This document shows positions 1 through 64,000 of a stretch of DNA of 64,000 nucleotides, piece by piece; within the stretch, counting starts at the first letter, position 1, and each line of letters starts with the position of its first letter. Position numbers and translations under genes: made by a program. Source of the stretch: Vicugna vicugna (lineage: Eukaryota); assembly GCA_013265495.1 (NCBI GenBank), contig MU058045.1, positions 841,986-905,985 of the forward strand, in the 5' to 3' direction. Below the pieces are notes generated by a model. It worked only from the letters and a program-made list of their open reading frames with translations, was not told the DNA's origin and ran no database searches.

Positions 1-84
1 AAGTATACATATGTGTATGCACTTAGACATATCCATGCATCCACATGTACATGTATGTGTACATGTATGTGCACACACACACAC
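1..84. repeat. Degenerate (TA/CA/TG)n low-complexity tract
   Basis: Alternating purine-pyrimidine sequence ending in (CA)n. Confidence 0.7.
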
Positions 85-485
85 GGCTATGTCCCGAACA
101 GACCACCAGATGGAGATATAAGCCAGCAGAAGGGGAGACTTCCTCAGACCTTCTCAATGTCCAGATTTTGACAGGTTAGGGTTTTTCTCCCCCGAGAGTG
201 AGGAGAGAATGTTGAGATAGCTTGCACTGCCCAACCCCGGAAGAGGAGTCGCTCTCTGTCCGTTCCTCTCTTTACTCTTCGCCCCCTCCCTCCGGGTCCC
301 TGCGAACCTGCCTGTCACTGTAAACCTCCTTGGTGCCTCTCCATAGACCTTTGCCCCACCCGCAAGCTGTGTATTCTTGTTTCTTTCTCCTCCTTTCGTC
401 TTCCTTCCTTGCCTTTTTCTGTCACGTTTTTCTCTTCCATTGCTCTTTTCCCCTGGAAAAAGATGTTTGATTTTGGCATTTCTTT

Positions 486-690
486 TCTTCTTTATTTTTT
501 TAAATTGATGTAGAGTCGGTTTACAATGTGTCAATTTCTGGTGTACAGCATAATGTTTCAGTCATCCATACACCTACGTATATTCCTTTTCATCTTCTTT
601 TTCATTTCTTTCTCTTTCTGGCTTACTTCACTTAGAATGACGATCTCCAGGGCCATCCACGTTGCTGCAAATGGCATTATTTTATTCTTT
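486..690 (-). mobile_element. Lineage-specific L1 3' end, 5'-truncated and internally deleted
   Basis: T-rich tail then aattgatgtagagtcggtttacaatgtgtc..., the same family as the copies at 43131 and 57513. Target-site duplication tttgattt(t/c)ggc(a/c)tttcttt at 466-485 and 691-710. Confidence 0.8.
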
Positions 691-999
691 TTTGATTTCG
701 GCCTTTCTTTCCTTCCCATGGATTAACTTTGGAAGAAGGGAAATGTTTTTAGTGCCTCTAATCGTCTCCACATAAGTTGTCTTTGCATTTGTGGGTCTTT
801 GCTGCTGTACTGTCTGCCCTCCACTAATTCCACACCCCTCCCTCCCTGGGGAAAAGACTCATCTTTAATGGGATTTAAAACAAGTTATCAACAAGGTGCC
901 TGCTCATTAGAACAAGTCAGGCCATCCTGTGGTATAACCCCAAGTTAATACCGTCTCCCCCTTTCTTTCCCTCCAGTCCCGTTCTCCTGAAGCAACCCG

Positions 1000-1620
1000 G
1001 GTTAACTTGCCCGCATTTGTCTGTGCTCACACAAATATTTACAAATACAGTTACACAGAGATGAGGTTTCCTTTCCTTTTTTTTTTTAATGAAAACAGGA
1101 TTTTACTATACAGATGACTCTGTAATTTACTTTTCTACATCTTATACGTGGGCATCCCTCCAAATCAATAGATCTAACTAAATTCTTTTCTATAGCTATG
1201 TTATTCCACACTATAAATAGGTGGTTATTTTTCCATCCACCGCCCGCTTGATGGATATGGGGATGTTTAGTTTTCTGCCATTACAAACAAGGCTGCGGTA
1301 AATATCCATAAAGAAAGTGGCTTCAATTTCTATAGGACATAGTCCCCTAAGTGGGGTTACTGGGGCAAAAGCACGGGTGTTCAAAGTGTAACAGCTCCGG
1401 CCGTGTCTGTTTCACGGAGTTGGAGCGCTTGACGTTTCCTCTGCCAACGTACGGGAGAGCTGACTGCTCTGCCGCGTAGCTGTCAGTGGGTGTCGCAGAA
1501 CTGGTTGGGTTTTGCTGATGTGATGGGTGAAAAGTGGTATCTTGTTTTGAATTGCAGTCCTTGGCTCCTGGGGTAGTTGTGACTTTTGATGGAGAAAATA
1601 AACAGATTTCTGCATGCATT
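1000..1620 (-). mobile_element. Old L1 (L1ME-like) fragment
   Basis: Contains gatggatatggggatgtttagttttctgccattacaaacaaggctgc and gtggtatcttgttttgaattgca, typical antisense L1M 3' sequence. Confidence 0.55.
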
Positions 1621-3966
1621 CGTTTTAAGTTATACAGCCCCTTTGGGAATTGAAAAAGGGAAAAAAAAATCCAGGCCGTGAATAAGCCTGGAAGAAAGAG
1701 GGGTTACCGATACACACTGTATTGTAAGTTAGTTGATTTTTTTAAGACCTCTGTAATACTTTCCACCTTGTGCTTTTTAGAAGTAAAAATTGTAAAGAAA
1801 CTGGAAAAAATATTTTCTGGCTGATGAAAAAGAGAAGATTTTCTGTTCCTCCCCCTCTTCTCTGTTTACCAAGTACTTTTCAAAGACATTATTTTTTTTT
1901 TGACCCTCATAATAATCTTCAAGGTTGGCAGAGAAGGGGTTACTTTTTAGGTTTGCAGGTGAGACTGTCGCTGTGTCCGCGATGGATTAGTGCCAGAAAA
2001 AGAAGCAGAGCGCGTCTTCCCCTCCTTGGCCGTGGGTTGGGTTTCTCAGGCGTTCCTCTGAATTTTGGTTCCTCGAGGACCCTCATCAGTTCTTCCTCAC
2101 GGGCTTTGAGTCCTTTGCCCTCCTCCTGTTCCTCACACCCCGTCGACGGCATTATCCACTTCCATTCGGTCCAGCCGAGGAGTGCGAACGTTGCACGGGT
2201 AATTCCGTGCACGAAACGAAGGCTTTAGGGTTAGAAAACCTGGGTTTGAATTTTGACTTCATTTCGTTTTCTGTAAAATGCAGACAATCGTGACTCCTCA
2301 AAATGATGTGATGTTCAAAATGCTATGATGAATATGATCCTAATTTTGTAGTACACTTCTATCATATCTTTCTATAGACATTGTGTATACAGCATATATA
2401 TTAGAACAAACATTAATAGTGGCTTAGATGGTTAGGCTTCAGGACTTTGGGGAGTGCGAGTTTCCTCCTTTAAACTTGTATTTATTTTCCATATTCTCAG
2501 GAAGAAAGTCACTTTCTTAGAAAATAATTTTCTACATGTAGGGGTGTCCACATCCAGTGGCATACTTGGTTGTTTAGTAACTGCCTCTCTCCCTGGCTTA
2601 CACATTCTGTGTGTGCAGGAATGAGAATTCTGCCTCGTTCTCTGCTGTCCCCTCACTCTTCCCAGCACCTGGAACAATATGTAGAACAAAGTAGATGCTT
2701 ATCAAGTATTTGTTCCAAAGTGCTGTTGAGCAAATGAATATAGCTATTAAAAAAGCATTGTGAAGTTCAGATGAGATAATACATGTGAAGGGGCATATCC
2801 ATGCCTTTGTAAAGTGCCTTATAAACGTTCCAGAACACTTGCTGTCACTGATCGTAGCAGAGGGGAGTCCAGGAGTGGTGTGTCTTTTTATCCTGCCCAA
2901 AACAACGAGAGATCGGTACATGATGGCTTATAAGTAAGTGCCGAATTCTGTGGCACGGGCCGTGAGTGGTCGGGGAGATCCGTGGGAGGTGGAGGAAGTT
3001 GAGAAGACCCTGCAGCAAGTGAGACTTGAGATCGCCCTTGTGGAGTGAGTGGAATTTGTCCCCCACATGGTTTCCCTCTTTCTTTAACCTTCCACTTTCT
3101 AGACCTGTGTTTTCCATACCAGTCTGCATTTTGGTTCCCAGCTGGTTGCGTAAAAATCACCCAAGGGAGCCTACAGATTCCTGGGCCCTGCCCTCAGAGG
3201 GAGAGGACGCCATGGTTAAAAGCATGGGTGCCCATATCATTGAGTTTTTAGATATGAATTTGATGAATTGGTAAGAAGCAAGGTTACTGAGGTGGAAATG
3301 ATGACTGTACGGGCGGTTGTTGGCCTTTGTGCGTCTTGAGTGTGTGTACATTATTCATTGACACCCTTCAGCAGTCTTTTAATGCCAAATTTGGACTTTT
3401 GTACATCAGTTGACAAATATAAAATTCTGCTCCCATAGAATTTTTAACACTGTAGAGCTTAAACATTGTGGTGTTTAATTTTCCCTGCCAGCCAATAATT
3501 TCATTTTAGTAGACTTGCATCAGATGTCCAGAGAGCAGTGTTAATTTGCACAATTAGCTGAATATCTTAATGCATCTTATCTTTATTTTATGATGAGCGA
3601 GAATGGAAATGAATACAATAAAGGGGAAGACAGTGGAGTTGAGACAGAGATGGAAATCACGGGGCAAGCCTGATGCCTAAATGCAATTTGTCAGCCTCAG
3701 GTGGGGTCTCATTGGATTTGTCATCTAAGTGTGTTTAGTTGTGAAGAACAAAGTGAAAGGAGATGTCAAGCATTTGTTACTGCAAATGGTCCAAAAGGCA
3801 CAACAGAAACTCCCTCATATTATGTAAGCATCTTGTTGACTTTCGCTCTTTCTGTTTCTAAACGTGTTTTGAAGACTGCATTGTGTAATAAAGTAAGGAG
3901 CTGCTTGCAGTAAACGGTAATGATTGGATTGCTTGATGTTTATTTTTGTAGTTGAACTTTAATTGC

Positions 3967-3985
3967 TAGCCAGCAGATGGCGCTC
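3967..3985 (+). promoter_or_regulatory. Candidate CTCF binding site
   Basis: TAGCCAGCAGATGGCGCTC closely matches the CTCF core CCASYAGRKGGCRS and lies in non-repetitive sequence. Confidence 0.6.
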
Positions 3986-4370
3986 AGTCACCATAAACGT
4001 GGCAGAGCGGCTAACTCATCTTTCACTTAGAATCTTTAGGTTTTTGTATATTACCTCTTCCTGCCCTCCTACTTTTCTGGCACCATGACAGTCACACTTA
4101 AGGTAAAGAATTGTTCCTTTTGGCTTTATTTGCTTGATTTTAGATTGCCTGGTTGACTCAAGAATAGCACACAGAGATTTACCAAATTCAGGTCAGAGGC
4201 CAAAATAGTGACTTCTCATGGCCTTTTCCGCCCTGCATTTCTGTTCTTCTGTGAGCTGCTTTGTTAAGTTTTAAATTTAACACTAAAGCTTTTTGTTGGT
4301 ACATCTGGCCATCAATGAATAGGGGAAAAAATGAGATTGGTTGAAAATTATTTGATTGTGATAGATTTTA

Positions 4371-4531
4371 TTTTTTTTAAATTTATTTGTTTTATTTATT
4401 TTTCGAAGGAGGGAAATAATGCGGTTTATTAATTTATTTACTAAATTTTTTTAATGGAGATACTGGGGATTGAACCCAGGACCTTGTGCATGCTAGGCAT
4501 GTGCTCTACCACTGAGCTATACCATCCCCCC
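4371..4531 (-). mobile_element. tRNA-Ala-derived SINE (Vic-1-like)
   Basis: Reverse complement of ggtatagctcagtggtagagcacatgcctagcatgcacaaggtcctgggttcaatcccc plus AT-rich tail. 18-bp TSD tgattgtg(a/g)tagatttta at 4353-4370 and 4532-4549. Confidence 0.9.
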
Positions 4532-6299
4532 TGATTGTGGTAGATTTTAAAGATGCTATGGCAAGACTTTTCTTGGATGATATGTAAGAGATTTTCCTTG
4601 TTTGAGTTCTTAGTGTTCTGGACTGAAACACAATAAAGACTATTGATTCAATTTAACAGCAACAACAGAATTATTTTGAGTATTTACTTTGCAAAAGGCA
4701 CAGTGTTAGGCATTTTTGTCCCTGGAGTACCAGCTCCCCGAGCTCAGATATTTGTCTCTTGTTGATTTCCAAGCCCCTGGATTAGGGCTGTCACAGAGAA
4801 GGCACTCAGTAAGTATTTGCAGGAAGGATGGATCAAATAGGTGGATGGAATACAGAAAAAGGATTAGACAGAGTACTAGACTTAAAGAAGTGAGCTGTCT
4901 GTAAATATGCACGAAATAGCCGTAGGTCCACAGATTGTGACCTTGAAGGAGCAGTTTTACCTTGGGTTTGTTATTGGGAGCTATGTTGAAATTGGAGAAA
5001 ATCCCGAAAGGAAATGAAAGATTTCCCAAAGTTGTGTCAGTTCTCCGAGTCACCCAGTTTGGAAATCTTTGTGCACTATATCCATTCTGTTCCCCAACAC
5101 TGGAGCTTTCCTTTGACTTGCCCTTCCTCACTGTTCTGTCTCGTCACGTCCCTCACCCAGACTCCCATCACCTTCTGCCTGAAGCGCACTAGCCTTCTGG
5201 TCTACCTCCCTGACTGCGGCGTCTCCCCAGTGTAATCCAGTCTGGATGGATATTGTTGCCAGATTTTTGCCTCTAAAGAATTTATGTCAAAGAAACTATT
5301 TCTGATTGAAGTTTGAGCCTCTGTGCATGTTTTTATTCATGGAAAGAAACTACCCAAAAAAGTTTTGAGGAAGGAATTACTCTTTCATACCACGGCAGCC
5401 TTTTCACATCTACAGGCAAGTCTAGTTACAAAGCTTTGCAGACTCAATTCAGTTCTCTGACACCCCAGAAATGTCTCTAGTCCTAACTGCCAACCTCTCT
5501 GTGGTCTGTGAATACTCAAACACGGATGTTTTTTCCGACAAAACAAACATTTTACATAGTCACTTTGACGTCTTTTTAAAATGCTAAGAAAAGCTACTTC
5601 TTGGAATTCGTTGCTTTTTCAATTCTGTATTCAGTTGATAAGAATTCAGTTCACTTTCCCTCTGGTTAACTCTAACCAGCTTCAGCCACATTTGTCAGCA
5701 GAAAAACATGGATTATCTTCCTCTCCCCAGTATTATAATTCAATAATGTGCATCATTTGTTTTGGGGAATGAAAATGAAATATTTTTATATTGTCAGAAG
5801 TGACCGAAACTTTTTGGAAAAATCTTGGTAAATCCAACCTGTTTAGTAACATGGCATTTATTTGATAAGTTCCATTTATTAGATAAGTTCCATCTTGAAA
5901 GAATATGGATAAAATGATGATTTTTTTTAAAACATTGCAAGTTGACCCTCACCTCTGAAGCAGAATATTTAGCTTTTAGCAGAGTATTTAGTATTTAGCG
6001 TTGCCTTCCTTTTGCTTACTTTTCAAAGGAGAAACACTCCTTCATTGTCTTTCCAAAAGCGGGCTTGAGCTGCAAGGCGTTCTAGGGAGGGAATTCCCCT
6101 TCAAGTAAGTTTCTCTCCACCTGCTTGACAACATCAGCCTTTGCTGTAAACTGTTTGAAGGCAGGTAGCAGTTGATTAAGTTTTCTTCCACCTTTTAAAT
6201 AAAGAAAAAACAAATCAGATGCTCCGCTCATTTCGTCTCTCTTGCTGCGAAAGCCCAGTGGTTTTCCTAGCTCTGTTTCAGAAGCACGTACTGAAGGCT

Positions 6300-7260
6300 T
6301 ACTCACCAGCATACTCCGAGGAACTGTTTTTCTGGTGCTTGGGATATAAACATGACTGTCCTGTGGCCTCTTCCCTTAGAGGGCTCATAACTTAGGAAGG
6401 GAGACAGATGAGTAAATAACTAACTACAACCCTGCTTGATCAATGCCACATTGGAGGTTTTGAACAAAGTGCCCTGGGAGCACCAGGGAGTGATTGATGC
6501 AAGGGAAGGGGGGTGGGGATGGGAATCAGGAAAGACTAAACAGCAGAAGTGACATCTGACTTGAGCCTTAGGGGATGAAGAGAATTTTGCCAGATGGACA
6601 AAGGGGTGGGGGTGGGGACCCTCCAGACTCATACAAAAACATGAGAGTGTGAAAGTTTGTGCCTTTGTCTGAGAAGTGGTGAGCTGTCCGTAGGGCTGAA
6701 GGAAGAGTGGGGTATGGAAGGGGGTACTGGGAGGTGACGTTGCAGAGATCACTGGGGCCATGTTGGAAAGCTTCAGCTTGATCCAGAGCTTCTGGGGAGT
6801 CAGAAGTTTTAAAGTAGGGGGGATGTCTGTTTTAGAAAGATAGTTCTGGCCCCTGAGGATCAGATGATCTGAATGGGCACAAGGGGCCCGGTCAGAGGCA
6901 GGGACCATCTTCTGCACGAGAGATGACGAGGTTCTGAGCTGAGGCAGCACCGGCGGGGATGGAAGTGGGGCGTGAGCTTGAGAACCACCTCTGAGGGAGG
7001 CCGTGGCGATGGATGAGACGTGGCAAAGGGTCGTTGGGGTGAGGGGAGGAAGCACGGAAGAAAGGTTTGGACGACTTGGGAAACGGGTGCTGCTAACGGA
7101 AATAGAGAGGAGAGGAGAAGCAACACTTACGGGGTGAAAGCAGTGAATTCGATTTTGGATGTGTCGGGTTTGGAATGGAGTTCGCAGCTGAAGTTCCCAG
7201 AGGGAAAAGCCTTAAATGCAGACAGGGAGCCGGAACGATGGGTAGAGAGAAATTTGACAG
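6300..7260 (-). mobile_element. L2 LINE fragment
   Basis: Purine-rich L2-type sequence (gggagacagatgagtaaataa, gaagtgacatctgacttgagcc, ttttgccagatggac). Confidence 0.65.
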
Positions 7261-8412
7261 TCAGTGATTTTCCAAATCAGGGTGAGGTGGGGAGATAGGG
7301 GACGTGCCCTGCCTGGATTTTGTTGTGTTTTTTGAATAAATTATTCTTTTATTTAACCCCCAGCAGCCCTCGGTGGCAGAAACTGCTCTCTGTGTGTTGC
7401 TGGTAGGTGGAAGAGCCAGGATTTGGGCTTCTGCCCACGGCTACTCACTCCATGTTGGCGAGCAGAGTCTGGTCCAGTCCAGGGTGGTTTCAGTTCCTGC
7501 CTCTGTCTAGTAGACACGAGGGTTATCTTTATAAAAGGTTAAGCAGTAGGGTAGCGGCCATTTCTGGACAACACGGGAAATGTGAAAAGGGCTCTCCAAA
7601 AATTACCAAAAAAATGGAACCATGAGCGAATACATGTAAATCGCCTGGAGCCATGCTTGCACGTAGGGGTGCTGACCGCCCGTTAAGTCGTGTTGTTTCT
7701 GCTGCTGCTGCTGTCATGTCACCATCGTCCTTACCGTCACTTTAAAATGAGTCCTGTGAACCATGCTGTAAAGTGAGTGACTGTTCACATCTGAGACGGT
7801 TTCCTCAAGGTGATCCCTGCAGCTTGGACAGAAAGTGGGCGGGTGGAGACCCGAGAGGAGATACTCGAGATGAGACTTGTTCTGTAATCACAGGACTGGG
7901 GCTGAGAATGTGTGTCCCCTGTCCCTCAGCCAGCAAGGAGTCCAGTGTGTCTGGTGCAGAAGGGGCATGTGTGTTGCAAGAGAGTAAAGATTAAGATTGA
8001 TACTTCAGGATTTATCTTATAAATGTTACATTATATTCATAAAATTGGTTTTGAAACCCTGCATGGGTTTCTATCTGCGAGCAGCCATACCCTTTAATAA
8101 GAAATTAAATGCTCATTTTTTTCAATGCCGTAACCTGTAGTTAGAACATTGCATCTTCCTGAGAATTAGTATTTGTGCCTTGGGTGCCACGTAGCCTGTG
8201 ACAGGCTGGAATTCTCCTGGGGGCCAGCCTTATGCATCCTTGCGTCTCTTCCAGCACTGAATGCAGCTGCTGGCATCCACGAAGGAAGCGATAAATTGTG
8301 GTCGAACTGAATTTTCAAAGCCTGCGAAGCCGGCCACCTCCGCACTTGTGGGAATGATTTGCAGCAGAGCTGTATTTTTTGAGTTATGTAACGCATTTAA
8401 TCTTGTTCTTAG

Positions 8413-8537
8413 GTCCAGCCTGATGACTGGAGGGGCTAAGCGAGGAGTCCCCAACCCTTGGCTTTTCGAGGAGCCGGAGGAGACCAGAGGCTTGGGTTTT
8501 GATGAAATCCGGCAACAGCAGCAGAAAATTATCCAAG
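8413..8537 (+). CDS. STX8: Syntaxin-8 internal coding exon (125 bp; probably exon 5), linker into the SNARE motif
   Basis: Acceptor tcttgttcttAG (AG at 8411-8412), donor AAG|GTaccg at 8538. Encodes (R)SSLMTGGAKRGVPNPWLFEEPEETRGLGFDEIRQQQQKIIQ(E), matching recalled human STX8 SSLMSEEAKRGAPNPWLFEEPEETRGLGFDEIRQQQQKIIQE. Joins the next exon in frame (G|AA = Glu). Confidence 0.97.
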
Positions 8538-9795
8538 GTACCGAATATACCAAGAGTGCGGGCTGAGAAACCGTGTCAGAGAGGACCACAGTCTTGCATG
8601 TTCCTTCTACCCACTGAAAATGGGAGGGAACCCTGGCAGTCCTTTAGAGCTCTTGGTGATTTGTGCCTCAGGGTGCCTAAGACAGACAGGTGCTGTTATC
8701 CATTGAGGTCGCTCGTGGAAGTAGGGATTCTCTGCCGGGAGAGGGAGAGAGCCGGCAGCTCTGAGTCCCATCACCCCGGTGACTCCGAGGCATGTGACCC
8801 CTTACTTTTCTCCACGATTGGGAATCATTCTCCAAAGAAAAGCCTCCATCTTTCTCTTGTGTAGAATTAGTCAGTTTGGCTCTTACCTTCAAGTTCATCT
8901 TGCCCATTGGCTTTTAAACCTGCTAATTTCTTCTATTTTTAATTTCGGAAGTAATGCATGATTGTTACATAAAGTTTAAACAATATCAGGATATATAAAA
9001 GGAAATCTGTCTGTATTGTTTCTCCAATCTCAAACCATAAACAGATTAATAATATATATTTTCTCAGGCTTTTTTCTCTGCATGTACATACATTACTGTA
9101 CATTCAGTATAAGTATATATATATTTTACGTAAGTGGGATCATGATACAGATAATTCCACGAGATTTTTTTTTTAAACTTGTGCCATAGACATTTTTTGA
9201 TGTCAGTGTTACAGGCGTTATTCTTTCTAATTCTGCTTTTTAAAAAAGCCTTGTGGAGGTATAGTTGACATCGTAAGTAGCACACATGTCAAGTGTGTGA
9301 TTCAGTGAGCTTTGACGTACGTACACGCCTGTGAAACCCTCACTGCAATCATAATAATAAACATAACCATTACTCCCAACAGTGTTCTTCACGTCCCTTT
9401 GTAAATCTTACAGTGGTCTCTCCCACATCCCCAGATAGCTGCTGACCTGCTTTCTGTTGCTATAAATTAGTTTCTGTTTTCTATAATTCTGTATAAATGG
9501 GATGGTGCAGTTTGGAGGGGGAGGAAGTCTGTAGTTATTTAAATGCAGTTATTTAAATATTCTTCCATGGTGTTCCATGGGCCAGTATTTCCTTCTCTTA
9601 CATTATAGTATCCCTTGTATAAATTGACCACAATCTGTATATCCGTTCACCTGTTGATGCATATTTTGCTATTATGTATAGAACTGCTGTGAGCATTCAT
9701 GTGCAAGTCTTTGTATGGTCATACGTTTTCATTTTTCTTAGGTAAATACTTAGCAGTGGAATGACTGCATCATCTAATAGTTATACATTTAACTT

Positions 9796-9959
9796 TTTTT
9801 TTCTTTAATATAATTCTGTTTCTTTCTTTTTTTTTTTTTCCACTGTATCATATTGGCGGGGGAGGATAATTAGGTTTATTTAATGGAGGCACTGGGGATT
9901 GAACCCAGGACCTTGTGCATGCTAAGCATGTGCTCTACCACGGAGCTATACCCTTCCCA
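9796..9959 (-). mobile_element. tRNA-Ala-derived SINE (Vic-1-like) nested in L1
   Basis: ggggattgaacccaggaccttgtgcatgctaagcatgtgctctaccacggagctataccc; flanked by the short repeat tttaactt. Confidence 0.85.
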
Positions 9960-12639
9960 CCATGTTTAACTTCTAAAGAAACTGGCAAACTAGTTTCAAA
10001 GGTGACTGTACAATTTTAACATCACCGCCGGAAGAACTTCTGTGTTCTAATTGCTTCAGATCTTCACCAAAGCTTATTATAGAAAGTCTTGTTAATTTTA
10101 GACAGGTGGGTAGTTGCATTTCATTGTGGTTTTAATATGTATCTCCCTCATGACCAGTGAATCTGGGCATGTACTTATTTGTCATCAGCATGTCTTCTTT
10201 GATGAAGTGTTTATTCAAATTGTTGGTCTGTTTTTAATTCAGTTGTTTGTCTTTTATTACTGAGTTACAAGAATTTTAAAAAGTAAACCCTTTTATATGT
10301 CATTTTTCAGAGATATATATATGTGTTTTACAAATATTTCCTCCCCATCTATGGCTTGTATTTTTCATTCTCTTAACGATATCCTTTAAAGAGCAGAACT
10401 CCTTAATTTTAATGAACTCCAGTTAGAGATCTTTGATTACCTAAACCCACAAAGATTTGCTGCTTTATTTTTTCTAGAACTTTTATAGTTTTAGGTTTTA
10501 CATTAGATCTACGATCTACTTTGAATTGGTTTTTTATATAGCAAGGTGTAAATAGAAATTCAAAAAAAATCTTTTTTTTTTTTTTTGCATTTGAATATCT
10601 GTTTGTTCCTACACCGTTTGGCGGTGAGGGGTAAGTCTCTACTGACTTACTCTGCTATTGTCAGAAATCCATTGACCATATATGTTGTGGGCCTACTTCT
10701 GGTCTCCCCCTCAGTTCCATTTGTCCATTTTTTTATCTTTACATCAGTGACATACTGTCTCCATTGTTGTACCTTTGCCGTAAGTCTTTATATCAGGTAG
10801 TCTAGGTCTTCCAACTTTGTTCTTTTTCAAAAATGTTACTGGCCATTCTAGATCTTTTGCATCTCCATATGAATTTTGGAATCTGCTTTTAATTTCTACA
10901 AAAAAGCCTCCTGGAATTTTGATTGAGATTACAGTGCACCTTTAGATTAATTTGAGGAGAATTGACATCTTAACAATATTGAGTCTTCTGATCCATGAAT
11001 ATGGTATATCTCTCCATTTATTTAGATCATCTTTAATTTTTCTTAACAATGTTTTGTAGTTTCTTCTGTGCGCGTCTCTACATCTTTTGTCATATTCATT
11101 CCGAAGTATTTCATATTTTTAAATTCTCTTATTAATAGCATTTAAAAATTTCTATTTCTGATTGTGGCTACTATATAAAAATACAATTGGTTTTCATATA
11201 TTGATCTGGGACCATGTGGCCTTGCTAAATTCACTAATTTATTAACAGCTTTCTTGTAGAATCTGTAGGGTTTTCTATACAAATGGTCATGCCATCTATG
11301 GATAAAGATAGTTTTACTTTTTAAAAAACAATTTCATTTTTCAGAGCAGTTTTAAGTCAACAGCAAAATTTAGGGGAAGGTCCAGAGAGTTCCCATATAA
11401 CCCCTTTCCCCACACATGCATAGTCTTCCCCCATTATCAACATCTCCCACCAGAATGGTAGACTTGTTAGGATTAATTAACCTACATTGACATCATAATC
11501 ACACAAAGTCCGTAGTTTATTTTAGGGTTTACTCTTGGTGGTGTGCATTCTGTGGTTTGGACAAATATATAATGACATATATCCATCATTAGAGTATTAT
11601 ACAGAATATTTCCACTTCCCTAAAAATCTGTGCCCTGCCTGTTTATCCCTTCCTCATCTCTCAACTCTTGGCAATCTCTGATCTTTTTATCATCTCCATA
11701 GTTTTGCTTTTTCCAGAGTGTCAAGTGATTGGAATCATACAGTATGTAGACTTTTCAGATTGGGTTCTTTCACTTAGTAATATGCATTTAAGTTTCCTTC
11801 ATGCTTTTTCAAGGCTTGTTAGTTCATTTCATTTTAGCACTGAAGAATTTTCGATTATCTGGATGTACCAAGTTTATCCATTCACCTTCTGAAAGGCATC
11901 TTGGTTGCTTCTGTGTTTTGGCAGTTGTGAAAAAGCTGCTGTAAACATTTGTGTGCAGGTTTTTCTGTGCATGTAAGTTTCCAACTCTTTGGGTAAACAC
12001 CAAGGAGTGTAGTTGCTGGATCGTATGGTAAGAATATGTTTAGTTTTGTAAGAAATCACCAAACTATCTTCCAGAGTGGCTGTACCATTAGGCATTCCTA
12101 CCAGCAAAGAATGAGGGTTCCTGTTGCTCTGTGTTCTTGTCAGCATTTGATGTCAGTTTCCAGGTTTTGGCTACTCTAATAGATGTGTAGTGGTATCTTG
12201 CTGTTTTAATTTGCATCTCTCTCATAGCATATGATACGGAGCATCTTTTCAAATGCTTATTTGCCATCTGTATGCCTTCTTTGGTGAGGTCTGTTAAGAT
12301 CTTTGGTCCATTAAGACTTTTTTGTATGTTTTAGATAACACTCCTTTATTAGATATATTTTTTGCAAGTCTATATAGCATGTTTTCTCATTTTCTTGACA
12401 GTGTCTTTCACGGAACAGAAGTTTTAAATTTTAATGAAATCCAGCTTATCAATTATTTCTTTCATGGATTATGCCTTTGGTGTTGTACCTAAAAAGTCCT
12501 TGCTAGACTTCTAGTTCCTTGTTTTGTGTGTAAGGACCTTGGAAGTCACCACTCCATCCTAACAATCAGTAATAATCTGCACCCAGCCACCTTCATGATT
12601 TGTCAAGTTATTTACAGATCAATACATATTTAATTTTAA

Positions 12640-13220
12640 AAAATTTTTAATTGAAGTATAATTGATTTACAATGTTGTGTTCGTTTCAGGTATACATCAA
12701 AGTGATTCAGATATGTATAGATATTTATTTACTCCTTTTCAGATTCTTTTCCGTTATATTTTATTACAAGAAATTGAATATAGTTCCCTGTGTTATACAG
12801 TAGATCTTTGCTGTTTATTTTATATATAGTAAAATGTCTTTTTTTTTTAAGTTTAGTGTATCTTTTTAAAATTCTTTTTTGAGGGGGAGGTAATTGGGTT
12901 GGTTTATTTAGTTTTGGAGGAAGTACTGGGGATTGAACACAGGACGCTGTGCATGCTAAGCATGTGTTCTACCCCTGGAGCTATACCCTGCCCCATAAAA
13001 TGTGTCTGTTAATGCCCACCCCCTAATTTATCCCTCCCCGCTCTTTCCCCTCTGGTAACCATAGTTTGTTTTCTGTGTCTGTGAGTCTGTTTTTGGTTTG
13101 TAAATAAAATTTGTATCTTTTTTTTTTTTTTTAGATTCCACATGTAAGTGATATCATATGCTTTGTCTTTCTGACTTCCTTCCCTCAATATGATAATCTC
13201 TAGGTCCATCCATGTTGCTC
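12640..13220 (-). mobile_element. Lineage-specific L1 3' end interrupted by a SINE
   Basis: ttaattgaagtataattgatttacaatgttgtg ... tctctaggtccatccatgttgct; minus-strand peptide MDLEIIILREGSQK resembles the L1 ORF2 C-terminus. Confidence 0.85.
12840..12994 (-). mobile_element. tRNA-Ala-derived SINE (Vic-1-like)
   Basis: tRNA-like head on the minus strand; taaaatgt repeated on both sides. Confidence 0.85.
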
Positions 13221-14750
13221 CTAATTCAATTTCTTTAATACAGTCTTACTCAGATTATCTGTTCCGTCTTGTGTGAATTTTGGCAGCTTGTGTCTTTGAA
13301 GGAATTGGTCCATTAAAGAATTGGTTATCTAAAGTTATCAAATTTGTGGGCATAAAGTTGTTCATAACATTCCCTTTATTACCATTTTAATGTCCATGAG
13401 ATCTGAGGGATGCCCACTTTTCCATTCTGATACTAGTCATTTGTGTCCTTTCTCTCTCTCTTTTTTTTTTTTTTTTGGTAGTTAGCCTGGTTAGAGGCTC
13501 ATCAGTTTTATTGATCTTTTCAAAGAACCAGTTTTAGTTTCATTGAGTTTTCTCTTTTAATTTCCTGTTTTCAGTGTCATTGATTTCTCCTCTAATTCTT
13601 ATTATTTCTTTTCTTCTGCTTATTTTGGACTTAATTTGCTCTTCTTCTAATTTCCTGAGGTGGAAACTTAGACTATTGATCTTAGATCTTTGTTCTTTTC
13701 TAATATAAGCATTTGATTCTATAAATTCCCCCTCTATGCACTGCTTTTGCTATGTCTCATAAATTTTGGTAACTTGCGTTTTCATTTAGTTCAGAATATT
13801 TTTTAAGTCCTCTTGAGATTTCTTCTTTGATCATGTGTTATGTAGATAGTAAACAAGATACTTCTAAATATTTTGGGATTTTCCATCTGTCTTTATGTTA
13901 CTGATTTCTCATTCAATTCCATTGTATTCTGAAAGCAGACGTATGATTTCTGTTCTTTTAAATTTATTAAGGTATGTTTTATGGCTCAGAATGTGGTCTG
14001 TCTTGGTGAATGTCCCTGTGTGCTTGAAAAATATGTGTGTTCTGCTGTTGTTGGATAAAATAGTCTATAGTTGATCATAATGGTGTTGAGTTGAGCTGTG
14101 CCTGCCGGATCTGTCCATTTCGGATAGAGGGGTGCCCAGGTCTCCAGCTGTGACAGTGGACTTACGTATTTCTCCTTGCAGTTCCATCAGTTTGTTTTGC
14201 CTCATGTAGTCTGAGGCTCTCCTGTTAGGTACATACTTGTCGGAGATTGTTGTCGTCTTGGAGAACTGACCCACTTATCATTATGCAATGCATCTCTTTA
14301 CCCTTGATAAGTTTACTTCCTTTGAGGTCGGCTCTGTTTGAAATTAGCTTTCTTTTGATGACAATGTGGTTTATGTTTGTCCATCCATTTATTTCTAATA
14401 TCTGTGTTTGTTTATATTTAAAGTGAGGTTCTTGTAGACAATATGTAGTTTAGTCTTTGCCTTTGCGTTGGTATGGTTTTACTTCTTCATTTCAATCTGG
14501 ATGCCTTTTATTTCTCTTTCTTGCCTTATTACGCTGGCCACAACCTCTGGTACAGTGTAGAGATGCTGACAGCAGACGTCTTGCCCTGTTCCTACTCTTA
14601 TGGAGGAGATATTCATCTGAAAACCAGATGTGAGTGTTTTTCTTTGTTCAGTACTAGGTACTTTTGTCTTTCTAAAAATATTCTTGAGTTTTTTTTCTAG
14701 GGTGTAGTTATTTGGGTCTTGCATTGACCAGAGCAGTGTTTGTTTTAGAG

Positions 14751-15106
14751 CAGGGCTCAGGAAACCATGACCTATGGACCACATCTGGATCACCACCTGT
14801 TTTTGTATGGTCTGCAAGCTAAAAATGGTGTTTCTATTTTTAAATGGTTGAAAAATGGTCAAAAAAAGAATACTTGAAAAAAAAAAGAATATTTGGGGAC
14901 TTGTAAAAATGGTATAATGTTCAGAGTTTAGTGTCCATGAGTAAAGTTTTATGGGAACACGACCGTGCTCATTCATTTGTGTGTTAGTTACGGATGCTTT
15001 CCTGTGACAACGGCAGGGTTGGATAGCTGCGCCAGAGACCATGTGAACCACGAAGCCTAAGATATTTGCTCTCTGGCTCTTTATAAAAAATGCTTGCTGA
15101 CCCCAG
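14751..15106. mobile_element. hAT-Charlie DNA transposon, MER58B-like
   Basis: Ends cagggctcaggaaac ... tgcttgctgacccc; internal gtaaagttttatgggaacac; flanks (t/c)tagag. Confidence 0.8.
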
Positions 15107-17410
15107 TCTAGAGGTGATTTCCTTCACTTCTGTGCCAGAACCATTCTGAATACTCTGTCTGATGCCCCGTGAACTATGAGAAGACCTGGTTCATGGGAAT
15201 AGAAACTATAACCAACCCCTCTGAGCTCAGAGGATCATTCCCTCGAACCCTTTCGGGTGGTTCTTTACTGAGCCTTGTTTAGTTTCCGCACACCCATGCC
15301 CTGATCAGCACTCAGCTGGGGTCTCCAGGTGGACCCCGTGCAGATCTCCTGGGCTGCTCTCTCCTCTCCGGCACTGTGTGCTACCTACTCTGGCTACCTG
15401 GACCTACTTGGATTCTTCTCAGCTCAGGGAGGCTGCTGGGCCCTACCTGGGGTCCACCTTCCCCACCACGGCCCGGGAACCCTTTCAGGGGGACGATCTG
15501 GGGCAGTCAGAGAGCTCGTGTCATTAGTTACCCAGCTCTCAGGGACTGCTGACCTTCATTTCCTGATGTCCGCATCTTGAAATTGGTGTTCTGTATATTT
15601 TGCCTGTAGTTCTATGTTGTGTTTTGTTGTCCAGTTGTTTCAGGCTGGAAGTAAACCTGGTCCCTGTCAGTTCATCTTGCCCAGAGGTGGAAGTCTAACT
15701 CTATCTTAAACTCCCTTTCCACAGTGAAATTGTGGATGAAATGAAACAGTGAGCCTCCCGTGTCTCTAATTCTGCGGACTCGGCCCCATGTCGTGTCTGA
15801 AGCAAAGTGAAGAAGTTAAGAGCAGTGTCGCTTCGCACTCAGCCCAGCCTTTCACTCGCAGTGCTTTATTCTGCAGGATTCATGGCTCCTGAAAGGAATG
15901 TCTGGCTAGCTAATACTTAGGAATTTTCTGGCATTGTTGCTTTTTGCCCAGAAAAGCTGTTTTCAGTCAGGAAAAGTCTCCCTGTCCCTGAGAAGGGGCT
16001 TCGTTTGGAGAAACACCTTCCGGAGTGGGGAGATGCCGGCCTCTGGGGGTGCGGGCGGGTGGAGGGGGGGCGGTGGCACGTACTGCAGGTCAGTATGTTT
16101 CTCTGCTCTCACCTTTGTGTTTCCAAAGGCGCTGTCCCTGCCGCCTCCCTAGCAGGAGGGTTTATTCTGGTTTTCAGGGATAAACACAGAAACGAAAGTC
16201 ATCTTTACACGAAACCCCGACTGACCTTTTCTCTGCTCAGGTGCCTTGGTGCCGTGCGGAGGTTGGCACAGCTCTGCTTCGTTGCCAGGTCCTGCGCTAG
16301 AAAAAAATACAGAGCCCCGAAGGGTCATTTCTCACTGCCTTCTGCCCGTGGAGTCTGTTAGCCTTTCTGTACTTCCGTTGACCCTTAGAGAACACTTTGA
16401 AAACCATCCTCAGGTAATGGCTCACCGGTAGAGCTTAGACTCGAGGCAGTGAATGCCTTCCCTTCCCGACCTGGAAGGCAGCCCTGGTCGCAGCCAGTTT
16501 GTCGGTCTCAGCTTCTGGGCCGCTTAAGCCATACTTTGAGGCACAAATGGACATTCAGCTGAAGATGGGCGAGGTGATGACAGTAACTGGATCACCTTAA
16601 ACATCCCTGAGATAAAAGGAAGGAAGGTGGGTTTGTGGTGAGCACAGACCCTTGTCTCAGTCAGACGACGAGCCTTGGAGAAGGTGTGAGTGTCACCCTG
16701 AGTTTCCTCGGGACATCTCTTGTTGCTGGGGCTTCTTACTTAGCTCCGTCTTTCCTTACCATAGTCTGTAGACATCCTTTCTAGTAGCGGAAAGTGGTGC
16801 CTTAGTTCTGGGTTTCTGCTTCCTCAGGTCTCTGAAACGGCTGTGGGGCGGGTGGCCGGCCAGGCTGCACCTTATGCTGGCCCTTCTTTGCAGCTCATCT
16901 TTGGACCCGTGCAGTCGTAACTTCACAGACGACTCTCTCTGAAGATACGCCTTCCTGTAGCTGTCACCTCATCTGGGGTTCCTTCCCCCAAAATCTAAAA
17001 ACAAAAGTACCTGTTCTTAAGACTTGCTCTAAGAGTCTTTCCAAGGTAATGATTAACTTCCCCCCGCTTGACCTCAGCTTTCCTCGTCCGTTCCTTGCTT
17101 CCCCGTATCCAGGGAGAGCCCCTTCTGTGTGTCAGATGGGAGAATTTCCATTGCTTCTCTTCGGCACCGAACACCACGGCATCAGCTGCTCTTCCTACTG
17201 CCTGAACTCAGAGGCCATCTGGTGTTGACCGGAGGCCCTTCTGTGTATGTGTCGCAGGGACTGCATTTCTTCCTTCTGCAAACCTAGAGTCTGCAGTCAT
17301 TCCGTGGTGTAAACACATTTTTTAAGTGCTTGCTCTGTCCCACCAGGTGGGTTCAGAACCGGGACGAGAACCTAAGAAAAGACACAACCCCAGCCCTTGG
17401 GGGTCTCCAT

Positions 17411-17528
17411 GATAATGAGTCATCATTAAGAGAAAAGAGTGTAACGTAGATATTTTTCACTCATAATTCATGTCTGTATTAGGTGAATCAGCATCAGGAC
17501 TTGAATGATTTTTTTTTCCTAGTTTAAA
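17411..17528 (+). repeat. Copy A of a 117/118-bp dispersed direct duplication
   Basis: Identical to 19450-19566 except a T9 versus T8 run. Confidence 0.95.
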
Positions 17529-17599
17529 GGGTCTGAGGTGGCAGCTCTTAGGAATGTCCCTTGGTTTTATTGTTAAAATGTTGGTAACTTTCTGCTGCT

Positions 17600-18240
17600 G
17601 ACAATTTCAAGCACATGACAGTGGAGAAAGTACAATAATGATTGCACCTCACCCATCAGTTGCTTCAGCAATCATCATCTCGTGGCCAGTCTGGTTTCAT
17701 CTCTGTGTCAGCCCATCTCCCCATCCCTGGATTATTTTTTGAAGCAAATCCTAGACATGATATCCTTTCCCTGGTGAATATTCGAGAATGTAATCTCTAA
17801 AGTATGTTTGTAAAAGATAAGGACTGTTTTTTGAAAAAAAAAACCAAAACCACAAGGCTGTAATGACCAAGTTGACAGTAATTCCTTAATATAATCGAGT
17901 ATCTGATGAGTGTTCAGGTTCCCCTGCTTGTCCCATGGTGGGTTTTTATTAAGTTGTTCAGTTCCGGATCTGGATATGGTGTGTACATTACAACTAATCG
18001 ATGTGTCCCTGAAGTTTCTTTGATAGATAAGTGCCTTTGCCAGCTCCTTTTTCTTTGCAGTGTTCTCTTTGGAGGAAACAAGATCATTTGCCCTGTAGTT
18101 TCCAACCATCTGGACCTTCTGTTTGTAGCCTCATGTATTGTTTAACGTATTTCTCTGTCCCATGAATTTTCTGTAAATTGGTAGTTAGATCTAGTGGCTT
18201 GATCAGAGTCAAGTTTGTTATTTGTGGCAAGAATACATTA
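17600..18240 (-). mobile_element. L1MC-like 3' fragment
   Basis: ggattattttttgaagcaaatcctagacat and gtagttagatctagtggcttgatcaga motifs. Confidence 0.6.
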
Positions 18241-18387
18241 TGATGACTGTCCTGTTATGTTTAAGCTACAGCCACCAGGTCGTCCTCCTACAGTTACATA
18301 ATATTTAATTAGAAGGTGGTTTTACTGAAGGTCTTAAGATAGGAAACATTTAAACACCTAACTGTTCCACAGGGGTTTTCCAAAAAT

Positions 18388-18932
18388 TATTCGTTTTCTA
18401 TTGCTGCTAGAATAAATTAGCATAGACTTAGTGACTTAAAATGCGAATTTAGTGTCTTACAGCTCTGTAGGTCAGAAGTTCAATACAGATCTTATTGGGC
18501 AATACAGTTACAATAATGAATATTATAACAATAAGTGTATTGTAATGTTACAATACAGATCAAGGTGTTGGCAGGGCTAGGTTCTCTTTTGGAGGCTCTG
18601 GGGGCAATTCATTCCCTTGCCTTTTCCAGCGTGTAGAGGCTGCCCACATCCCTTGGCTCATGGACCCGTTCTTCAGTCTTTGATGCTAGCAAGTGGCCTC
18701 TCTAACCCTTCTTCCTAGCTCCCTCTGATCACAGCTGGGAAAGATTCTCTGTTCTAAAGACGCATGTGATTACATGGGGCCCACTTGTACAATCCAGAAT
18801 AATCTCCCATCTCAAATTCCTTAACCTTAATTATATCTGCAAAGTTTCTTTCGCCATGTAAGGTCATGTTTTCACAGATTCCTGGGATGAGGATGTGGAC
18901 GTGTTTGGGGGGCCATTATTCTGTGTAGCACA
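18388..18932 (-). mobile_element. MaLR solo LTR (MLT1-type)
   Basis: ttttctattgctgct...caaggtgttggcagggc...ccttgccttttccagc...ggccattattctg...caca. Confidence 0.85.
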
Positions 18933-19449
18933 ATGGTCATTCATTTTTTTTTTTAAAGTTAACAGCATCGTAAAATTGAAGAATGATTAATAGAGTGTGA
19001 TATATTGCAGATGATCTATTGTGATACCATAATGCCTTGGGTTATAGAAAAGGTAGAGGAGATTTAATAATGAGCTGCCATTATGACATCATAGTAGTTT
19101 TACATGGTTCTGGATCACTGTCTGCACAGGTCTTGATAATCATTTATATTTTTGCAAGTCGCTGCATTCTATTTTGTTCATTGCCTCTAAGATGACCATA
19201 CTGCCTCCCCTTAGAAGTGCTACCTTAAGACTTGTAGCAGTTCAAGTCATCAATATGTTTACTATTAAATCCACAGCATCTCTGTTATCTGGACCTTCTG
19301 TGGTTTTGAACTATGGGATGAAAATTTATTGTGGCACCTAAACATAGTGAAGAGGTGCCAAGTTCTTATGGAAATGATTTAAGTAGGGCAGAATTTTTCA
19401 TCTTCTTTCTGTTTTGCATTAGCAAGATAACCTTTAGGTAGTTAAGTCA

Positions 19450-19566
19450 GATAATGAGTCATCATTAAGAGAAAAGAGTGTAACGTAGATATTTTTCACT
19501 CATAATTCATGTCTGTATTAGGTGAATCAGCATCAGGACTTGAATGATTTTTTTTCCTAGTTTAAA
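19450..19566 (+). repeat. Copy B of a 117/118-bp dispersed direct duplication
   Basis: Identical to 17411-17528 except one T. Confidence 0.95.
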
Positions 19567-20532
19567 ACCATAAAGGAATTTCCTTTTCACTTTTTATATT
19601 GTTTTACCTTTTAATTCACATTGATACTTGACTTTCAGTCCTATATATAGATTATTTTGGGGATGCATTTGGAATTTTACTGGAACATTGGTCATCCTGT
19701 AGCAGCACTAGGTTGATGATAGATTTCTCTTGGAGGCCCTCCAAGAAGTTGTTACTAAAGACCAAAAGGACCTCATTATAAAGTGATTTTGCTATAAAAT
19801 GGTCCCTTGGAATGATCCCTAGAGACACCAGGTCATTTGTATAGTTAAAAAAAGTATGGAGTGTCAAAAAATGTTACTAAGAGGTCCTTACCTCACACCA
19901 TTAGTCTAAATAAATTCCAGATGAATTAACAAGTTAAGTGTGATGGCTTAATTCCATAAAAAGACGAGGAAAAAATGTATAAGGAAATGTTAATATGATC
20001 TTGGGCAAGAAGACCTTTGTGATTTCTGCTTTTGTAGATATGCCTTCATGTGAAACAGTCATTTAAAAAACCCCATCAACAAGTGAAGCCACAAATGTCA
20101 TGTTACCCTCATCTGGCAGAATGCTTGGTGGAAAGAGTTATGGACTCAGCCTCAGAGTGTTCTTTCCAGTGCACCTGAAAGCAAAGGAAAAAAGTAGTTA
20201 CAAAGAGATTGAGACTGCCCAATTCAAAAAAAAAAGAAAGAAATCAAAATTTAAAGATCTTGAGTAACTTGAGTTCTTTTCCCTTTAAAGTTTTAAAATC
20301 TAGGAAAGTGACACATTTTTTAAAACAAAAATGCTATTTTACTATACATTGTTTTGTATTCTGCTTTTTTTACTTAATAGCATATCAAATTTCTTTTGAA
20401 ATCAAAGTATACACATGCAATATCATTTTTCATGGCCAATATAGTGTTTTACTATGAGGCTGTACTCTGTTTTTAAACAAATCACTGAGTCTGGGCATTA
20501 TTACGTTGTTTCCAATTCTTCACTATTATAAA

Positions 20533-21160
20533 TGTGTCAGCCTGGGTCCAATCTGGAGAAAAAAATTTCAAGTTGGAAAATTTAATATACAGAATTACTA
20601 ACTATAATAGGTCGTTAGAGTAATGAGGGATTACCTAGCAAGAAGTAAAGAGACAGAAGTAGCAGGTAGCAGGTGCAGTCACTAACTCTTGTGCTGAGAT
20701 GGGGCACCCAAGGCAGCATCTCATGCCCCCAGGGCTGAGGTCCAGATCACAGCTGGGAGTCCAGTGGATTTCAGAGAAGTCACTGGGGCGCCCTGCTGGT
20801 GGATCTTCCTGGAGATCTGTCCTTAGGGGACCAGGGAATACTGTTCTAACTGCAGGCACTCTGTTGTAAAACTGCCCAAGGAGAGGGTGTGTTGGGAGAA
20901 GTGGCTGGCTTGGGTTGTCGCTGGGTGCTGGACACTGAAGGAGCTGGACACTGGAGAAACTGTAAGCCTGCACGAGCCTGTCACAAGGACAGGCTGGAGC
21001 CAGGAAGCAAGCACTGTTTCCTCCTGCAGTGTCTCTGCAGTCCCTTCTGCTGACAAAGCTGGTAAAGGGAAAAATATTTCAAGGACCCAGATCCATTTTC
21101 ACAGAGCAGCCAAAGAAGGGTGAACTTGGATCTAAGAGGCAGTAAATTGATCAGCAGCAT
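20533..21160 (-). mobile_element. ERVL-type solo LTR (LTR41-like) inserted in an old L1
   Basis: Reverse complement begins aatttactgcctcttagatccaagttcacccttctttggctgctctgtgaaaatggatctggg, matching my recollection of the LTR40/41 5' end. L1ME-like sequence lies on both sides. Confidence 0.6.
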
Positions 21161-21850
21161 AGGAAGCAATATCCTTGTATGTACATCACTTTATACTATA
21201 TGAGTGTTTTCTTGCATATGTACCTAGAATTGATAGATAAAAAGGTAGGCACAGTTTGCTCTCTAAAAAGATATATTAACTGTTGTCCCATGACAGCTCC
21301 CTTTGGACCGTTTCACACTTTACTTAACCCTGGGTGTTAGCATTCTTTTTAATCCTTACAAATCTTACAAGTCAAAAAAACCCCCAAAACCCTCATTATT
21401 GTTTGTTGATGTTTTTAAAAAATCAATAGTGATGTCAGAGCTTTTATTTATTTTCCTTTATAATTCTTTTGTGCTTTTTCTGTCTATATCTTTTGCCCAT
21501 TTAAAAAGTTGAAATATTGTCTTTCTTACTGATTTGTACATGCTCTTTACATATGAAGTATCAGAAAGTTCAAACATTTACATAATCAAATCTCATAATA
21601 CTTCATTATTAATATTTAAAATTTAATTCATCTGGAAATCATTGTAGTTTAAGGTCCGAGGTGTCAGTATTTAACTTTTTTCTTGATTTTGTTCCAATAA
21701 TGTTAGCTATTTTCTCTCCCTTTTCCTGACTGATTTAAAATGCTACTTTGATCATATATTGAATTGTGTTACATGCCTGGATCTATTTCTGGACTTTAAA
21801 TTGTTTTCCTTTGGTTTCTAGTTAGTTGATTGTCTTACTTTTTCTTTCAG

Positions 21851-21943
21851 AACAGGACGCAGGCCTTGACGCCCTTTCCTCGATCATAAGTCGCCAGAAA
21901 CAAATGGGGCAGGAAATTGGGAATGAACTGGACGAACAAAACG
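21851..21943 (+). CDS. STX8: Syntaxin-8 internal coding exon (93 bp; probably exon 6), Qc-SNARE helix
   Basis: Polypyrimidine tract plus tttctttcAG acceptor; donor ACG|GTagga at 21944. Encodes (E)QDAGLDALSSIISRQKQMGQEIGNELDEQN(E), identical to recalled human STX8. Absent from the ORF track because it is short. Confidence 0.97.
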
Positions 21944-22399
21944 GTAGGAATACGTCCGAGATTGACCGGATTTGCCAGTTAGTATAAATGCTAACGGCTT
22001 GTGTACTTGTTAAGTGACTTTAATATTACAAAACACATGAAGTAGTTTCACATTGATGGATTATTACAGGTTAATGCAATTGAGGACGATTTGTGGGATG
22101 TGTAGATTGTGGTTATTAAACATGATGCAAAGAAATTTGGTAAAAAAAATTTCCAATTTTCTGGAGCTGCTTTTAAAAATACTTTGTTTTGCGATCCATT
22201 TATCCCGTGAGCTCCCCCGTGGCCTCCCGGTGACGTGGCTCAGTGAAGCAGGCTGCTGTGGGGCGGGGCCACCCAGGCTGTGCGGGTCTTTGTCATCCAC
22301 ACACTGGGTGGAGTTGGCTCCTCCTTCATCGTAAACACCAGGCTTCAGGGCAAAACAGTACTTAAAGATTTTTATTCAGTGCTTGGTGTGGCGAATCTG

Positions 22400-22790
22400 G
22401 TTGGAGGAAGGTTCGTTTGCAAACCACGAGCAGGACGGCTTGGGAGAGACAGAGTTTGAAGTCGAGAGCCTACCTGAGAGGCTCTTGCGCTCCAGGTGCG
22501 TGGTCTGAGGGGACGGGGAGCCTGAACGAGGGCTGCAGCAGCAGGGGTGGAGGAGAGAGGATGGAGGTAGGGGACTGATGGTGCTTGGACTGTGATGGGA
22601 CCTGGTCAGGGGAATTGGGTGGGGGAGCCACTGGTTTGTGAGCAGAGAGCCTAGGTCCACTTTGAATGTGTCCAGTTAGAGATGTCAGGGAGAGAGCCGA
22701 GTCTCAGTGTCGAGTGGACAGCGGGAGACGAGGTCCCAGAGCTTGGTGAGGGGACAGGACCACAGGGAAGGGATGTGGGACGCTTCAGCA
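22400..22790 (-). mobile_element. L2 fragment
   Basis: Purine-rich L2 antisense pattern. Confidence 0.5.
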
Positions 22791-22819
22791 CAGAGCTGAT
22801 GTGTGGCAGCGTTTCAGTG

Positions 22820-23020
22820 AGGCTAACATTTATTGAAGACCCCTGCTATGTCCTAAGTATTTTTATCTATGTCATTTCATTCGATGCACGGCACAGCATC
22901 ACCAAGACAGTGTTCTCTCTGTTTGTTGGAGATAAAGCCCAGAGTGCCTGAGGGTCCCCCTAATGTCACCTCACTTAGAAGGGACAGAACTGAAATTCAG
23001 ACTCAGCCCTTCTGATTCTC
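22820..23020 (-). mobile_element. MIR SINE
   Basis: gctaacatttattgaag...atttcattcgatgcacggcacagca...gaaattcagactcag. Confidence 0.65.
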
Positions 23021-23929
23021 TTGTGACTGCTTTTTTCTGCTACAGTAGCTTCCTCTTTAAGGAAGACAAGGTAGGGAGAGAAGAGTAGTAAATAAACGGT
23101 TCCAAGGTCTTGGCTCTTGGTCTTAGTATCCCAGAGGCTCGGGGTGGAATGACTTTCAAGAAAAGTTACGTCTGTGGGAGCGTCGGAGCCCTGGGGGTGG
23201 GCGGCTGCTCACGCTGGAGGTGGGGCTGCACCTGTCAAACTGTGCCAGTGCCACTTCTCCTGATCTCTACGGAGAATGAGTTCATTTGTTCCCACAGCAC
23301 TGTTCCCTTCATCTATCGTAAATGAGTGAGTAAATAAATTAGTTCCATCTATCTACCACCATCATAGGTGAATAGATTCCCAAAGCAAGTGGAGAAGCCG
23401 TCTATCTTTACAATCCCAATAGTGGTTTTTAATGATTCAAGCACAGAGAGGAGGGCAGTTCAGTCCTTTCCTGATGGTGCTAATGTGGATGTGCTAATTG
23501 TTGTGTTTGCCTCCAGCTTGCTCATTGGCCAGCTCCTTCCTTGGAAGGCAGTGTTTGTAAGAAAATGAGCTCTATAGGAAGTCTGCCTGTCGTGCGTGTT
23601 ACTGTGCATTAGCCCAAGGAAGTTTAGCCTGTGCAGTGGGTCCGACTCGAAAGCTCACTGGCCACCACGCTGGTGAGGCACGCCCATCCTGTGATGTGCT
23701 TATTTAGTTCACCCATGTCTAGTAACCTGCGGTCCAGGGCTGAGAACTGATGGTACGTACTTCGGTGTGGTAGCTTGCTGACTTTCCAGGTGAAATCAAG
23801 CATTTTTCTTGTGTAATCAAGCACACGAGCCTGTCCTTGTCTTGTCTTTTTCCTTGTTCAGTGGGTCTCCTGCTTTGCAGTGTATTGGAATCACCCGAAG
23901 ATCTTATAAGCCTCCAAAGCCCAGGCCGT

Positions 23930-24436
23930 GCCTGAGCTGGTTTTCTGTTGTCGGCTGTAACAAACTGCCACAGCCCCAGCGGCTACAAACAACGCGAACT
24001 CCTTATCTTACAGCTCTGGAGGTCAGAAGTCTGACGTGGGCATCCCTGGGCTAAAACCGGGTGTCGGCAGGGCTGTGTTCCTTCCTGGAGGTTCTGGGGG
24101 AGGATGACTTCCCTTGCCTTTTCCGGCTTCTGTGGGCCGCCTGCATCCCTTGGCTTGCGGCCCCTTCTCCATTCTCAGAGCCAGCAGCAGTAGATGGAGT
24201 CCTCCTCACTGTGTCACTCTGACCTCTGACTTCTGCCTCCCACTTCCACCTTGAAGGACCTCTGGGATTACATTGGGCCCAGTGAGATAGTCCAGAGTAG
24301 TTTTCCTATTTAAGGCCAACTGATTGAGCAGGCTTACTCCGTCTGCAACCTTAAGGCCCTTTGGCCGCGAAACCTGGCATATCCTCAGGTTCCAGGATGG
24401 AGACGTCTTTGGGGGGCACTGCTCTGCCTGCCACAG
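23930..24436 (-). mobile_element. MLT1 solo LTR inserted into a MER5-like hAT element (MER5 parts ~23865-23929 and 24437-24545)
   Basis: MLT1 motifs ctggaggtcagaagtctga and cttgccttttccggcttc. Downstream ggatctctagggtgaggcccaag...tttttaaagcccccaggtgatt is MER5-like. Confidence 0.8.
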
Positions 24437-26509
24437 CTCTTTATGCCAGTTAAGTCAGGATCTCTAGGGTGAGGCCCAAGCGCCAGTATTTTTTAAAGCC
24501 CCCCAGGTGATTTCAGTGTCCTGCCAAGTGTGAGACCCAGGGCCCTTGTTGGACACGCTGAGAGGGTCTATTTAGTGCTGTACTTTTTACATTGCCTCTC
24601 ACACACTCACGTGACAAATTCTGGAACATTCACCTGGTTACATACGTACATGTCTGCCATCCTGGGCACAGAGACTCTTTCTTCCCACCACACGTTTTAC
24701 CCCCATCCTGGTGCTGCCTCTTCCACGACTCCCTGGTCCTCATCTCCATTCCAGACCCGGATGCATGCATGTGTACATAGACAAACGAGGTATTTTTCCA
24801 TTCGTTGCCAAAATAAGCTGGGTTTTCTCTGCGGTGGCCCCCCAGAGAGGTGGCAGTTACACCGGTGGTTTTCCAGTGTGCACATTTGCTCCCCAGAAAT
24901 AGGGCAGAATCAGCCATTTCTTTCACAGGGACAGAGAGACTCTCTGAGGGCAAAAAATTATATCCTGCCAGGACTGTCATCAGCCTTTATTCCTTTTGTC
25001 AAAACCACTAAGGCCATTATATCTCTAGGTGCTGAGGACAGGGTTGCAGCCCCATGTGGATTTTTCCTGTGACCCGAGTGTGTAATGAGGCCCCTGAGAC
25101 CCTGGAGAAGGATACCCCTTGTGGTGTCAGTATGTCTGTTTGGTTTATTGACCGAATAATTATTAAATTGTTGTTTTGGTTTTCGTTAGATGAGAGAAAC
25201 AACAGGCTAGGTCATGGTGAGTCAGGCCATTTTGGAATCAAGTACTGAAACCTTCCTAACAAAATACACGCCACTGAGAACATAACCACAAAGCTGAAGG
25301 GACGAATTACCATCAGTCTCCAGCCTTTCCAGAGAGAGTTAAAAAGGGCCTGACCGGCACATGTCGTTCCCTGTTCATGTGCCAGTGGCCAGGCCCTGCG
25401 AGGAAGAGGGTCGGCAGTTCAGTGGAAATACCTGGGCGTCTAGTGGGTGTGGGGTTCGGAGCTGGGGGTAAGTGAGGGGTGACGGGAGAGGGACTGAGCC
25501 AAGGAGACCACCTCACTGGGATCACAGTTCACAGCGAACGGGATGGCTGGGCGCAGGGAGCTCGGGCCAGCCTGGCTGCCCAGGTGCTGTTCCCGAATGA
25601 AGTTGTGGTACAGTTTTACTGAAAAATTCCCCGAAGTTCTCGCTCAGGAGGACAGGGTCTTTCGAAAGGAATGAATGCTAAAACGAGAAAATGAATGGGT
25701 GTGGCTTGACTGGCTTGACTGAAGTAGATGTTTCTGAGACCTAATTTGGGCATTGGCCAAACCTTAGAGTCAGCACCAAGGAGGACCGCAGAGTCCTGGT
25801 TCTGATGGATGAATAACACCAAGAACGGGCTGTTTCACAAATCCCTGTCAGTATGTGCCGGTCCTCATCACCCTTTTGGTGTTCAAATATCCCAATCTAG
25901 GCCAAGCCTTTTGATGTTTCTCTGTCAATCTCTGAGCCTCACCTGGCTTTTTGGAAGAAACCACGATGATGAGGAATGCCACTTGTCTTGACAATGTCAG
26001 TACCAGGATTGAGGGGACCAGGGTGTCCTTTGAAAGAGCGAGACAATGTGACTGTGCTCCTTGAAGGACACAAAATCATCAGATTTCATACACACATCAG
26101 TGAATTACCACTGTAAGGGTCCATTAGAGCTCCTGGCTGAATTTTTTAAAAAAACATTTCTTTATATATCTTTATTTTTGTGTCTCTCCATGAGCGCAAG
26201 GACATTCTTGATCACCTTCAGTGTTGAACAGGTTGTGCACTGCACAATTATCGGAGGAACATTCATAGTGTATTATTATAGATCTGTGGATTTATTACAA
26301 CCACGTTCCAGCAGTTCATAAAGTATCTTGAGGAAGGTTATTGGGTACATACATATACAGAATTATTTAATTTTATTTTGATAGTTCTGTCTTTTTTTTT
26401 TTATCACTGTGGAAATATGTATATCTCTGATGCTTTTCACCTTTAGGTCTATTGATCTGATTTTAAGATCACAGTCTGCGCTTTCATTTGGTTAGTGTTT
26501 ACCTGGCTT

Positions 26510-26735
26510 AGTGATTCTCAAACTTTGTGGTTTAGGGCCGCTTTATATTCTTAAAAATTGTTGAGAACTCCTAAGAGCTTTTGTTTATATAGATTGTAGC
26601 CATCAATACTAACTGCATTAGAAGTTAAAAGCAGACAGTTAAAATATTTATTTACTCATTGCTTTAAACATAACAATAATAAACCATTACATACTAACAC
26701 AAATAAATTAACTTTTATGAAAAATAACCCCCCAA
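26510..26735. mobile_element. hAT-Charlie DNA transposon end fragment
   Basis: tagtgattctcaaactttgtgg...cttaaaaattgttgagaactcctaagagcttttgtttat. Confidence 0.55.
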
Positions 26736-28174
26736 ATAATAAGTAGCTTAAACTAGCAAACGCTGGTTGTATTTTTTTATCTTTCAGTACGTGTCCACTG
26801 TGGGTCAGTGGCGGACATAGACTTAAGATTCCCTGACTGATAGATTAGCCACCATTTCAAACACTGCTGGTCACTGTGCCAGAGTAAGAGAGCTCTCGAG
26901 GGTCTCGTTCCTGCAGTTAAATGCTGTGGCCCAGCAGTGACCTGTCAGTTTCACTCAGCTCTCATTGGTCTGAGCTAATCCTGTGTCCCACCCGGCCACC
27001 GGGAGGCGTAATCCTCCCGGCTTGTCTGGTTGAGGAGGAGGAGGTTGAATGACACAAATGACCATCATAGAGGCAATATTTAATAGAAACCAAACTGCCT
27101 CTGATACTCACTGGCTTTGGGACCTTCCTCTTTCTCTGTCCCAACTTTCTTGTCCAGAAAATGGGGGTTTTCATGCCCCTTGTAGAGTGTTGTTACGAAG
27201 GTGAGAATAGCCCCTCACACATTCTAAGCTGTCTAGAAGTGTTTTCTGCCATCTACTGTGTTTATTCACAGTACAGACTTTTAGTCAAAGCAGTGGACTG
27301 AGCTGATAAGGGAGTCCACTCGCTGCCTTTTCCAAACATATGGGGACATGAGATGAAAGATTTTTTAAAAATGGATATGTACTTCTTAGCTGAGCTGGAA
27401 AGCAAGAAAGAGAGTTCTCCAGGTGTCAGAAGTGAGGGCACCGACCCATCACGGTGAGTGGAGTTGAAGCCTCGTGGCCCTGGGAGATACCTGAACAGCT
27501 CCATACCACAGGGGCTAGCGTTCAAACACCCACGCCGAGGCGGGAGTTGAGACTGTGGTCCCTGTGCGCTGTGCGGGGCTGAAAGCGGACTCTCCATATA
27601 AAGCCAGGAGCCGAGAAAGGACAGTTTTATGGGAAAACGAGTTTCCCCCATCCCCACCCAAGAACAAGATGCCCAACGAGGCCACCCACCTTGGGCCACA
27701 GCCGCACTTACATTTTTAACGTGTACACTTAAGTTTACATTTTTCTAACAAAGTCTAAAGCAAATAAATCTCTCCGAATAAATCAAGTTTAAAATTCTTA
27801 AACTTTCCTTCAAACTCCTCCCCTCTGATGTTGTTTTAAACTGAAGCTCTCTTTTTTTTTTTCTACAGTCAGTATTTTATTTAGATTTACCAACATGTTT
27901 TTACTGGATTCTGTTACAATTGTTGTATTCATGCTATTACTCAGCTCTTCTAATTTACTTCTTTTGATTTGGAGAACTACACTTTTAAACACCAGGAAGC
28001 TTTCATGCTTACAGCCCCCTCCCCCAGCAGAAGTATGTTTTTAAGATTGTAAAATCTTTTAAACCTTTGAAAGGTACTGGTCAGAACTTTACATTTTCCT
28101 TCTGCTCCTTGGAGTATTTCTGTGTCCCCCAGGTGAGTTTTGGTTTGTTCATCTCAGTCTTTTCTCTTTCACGC

Positions 28175-28545
28175 TGTTTTGGGCTGAGTTATGTCCCCTT
28201 CAGAATCCATAGGTTGAAGTCCTAACTCCCAGAACCTCAGACTTTGATAGTATTTGGAAATAGGGTCTTTTCAGAGGTGACTTAGCTCAAGTGAGGTCGT
28301 TAGGGTGGGCCCTAATCCAGGATGACCAGTGTTCTCATAAGAAGAGGCGATCAGGACACAGACACACACAGAGGGAAGACACAGGGAGAAGACGGCCGTC
28401 TGCAAGCTAAGGAGAGAGGCCTCAGAAGAAACCAGTTCTGCTGGCACCTTGATCTCATACTTCAAGCCTCTAGAATGGTGAGGAAATAGATGTCTGTGGT
28501 TTAAGCGCCCCAGCCCTGGTACTTTGTTAAGCAGCCCGAGCAGAC
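28175..28545 (+). mobile_element. MLT1A/B-type solo LTR
   Basis: tgttttgggctgagttatgtcccc...gttgaagtcctaac...tatttggaaatagggtcttt...gagaggcctcagaagaaacc...gtactttgtt. Confidence 0.85.
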
Positions 28546-29789
28546 GCCTGCGCGTGCTGTGGGCTTCTCCTTGCGCATCTGCTGATTCTTCACTGGCTTC
28601 GTGTTTATGAGCCAGGAACCACGTTGATGAGTATAGTTGGCCGACAGGCTTTTCTCGGCATGTCGGTTGGTTTACTTACTCCGGGATCTTCTTTCTTGAA
28701 TGTCCTCCGTATAGATGGTCCGTGTAGACCAGCAGGTAGCTCTTCCTTTAGGGCAGAAGAGGACACAGCAGATTCAGAACTCTTTGCTTTAAGCCTTGCC
28801 CCAAAATCACTAAGGGAAGGAGAACTTTAACCTTGGGGTGCCGTCTTCTATGTATTTTATCTCTTTTCGCCTCTGTGTGTCTCTTAGAGACTCTTCTTTG
28901 ACTCCTGTGCTAGCCTGGCCACCAACCCCAGGGGCACTCCCCAGGCAGAGAGAGCTGCTCTGGGGCTCCAGCTGGGGGCCAGCACTGCAGACCCGCCTCC
29001 GCTGGACGGGGGTGAGGGCCGGCCGGCTCAGCTGCTCTCTAGACAGCTCTCCCCTCAGATGCCCTGACTCTTGCCTCACAGCCTCTTCTCTGTAGGCCAT
29101 TCTTTGGCTCCCAATAGCCATTGACTCCAAGCTTGGAGCTTCTCCAGGGTTCTATCAGGGAGAAAGAGCTCCTGTCTGTAGCACTGATCATGTATTTCAA
29201 GTTGCTTTTTTTTTTTTTTAAGTTTTGGTCTATTTGCCAATATAGTCCTAGCTATCTTTTTTTTTTTTTAAAGAAAGCCTTTAAAATGACTTATTCACTG
29301 ATAGCACTCCTTCATGTTTTCTGAGCCACCATGGATTTATTCTTTCAGAAAATATTTTTACTGGCAATTAATGGTGCTCTTGGGAAGGAAGGGGGCAGCT
29401 CTACTGTCTTGAGCTCAAAGTCTCTTTTATACTTTTTTACAAGATCCCAGTATCTATAGAAATCATTTTGATGAAATAGCTAGTGTTCTGGAAGCTTCAG
29501 CTAAGCAAGTTTTTAAGACAGTCTGTGAAAGCTGTTTTCTAGGGCTTCTGTGATGTGAGTTCTACCTCCATGTTCTCATCTGATGTGTTTATAGATGCAT
29601 TTGCTTGAAGATAAGACAGTTAGAGATATGGAACTAGGTGATTATTTTCCATGCACTTTGGGTATTAAGTACTCAGTGATGTAAAATCAGTTCTTTATCA
29701 GAACATTCATTATTCATCTGTAGGAAGGGGCTAGTTTATAGTAACGGACTAGTGGGAGAGAGAGAGAGCCAATGAGAGCAAGTTTGTTA

Positions 29790-30260
29790 TTCCAACACCA
29801 ACTGGGTGTCCAATAGTTTAATTCCATTTTGACACTGTTTACTTGGAGTTAATGTCAGATGTGAAGGCTCAGCCCCCAAGACTGCCCTCACTTTGGATTC
29901 CAGCCACCAGTCCCGAGGATCCCTAAGCACTTCTGCCCCACTGGCCACAAATACAGGGTTCCCACGACCCCCCTTCGGGAGTCCATAACTTGCTGGACTG
30001 ACTCACAGAGCTCAGGAAGATGTTATACTTACAATTACAGTTGTGCTGTAAAGGATACAACCCAGGAAAGCCAATGGAAGAGGTACAGAGAGCAAGGTCT
30101 TGGGGTCGGGGTGCCCACTGAGCTTCCGTGCCCTCTTCAGGCACATCGCCTTCCCAGCACATCAATGTGTTTACCAATCCAGAAACTCCCCAAACCTCAT
30201 TGTTCAAGAGTTTTTATCCAGGCTTCATTGTACAGGCATGATTGAGTAAATCTTTATAGT
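29790..30260. mobile_element. MER21-like LTR fragment
   Basis: actgggtgtccaa...aagactgccctcactt...gactcacagagctcagga...tttaccaatccagaaactc. Confidence 0.65.
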
Positions 30261-30859
30261 CATGTGAGGAACCCAGATTCTTTAAATTTGTTGGCTTTGC
30301 AGAAATGATACTCAGACACATGTCTGATGTTCATCTGGCTTTGCCAATGGCTTTAACTCTGATGATGACCTGGGTTGGGTCCACTCTGGGTCACAAGGAC
30401 TTATTTTGCCCTCTGGTCTAGTGCCTCCTTTGCCCCTTTCTTCTAGGCCAATATCTTGGTCTTTTCTCTGGCCGTGTAGCTGGTCTGAGAGGTCATCTAA
30501 TGAGAGAGAGGCAAGGATTTTCCAAAGGAAAATCTGTGGACACAGTTGTCAAGGAAAAGGTCATTTATCCTCGGGCCCTGGGACAGCTGGCCTAGGTGAT
30601 TCATCACGCTTCCTCTCCCCTGGGCTTCACCGCAGTTCCTAGCTGACTTCCAAGAGGGAGGCTGTCAGGCCAACTGTAGCAGCTGAAGTGGAGAATGGAG
30701 GACAAGAAAGCCAAAACGAGAGACCCGAGGGAAGCCAGAGTAATCACAGATGCGAGGGCAGGTCGCGCTGGGAGCTCTGCCTTTTGCTGCTTTGACCCAG
30801 CGATAATGCTGTCCTTTTGCTGACGTTCTTGCAGGCTGGGGTGGACTTGGAGCTCTCCG

Positions 30860-31860
30860 TGGACGCTATGTCGGGGGTCCCCAGGGCCACCCCCGGGTTT
30901 GGCGCTTTGCTAGAAGGACTCACAGGACTCAGCATATACTTGTCAGCTCACTAACATTTACGTGTAACCCCGAAGTCAGTACTCTGAGTGCCTCCGCCGT
31001 TGCTCACAGACATCGTGAAGAGGTGAGCATTTCGAGTTATCCGATGAGCACGTTCCCAGCCAAAGGCAGACCAGGCGGCGCTCTGCCTTTTCATTTCTGC
31101 TCCAGAGGTGACCAAAGAGGGGAGGCTCGGGCTCCGGGGCCAGATGGACGTTGTTTGAAGCTCGGCTCTGGCTCCAGTTAGTGGGGCAGCCTCAGGCAAG
31201 TCAGTTAGCGCTTCTGAACCCCATGTTCTCTTCTGAAAAATGGAGAGTATAGAATCTACCAGGATGAGCTGTTTTCAGGATTTCAGGCACACATGTACGC
31301 ATACCTGTTTCCTTCAGGAGTGGAGGCTCCGTATTTGCGAATTCAGTGTTCACGGTGGCTTTGTAGGCTGCCACTCCCATGAATAACAAGAATCGGCTCT
31401 AGTTAGACTCGTGGTTATTATGAGGATTTGTTACAGTGAAAGAGCACAGAGCAAAATCAGCAAAGAGGAAAGGCGCGCGGCAAGGTCCAGGGAAACCCAG
31501 GCGTGAGCTTCCCACGGGCCTCTTCCAATGGGTGGAGCCACAAGATGCGCTCAGACCCCCGGCAGCGCATCGTGACACCTGCGAGATGTTGCCAGCCGGG
31601 GCATCTCACAAGAGACTCAGAGCCCAGGGTTTTTTTTGATGGGATTGGTCACGGAGGCACACGCCCCCTGGCACAGTCCCAAATTCGAGAAGGAAAGCAG
31701 ACATTCAGCATAAACTATACTGTTTATACAGTTTAGGAACAGCAACCACACTTATCAGTTAGCAGTGGGAACCCTCCCCAAATCCAAGTTCCCAAACACC
31801 AACCAAGGACCAGTTTTGGAAGAAAGGCAGTCAGGCCGGCTGTGTTAACTCTTTTCTGTC
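30860..31860. mobile_element. MER21-like LTR split by a Tigger (MER82-like) insertion
   Basis: ctagaaggactcacaggactcagcata|TA...TA|gttagactc...gcaaaatcagcaaagaggaaaggcgc; the LTR sequence resumes after the insertion. Confidence 0.7.
30939..31399 (-). mobile_element. MER82-like Tigger element with its interior replaced by MIR-like sequence
   Basis: TA flanks at 30937-30938 and 31400-31401. The right end is the reverse complement of the recalled MER82 5' end, and the left part matches the MER82 3' region. ~31110-31290 is MIR-like. Confidence 0.65.
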
Positions 31861-33499
31861 CGTGGGCCCCCACTCAACATGGTTCGTTTATCCTGTGCCT
31901 ACATCTCTCTGTGCTGGGAGGATCTGTGAGGGGCTGAGAATGTGTGATTCCTGAGACGAGGAAGGGAAGGGGATCTGGTGGGGGGCGGGTGGAAGCTGCC
32001 GGGGACCCATCCTCACTCCTCCGTTTCATGTGGACTCTGTGAAGGTCGTGTCCCTTAGGGAAGACCTTCCGCTAAGCTTGGCCTCTCGCTACGAGTCACA
32101 GAGAATGTGCTTTACTGAGTGGAAGTTGTTTAGCATCTGGGGTGGTGAAAAGGATTGAAGAGCGCTGGTAATAAAAACCAAAGCAGCAGGAAGGAAGTGG
32201 TCTGATTAGAACCAAGTGCTTCGGCCGGGAGAGACCGCGCGGGAGAGGAACCCAGGTTGGTTCAGAACCATTAAAGCGGCTGGAGCACAGAGGTAGCCCG
32301 GCCTGGCCCGGGTGCTTTGGGGAGGAACACGGGGTTCTCCTCCATCTGGACGGTCCCGCCAGGAGAGAGGAGTCAGCAAAAACATCCCGAATGCAATGAT
32401 GGAGACCTTTTATTTTTTATTGTTACTGCAGTTGTTTCATACTGCATTTTAAATAGTCACTAGGAACTGGGTTGACATCAAAGGTAAAATAGTTCTGTCG
32501 GCCAGTTTGGTTAGTTTGAAATCCATAAACACAACTTTAAAAAAGTTTCTGTTGTGTACTGAGGAATTAACAACCAGCCTTTGAGCGTGTTTCTGTGGTG
32601 AGTGTTGTGTACCCACGAATATGTGAACTTAAGGAGACCCTGGTGTGTTTCTGACCTTGGGGTCACCTGGGTAGGGTCATTCGAGGCCCTGTACTCGGAA
32701 GTGACCCTCACCTTGCTTCCTGGTGTCACTCCTGACTCCTGTAGGACTTGTACCACCAGACTCCTCCTCCGCTCAGCCTGGGCTGGTGATGGGAGTGAGG
32801 TAAATGCTCCTTTACTATTTTGTCACCCAGTCAAAGAGCATTGGAGTCGCTATTTTGGTTTTGTCTTGTTTTAAAAACAATACTTTCTCTTGCACTTTTT
32901 CTTGCCAGAAATGGGCAGAGTCTGGGAAGCAGTAAGTAGCTGGGATTAGGAGAGCCGTGTCTCAGGCGGGCTCATGGAGAGATGGCTGGTGGTGGCGGTT
33001 TAGGGTGTGAGTTGGTAAGGCGATTGTTTTTGTTTTTTATCTTAAATCACATATGTACACGTAACCTGACTAACACCATTGGAGTCAGGCCTCAGTTTTC
33101 CATGTGAAGAAGGAGAAGGAGACACGGAGCATCTGTGTGAGTGTGTGTGTGGATACACAAGAGAGACAGACTCAGACTTGAACGGGAGTAGGTCGGATGG
33201 TCTAGTTCACAGTCCGTCGTGCCCCAGGTGGTAGAACTCCTCCCCCTGCTCGGAAGTCTGCGGGCAGACCCGGTGCCTCCCGTGGCACACCGCGAATTCC
33301 CCTGTGCTCCTTTGTCTGACTGCAGCTAACACTGAGCCACTCAGTCTTTCTCTAGGTTGAGTTTGAAAGCCCCGTGGAGTGTAGGTTACAGGGAGGAGAC
33401 ACAGTACCAAGATAATTAGGAAAGCTTTTGTCCAGCCTTCTCTCTCAATTTGTGCCACTAACCTTGGAAATTGAGTACCTTTTTGCTACCCATAGAAGC

Positions 33500-33915
33500 A
33501 TGGAGTCCCAGGTTGGGATCTCTTGGGAGCAGACTCAGGAGGGAGTTCAGTATGTGCGATGTTTACTGGGGAGTCCCTGTGGGAACCACACCTGCAGGAG
33601 GGAGGCCACAGAAGCAGGATGGGCAGAGGGAGAGGCTGAGCTGGGAGACAGCTTTAGCCAACCCCTCGGGAAGCTTTGGAGCCAAAGTGGCTTCATGTGG
33701 CTGGGTCTTTAGACCTCATTTCAGTCAGTCATTGGATGCGGGATGCCCTGGGGAGAAAGAGCATGTCCTTGGGCAGGACAGCTTTGTGCCCTTGAGGCAG
33801 TCCCTAAGGAGGCTGATGGCCAACGGCCAACTGCTGAAAGCACTCCTGGTAACTGGGGTCCCAAGTCCTTCCTTGAAGGAGGAACTCGGTGGTGCGTCTC
33901 TGTTGGGTCCACCAC
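33500..33915 (-). mobile_element. ERVL solo LTR (LTR16-like)
   Basis: gaagcaggatgggcagagggagaggctgagctg, cagtcattggatgcgggatgccc, cccttgaggcagtccct. Confidence 0.6.
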
Positions 33916-35739
33916 ACGTTGGATCAGTTTCAAGCATTTGGAAATTGTTCAGTCTATAGAGTAAGAAATCAGCAGGTCAGATGGGATGTGAGTCACCTGG
34001 AACGCACGTCTCTGGAAATGATTGACCCGTACCAGACGTTTTCAAAAGATGTTTATAAATCTTTGGAATTAAACCCGTATATTGCTTCTAACCTACTTGT
34101 AACCGTAGCTTTGTTTGCAGTTAGGATAAAAATAAGGAACATTGTGTCTTTCCACCTTTTATAGTTAAATGTGTATTATTATGGGAGCTGTATATTTTAG
34201 GGCCTTCTGCCTTTAAAAACTGTTACTCAGTTATAGCTTGTTTAAAAATAACCGGAATCTGTAAGCAGATATAGAGGGTTCTCTTCAGGAACTTGAGAAA
34301 TAAGAAAAAACCCAAACGCAGTAGGAATGATTATTTGCTTTGTTTCACGTGCACCAATGTTCTGCTCACCGCATCATACCTCTTTTACTTTAAAGAAAAA
34401 CTGGTTCCAGACTTTCCGGTTTTATTCTTTAAAAAAATTTCACACTTTGTGAGTAATTCTTACTATTAACTAATTAACTAAGGGAAGGATGAAATGGGCA
34501 GATTTTTAATTGGAGATGGAAACCACTTCAAGCACCCAGCTCTCTCAGTTCCGTGGGAAGTAAGACGGGTTTCCTTGGAAATTAGCTTGCATGCTCTCTC
34601 TACCTCTTAACATAGAATAAAATAATAACTCCTCCACAAGAAGGGTTCTCCTGTGTCTCCCATCAACTCGAGCTCCATTCTGAATTAACGTTTGTTAGAA
34701 GCGCGAGGGGCAGTGGCAGCTGTGTAGGATGAACGGCCTCCACCTGCCTGGAGCAGCTGCGGGGGGGCAGCGCAGGTGGCCCCTGGGCTCCGAGGCCTGG
34801 AGCAGCTTCCTGGAGTTTTCCCAGGCTCTGAGACCCTCTGGAGAGTGGGGCGAGCACCCCAGCTTTTCCTCTTCTCAGGGGAGGGGTGACCTGTGTTTCA
34901 GGGCAGCGGGAGGTGGCGGAACCTCTGTCTTGGTCTTTGCTGGATGGTGGGATCTAGAAGCGTGGGTGCTGTGCTTCATCCTGCGGAGCCTCAGGAACTG
35001 ACGGAGCCTGAGACTCGGGCAGGTTACTAGCTCCCCTGCACCCCTCAGTCATCTCGTTTCTCGAGCAGGAAGGTAACAGTACCCAGCCCTGGGGGGCCCT
35101 GTGAGGGTTAGGTGGGATGGAACGTCTGGCGGGCACGCCGCCTGGCGCGCAGCAGCTGGTGGCTGTGACAGTCATCCCGATGCCCGTGCTTCGTGGGTGG
35201 CTGTGGAGGTTTGTTGAGTGGGGGCTCCGCTGGTTCTCACGGAGCCACTGGGCCACACCACTGTCCCCGTTACCCTGTCGGGCTGAGGGAGCTGAGGCAG
35301 GGGTGCGCTGCACACGGTCAGTTGGCCACAAGTGTGGAGATTTAATCATAATACCTTTTTAGGAGGAAACTGGCTGGGAACCTGTAATACCCTTTTTTGA
35401 GTTTTTGTGGTTTTACTTAGCAATGGAGAGACGTTTGCTAGCCCTTAAATTCTTATTTCCACACTCGATGTTGAAACGTCAAAGCGTTAGGCCTGCCCAG
35501 CAGCCAGGTGTCTTCTGTCTTGGAGGCCGTAGTTAATTTATTGCCCAAGGTGATTAATGTGTTGAGTCCATCCTTTGGAAATAGGTGTTCCCCACATATT
35601 TTCCAAGACCATCTTGTGCAAACTCTGCCTATCTGTTTTGATATTTCCTCCATCTAGTTTTCCCAGGTGCCCTCCCTCCCACCCCCATTCCCTTTTCTGT
35701 GAACATCAGGGCATGAGAAACAGGGGAAGACTATTTAAG

Positions 35740-35990
35740 AGTCCAGTGGTTAAGAACAAAGGCTTTGGACTTGGAGAGCCCCCCTCGCCCTCCCACTCCC
35801 ATTCTCTAGCTCTGGGACCAAGAGCAATTTTCTTAATCTTTCCAAGCTTCGTTCCCCATGTGTAGAGCAGGGATGATAACACCTACCTTATGGGCTATGA
35901 GGATTAAGCTAAATAGGACCCTGCGTGGGCGATGCTCAGCACAGCCCCGGCCCCAAGCCAGGCCCTGGACGTCCTCCGTAAATGGCAGCC
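35740..35990 (+). mobile_element. MIR SINE
   Basis: gtggttaagaacaaaggctttgga...gggatgataacacctacctta...gaggattaa. Confidence 0.75.
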
Positions 35991-37439
35991 TTGTTGTCCC
36001 TGCAGCGCCCGGAGATGTCGGAGTGCCGTTCGGTTTTTCATCCTCCGTGATGACAGGCGTGCTGCTCGAAGAAATGTTTGAACTCGCCTTTTTGAAAGTT
36101 CAGCCTCTCCAGGTGACCCTGCACACCTGTGATGTGGCTGATCTCAGGGTATAAATTTCTCCAGCGCACAGAATTTCCTTTTCACCATGCACAACTCATT
36201 CTTGATATTAGGCACTGGCCTCGGAGCCTTCTGGTTTTGATTGGCCAGTCAGGGTTCACCAAGGCAAATTCTTTCCCGAGATCGCTCCATATGTTCAGGA
36301 AAGGGAGTGCTGGGGAGCCGCACAAGCCGGGCTGGAGACGCGAAGCCAGGAGACGGCGTGTGTTGCCATTTTCAGCGACTCCCGGTGGACAGCCGGGCAG
36401 GATGATTAATATTTTAGCATCTTTGTTCTTTCGGTTTAGTTCTAAGGCTAGCGCTGTTTAAATCACTCTGAAAATAACATGCCTGACGTTTCTACAGTTA
36501 AAGAAAAAGAAAAAAAAGCAACCTGAAGAAATAATCCTCTGCCTATTACTGCGGAAACCTTTTTGGTGAGAAAGAGAAAATTGGATGACTTCGGGGAGAA
36601 GACTGATTCTGAACAGCTTCGTGGTGGAGAATACATTAAAACCTAGGAAGCTCAAAGGCGTGACCAATCGTGTGTATTTAAGAGGCTGAGATTGGCACCA
36701 CAGGGCACTTGGGTTCCATCGCTGGTCCCTGTGTCTGACCACCGCGCTGGTTTTAGACATTTATTATGTACCCCCTTCTGACTCTTCACTTAAGACACGC
36801 ACTTGAGATTTTTCAGCACATAGAGCCCTCCAGGAACCTCAATATTGTACTGAGGAAGTACTGGAGACCAGAGGCCAGGGTTTCATTTCATATTTAAGTA
36901 CTTTTCTTTCCTTCCTGTGCTGTTCTGTAAACCGAAAGGGGAAGTTGTTCAGGGACCTCTTATTCAGACTACCCCGTGTAAGGCACACGGCTAAGTTTGA
37001 GATTCAATTTAAGGGTTACACTGAGCGGTGGACTTACAGGTATAAACAGTTGCCTTGGGTCGTAGCTCTGTTCCTAAAATAATCACATGTCATAATTGAA
37101 AGATCGTAATTGCAGATCATAATTTAAATCCCTCAGCATGCTGCTCTATTTATAGGAATGCCTTAGTTGCTTCCTAAAAAGACTTTCTGCTCTTTTCGAT
37201 AATTGCCTCTTGCAGCTGCTGATTTTTAAGCATCAGACTTAAGAAAGCTGTAGAGCACAGCTCTCCAAGCAGAATCTTTCAGTCCTACGATAAATAGAAT
37301 ATTTGATTAAAGAGTTAAAATTGATTTGATTTGGAGGCTAGAACTTAATGCAAGAAAATGTCTTTTAATGAAATAGATTCCAGTGTTATCTTTTATTATC
37401 CGTAATTCTGCAGCAGGGAAAAAAACATGTAATTGTTCC

Positions 37440-37620
37440 TGTGTATTGGGTGCCTCCTCTGTTCCAGGAACTGCTCGTGCTGGTTTATGTATTGTATTTT
37501 AGTGCTATTCTCATTTTACAGATGAGAAAACTGACCCTGAGGAAACTGAATACTCTCCTAAGATCCCATAGGAATAACATGACGGCGCCCTCTCCGGCTT
37601 TGTACCCGTGGACGAGTAGG
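37440..37620 (-). mobile_element. MIR SINE
   Basis: ctcattttacagatgagaaaactga core. Confidence 0.7.
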
Positions 37621-39419
37621 CATGGGGCATGTCCTGCAACGGGGATTCCTCCACATTACTGCTGGAGACTCTCTCCCCCTTTGTAGACGACCAGGGAGAT
37701 CTTGCTTCACTCCCTTTAGGGCCCAGGTGAAATGGCTGTTTCTTCCTTGGACTTTGTAGGTCCTGGGTCCGCATCTCCTGGTGCCTGGGGAGGATGGCTG
37801 GCTCCTCTGCTGAAACTCCTCTCCAGCTAGTTCCCTGACTCTCCTCCTCCGCTCGTGAGGCCCCCACGTAAGGACTCAAGACGGTGCCCCAAACAGTCTC
37901 TCCTGGTTGCAGACTCACTTTATCAGAAGGAACAGTGTTGGAAGATGATTGCTGTTTAGGGTTTCGTTGTATGTTTTATCATTCCACATCTTTGTTTTTT
38001 CCTTCCCTGATAGAAACCCTTGAGAGGCAAAAGAACTCGGGGTTGAAAAGAGGTTTTGTTGTCAGTTCAGTCACAACGATCTCTGCTTTGGTTTGCTTGA
38101 CTGTTATTAAGTTGCCGGGGTAGGTGTCTTCCTGAAGCCCCTCCAGGGCTCCCCAGCTGCTTCCTCTCTTGACTTCGGGCCCCCTCCTGTGAAGGCCGAG
38201 GCTCCGGCTCTCTCTAGGTGACACTGGTGCCCCTTCTCCGCCAGAACTGGCCACGTGGTCTCGTCCCTCCCGACTGCGTAAATCCACCCTCCCCCCTTGC
38301 ATTTGGGTCTGGGTACCTGACTGTCCTTGGGGCTTACTGTGAATCTGTTCTAACTGGGAAAGTAAGGCTTTCTCTTCCTTACCTTATACTGATTTCTGTC
38401 TCTGTTTTATTTCCCAAAGGAATGATGTATTAATAGTTTCCTAAGGGGGCTGAGCTAGAGTCTAAGGTGGTGGCAGGTAGAGGGTGTGTGCCCTTGGGAA
38501 AAGTTCCAGGTGATTCTGATACAAAACCCTTCACCATCCTGCCCCCTCTCCAAGTCACCCCCTCCACGTGGACCTTGTGCGTTGCCTCCGTCCCCTCCCA
38601 GGATGGGATTCTGTGGGTAAGCTATATCTTGGATTGGTCCATTGTTCAGATCTGTCAGAGAGGAGAACATTTTTTTTTCAGGAGCTGTGTGCATGGTGAA
38701 AAATATGCAATTTTTAAGGACCTCTCATTTTAATTGGCAAGGTGGTTAATTATTAAAAAAAATAATGATAGTATATAGAGATCAGAGCTGTCAGAGAGGT
38801 AAGAATGTGGTAGTCATATTAGTATGACAATTATCCCTTTAAAAGAGGGACCACCCTGTGACTGTGAGAGGAACCTACTAAATTCACCGTAACTTATTTT
38901 TGTCACTGTGTCATACTGATATGACTCGCTTTTTGTCTACCTCTTACCCCCAAAAAAGAACGGCAGTGATGACAACATCCAGGAGTCAGGGTAGTTGTGA
39001 CTGTTGTGATGTGCTTGCAGGGGGAGGGGACAGCGGCAGTTCGGAAAACTAGATTAGCAGCTCCAGAATGTGAAAGCTTCTTTAAACAAACAACCCCCCA
39101 CCAAAACCCCATCATTTCTACAAGCCTGTAGATACATCCCTGTATCTTTCCCGAAGTCGTATTGCTCAGCCACAGAAGCAGAGGCGTTGCCACTGGCATC
39201 ACACGGTGCTTACTTACTGTGCTCTTGGTTAAGCCGTTGTCCCTGAGCTCCAGACACGCCCTCCTGTGCGCCCCTCTGCGATGCTGGGGCCGGCACCCTG
39301 CCAGCCCCCTCTGCCTGCCAGTGGGCTTCCTGGGGAGCTGTGCCGGCAGGGGATGCCGGAAGGATGCTGTGAGGTTGCAGGACAGAAAGGGAAGGCACTT
39401 CTTGTTGGCTTCCTGTCTG

Positions 39420-40330
39420 CTTGCATTGCACCAGCCGGCCGTTCCCCTTGTCAAAAGTTGGGTTGATGATGGGCAGGTGACGTGTCCCCGACAGTTAAAT
39501 GTGAAGGAGGAGCCCTTCTGGGGCCGCTGGCAGAGGCTTTCTCTCTCTTCTAAGAAAGAGACGACCCATCCTTTCCTTCTTCCGGAAGGCATGTCTGGAT
39601 GTGACACCTGAACTGCTCTAGTGACCACCCTGTGACTGTGAGAGGAACCAGCTTGAGGCCAAAGCCCTCGCTGAGGCCAGAGGAGCAGAGACTGGCAGGC
39701 CGGGTAATGGCCCCAGAGGACCACGTCCAGGTCCTGGGACCCTATGTGACATTACGCAGCAGAGGGGACTTGGAGATGTCACTAAGGTTACAGGCTTTGA
39801 GAGAAGGAGATGATTTTGGATGGTCTGGATGGGTCCAGTGTCATTACAAGTGTCCTTAAAAGTGGAAGAGGGCGACGGGAGAGCCAGTGTCAGAGTGGCA
39901 TGATGTGTAAAGGACTCGGCCAGCCATTGGTGGATTTGGAGATGGAAGGGGCCACGAGCTAGGGAGCGCAGGCAGCCCCTGAAGCTGGCAATGCAAGGAA
40001 ATGGACTCTTCCTTGGATCCTCCAGAAAGGAATGCAGCCCTGCCAACACACCGCTTTTAACCCACCAAGACCAGGTCAGACTTCTGACCCCCAGATCTAT
40101 CTGATAATAAGTTTGTGTCATTTTTAGTCACTAAGTATGTGATCATTTGTTACAGCAGAGGTAGGAAACTGATACAGAGTTGGAAGGAGCCCGGTGACTT
40201 AATGACTCTTTTGAACCTCTCATCCGCTGACCCTGGAGCTCTTCTTGAATTTCTCATCACACAAGACAAGTTGTTGAATCCAGTTTGAGTTGAATTTCTG
40301 CTGCTTACAGCCTAAGCTGTCCTAATCGAC
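39420..40330 (+). mobile_element. Older MLT1 LTR interrupted by a younger MLT1C/D-type LTR (~39695-40176)
   Basis: Inner element: aatggcccc...gtcattacaagtgtcctta...gcaaggaaatggactct...gttacagcag...aactgataca. Outer 3' part: ccagtttgagttgaatttctgctgcttacagcctaa. Confidence 0.7.
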
Positions 40331-42209
40331 ACATACATGTTTCGCAGAATACTGCGTACAAGGTAGACGCCTAAATGAGCATTTGCTGAATTGTGGAAAA
40401 ATGTTGGAGAAAACCCCCAGAATCCACATCTAAAGAAACAGGGCTGTTTTCTGATTCATACTAAGTGTAATAACTTAGAACTCTCTTTTTTTTTTTAATA
40501 AAAGACACAAAAGATGTTTGGAAGGAGGGATAAATTATTTGAATACTGAGATGGCCTGGAACTTCAGCAGGTGCACTTTCAAATTGCCAGATTCATTTCC
40601 TATTGTGACCTCCAGGCATCCAAATTCTCTTTTCCGAAATAACATTTCAGCAGACTCGGTGAACATGCCAAGAAGTGATTATTTTTACAAATCCAGATGA
40701 CTTCCTAATTGAGGATCGCTCCAGCAGAGGTAGAAATGAAGGGAAACATAGACTCTCTTTCCATCTCCGCAGAGTGGGAACAGCCCCAGTCCTGGCTTTA
40801 ACCAAATGCTGCTGACAGCTCTGAGAGCGGTTATCATCGGACAGCTGTTCGGTGGCCTCAGTGAACTCAGCTGGAGGCTCAGCCCAGTGTAAGATCAGAG
40901 AGGCCAAAGATCAAATGCTAGTTCGATTGGTTTCCAAGCCTTTTCCCTACCACTTCTGGGTTTCAAATCAGTGTGTGTAATTTCGGCTCCAAAGACCATC
41001 CTGAGACCCACAACCCTCTGCACTCGCTTCACCCCCCGCATGCTCAGTACGCACGCTCAGGCTCTCTGCCTCCTCTTCCTCCCTTCAGCAGCGAGCTGTT
41101 TCCTAAAGTGGGTAAATCTCACGTCCACAGGAAAACGGCATATCACGGCGTCCAGCCCTGTGTGTCTAGCAGAGGCCTCGGAAGGTTGCGTATTTAATAC
41201 ACTTCACGTCCTTGGTCAGGACGGTCCTTCCAGGGTCTGGATGCTGTGTGAACCACCGCTGTGTTGTTAGGGTAGTGGGGACTGTGTGTTGGAGGTAGGA
41301 AAGCAGACCCCCAGTCCCAAAAGGGGGACGGAGCTGTATACCATTGAGGGTTCTGGGGGCAGTTTCTCGGATGAGAACTGGTCAGAACCACAGTTAGACT
41401 TACTGGTTGCAGACTTTCCCTTACAGTTGCAAGCCGTCAAGTTTTCTGAATGACTTTAAGAAAGTCACAGATGAAAGGCTGTGTGTGTGCGCACGCTGCC
41501 CACTGTGTAACGGTGTTGCAACGAACGTTCCATCCGTCTGCAGAGCACGCGGACCGCGTTACTGCAGTGTCCGTGCTCTCGTCCATGTGGGGTCCCCCTT
41601 TGCTTCCCTTCCCTTCCTCCTGCCATAGTCAAGATCACCCTATTTTTTCTTCATCTGTTTTTAATCACTTAGTACATTGTAATCTTTTCTTTTGTGCTGC
41701 TTTTCCCACCAACAGGCCTAAATGCTTCCTTGCTGTGCTTCTCTGTTGTCCCCCTCTGGTGTACCCCAAAGCCTTTGCTGTTATTTCTCTTCTTTTGTAA
41801 AAATGCGTCCCTGAATACAAGGCAGTTCCCGTATTTCCAAAGACAAGGCCCCCACGCCCCCCACCGAATTTCTAGCCGACTTACAATATATATACTTTGA
41901 GGGCTGTAGTTGAAATAATTAGTTGTCCACTTATGATATTAAATTTGTTATTTAAATATATCTATTTAAAATAGCTTGGAAAAATATTTAGAAACATAGC
42001 CTTTCCACTTTCATTTTATGAAGTAGTCTTATTCAGACTCCTCCGTTGCGTCTCTGATATCGATGTTTTTGTCCCCAAAAACCACATTAGAGCAGCATCC
42101 CACAGCTGACCCATCCCTCATCTTCAGTTACAATTCACACTTTCCTGTCAGACCAGAGGGTCTTAACAATAAGTCTCTTTCACGAGAGCCAGAGACTCGT
42201 AGCATGTTT

Positions 42210-42280
42210 TACTTCTTGATTCAGCAGACACGTATCCAACATCTAGTTGTGCTGTGTAAGTGCTGGGAACAAAGATATAG
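42210..42280 (-). mobile_element. Short L2 3'-end-like fragment inside the Gypsy relic
   Basis: tgattcagcagacacgtatccaacatctagttgtgctgtgtaagtgctgggaacaaag resembles the antisense L2 terminus. Confidence 0.45.
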
Positions 42281-43130
42281 GGGAATTTGTTTTTCTGGCC
42301 TTCTTCCCCTAGCTGCCTCCAAGGAATTTACACTCTCGTGGCAAAGGTAATATTGGGAACAGAGACTGACAATGCTTTGTAAGAAAGATGAGTAATAGGA
42401 GTTGTAAAGTGCTGTTTGAAGGTTCTGCACGGTGCCTGCCTTCCTATCTGATTCAGATCTGAACATGCATATTTTTCCACGATCTCTGTGACCATTAAGA
42501 GCATTAATAGCAATAGTAACAATTTCTCCACAGAATAAACATGTCTTTTACCATAGCTGTGGCAGCTAAGCTGATCTAGAGTTATCTTTCTTGATATGCC
42601 CCGAGTTTACCATGGAGTTGGTGAACCCTATACTGTGAACCAGAGTCAGTGAGTTTCAGGGCTTAGGAAATTAACCTTTTGGATCCCCACCCCACTTTCT
42701 AGCCACATTGGGCCCTGGAAATGATGTTCAGCCCACCCTACTGGGGTGCTTGGTGATCTGAGAGTTCCCAAGTGAATTTCAACCTTGAACTCCTTGACGG
42801 CTGCGTGGTACATGAGTCTATTACATCGGGAACACTTGTCAGGGAACCGGACCTCGCACAAGCACATCTTTCAGGTGCTCACTTACCTCCAAGAGCCCTG
42901 GTTGTATGTTGTCATCATCTACAAGCCAGTGTCCTCTGAGAAGGCCATCTGCCCCGTGTGTCCGTTTCCTTGTTGGCACGCCATCGAGCTCAGCACCAGC
43001 CCCCAAAGCCGGGTGCCGTCCTACCACCCTCTCCACCTTTCACAGCTACAGTGTGTTTCAAAGGACTAATGCCCTCTCCTAGGAAGCATTATATCTGAGG
43101 AACTAAGAACCAGTGCTTAGAAATAGAAGC

Positions 43131-43391
43131 TTTTTTTTTTAATTGAAGTATAATCAGTTTATAATGTGTCAACTTCTGGTGTACAGCTCAGTGTCCCCAG
43201 TCATGCATATACATAGGTATATTCGTTTTCATTAAAGGTTATTACAAGATACTGAATATAGTTCCCTGTGCTGTACAGGAGAAATTTTTTAATCTATTTT
43301 TATATAGAGCAGGTATCATTTGCAAATCTCAAACTCCTGAATTCATCCCTTCCCACCCCCTTCCCCCCGGTAACCATTAAGATTGTTTACT
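43131..43391 (-). mobile_element. Lineage-specific L1 3' end inserted in the Gypsy RT-RNaseH connection
   Basis: Poly-T then aattgaagtataatcagtttataatgtgtc...ctatgtctgcgagtctatttctg. Confidence 0.85.
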
Positions 43392-45091
43392 ATGTCTGCG
43401 AGTCTATTTCTGAGAAACATTTATATATATCTTCTAGTTGAGCAAAGACTTTTTTTTCCCGTATTTGGTATCTAAATTCCATTCAGGATTGAAGAGAGTT
43501 TTTTTCCCCTCTTCTCCCACCTTTGTCCAGCATCAGTTTTCTTCCCCACAAGCACTCTTGTGTTTGAAGGAAGGGAAAATAGAGCTAATCATTTCAGGTA
43601 TTTCTAGGCAAGACAAAGGCTCTACCAAGAAGCTCTCAGGTACAGGAATGTCTAGGGTAAAAATGAATCAAGGTACTTAGAATAAAACATCAAAGAAGAT
43701 ACCAGATTCCACCATAGTTGCTGCTGAGTAAGTAAGTAGGATTTGAGCCACATACCAACCTGGTCATAATGACGATGAAATCGGCATTGGGACGTACATT
43801 ATAGTCACTCATTATTACTGACCCCAGTAGAACAATTCATGTTATAACTTATGCTGAGAGATGGCAGTAAGCACTTCTGTATTTTAAAGGTAACTCATCA
43901 GGTTAACTTAATTGGGTTAAGGGAAAAGCATACATCAGAACAGCTTGAATCAAACCAAGTCACAAAAAGAAGCCAACTCCCAAACTCAGGTTTTCTAAGC
44001 CGTGAAACTTTTGTTCAGTTTCTCCAAGAATCCAGGGACTGTGTGTGTCTGTGTCTGTGAGTGTATGTGTGTATACGTGTATTTAAATTATGCGTTGTTT
44101 CTTATGAAGTCATCAAAATTCAGTGATCATTTGGGGGAAAACCCAACACCTTGGATATTTTTTCCATTCTTCCTTAAATACTCATTTATTGTTGAAAATG
44201 TAGAGATAGGCTTGTTTATAGAATTAGAGAAATAATCTGGATGTATGCATTGTGGGAACTAAATTACAACTCTTAGAATAGGATTCTAATTAGTGTAACT
44301 GAACATAAACTATATAATATTTTAAGTTCTACAAGCCACTAGAGACCGTGAACTTTAGCAGGGGCCAGATCTATGTCAGAGGCACCATTTTATTTAGAAA
44401 AATTATGAAAACCATTGTAACCAGCAGGAATTCGTGCTTAGTTTGGAAGATGACATCAAACATTGAAATGGTGCCGTGTGTAGGTTCTCAGACGGGGACT
44501 GTCTCTCTCCACAGAGAGCACACTTAGTGACAGAGTGTGCGATGAAAAGATGAAATGACATTGACTTGTGACCCTGTTTTTTCTCCGCAAGGATATGAAT
44601 TTAAGCAACATTAGCTTGGACCACTCTTGGAGTCAAACTTTAAGAAGTTAATGGGATTACAGTGAGAATCAGGTCTGGGAAAAGTGAGTAATACAGATGG
44701 TAAATGCTGGGAGAGATAGTGTAAACCAAGGGAAGAATTCTAGAATCTAACTCTTGCCAGAAGTTCTGAGGGACACAGGTTACCGTTGCTTTCAGACAGA
44801 GGGAGGAAGTGAGGAAGGCAGGCCGTCTGCTCCGTTTCTGTGTCCCCAGTGATGCGCGCCGGGCCTGGTCCACAGCCTCTGCCTCGCAAAAGTTTGTCAT
44901 GTTGTTGGAAACGGGGAGAAGGTTCCTGCCCTAGAGGAAGGCCACTAGGAGGCCTTGCTTTAGGAGGTCGGTTGGATTCCTCTGTTGGCTGATAAGAGCA
45001 GGTGCGTGTGCAGGGTGCTGAGAAGCCCACCAGGAGATGAAACTGCTTCGTGAGAAGTGCCGCTGAGTGAGCTTAAAATACATGCTGATTT

Positions 45092-45297
45092 GGGGAGGAG
45101 GGTATAGCCCAGTGGGAGAGCACGTGCTTAGCATGCACGAGGTGCTGGGTTCAATCCCTAGTCCCTCCATTAAATAAACTTAATTACCCCCTCCCCCCCA
45201 AAATAAATAAAAATTTAAAAAATTTTTAAAAAGCACCCATCCTTGGAGGCTTTCTAAAAGTATCCCCCCCAAAGAAAAGTATGAACACACACACAAA
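45092..45297 (+). mobile_element. tRNA-Ala-derived SINE (Vic-1-like) with extended 3' tail
   Basis: Head gggtatagcccagtgggagagcacgtgcttagcatgcacgagg; TSD atgctgattt at 45082-45091 and 45298-45307. Confidence 0.88.
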
Positions 45298-45539
45298 ATG
45301 CTGATTTGAAGCTGTTTAATGGTTCTTACTTTGCCAGATCTTCATGCTGATCTTTGCCGGAGTGGTAAAATGCATCCGATTAAAAAAAAAAAAGTCCATT
45401 TATCTGATGCTAGAATACAGTGTGTTTGTGAACGTAGGTAAAAATCAGAGGAATGTCTCATGTTAAGTCATCATTGTCCTTTGTTACCTTTTGGTGTGTG
45501 TGTTTGGTGTATTGGGCTATAATTTACACAGGGTACATT

Positions 45540-46240
45540 GTGTCCTTTCAGGGGATCAGTCCTGTGAGTTTTGATACACAAGCACCGTCACAACTTGGAA
45601 CGTGCCCGTCACCCAGAACGTCTGCTTACACCCCTTTGTGACCAGCTCCTCCCTCCATCTGAGCCACTAGGCGTCACTGACATGTTTTCTGTCCTTACAG
45701 TGTTGCCCTTTCCAAACTGAAACATAAATGGAGTGGTGCAGTATGTAGCTTCTATCTCTGGCTACTTTCACCGAGTATAAAGACGTTCAAGCTTCATCCA
45801 TACTGTTGCTTGTATCAGTAGTTTGACGTTCAAGCTTCATCCATACTGTTGCTTGTATCAGTAGTTTGTTCCATGGCATCCCGTCGTATGGCTGCACCAC
45901 AGTTTGTTTCTTCCTTCACCAGTTGAAAGACATTGGGTTGTTGCCAGTTTTTGGCAACTTGGAATCAAGCCGCCGAACATTTGCATTTAGGTTTTTGTGT
46001 GCATAAAATGTCTTTACTTCTCTTGGGTAAATACCTAGAAGTAAATACCTTTACTTCTCTTGCGTAGGATTTCGGGTTTATATGGTCAGCATCTGTTTAA
46101 GTTTTCAAAGAAACTGACCAACTGTTTTCCAAAGTTGTGGGGGCGCCGCATGTAACACGTGCATTCCTGTCCTCAGTGTATGAGAATTTCAGTTGCACGT
46201 CATTCTTGCCAGCACTTGGTATTAAATTTTAGCCATTTTT
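45540..46240 (-). mobile_element. L1MB/MC-like 3' fragment
   Basis: ttcatccatactgttgcttgtatcagtagtttg, cttgggtaaatacctagaagt, cattcttgccagcacttggt. Confidence 0.75.
45782..45867 (+). repeat. Perfect 43-bp tandem duplication
   Basis: gacgttcaagcttcatccatactgttgcttgtatcagtagttt occurs twice (45782-45824, 45825-45867). Confidence 0.95.
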
Positions 46241-46361
46241 AATATCTCTTTCAAAGTTGATTTTGTTAATGCTTTTTATGATGTAGAGCACTAACCCTTC
46301 AAAACCAAATTTTTCTCTGAAGAGTGAAAATTTTGTTTTAAGTTCATTTAAAAAAATAGAG

Positions 46362-46598
46362 AGTCATTTCTCATTGTTTATGGTGCTTATGATGGCCTAC
46401 AGAGTCACCGTGACCACGGAATTTTGAGTGTGGAGCTGTTGCTTCCGAGGGAAATACCAGGTTAGGTTCCCAGGAGGCTCTGCTCACAATGTTTTTGTGT
46501 ATTTTTCACTCTGCACATGTCCAGGGATGACCAGAAAAGAGCCCTGAATGTTATTTGTGGAGGTTACAAGTAAACTTGAGCAAGTGGGCAGATTCCCC
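46362..46598 (+). mobile_element. Internally deleted MER82-like Tigger element
   Basis: agtcatttctcattg...gaaataccaggttaggttcc joined to ctctgcacatgtccagggatgacc...ggttacaagtaaac. Confidence 0.65.
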
Positions 46599-47320
46599 TA
46601 GAAAGTACTTAAATTTAGTTCAGTTTAAATAATAATTTGTAGTAATTTGATTCAGTCCCAAACATAATTAAATCTTAATTGAATAATTTAATAAATTGAT
46701 GAGAAAATTGATTTGCCAGACCAGGACCATTCCGCATGAAGGTTGCTTTGAAAACACCTCAAGACCATCCTAGGATTTGACCTGCAGCACGAAGACATAC
46801 TCTTGACTTAGGCAAGAAGATTTTGTGCCCCATTCAAACATACTGAGCACACACCTCATTCCTAAAAAGGAATGTAAAATGTTCAACTCTGAATTTGATC
46901 ATAGTAACGGCTACAGGGTATGTGTTTAAATTCACAGAGACAGATTAATGCACTTACCAAAACCCCCATTGCCTAAAAGCAATTATAAGTTTTCTAGATT
47001 GACTGCCAATATGATATAGGCCCCAAAGAAACCACCCCTCTTTACTGAGACAGAACAATAAATTGGTTTTCCTGAATACAGTGGGTAAAGAATCCAAGTT
47101 CCTGACCTCGAATATTTCACTGGTAGTGTTCTGTGCAGTAGGGAACAGTCAGGGTGACATTTGCTGAAATGTTGGAGATTTATAACATAATAGCTTGAGC
47201 ATATGTGCCAGAAAATAAAAATCTTAAATCCTATCAAATCAAGATTAATCACCTATTAAAATGCTAACAAATAGTTTAGTACAGGTGGTGTAATAGGCTG
47301 TCTCTCTTCATATATTGTTA

Positions 47321-47495
47321 CAAAACAAACTATTTGGCGGTGACATGAAACATCATGTATCTTCTCTCTCACTCTCAGTGGGAAAACGGAAAAAAACTGC
47401 TAGTCGGTCATTCTCGGTGTGGATTTTGGCATTTCATTAGGAAGTGCTATCACAAACCTTTTCACCGAAAAGCATATGCACCTCTCTGGAAACTG
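47321..47495 (+). repeat. Copy A of an old diverged ~170-bp duplication
   Basis: Collinear with 48380-48546; shared blocks caaaacaaact, gtgacatgaaa, cagtgggaaaa, tgtggattttggcatttc, ctctggaaa. Confidence 0.85.
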
Positions 47496-48379
47496 CTCAA
47501 TTTCCTGACTTTGTACTGCTGCCAAAACGCTGTTGTTTCTCCCCATCATTAACTACTACATATTTATTCCTTTCTATCTTTGTGGAGAGTAAACCTGGAC
47601 AGCACTCCCAGGAAAAGGAAAACAGTAGTTGCTTCCTCCCTCTCACTGGCTTTGCAGAAATTAATCCCGTGGGCGAAATGTCTTCTTCATGTTCAGCTTT
47701 AGTTTAATGGCTTGAGCTGTGGACCAAGGCGTAGTAGCAGAAATGATACACTCATGTGATGGGGTTTGTTCATTGAGATGCTTTTTGAAATTTGCATGAA
47801 AATGGCTCGTGAAATTTTGTCAGTGAACCTTCTATTAGTAAGTAACGGCGTTGCTAGGCCGGCTCCCGATGAATAGTCAGCAAATGTTTACTGAGGACAT
47901 GCTGCATGCCAGGCATTCCCTGCGCTTCAGTGATGCTGTGGTGAGCAACCTAGACCCGACCCCCTTGTGCCAGTTGTCTCCGGTGAAAATGTCTTGTTAT
48001 TGGAAGACGATGGAACACAAGTGCAAGCAACAGCTATGGAAATAGTACCCAAAACATCATCGTGGCTAAAAAGCAGTAGGTGGGAAGCACATTACAGGTT
48101 TGAAAAGGTGCAAACTATTGGAAACCACAGTAATTGAGACTTAAATAAAACCCATCAGCAGGCCTATCTATTTTTCCAATTTGTCACCTAGGTGCCAGTT
48201 CCCTTAAACAAGTAAATATGCCCTGTCTGCTCGCATGGGTCGTAAAGCCCTTCCTGTGGGAGTTTCACTCCCCTCCTCATCCCGAAAGAATGCCAGCAAC
48301 GTGCAGTGCTGTTCTGTTTCCGAGACCCTGGACTGTCTCCCTCCGAAGGGTGTGACGAGCTGTACTTCATTTGTTTTTG

Positions 48380-48546
48380 CAAAACAAACTCTTCAGCAGT
48401 GACATGAAATATCATGTCTCTTCTTTCTCACTCACAGTGGGAAAAGGGAAGAAAAAGCACCCCTTGGTCATTTCTCTTTGTGGATTTTGGCATTTCGTTG
48501 GAAAGTGCCAATAGGTAGTCATTTTTTATGCTGCTCTGGAAAGCTG
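48380..48546 (+). repeat. Copy B of an old diverged ~170-bp duplication
   Basis: Collinear with 47321-47495 at an offset of ~1059 bp. Confidence 0.85.
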
Positions 48547-50779
48547 TAAGCAGCCTTCCAAGTCACAAAGCAAACTCAGTCCCTAATGGTTCTCGAAACC
48601 CAGGTCAGAAAGGTGGGAAACTTGTATTTTTCCAGGCAGGGAGTGCATGAAAAATACACCTGCAACCTGCTCAGCTGCCCCAAGTTCTCCTCTGTAGCCA
48701 GCTTCTCTGCTCAGAGGACTGCACATCAATCTGTCGCTGATGGTCAGCAGAGCAGCAAAGAGCCAATGTTTTTGTGAACCTACAGCAGAATGACTTGCTT
48801 CCCAGCTGGTGATCAATCTGTGTTGGACGGCAGCGTGTTTGCCTCTACAAATGAGCTGGACCCCTCTGCCACGTATCTCTGCCAACTTTTGAAAGAAAGA
48901 GTCTGTTGCAGTTCTTTTCGGGGGTAAAGACAAAAAGTCTGTCTCCCTTTACACAACCAGCTATTGAAAAAAATCCATGCAAATATCCGCAGCCGGTATC
49001 CCAAGGAAATCGTTTTGAGAGGTCAGGAAGTTGTCCTAAAAGAGAAAGAATCCATGTATGGCTTTAAACACATACACACACATACACACACCACACACTA
49101 AATATCTTTGTTTCTCTTTTGTAAAGATGAGGTGCCCGTGGTAATTGTAGCATCTCTGGACACTTCTCACTTCAATCTAGAAAGATCCTGGGCTTTAGGA
49201 TATCGATTGACTTCTCCAAGCTCCGCGTGAAGCCAACATTGAGATAATGCTGTGAAAATTGCTGCAGAACTTTTAATTGATTTTGATTATTATTGGTGAA
49301 AGTGGACTGACCAGGTTTAGCCTGGAAGTAATGCCACTGAATCAGTGCTAATGGAAACGCACAGTGTGTTTTGGCAGTTGTGAACTTTTAAGAGACCTTT
49401 CTTAAAGTTCACCAGGGCAGAGAGGTGCCACTGTAGCCCAGAAACCCACGGCACGGCAGAAGGACTTTGAGTTGGCAGAGGTGAAGAAGTAACTAAGTGT
49501 GTGTGAAAATTTACGTGAATGCGGACGAGAGCAAGGAGCCATGATGGGGAGCAGAAGGGTAAGGAAGACTTCTGGGGTTGAGCTCGCTATGATGCAGCGC
49601 TCTGGTGGATTTGGGGTAGGTGTGAGTGAATGAACGAGAATGGGGATGAGGAGTTATTTGTGGATGGGGACAGTGAAGTGGAAAACTTTGAAGAAAGCTG
49701 TATACCATTGCGGGGGCATTTAGTAACACAAATTACTGTTCTTTGTTGTCTGTGATCATGTTAGTCCCCTGGATAAACAGATTCTGTTGACGTTTAGGAC
49801 ACAAGTGTAAAGGGGCAATGGGATTTTTTGCATCTTGGTCAGGATAGGTGGGGTACCTCATTTCTCCATAGAGCGTAGGGGTCTCCAGACCCATGGAAGA
49901 GCTAGTAGAAATAAAGTAGATGAGTTAGAAAGAAGGGAACTCTGGAAAGAGAGAGTGGAGATCACTTTGGCCTCAAATTGTGGCTCAGCTGGGCCATTCT
50001 TGAGCCGTGGAAAGGCTTTCTGGTTTAGTAAGCCATTATATTAGATGCACTTCATGGTAGCTTCCAGCATCATACTCAACATGAAACCGAAGCAGACTGC
50101 ACAACTCTGCTAGAGTTCCGGTTCCTTTAGGGTAAAGACTGTGTGTGATCCATCTTTGTGCTCTCACGTACACATAGTTGGTACCCAGACCAGACAGCTG
50201 CTTTCAGTGGTTGATTTCACTGTTCATCCCAAACACGAATATTCCCCACTCATAAGAATAGTGGTGTTGCCCTCTTGGGTTGGATATATGACCCTCCAGC
50301 CCCCAAGCCTGCCTGAGAAGGTGATGTGCACAGAGGACGTATTACAGCAGGGCATGGTTATCTCCTTCAGGATTAACCGCTATGATTATTAGTATCTTCC
50401 CGAACATCTTAGCAACTCTCTGTAGCCCCCTTGGCCTTTTCATTAGTGGAATTATCTAACTAGTTACCAGTTTATAGCCAGAACATCTCCCAGTTTCACC
50501 AGCTTTTGAGTATAAATGAATTTACATTAACATGAATGCCCACTGAGGCCATATTAACATTAATGTCGAAATCTCACTGACTCCCCTCTTTAAATATCTC
50601 GGTGAGTCCCAAGGGAGTGTCTCATACGTCCTCGGGAATCTGAGCTGCTAATATGCCACCGCTGCTGGTTGCCACTACCGCTTGGAGACAACGCCTCCCT
50701 CCCACCACCATGACCTCCTGTCCCCTCTGTTGCTCCAAGATGACCAGTTAAATTTGCATACAGGAAGGATGCCTTTGGG

Positions 50780-51310
50780 GTAGCCTGGATGATGGGCAGC
50801 AGGGGGGTCAGGATCCAATGAAGGGAAACCTGTTAGGAGATGGCTTGATACAGTTTAATCATGAGATGATGTTGGGCTAGCCTGGAATGACCAGGGTGGG
50901 GAGAAGATACCAAGAGAAGCGGACGGATTTGAAAGGAGATAAAATCAGGAAGATTTCGTGATGAAGTGGCTTCTGGCTTGTGCAGCTGCATAGAAGCCAG
51001 TAGCACTCACTCTGGGCCAGGGCACACAGGGAGAGGGAGTTCCGCTGCAGCAGAATACGGAGACCTTGAGTTCCTTGAGTTATTCTCAAGTTAGGTTATG
51101 TTGGGAAGAGTTGGCTTCTTTTGAGTTTGGAGCTCAGGGGAGAACTCTGAACTTGAAATTTACATCTGGGGGTCACTGTACTCACTGTGATCGAAGTCAT
51201 GGTCCTGAACATAGAGGGGAGCTGAGGGCCTAGAGCAGGGCTCCCTGCTCCCTCCTGGAAGAGGAGGGTGCGGAACAGCAGCCAGAGAGGTTTCAGGAAA
51301 AGCATGAGAA
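50780..51310 (-). mobile_element. L2 fragment
   Basis: Purine-rich L2 antisense pattern (ggagctcaggggagaactctgaacttgaaatttacatctgggggtca). Confidence 0.6.
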
Positions 51311-51445
51311 CAAGGTCAAATGATGGTTTAATTAAATTTCTCACTTCTTTTCTCATTTTAATCTATTCTGTTGTACCCTTCGTAGCATTTGCCTTCCGTA
51401 GTCAGGGTTGTTAATTATTAGAATGTATCTTTTTGCCTCCTGTTT

Positions 51446-52648
51446 GGCCTGAGGTGGAAATACTGAGCCCAGCTTGGGGGTGAGGGAAGCAAGTGGGAAG
51501 GGTGGAAGCACAGGAGTGGAATCCACCCCTGGGTGCTGGGACCGAGAGATGGCCAGTCACAGTGACGCAGAAGAGGAGGGCAATGGCCTTGGGAGACTAG
51601 ACAGCACCTAGGATGTGGGACTCGTGGTTTTTGTTATTGTTTTGTTTTGTTTTTTTCATTTTTCAGTTTTATTAGGGGACTCATGTTTTAAGTATTGGGA
51701 AACTCCTGAAGATTTTTTAGAATGACAGTGACAGTGGGGGAAAAAGAGGGGGTTAGGGTGAAGGTTATTGTGGATTTAATTGGGCAGTGATATGAAAACA
51801 CTGCAGACGCCAGTGTTCAGTTGGGGTGAATCATTGACCAGGTTGGTGACGGTAAGAATGGAAAGAAGAGTATGTTTGAGAGAGAAAAAAGGCTTCGCAA
51901 GCTCTGATGATGGGTCCAAAGGGAAGTCTAAGGGCAGCAGATGAATAAGAAATGACTCCCAGCCTCTGAGCCTGGTACAGATTTCCACATTTCAGAGCTA
52001 GAAAATAGCTTTAAAGCCATCTAATTCGGGGGGAGGGTATAGCTCAGTGGAGGCCTGAGGTGGGAATACTGAGCCCAGCTGGGGGGTGAGGGAAGCAAGT
52101 GGGAAGGGTGGAAGCACAGGAGTGGAATCCACCCCTGGTGCTGGGACCGAGAGACGGCCAGTCGCAGTGACGCAGAAGAGGAGGGCAATGGCCCTGGGAG
52201 GCTGGACAGCACCGAGGGTGTGGGACGCGTGGCTTTTGCTTTGCTTTGTTTTGTTCATTTTTCAGTTTTATTAGGGGACTCATGTTTTAAGTATTGGGAA
52301 ACTCCTGAAGACTTTTTAGAATGACAGTGACAGTGGGGGAAAAAGAGGGGTTAGGGTGGAGGTTATTGTGGATTTAATTGGGCAGTGATATGGAAACACT
52401 GCAGACGCCAGTGTTCAGTTGGGGTGAATCATTGACCAGGTTGGTGACGGTAAGAATGGAAAGAAGAGTATGTTTGAGAGAGAAAAAAGGCTTCGCAAGC
52501 TCTGATGATGGGTCCAAAGGGAAGTCTAAGGGCAGCAGATGAATAAGAAATGACTCCCAGCCTCTGAGCCTGGTACAGATTTCCACATTTCAGAGCTAGA
52601 AAATAGCTTTAAAGCCATCTAATTCGGGGGGAGGGTATAGCTCAGTGG
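51446..52648 (+). repeat. ~600-bp head-to-tail tandem duplication (copy 1 51446-52050, copy 2 52052-52648)
   Basis: Direct alignment; the duplicated ORF-track entries 51776..51988 and 52374..52586 agree. The last 255 bp are identical. Confidence 0.97.
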
Positions 52649-52718
52649 TAGAGGCGTGTGCTTAGCATGCACAAGGTCCTGGGTTCAATCCCCAGTACCT
52701 CCGTTTAAAAAATTTTTG
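52626..52718 (+). mobile_element. tRNA-Ala-derived SINE (Vic-1-like), with a 23-bp duplicated head fragment at 52028-52050
   Basis: ggggggagggtatagctcagtggtagaggcgtgtgcttagcatgcacaaggtcctgggttcaatccccagtacctcc; diverged TSD aagccatctaattc / aagttatcttattc. Confidence 0.9.
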
Positions 52719-53539
52719 AAGTTATCTTATTCAGTGTTTCCACATGCAGAATCTAATGGAGAAACTCAGGTTGGAAGCCATTAGATTGTGAAAGTAATTC
52801 TCAAGTCTCTTTCTGAGGTCCTTTCTTTCCTTTCCTAGTGAGATTTTCCAGAAATGGGCTAGTTTATGTCACTACCATACTCAGCCTCCAGATTTCCCTT
52901 ATCCACCCTGACCAAGGTTCAGGAAAATCCCAGGTGCAGTGGATCTTAGTAATAGGATACCCTTTGCCATGTGTCTTTTATATTTCATGGACACTTGGGG
53001 ACATTTTGGTGAGAATTTTTAAAATGAGACTGTATGGCATGACGTTCCAGCTCCACACCTACCTCTCACCCCAGCAGGAAGGAATATCAGCAGTGCTTTC
53101 CTGATAAAAACTACAGAATTTACATGGAAGACAGTATAGTAGTGGTAGGAACCATCAATTATTGTATTATGGCTGTTGAAGATAAAGTTCAGTTTTGCAA
53201 AATGATGAAAACATTTATCATCCATCCAGCTGTGTTGTACACTGCTATGTTAAAATATTGGGTTAAGCATTGGTCTGCATTAAAAGAAATACTGTGTTAG
53301 AATCAAAAGAAATAACGTTCTTGATCTACTCTATTGTTGAAAAGTCATTCGTTGTATTTGATTCAGTTACACATGCCATAGGAACGGAAATGTATTACCT
53401 AGAGTTGGGGACCAATCCCCAGTAGAACTGGCGAATCATGTCACGTGAAGCATCAGGCTACAAAGGAGGACTCAGCAAACCAGGGCCCGGGGCCTGTTTT
53501 CATACAACACACAAGCTAAGAATGTAGGTTTTAATATTT

Positions 53540-54328
53540 TTTTCTTTTTTTAATTAAAGTATAGTTGATTTACAGTGTTGTGTTTGTTTCACGTGTACAG
53601 CACAGTGATTCAGTTATACATATATATATTCTTTTTTAGATTCTTTTCCATTATAAGTTATTATTATAAGATACTGAATATAGTTCCCTGTGCTATATAG
53701 TAGGTCTTTGTTGTTTATTATTTTGTGTACAACGGTGTGTATCTGTTAATCCCAAACTCCTAATTTATCCTTCCCCTCTGTCCCCTTTGGTTACCATAGT
53801 TTGTCTTCTGTGTCTGAGTCTGTTTCTGGTTTTTAAATAAGTTCATTTGTATCTTTTTTCTTTTTAGATTCCACATATAAGTGAATATATATGTTTGTCT
53901 TTGTCTGACTTGACTTAATATGAAAATCTCTAGGTCCTCCCATGTTGCAAATGGTACTATTTCATTCTTTTTTATGGTATATATATACCATGGACTACTA
54001 CTATACTATATAAATGTACGTATATATGCGTGAATTTTTATACACACACACACACACACATACCACATCTTTATCCATTCATCTGTCCATGGACATTTGG
54101 TACTTTTTTTCTTTTTAAATGGAGGTACTCCGGGTTGAACCCAGGACCTCCTGCATGCTAAGTGCTCTCTCTACCACTGAGCTATTACCCTCCCCTCTGA
54201 TGGACATTTAGGTTGCTTCCATGTCTGGGCTACTGTAAATAGTGCTGCTACGAGCATTGGGGTGCATGTATCTTTTTGAATTAGAGTTTTCTCCGGGTAT
54301 ATGCCCCGGAGTGGGATTGGTGGATCAC
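53540..54328 (-). mobile_element. Lineage-specific L1 3' end with ORF2 C-terminal remnant
   Basis: Minus-strand peptide DPPIPLRGIYPEKTLIQKDTCTPMLVAALFTVAQTWKQPKCPS is typical L1 ORF2; aggtttt(a/t)atattttt repeated on both sides. Confidence 0.9.
54104..54195 (-). mobile_element. tRNA-Ala-derived SINE (Vic-1-like) nested in L1
   Basis: Head on the minus strand; TSD atggacattt at 54089-54098 and 54200-54209. Confidence 0.85.
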
Positions 54329-54598
54329 AGGTTTTTATATTTTTAAATGGTTGTAAAGACCCCAAAGCAGAATACTGTTTTGTGACATGTGAAAATTATG
54401 TGAAATTCAAACTTCAGTGTCTATCAAGTTTTCTTATTTTTAATACAGCCTTTCTTGTTTGATTACATATTATCTGTGGTTGCTTTTGCGCTGAAACAGC
54501 AGAGTTGAGTAGTTATGACAGAGACATATGGCCTGCAGAGCCTAAAATATTTACCATCTGGCCCATTGCAGAAAATGTTTACCAAACCCTGAGCTAAG

Positions 54599-54767
54599 GC
54601 AGTGTTTCCCAAACCTTAATGTGCATATGAGTTACCTGGGAATCTTGTTAAAATTCGGATTCTGAGTCAGGAGGTCCAGGGTGGGACCTGAGAGTCTGCG
54701 TCTCTGACAAGCTTCCAAACGATGCTGATACTACTGGTCCTTGGATCACACTTCGATTTGCAAGGGC
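54599..54767. mobile_element. MER5A-like hAT element
   Basis: cagtgtttcccaaac...cctgggaatcttgttaaaa...gattctga...gggtgggacctgagagtctgc...gatgctgat. Confidence 0.8.
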
Positions 54768-56309
54768 CTGGGTATTCAAGCCAAAAAAAAAAAGTGTGTT
54801 GTAAAGGAGAGATGATTAACTTTTAAAGTAGAAATAGACCTGTTTCATTTTACTTCAGAAGCCAGAACTGGGACCTGTGGGTACCAGCTTCGGTGGTTGC
54901 CTTAGGAAGCACTTTCTACCGACTAAAGGTAACCACAGAGCCACTGCAGTGGCTGCAGAGGAAGCTGGGAGCGTTTCAGAGAAGATTCCTAGGCTGGACG
55001 TTCCCCAAGTGGAGAGCGGTGACTGAGGGCTCTGCCAGCTTCGTTTCTCTGATGGACGGTGAAGAGGCGAGGAGAGAATAGCGAGCCGGGAAGACAGACC
55101 TGGTCGCTCCTGGCCACGGCCGAGGCACACAGGAGTGGCCGGAATTGGATTCATCTCCTGTAAAGGGCACAGCGGCTAATTTACCTGTGCAACGGGAGTA
55201 ACACACGATCGAGGCCTAGCAGTCAGCACACCCATGAAGAGTAAAGGCTTAGCTGCGATTTTTGTGTCTTAGTTTGTACGCGGTATTACCGGAGTCCGCC
55301 CTCGTGTGCCCTGCAAAGGCCGCAGCTGTCAGAATGACACTTCCACTCACTCACTTACGAAGCAGTTAAAAGGCAGTCCCTGCCCTTCTTACTCTGCGCT
55401 TGGGTCCGTTTCTCCCCACAGCCCTTCCCTGAAGTCTTTCATGCCTTATGAATGAATCCCTGCCTGTCGCTGGATCTCGCAGCTGCAAGTCATTTGAGGC
55501 CCTGATGAGTGAATCCTCTTGTTAAAAGGCTCCTCTAAGAAGTACTTTAAAAAAAAACACACACCCACCCACAAAAAAACCAGGATAGAAACTAGCCATT
55601 TTGAGCAAGCCGATAAATATTGGAGACTAGCAGTTTCAGACCGATGAGTGAGTCATGGAGTATTTAAGCAGCCTGGTATTTAGCTATTGATGAATACCCT
55701 CAAACCCATAAAACTCATGAAGTTAATAGCAGAACTCTGCACAAACCCAGTGCGCGGCTGTAGCCGTGGTCTCAGTGTAGCGCTCAGCTTCGAACGCTTT
55801 TCATTTCAGCTTGTCACGGGCCTTTAAAGACATGATTTATGCTTCCTAATACCCCAGGGAGGTTAAGTGTTTTCATATTTATTGCATGGAAGAGGGTTCT
55901 GTGCTTGCTTGCCTGTCCTGAAATCAGTTTGGCTGGAAAAGGACACAAGAATTCTGACCTCAGCCCTGTATTCAAACCAGGAGTCAGCACTTGAAAAATG
56001 GGAATCAATATCTTGCCCAGAGAGCGCGTTTCATCCTGCAAACCTGGGGGAGGAACAGATGGTGGGAGGCCACATGCACACAATGCTGCTTTTTCTTTCA
56101 CAAATCCGCCTGTATCCCCCCATCCCAGAGCTCGGCCGCGGTGATACAGGCCAAACATCTTTCAGCTCTCAGACTTCTCAGACAGTTCTTCATCACCCCC
56201 GTGTTGGGTTCATCGCCACCACGATTGTGATCCTGATTATTAAAACCTGTGTAGTGCAAAGAGTCTAGATTCTGTCCTAAGCATGTTGGTCATCTTCTTC
56301 TCAACAGAT

Positions 56310-56328
56310 TGTGTGTGTGTGTGTGTGT
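56310..56328. repeat. (TG)n microsatellite
   Basis: tgtgtgtgtgtgtgtgtgt. Confidence 0.9.
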
Positions 56329-57049
56329 TGATATTTTTCAAAATCATAATCACTTCAGTTGCCCATCCCCTGTTCCTGTTACCCATGGAATTCAGTCTCT
56401 TGCCACCTTTACAACTAAACAGACATGCTGGCGTATATTTCCTGTTCCACGTGCCCACTTCTTGTTCACCTTCCTTGCAGTCCTTGGGTTTGTTATGGTT
56501 ATCTCCTTTTTGGCAGGTAAGAGGTGGGGTATGTCTTTAAGAAACACATGTGGGGACCCGTGCATGTTGTTGCACTCAGTTAACTGGATGGGTTTTGTCC
56601 CTTTTGGCTCCAGCTTGCTCCCAGGACCAGTGGCTCAGTTCCCACGGTTAATTCCTGATGGGTTCCTTTGCTGCAGAATCTGTTTTTCTTCCGTCCTACT
56701 TACCACTCCCTCATAAATCTTTCACAGATAAAATTTTTGTCGCATGGCTTCAGGACTCAAAAAATTTTCGTTGTTTTCTTACTGTCTAACAGATGACACT
56801 AAAATTTCTTCGGTCAATATCTAAGGCCCTTTTGAATCCAAGCCTGATTTTCTTCTACTCTGTGTAAGTTTCTTCCATTTCAATTCTACACGTGTCTGGT
56901 ACATACCTATTACTGTTCCAGGTGCTCTTTAGGCAGTGGGTATAAAGCATTGTTTTTAATCTACTTGGGGAGTCGATATGCTTTCAGAATGCCAATAAAT
57001 AATGATAAAAGGCAGTATGTAGTTTATGAGTGCAAACTGGCTCCTACAG

Positions 57050-58540
57050 GTAAGCCTCACTTAAATCCGGGGCTCTTCAGGGGCCTGTCTTCGGTTTTCT
57101 CTTACTCTGCACGCTCTTAGCAAGGTCCTCCCCTGTTCCGATCAGCTTGTCCGTATCCTGATCCATCCTGTGGCTTCAGCCTTGTCTGGGTGCTGAGCAC
57201 GGTTCGGTCTGTGTTTCTCCACAATCCCAGATCCCTATTTCTAACCTGACCCAGCAGCTTCACCGAGAGAGGTACCTCCGATGCAATGTGTCTGAAATTC
57301 AATTCGTTTTCTTCCCCACAGACCTGTTCCCACTCCTTACTGTCTTTCTCTGCTGTTGGTGTCACCATTCAGCTTACCTGCAAGGTCGGACATCTGCAGC
57401 CTGTCACTAAATTCAGTTGATCGCACCTCTGAAACTGTCACTCATGTCTCTTCTCCGCACCTCTCCCTTTGAGAACGACTCCTGAAGCCCAGCAGCTTTT
57501 CCCACCCCGACTTTTTTTTTTGTATATATATACTTTTTTATTGAGGTATAGTCGATCTACAATGTTTTGTCAATTTCTGCTGTGCAGCATAATGCTTCAG
57601 TCATACATGAACATACATATATTCATTTTCATATTCTTTTTCACCGTAAGTTACTACAAGGTATTGAATATAGTTCCCTGTGCTAAACAGTATGAACTTG
57701 TTTATCTATTTTATATATAGTAGTTAGTATCTGCAAATCTCAAACTCCCAGTTTATCCCTCCTCACCCCCTCCCCCAACCCATAAGTTTGTTTTCTATGT
57801 CTGAGTCTATTTCTGTTTTGTAAATAAGTTCATTTGTCTTTTTTTTCCCCAGATTCCACATATAAGTGATATCATATGGTATTTTTCTTTCTCTTTCTGG
57901 CTTACTTAGAGTGATGATCTCCAGGTCCATCATGTTGCTGCAAATGGCATTATTTTATTATTTTTTAGGGCTGAGTAGTATTCCATTGTATAAATATACC
58001 TCAACTTCCCCCGACTCTTTCAGGGCTCCTGTCTGCCTTCCCCTTGCTGACAGAATTAGCTTCTTCAGAACAAATCCTCCCCTGTTATTTTCATACTGAA
58101 AGTCTCAAGCGGCACCTCAGCACATTTAGGATAAAACAGTGGCTTGAAGAGGCAGGGGTACTAAAGCCACCTCCGGGCCTGGGCAGCCTCCGCTGTGGGG
58201 ATCCACACTGACTACCGCCATCCATTTCACACCTCTGCCTCCTGACACACGTTCTCTCCACGTGTGATGCTCTTCCTGCCTCTCTTACCCAAAGGACACG
58301 GTCATAGTTCAGATGTCATCTTCTCCATAAACTCTTCCCCGTTGGCAGCCTTCTCTGGGCCCCACAATTTTTCCTGCCGCAGTGGAAGCATTGACTGTCT
58401 TAGGTTTACCCGTCATTTTAATATCTGCACCCCTGGAAGTACTTTGTGTGACCCTTTGGAGAAAGGGCTGTACAGGATTTGTCTTTTCATCTCCAGTAGG
58501 GCCAGTAGATTGTTTTTGGTTGCGTGAATGGATGAACGTG
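57050..58540 (+). mobile_element. L2 fragments interrupted by an L1
   Basis: Pyrimidine-rich L2 sense pattern ending tgaatggatgaa at ~58525-58536. Confidence 0.6.
57513..58003 (-). mobile_element. Lineage-specific L1 3' end
   Basis: Poly-T, ttgaggtatagtcgatctacaatg...gttgctgcaaatggcattatt...gctgagtagtattccattgta; ccccgact repeated on both sides. Confidence 0.88.
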
Positions 58541-58599
58541 TTGTTCGTGATGTTGTGGGAAGGGTTTTGTGATGGCAGACCATTAATTCCATCTAAAAC

Positions 58600-58800
58600 C
58601 ACTTACTGAGCCCCTGTTCAGTGCACATGCTCAACATACAGTCATAAGGCAGGAATAATGTCCCAAAATTATTTCCATTTTTTTTGCAAAGCTAGAACCT
58701 AAGACTCCAGTTGAGTGGTTTGGTTAAGACTATGTTGCTAATGAGCAAAGGAGTCAGGATTTGAACCCAGATTGGTCTGGGGTCCAAGCTTACGCCTTGT
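58600..58800 (-). mobile_element. MIR SINE
   Basis: cacttactgagc...ggagtcaggatttgaacccag. Confidence 0.6.
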
Positions 58801-60304
58801 CTTCCAACATGAAGATGCTGGTGTCAAAGAGTAAATCTTAGGAACACGTTCCGAGGCCCTCCGTGAAGATAGTGACTCGGCAGATATAAAGCCCTTGGGA
58901 GCTCTCGAAGTACGCCTGTGGTTTTGCAGAGGACTTGAGCTATTTTTACAACTGGTCTCCCTGTCTGTATCTTTGCGGCCCAGATATTGTTTGAGTCACA
59001 AAGGAAAATTGTTGATCCACAGTGAACCGGTTCAACTTTTCTCCTCCTCAGTCTCAAGAGTATTCCATGGAGGAAAATGTTTTAAACCGCACCTGAGCTA
59101 TAAACAATTTATCCTGAAGGTAACGGTGTTAGTATTGCAGTATGTAAACCTTCAGCTAATAAAAATCAAAGTAGCCTAATTTGGAAAGTACACAGAAGGT
59201 TAGAGGGAAAAGCTTGTAAATGTTTTCAAAGAGTCTCTATTTAATTCTATCACCAGCTAGCAAAATAAATAGTCCAGCTGCTAGCTCTGAAACAGACACG
59301 TGTTGGAAATGAAATGTTAATCGTTTAAATGCATTGGTCATTAGGAATCAAAAGGGACATGAGGTACACTTGCTGGTTTATGAGAAACAAGGTGAAAGTT
59401 CCCAAAACACATTTGTGGTAACTAGGTTTAAAATTGCTTCCTCATCTTGTATTTCAGTGGCTAATACTTAGTCTGGTGCGTGTGTGACTGGGGGGGGGGC
59501 GGCATTTTTCGCCCTACTTAGATGCAGAGGTTTGGAAATAAATGGAGAATGGAAATCAGGAGATGTTAAATTCCACTTTTCCATGTGTCCCCACCATTTG
59601 CCGTAGATTACAAGCTTCATGCCAGACTCTTCTGAGGAACAGGAGGTTACTGTCAATAATGTGCTAAGATTGACCCGAAATGTTTAGCCAGCACATCTGC
59701 TTGTAAGCGCTGGCCTGGTGTGAGGAGGTTATACTGGAATTAATTCACTCCGTTTTGGTACTCTGAAAGGTTTTCTCCACATCTTGTTTTACCGTGGTGA
59801 AACTTATAAAAATCAATTGGAATTTCTTTATTTTTCCTTGAAACTTAAAAAAGGATTGGCGGAAAAAAAGAATCTGCCAAGCAGTGTGTTCTAAAGACAA
59901 GCACTTGAATTAGAATTTCATGTCTTCACGTCTTTGCTTTTACCTTCAGATGAGGGTGGAGCTGTATGTCTTCCACCCTGAAAATGTTTGATTTTCTTGT
60001 TGAAAACCCAGTAGACTGAGTGGAGGGGAGCAGACAGTGTACCGAGGCGCTCGCAGCCGGCAAAACATTTTGTGAAACTGGATGTTATCCTAGGAACTTT
60101 CCGACGTCAGGAAAAGGAAAGGAAGGGAGGTTTCTGGGAAATTTCTGCAAGCGCAGCACAGCCCTCCAGGTCCTGACACCGTGTTAATGCCGGGATGTTT
60201 GGCGTCAGTGCTGCTGTTAGCCGGTTCATCCTGAGCAAGGCGACCCTGCCTTAGCACTTTTCTCAGATTGAGAGGGGGCCTGCCTTCCAGCAGCAGGTGG
60301 CTAG

Positions 60305-60540
60305 TGTTTCTGTTGGAGGTGGTAGAAAAGTTTTGGAAACAGATAGTGGTGAGGGTTGTGCCGCATTGTGAATGTAATTAATGCCACTGAATTCTACACT
60401 TAACAGTGGTTAAAATGGCAAGTTTTACATGACATGTATTTTACCACAGTTTAAAAAAATTAAAAATCCATTGAATTGTACACCTTAAATAGGTGAATTT
60501 ACAGTATATAAATTATATCCCAGTAAGGCTATTTAAAACA
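60305..60540 (+). mobile_element. L1MB-like 3' terminus
   Basis: gatagtggtgagggttg...gtgaatgtaattaatgccactgaatt...cacttaa...ggttaaaatgg. Confidence 0.8.
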
Positions 60541-60760
60541 GAAACAGAAACAAAACCTGAGTGTAGGGAGTTGGATGTACTGTTAACTGAATGTTCTAGA
60601 TAGTTAAGGACTAGTACGTTTGTGCTGAAACTTCTCAGGTAAAAGGCACCCTTTTGTGGGATATAAGAATATGAACTTGAAAAGCATGTTCTGGGGCTTC
60701 CTTGGGTTGTGCCTCCTTAGAAATATGACACTTTACTGTCAACACAGCATCTGAATAGAA

Positions 60761-61068
60761 CTGTGTTGTCCAGTACAGTGGCCACTGGCCACACGTGGCT
60801 ACTGAGCACTTGAAACGTGGCTTGTTTGAATTGAGATGTGCTGTATGTGCAAAATAACACTGAATTTTGAAGATTTGGTCCAAAGAAAAGAATGCACACT
60901 ATCGTGTGAATAACTTTTATATTGATTACATGTTGAAATGCCAATATTTTTGATGTATTAGGCTATATAAAATATACTGTTAAATCTATTTCTTTTTACT
61001 TTTTTAATGTAGCTACTAACAAGTTTTGAATTGCCCATGCGGCTCATACTACATTTCGATGGGACTGG
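60761..61068. mobile_element. MER33-like hAT element
   Basis: gttgtccagtacagtggccactggccacacgtggctactgagcacttgaaacgtggct...ttttatattgattacatgttgaaatg. Confidence 0.8.
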
Positions 61069-64000
61069 TCTAGAATTCAGACCCAACCACCCAGGATTCA
61101 CATGCTTTGAGGTGAAGAGTCACTTCTGATGGCTACGTAGGATTTCCAAAGAATTCCCTGAATTGGCATGGATGTCAAGGGAGTTTATCTCCCAAAAGAT
61201 GGCTACCTCTTTGTCTCCAATTCAAAGGTTCTGAAGTGGCAGACATAGGAAAGATCCTTCTCCAACCAGGAGGAGAGCTCTGGGGAGTCAGAGAGTCCCT
61301 GGTACCAGGAGCCCCGTCGATCTGCCCCTAACGTGCTTCTGTAACACACGTTCACTCAGTTGAAGAGTATGTCGCCCACAGACCCTGGAGGATGAGTGGG
61401 GTCGGAGGTGGCTTTCCTCTGGCCCGAGGAGCAGGAGTAGAGTCAGCCTGGGGCGAGAAGAGGGCAGGCTCTCACAGGCAGCAGGCGCCTCGCAACTCGA
61501 TTTCAAGAAAATGAGAAGTGAGCCCCTGCACCCAGGGCCCCTCCCTAGGGAAGGCACCTCGGGCCTTGGAGAACCCAGGGCTCCTGGGGGGTTGGTCCCT
61601 CTGTGCCCACCTTACCGGCGGCCCTCTGGCTCCAACCTGCGCTGTGTCTGCGAGCCCGCCTTGCCCTGCCTCCTCCTGTGTGTGTTTTGCATCCCGAGAC
61701 AGCCACGCCTGAGTGGCTCGCCTGGCTGTCCGAGTCACCTCCCCGGGTATTAATTATTGTTGTGGTTAGTGCTCTGGTTACAAAGTTACGTAGGTTTCAG
61801 GGGGTCGGCTCCAGTGCTGTTTTCCACCGTTATTTTTGGAGTGTAATTTAGTAGGATGTGAGGTGTTTCAGGGATGCATGTATCACATGATAGCAGAAAC
61901 ACCCATGTGAACCCTGTTCTGCCTCTTCGGTAGACGAGTCTCAGGATACCAAGGTGACCGCCGCCGCCACACCGGGCAGGTGTGTTCCTGGCATTTCACA
62001 GCAGACACAGGTTGACACCTTGGTGTATGGCAATCAGGTATGGCCGGATGAGAACCGTCAGTCTTAAGATGTGGTGCATGATGTGCATCTGTGGGCCACC
62101 TGAGAACCAGTCTGCCAAACATAACAGCATTTTCTATGGGGAAGTGTATTCCAGCATCCTTGAGTTCTAAGCAACCAACTCACTAATACAGTTTTGGAAC
62201 CCATGCCCTTTGCAAACTGGCAAGTGGCTGTAAGCCTCTAAAAAACAACTCTCACCTCCACCACCACTTCCTAAGGAGAAAATAGGAAAAGTGAACTTTG
62301 GCAAGCTGACGGGAGTTGTGAAGATCATAGAAAATAGAAGGTAATTAGCGATGAAATAGGAATTTTAGACTACCTTTCCACCTCTTAACTAATAAATATA
62401 CCGAGACAGAACTTGACAGTGAATTCTTTTGTTTTCTCAGGTCAGAACCTTTGAGAATCTCTGGAGAATAGATTTTCCACTCTCATTCTTTATTAACATA
62501 GGAGAAATCCTTCAGAATGTCAAAATTCAGGATTTGGGATACTCGGACACTTTATCGACCTAAACGACAGCTTGTCTGGGTTCTGCTTAGTAGGGTGCAG
62601 TTTAGCGGTTAGTGGATCCTACCTGAGAGGAATGGAAACAAATATCACGGGATAGAGGTGTGACCTTGAAGCCGTGTTTCAGCTGTATGTGCATACGTGT
62701 GCGCGCATGTGTGTGTGAGAGAGAGCGGGGCAGAGACTGAGGCTGTCTCGTCTGCAGAGATGCAGTCCTTGGGGGCCTCGGGGCTGACCTCCATCACCCA
62801 GTGAACGCTGGGCCTGTGAGATGACGACGTTCACACTGTCTCAGGGAGTCCTCTGTGCTTGGTAGAGCTCATGAAGCTGCACCATTTACCTGTCACTGAA
62901 CCAGAAGGAAAAATGAAACCCTGCACTGCAGTTATTTTGCAAGTGTAACCAAAGGTAACATCTTAATAAATTAAAACTTTGATCGTAATGGATTATAATG
63001 ACACTTAAAAAAAAAGGGTTACTTTTCACCATGAAAACCGTCAGGGGGTGATGTTTAAAGTCCATGCGGTGCTTAATAGCTGGTAGCTAATACCATTATT
63101 AAGTGTGGTTATTAAGTGTAGAGCACCCCACCACCACCAATTTGAGGCACACGTCTTTGTTTTAATGACGGGAATCATGCCATTTATCATACAGATATTA
63201 ATAGTGTACATAATTTAAAAGTACTGTGGGTATATGAAATATGGTTAGTGAGGCTATTGAAAAGGAAGAACCTGGACCGGGGAGTGTGTGATAAATTAAG
63301 TTTTCGAGGTTTCGTAAAGGGTTGAATGATGACTCCCTAAAAGATACTTTCTCTCTGCCCAGCTGTGGATGACACAGTGTAGTGTTTCAGACAAAAAGCC
63401 AGCTGATTAGAAAGAACATATTGACAAGAGGCCAGATTTGCTCATTACTTATGCACAGGATTTGAAAAATAGACTTTCTCCCAGTCTATTTTTCATGGTT
63501 CCGTAGTCAGGACGGCGGCCTGCGTCCCGCCCCGTGGAGATCCTGATCGTTCATCAGTTTCAACCGCAGACGCCGCCTCATTCATGAATCTTTTCCTGTG
63601 CTTTCCCAGCCCGACGTGCTCGCTACATCCTTCACACTCCGCGGCCCCGTGCACCTCTCTTGTGTCCTGGAACATCCTTTATGTTGGCTTATTTATAGTT
63701 ATTTCTGAATTTGTTTTTTTCTCGACTGAATTTCCAACTCCGCCAGGGAAGAAGACGGTCGTATCTTACCCTCCTTGGAAGAGATACGAAGTACCTTGTA
63801 CGTAGGCAACGTTGAGAAAGATGTTTTGTTTGGGGGGTTGGCGCCTCAGTCAGTTTTACTTGTAACTTTGAAGAAGGTACACCGCAGATTCCCCAGTGAC
63901 CTGCCCGGATGCTCCTCTGAGCAAGCGGATACTGTCATGAGGGCTCGGTCCACAGTAGGGCAGGCTTGACCCAGAGGGAGGCGGAGTCAGGGTCCACAAA

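Follow-up and report, generated by a model that had tools for sequence, protein, structure and literature searches.

At 16 sites, two adjacent tandem copies of a unit of about 600 bp in the analysed window (the whole stretch of 64,000 nucleotides) differ from each other, and at every one of these sites the first copy carries A or T and the second G or C. A real, young tandem duplication combined with allelic GC-biased gene conversion (gBGC) at a narrow hotspot on the lineage of copy 2 is the explanation we consider best, with a probability of roughly 0.55. This figure, like the weight given in words to each of the other explanations, is a judgement and not a computed posterior. The copies and the parts of them that enter the alignment are as follows.

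51446..52050, + strand: copy 1 (605 bp), with A/T at 16/16 differing sites, probably near-ancestral to judge from the substitution spectrum
52052..52648, + strand: copy 2 (597 bp, 8 nt shorter), with G/C at 16/16 differing sites
51796..52050, + strand: identical stretch of 255 bp, equal to 52394-52648
51625..51656, + strand: T-rich degenerate microsatellite (counterpart about 52230-52255; alignment ambiguous)

The two copies are 95.87% identical by blastn. Each of the optimal global alignments (45/45) has 16 substitutions, and every one of them sets an A or T of copy 1 against a G or C of copy 2; the same alignments contained 0 differences of the opposite polarity, 0 of the A/T-A/T type and 0 of the G/C-G/C type. 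They also contained 8 gap columns, all making copy 2 shorter, and two of the indels between the copies are single-base length differences in G runs. MAFFT placed the T-rich tract otherwise and returned 17 substitutions and 3 indels, with the polarity unchanged. By class, the substitutions are A/G (7), T/C (6) and T/G (3; at 51475, 51609 and 51622). The first is located at unit position 13 and the last at 51795; 13/16 lie within the first 195 bp, and 11/16 are packed into 91 bp (51550-51640). In the T-rich tract, three T/C differences occupy a short unit present three times and may represent one mutation copied by slippage; because of this possible single event, we also counted 14 independent sites. 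The polarised pattern between the tandem copies was confirmed as an observation. An earlier note on this DNA had given the coordinates and lengths exactly (605 bp and 597 bp), and the complete A/T-versus-G/C polarity that it described, three T/G transversions included, was reproduced, as were the 5' clustering and the 255-bp identity.

Based on a two-sided binomial test, the polarity has P = 3e-5 for 16 sites and P = 1.2e-4 for 14 sites. With both copies evolving neutrally at published rates, P = 2-3e-6 (16 sites) and 1-2e-5 (14 sites); these are rates of the human lineage, taken from Table 3 of Duret and Arndt (PMC2346554), and the host is a camelid. Placing substitutions at random on A/T sites, we obtained P = 1.5e-4 for 11 substitutions within 91 bp (200,000 placements) and, with uniform placement, P = 1.3e-3 for a difference-free run of at least 255 bp. 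Both the polarity and the clustering statistics were picked post hoc, with the pattern already in view. In a scan of many windows, the polarity by itself could originate by chance; polarity combined with clustering is an unlikely product of chance. An older local pair (47306-47447 and 48365-48508; ~144 bp, 81% identical, 1.06 kb apart) shows balanced weak/strong differences, 10 vs 10.

The substitution spectrum bears on the direction of change. CpG transitions account for 2/16 substitutions, as against 46% expected if copy 2 were ancestral (P = 0.005), and an ancestral copy 2 would also require the loss of two further CpG sites through transversion. With 2/16 CpG transitions and three transversions, CpG decay was rejected as the cause. 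In simulated fits, the four-class spectrum agreed with a copy 2 that had moved from A/T to G/C (P = 0.28), and poorly with a copy 1 that had moved from G/C to A/T (P = 0.0008). At the human rates of the table cited above, the likelihood ratio is 306 for copy 1 as the ancestral state, or 156 with the T-tract collapsed, and it shrinks to 1.5-7 if CpG sites are merely 1-3 times hypermutable. Judged from the spectrum, A/T-to-G/C change in copy 2 would be favoured by about 150-300 to 1. The 64-kb window contains no third copy of the unit that might serve as an internal outgroup to polarise the sites. A pattern scan of metagenome contigs for host DNA gave one exact match of 21 bases, attributable to chance; the matching contig (L001) aligns to the window across these 21 bases only and appears bacterial. 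The same kind of scan of prokaryote genome contigs gave 0 matches. Positions 1-700 of L001 consist of an array of ~120-bp diverged repeats adjoining a gene with internal repeats, unrelated to the duplication.

The distribution of the changes in copy 2 is described by two intervals.

52064..52393, + strand: stretch of copy 2 over which the 16 polarised substitutions are spread (median 52216, -152 to +177 bp)
52155..52244, + strand: dense core with 11/16 substitutions (counterpart 51550-51640, with 43 A/T sites)

The first interval, which would be the footprint of the hotspot, is roughly symmetric, 330 bp long and centred near 52216. No difference belongs to the unpolarised classes, on which gBGC in copy 2 would have no effect, and the pair should therefore be young. 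The corresponding upper bound (95%) on neutral divergence is 0.58-0.81% per branch, and the age of the pair would be less than 4-6 My at 7e-9 per 5-year generation, the rate assumed in PMC7331169. Under the same bound, at most 2-3 of the 16 differences are expected from ordinary decay of copy 1. Relative to neutral, A/T-to-G/C change in copy 2 would have been accelerated at least 15-25 times across 350 bp, and in the core the factor would be no less than 43-74. Since the rate multiplier approximates B under gBGC, the core implies a sustained B of >40. This value is beyond human estimates, in which hotspot-averaged B reaches ~15-18 (PMC4510005), and it poses the greatest numerical difficulty for the gBGC model.

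Mirroring the right tail of the footprint leftwards, we predicted 0.35 differences at the end of copy 1 (P0 = 0.71). The identity gradient can thus be read as a local peak of divergence in an otherwise young pair, and the 255-bp identical run, unusual if differences were uniform, is expected for a young pair with a focal burst. The earlier note had suggested gBGC at a recombination hotspot, possibly with recent conversion of the 3' part. The hotspot part of this interpretation is best supported, by the polarity, the roughly symmetric 330-bp footprint and the spectrum; the recent 3' conversion is not needed. According to a mouse study (10.1101/428987), non-crossovers have tracts of 30-41 bp that lie symmetrically at short distances from PRDM9 motifs, and a GC bias of 68% is seen in single-marker tracts only. 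These properties fit a narrow symmetric footprint accumulated mutation by mutation and argue against bias from conversion between already divergent copies.

We propose that ~600 bp of non-coding DNA may have been duplicated in tandem at a recent time. A/T-to-G/C mutations would have arisen within ~170 bp of a hotspot centre near 52216, GC-favouring repair of heteroduplex mismatches would have fixed the new G/C alleles singly, and copy 1 would have changed little from the ancestral sequence. Identity across the 3' 255 bp would follow from the youth of the pair and from the position of this portion beyond the footprint. One-sided polarity, clustering in less than 1 kb and non-CpG changes with transversions among them are the marks of gBGC substitution hotspots, and the pair shows all three. 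Biased substitution clusters occur at <1-kb hotspots (PMC2631073). Two histories may be distinguished within this explanation. Tentatively, the duplication came first and copy 2 alone was hot; this history is strained, because a single hot copy among identical neighbours needs explaining, and so does the failure of copy 1 to serve as repair template for breaks in copy 2. More doubtful is a history in which inter-homolog end joining set an unconverted haplotype beside one that was already GC-converted. Inter-homolog joins have been seen in mouse among deletions, and SPO11 double cuts yield tandem duplications of ~1.3 kb, mainly in ATM-null mice (10.1101/2020.06.23.168138). By analogy, one hotspot could be behind both the duplication and the GC burst. 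A sustained strong hotspot is strained by the persistence of human hotspots, which is <0.7-1.3 My, and gBGC is incomplete as an explanation, since the indels, all of which shorten copy 2, are outside its reach. Symmetric ectopic gBGC was rejected, because it would wipe out the differences. Likewise rejected was a hotspot with its centre at the junction, because the 3' end of copy 1 should then differ, yet it does not.

The junction and the right breakpoint involve three further features.

52051..52051, + strand: junction base, readable as a single untemplated nucleotide or as belonging to a 3-bp microhomology join accompanied by a 3-nt deletion of the SINE head
52028..52050, + strand: SINE head (first 23 bp of the SINE), cut off at the duplication junction
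52626..52715, + strand: tRNA-derived SINE whose head carries the right breakpoint (Rfam tRNA RF00005 at 52631-52703, 49 bits)

The right breakpoint lies 23 bp into the SINE at 52626-52715, a feature that had been missed in the earlier note; a breakpoint would fall in a SINE by chance in 2% of cases. This SINE has five related copies elsewhere in the window and presumably resembles the camelid Vic-1 family. Because the right breakpoint is inside it, the duplication should be younger than the SINE insertion. SINE divergence amounts to 6 differences in 84 columns, 3/6 of them A-to-G in the SINE after copy 2; these A-to-G differences were left out of the analysis, because two may be retained ancestral CpG sites. 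Target-site duplication by the SINE was rejected, as both copies are 5' of the full element. The microhomology reading of the junction uses a base private to this SINE copy among the six in the window. Simulated junctions allowed such a reading in about 2% of cases, a rarity that tips the balance somewhat towards a real event, with the junction presumably present in the animal. Homology of 0-3 bp at the junction fits end joining and is unspecific to the SPO11 double-cut mechanism. Neither the junction between the copies nor any other part of the 64-kb window contains a gap or an N.

Among the alternatives, a heterotype false duplication, rightly named in the earlier note, is unlikely but carries real weight. 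Each chromosome would then have one copy, and two haplotypes different at 16 sites, one of them with a gBGC burst in its past, would have been left unmerged and assembled in tandem. According to PMC9516828, false duplications concentrate at locally high heterozygosity and at homozygous/heterozygous boundaries. In the present case divergence is high from the boundary on (13 substitutions in 195 bp), and the unit starts 12 bp ahead of the first difference and ends within a repeat. A breakpoint in the SINE and an early first difference are also expected of a haplotype bubble, which weakens the reading as a real duplication; the puzzle of a single hot copy disappears, and the two single-base indels in G runs are as expected of sequencing error. 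South American camelids often carry diverged haplotypes, with 36% introgression in alpaca (PMC7331169). Against a false duplication stands the lack of any N between the copies, such errors being mostly gap-separated and in some cases joined through wrong gap filling (PMC9516828). In addition, the junction is readable as microhomology-mediated (~2% chance), which would be unexpected from concatenation of contigs. An assembly error would be no competitor to gBGC itself, because haplotypes with 16 polarised sites would still require it. A mutational cause without gBGC is less probable again: an error shower in copy 2 during duplication synthesis, a cluster of lesions in copy 1, or consensus errors with a bias in one of the copies. 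Such a single event would give the asymmetry without a long-lived, very strong hotspot; it would also explain differences that begin just past the junction and thin out with distance, and homopolymer-length changes that all shorten copy 2. The signatures of known processes point the other way. The APOBEC context is TpC and the polymerase-eta context is WA/TW; APOBEC-type context was found at 3/13 sites vs 22% and polymerase-eta-type context at 7/16 vs a 49% background, and the strands are interleaved. Without context enrichment or strand coordination, APOBEC and polymerase-eta mutation clusters were rejected. To our knowledge, no error process gives only A/T-to-G/C changes on both strands, transversions included. 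Decay of copy 1 alone gave a polarity P = 5e-5 to 3e-4 and a poor spectrum.

One-way ectopic conversion acting as a filter on an old pair is improbable. Breaks in copy 2 would have been repaired from copy 1, and only mismatches with G/C on the recipient would have survived. Polarity would then arise without rate acceleration, the asymmetry and the gradient would be accounted for together, and the 3' part would be homogenised sequence, which is nearest to the 3' conversion that the earlier note had in mind. The age needed, ~5-6% per branch, is not above the SINE divergence (6/84 columns). According to Li et al. (10.1101/428987), a G/C recipient strand blocks conversion 53% of the time, the bias is near 100% in complex events, and dense markers show no GC bias. 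The last of these speaks against a filter, and a 53% block gives P(16/16) = 4e-4; a block of at least 90% is needed (P = 0.13-0.35). Moreover, the spectrum prefers pure A/T-to-G/C change by 4-22 to 1, and the 5' part needs biased conversion while the 3' part needs unbiased complete conversion. Ordinary neutral divergence, noticed as a chance extreme, is the least credible of the alternatives and very improbable. Very many windows were scanned, 13-14 independent sites give a polarity P = 1-4e-5, and the older local pair described above is unbiased (10 vs 10), so that it is the biased pairs that get noticed. Clustering has separately a P = 1.5e-4, and a known process predicts polarity and clustering jointly.

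Allelic gBGC at a focal hotspot, the preferred explanation, may be compared with known systems. HAR1 has 18 fixed differences, all weak-to-strong (PMC2873926), and the strongest human phastBias tracts have a median length of 276 bp at B = 10 (PMC3744432). Like biased clusters, HAR1 and phastBias tracts, the changes described here occupy less than 1 kb, are of weak/strong type only, belong to one lineage and include both transitions and transversions, and their extent is that of the strongest human tracts. Unlike those cases, the comparison here is between adjacent paralogues and not orthologues, and the direction is deduced from the spectrum and not from an outgroup. Mouse Fxy in the pseudoautosomal region (PAR) has 28 replacement substitutions, all weak-to-strong (PMC2631073), and resembles the tandem pair in its full polarity and in a strongly raised rate that affects a single copy or lineage. 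The change in Fxy is coding and regional and followed a move into the PAR, whereas the pair has ~350 bp of non-coding DNA affected. The duplication resembles SPO11 double-cut duplications in its sub-kb to 1-kb scale (medians of ~1.3 kb in the latter), in breakpoints within ~500 bp of the presumed centre, and in short junction homology, reported there for inserts; the SPO11 events come mainly from ATM-null mice at hotspot pairs, and inter-homolog joining was described for deletions, not duplications (10.1101/2020.06.23.168138).

With heterotype false duplications, the pair shares adjoining near-identical copies and high divergence from the boundary; unlike the usual cases, it has no gap between the tandem copies (PMC9516828). 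The pair is also similar to interlocus gene conversion in segmental duplications, in that the paralogues are neighbours, share a long tract without differences and show a link to GC; such conversion homogenises copies and raises GC in both (PMC4467073 and PMC10172114). Interlocus conversion alone would not be expected to place all G/C states in one copy. In the literature searched, which left most subscription papers outside, we found no earlier example of tandem neighbours whose divergence is polarised at every site.

Most likely, the pattern reflects a known process, gBGC, in non-coding DNA, and the setting between adjacent tandem copies is what is unusual. If the duplication is real, pre-burst and post-burst states of one sequence are kept 600 bp apart on one chromosome. 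Together with camelid resequencing data, they could give the width and strength of a hotspot gBGC footprint in a little-studied lineage, and could show whether the hotspot also made the duplication. If the duplication is false, gBGC-diverged haplotypes would be shown to seed assembly errors. If one-way conversion filtered the differences, a GC-polarised difference between paralogues would arise without accelerated substitution, and the pair would be a natural test of gBGC acting by blocked conversion at G/C recipient sites. Biologically, the pair is probably of little consequence, as no gene or function was found to be involved: 0/376 stop-free stretches of at least 60 codons in the window match Pfam, a search that exons in shorter stretches would escape.

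The sequence setting was also characterised, including one motif within the copies.

52081..52108, + strand: G-quadruplex-like motif (counterpart in copy 1 at 51476-51502)

The window has 19 motifs of this kind, two of which are those in the copies. Rfam gave four tRNA-like matches in the window, every one SINE-derived. No obvious CpG island stands out in the window (1-64000), where 500-bp segments often have CpG observed/expected ratios of 0.3-0.6; such values are high for mammalian bulk DNA and would suit a high-recombination or subtelomeric region. The region 49001-53000 has a G-over-C skew of 0.24-0.28 on the + strand in 3/4 1-kb windows and resembles what we take to be a decayed L2 element.

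Other repeats were noted in the window. A 118-bp direct repeat in apparently unique AT-rich DNA (17411-17528 and 19450-19566, 2,039 bp apart) has copies that differ by one base, in a T run; it could be a very young templated insertion, a paired duplication or an assembly quirk. A tandem duplication of 43 bp at 45782-45867 is perfect, has no spacer and shows 1-bp microhomology. Inverted copies of an old interspersed repeat lie at 23951-24281 and 39830-40159 and are 69% identical; the copy near 24 kb is GC-richer at 43/59 weak/strong differences, and its GC excess possibly reflects an older local GC bias.
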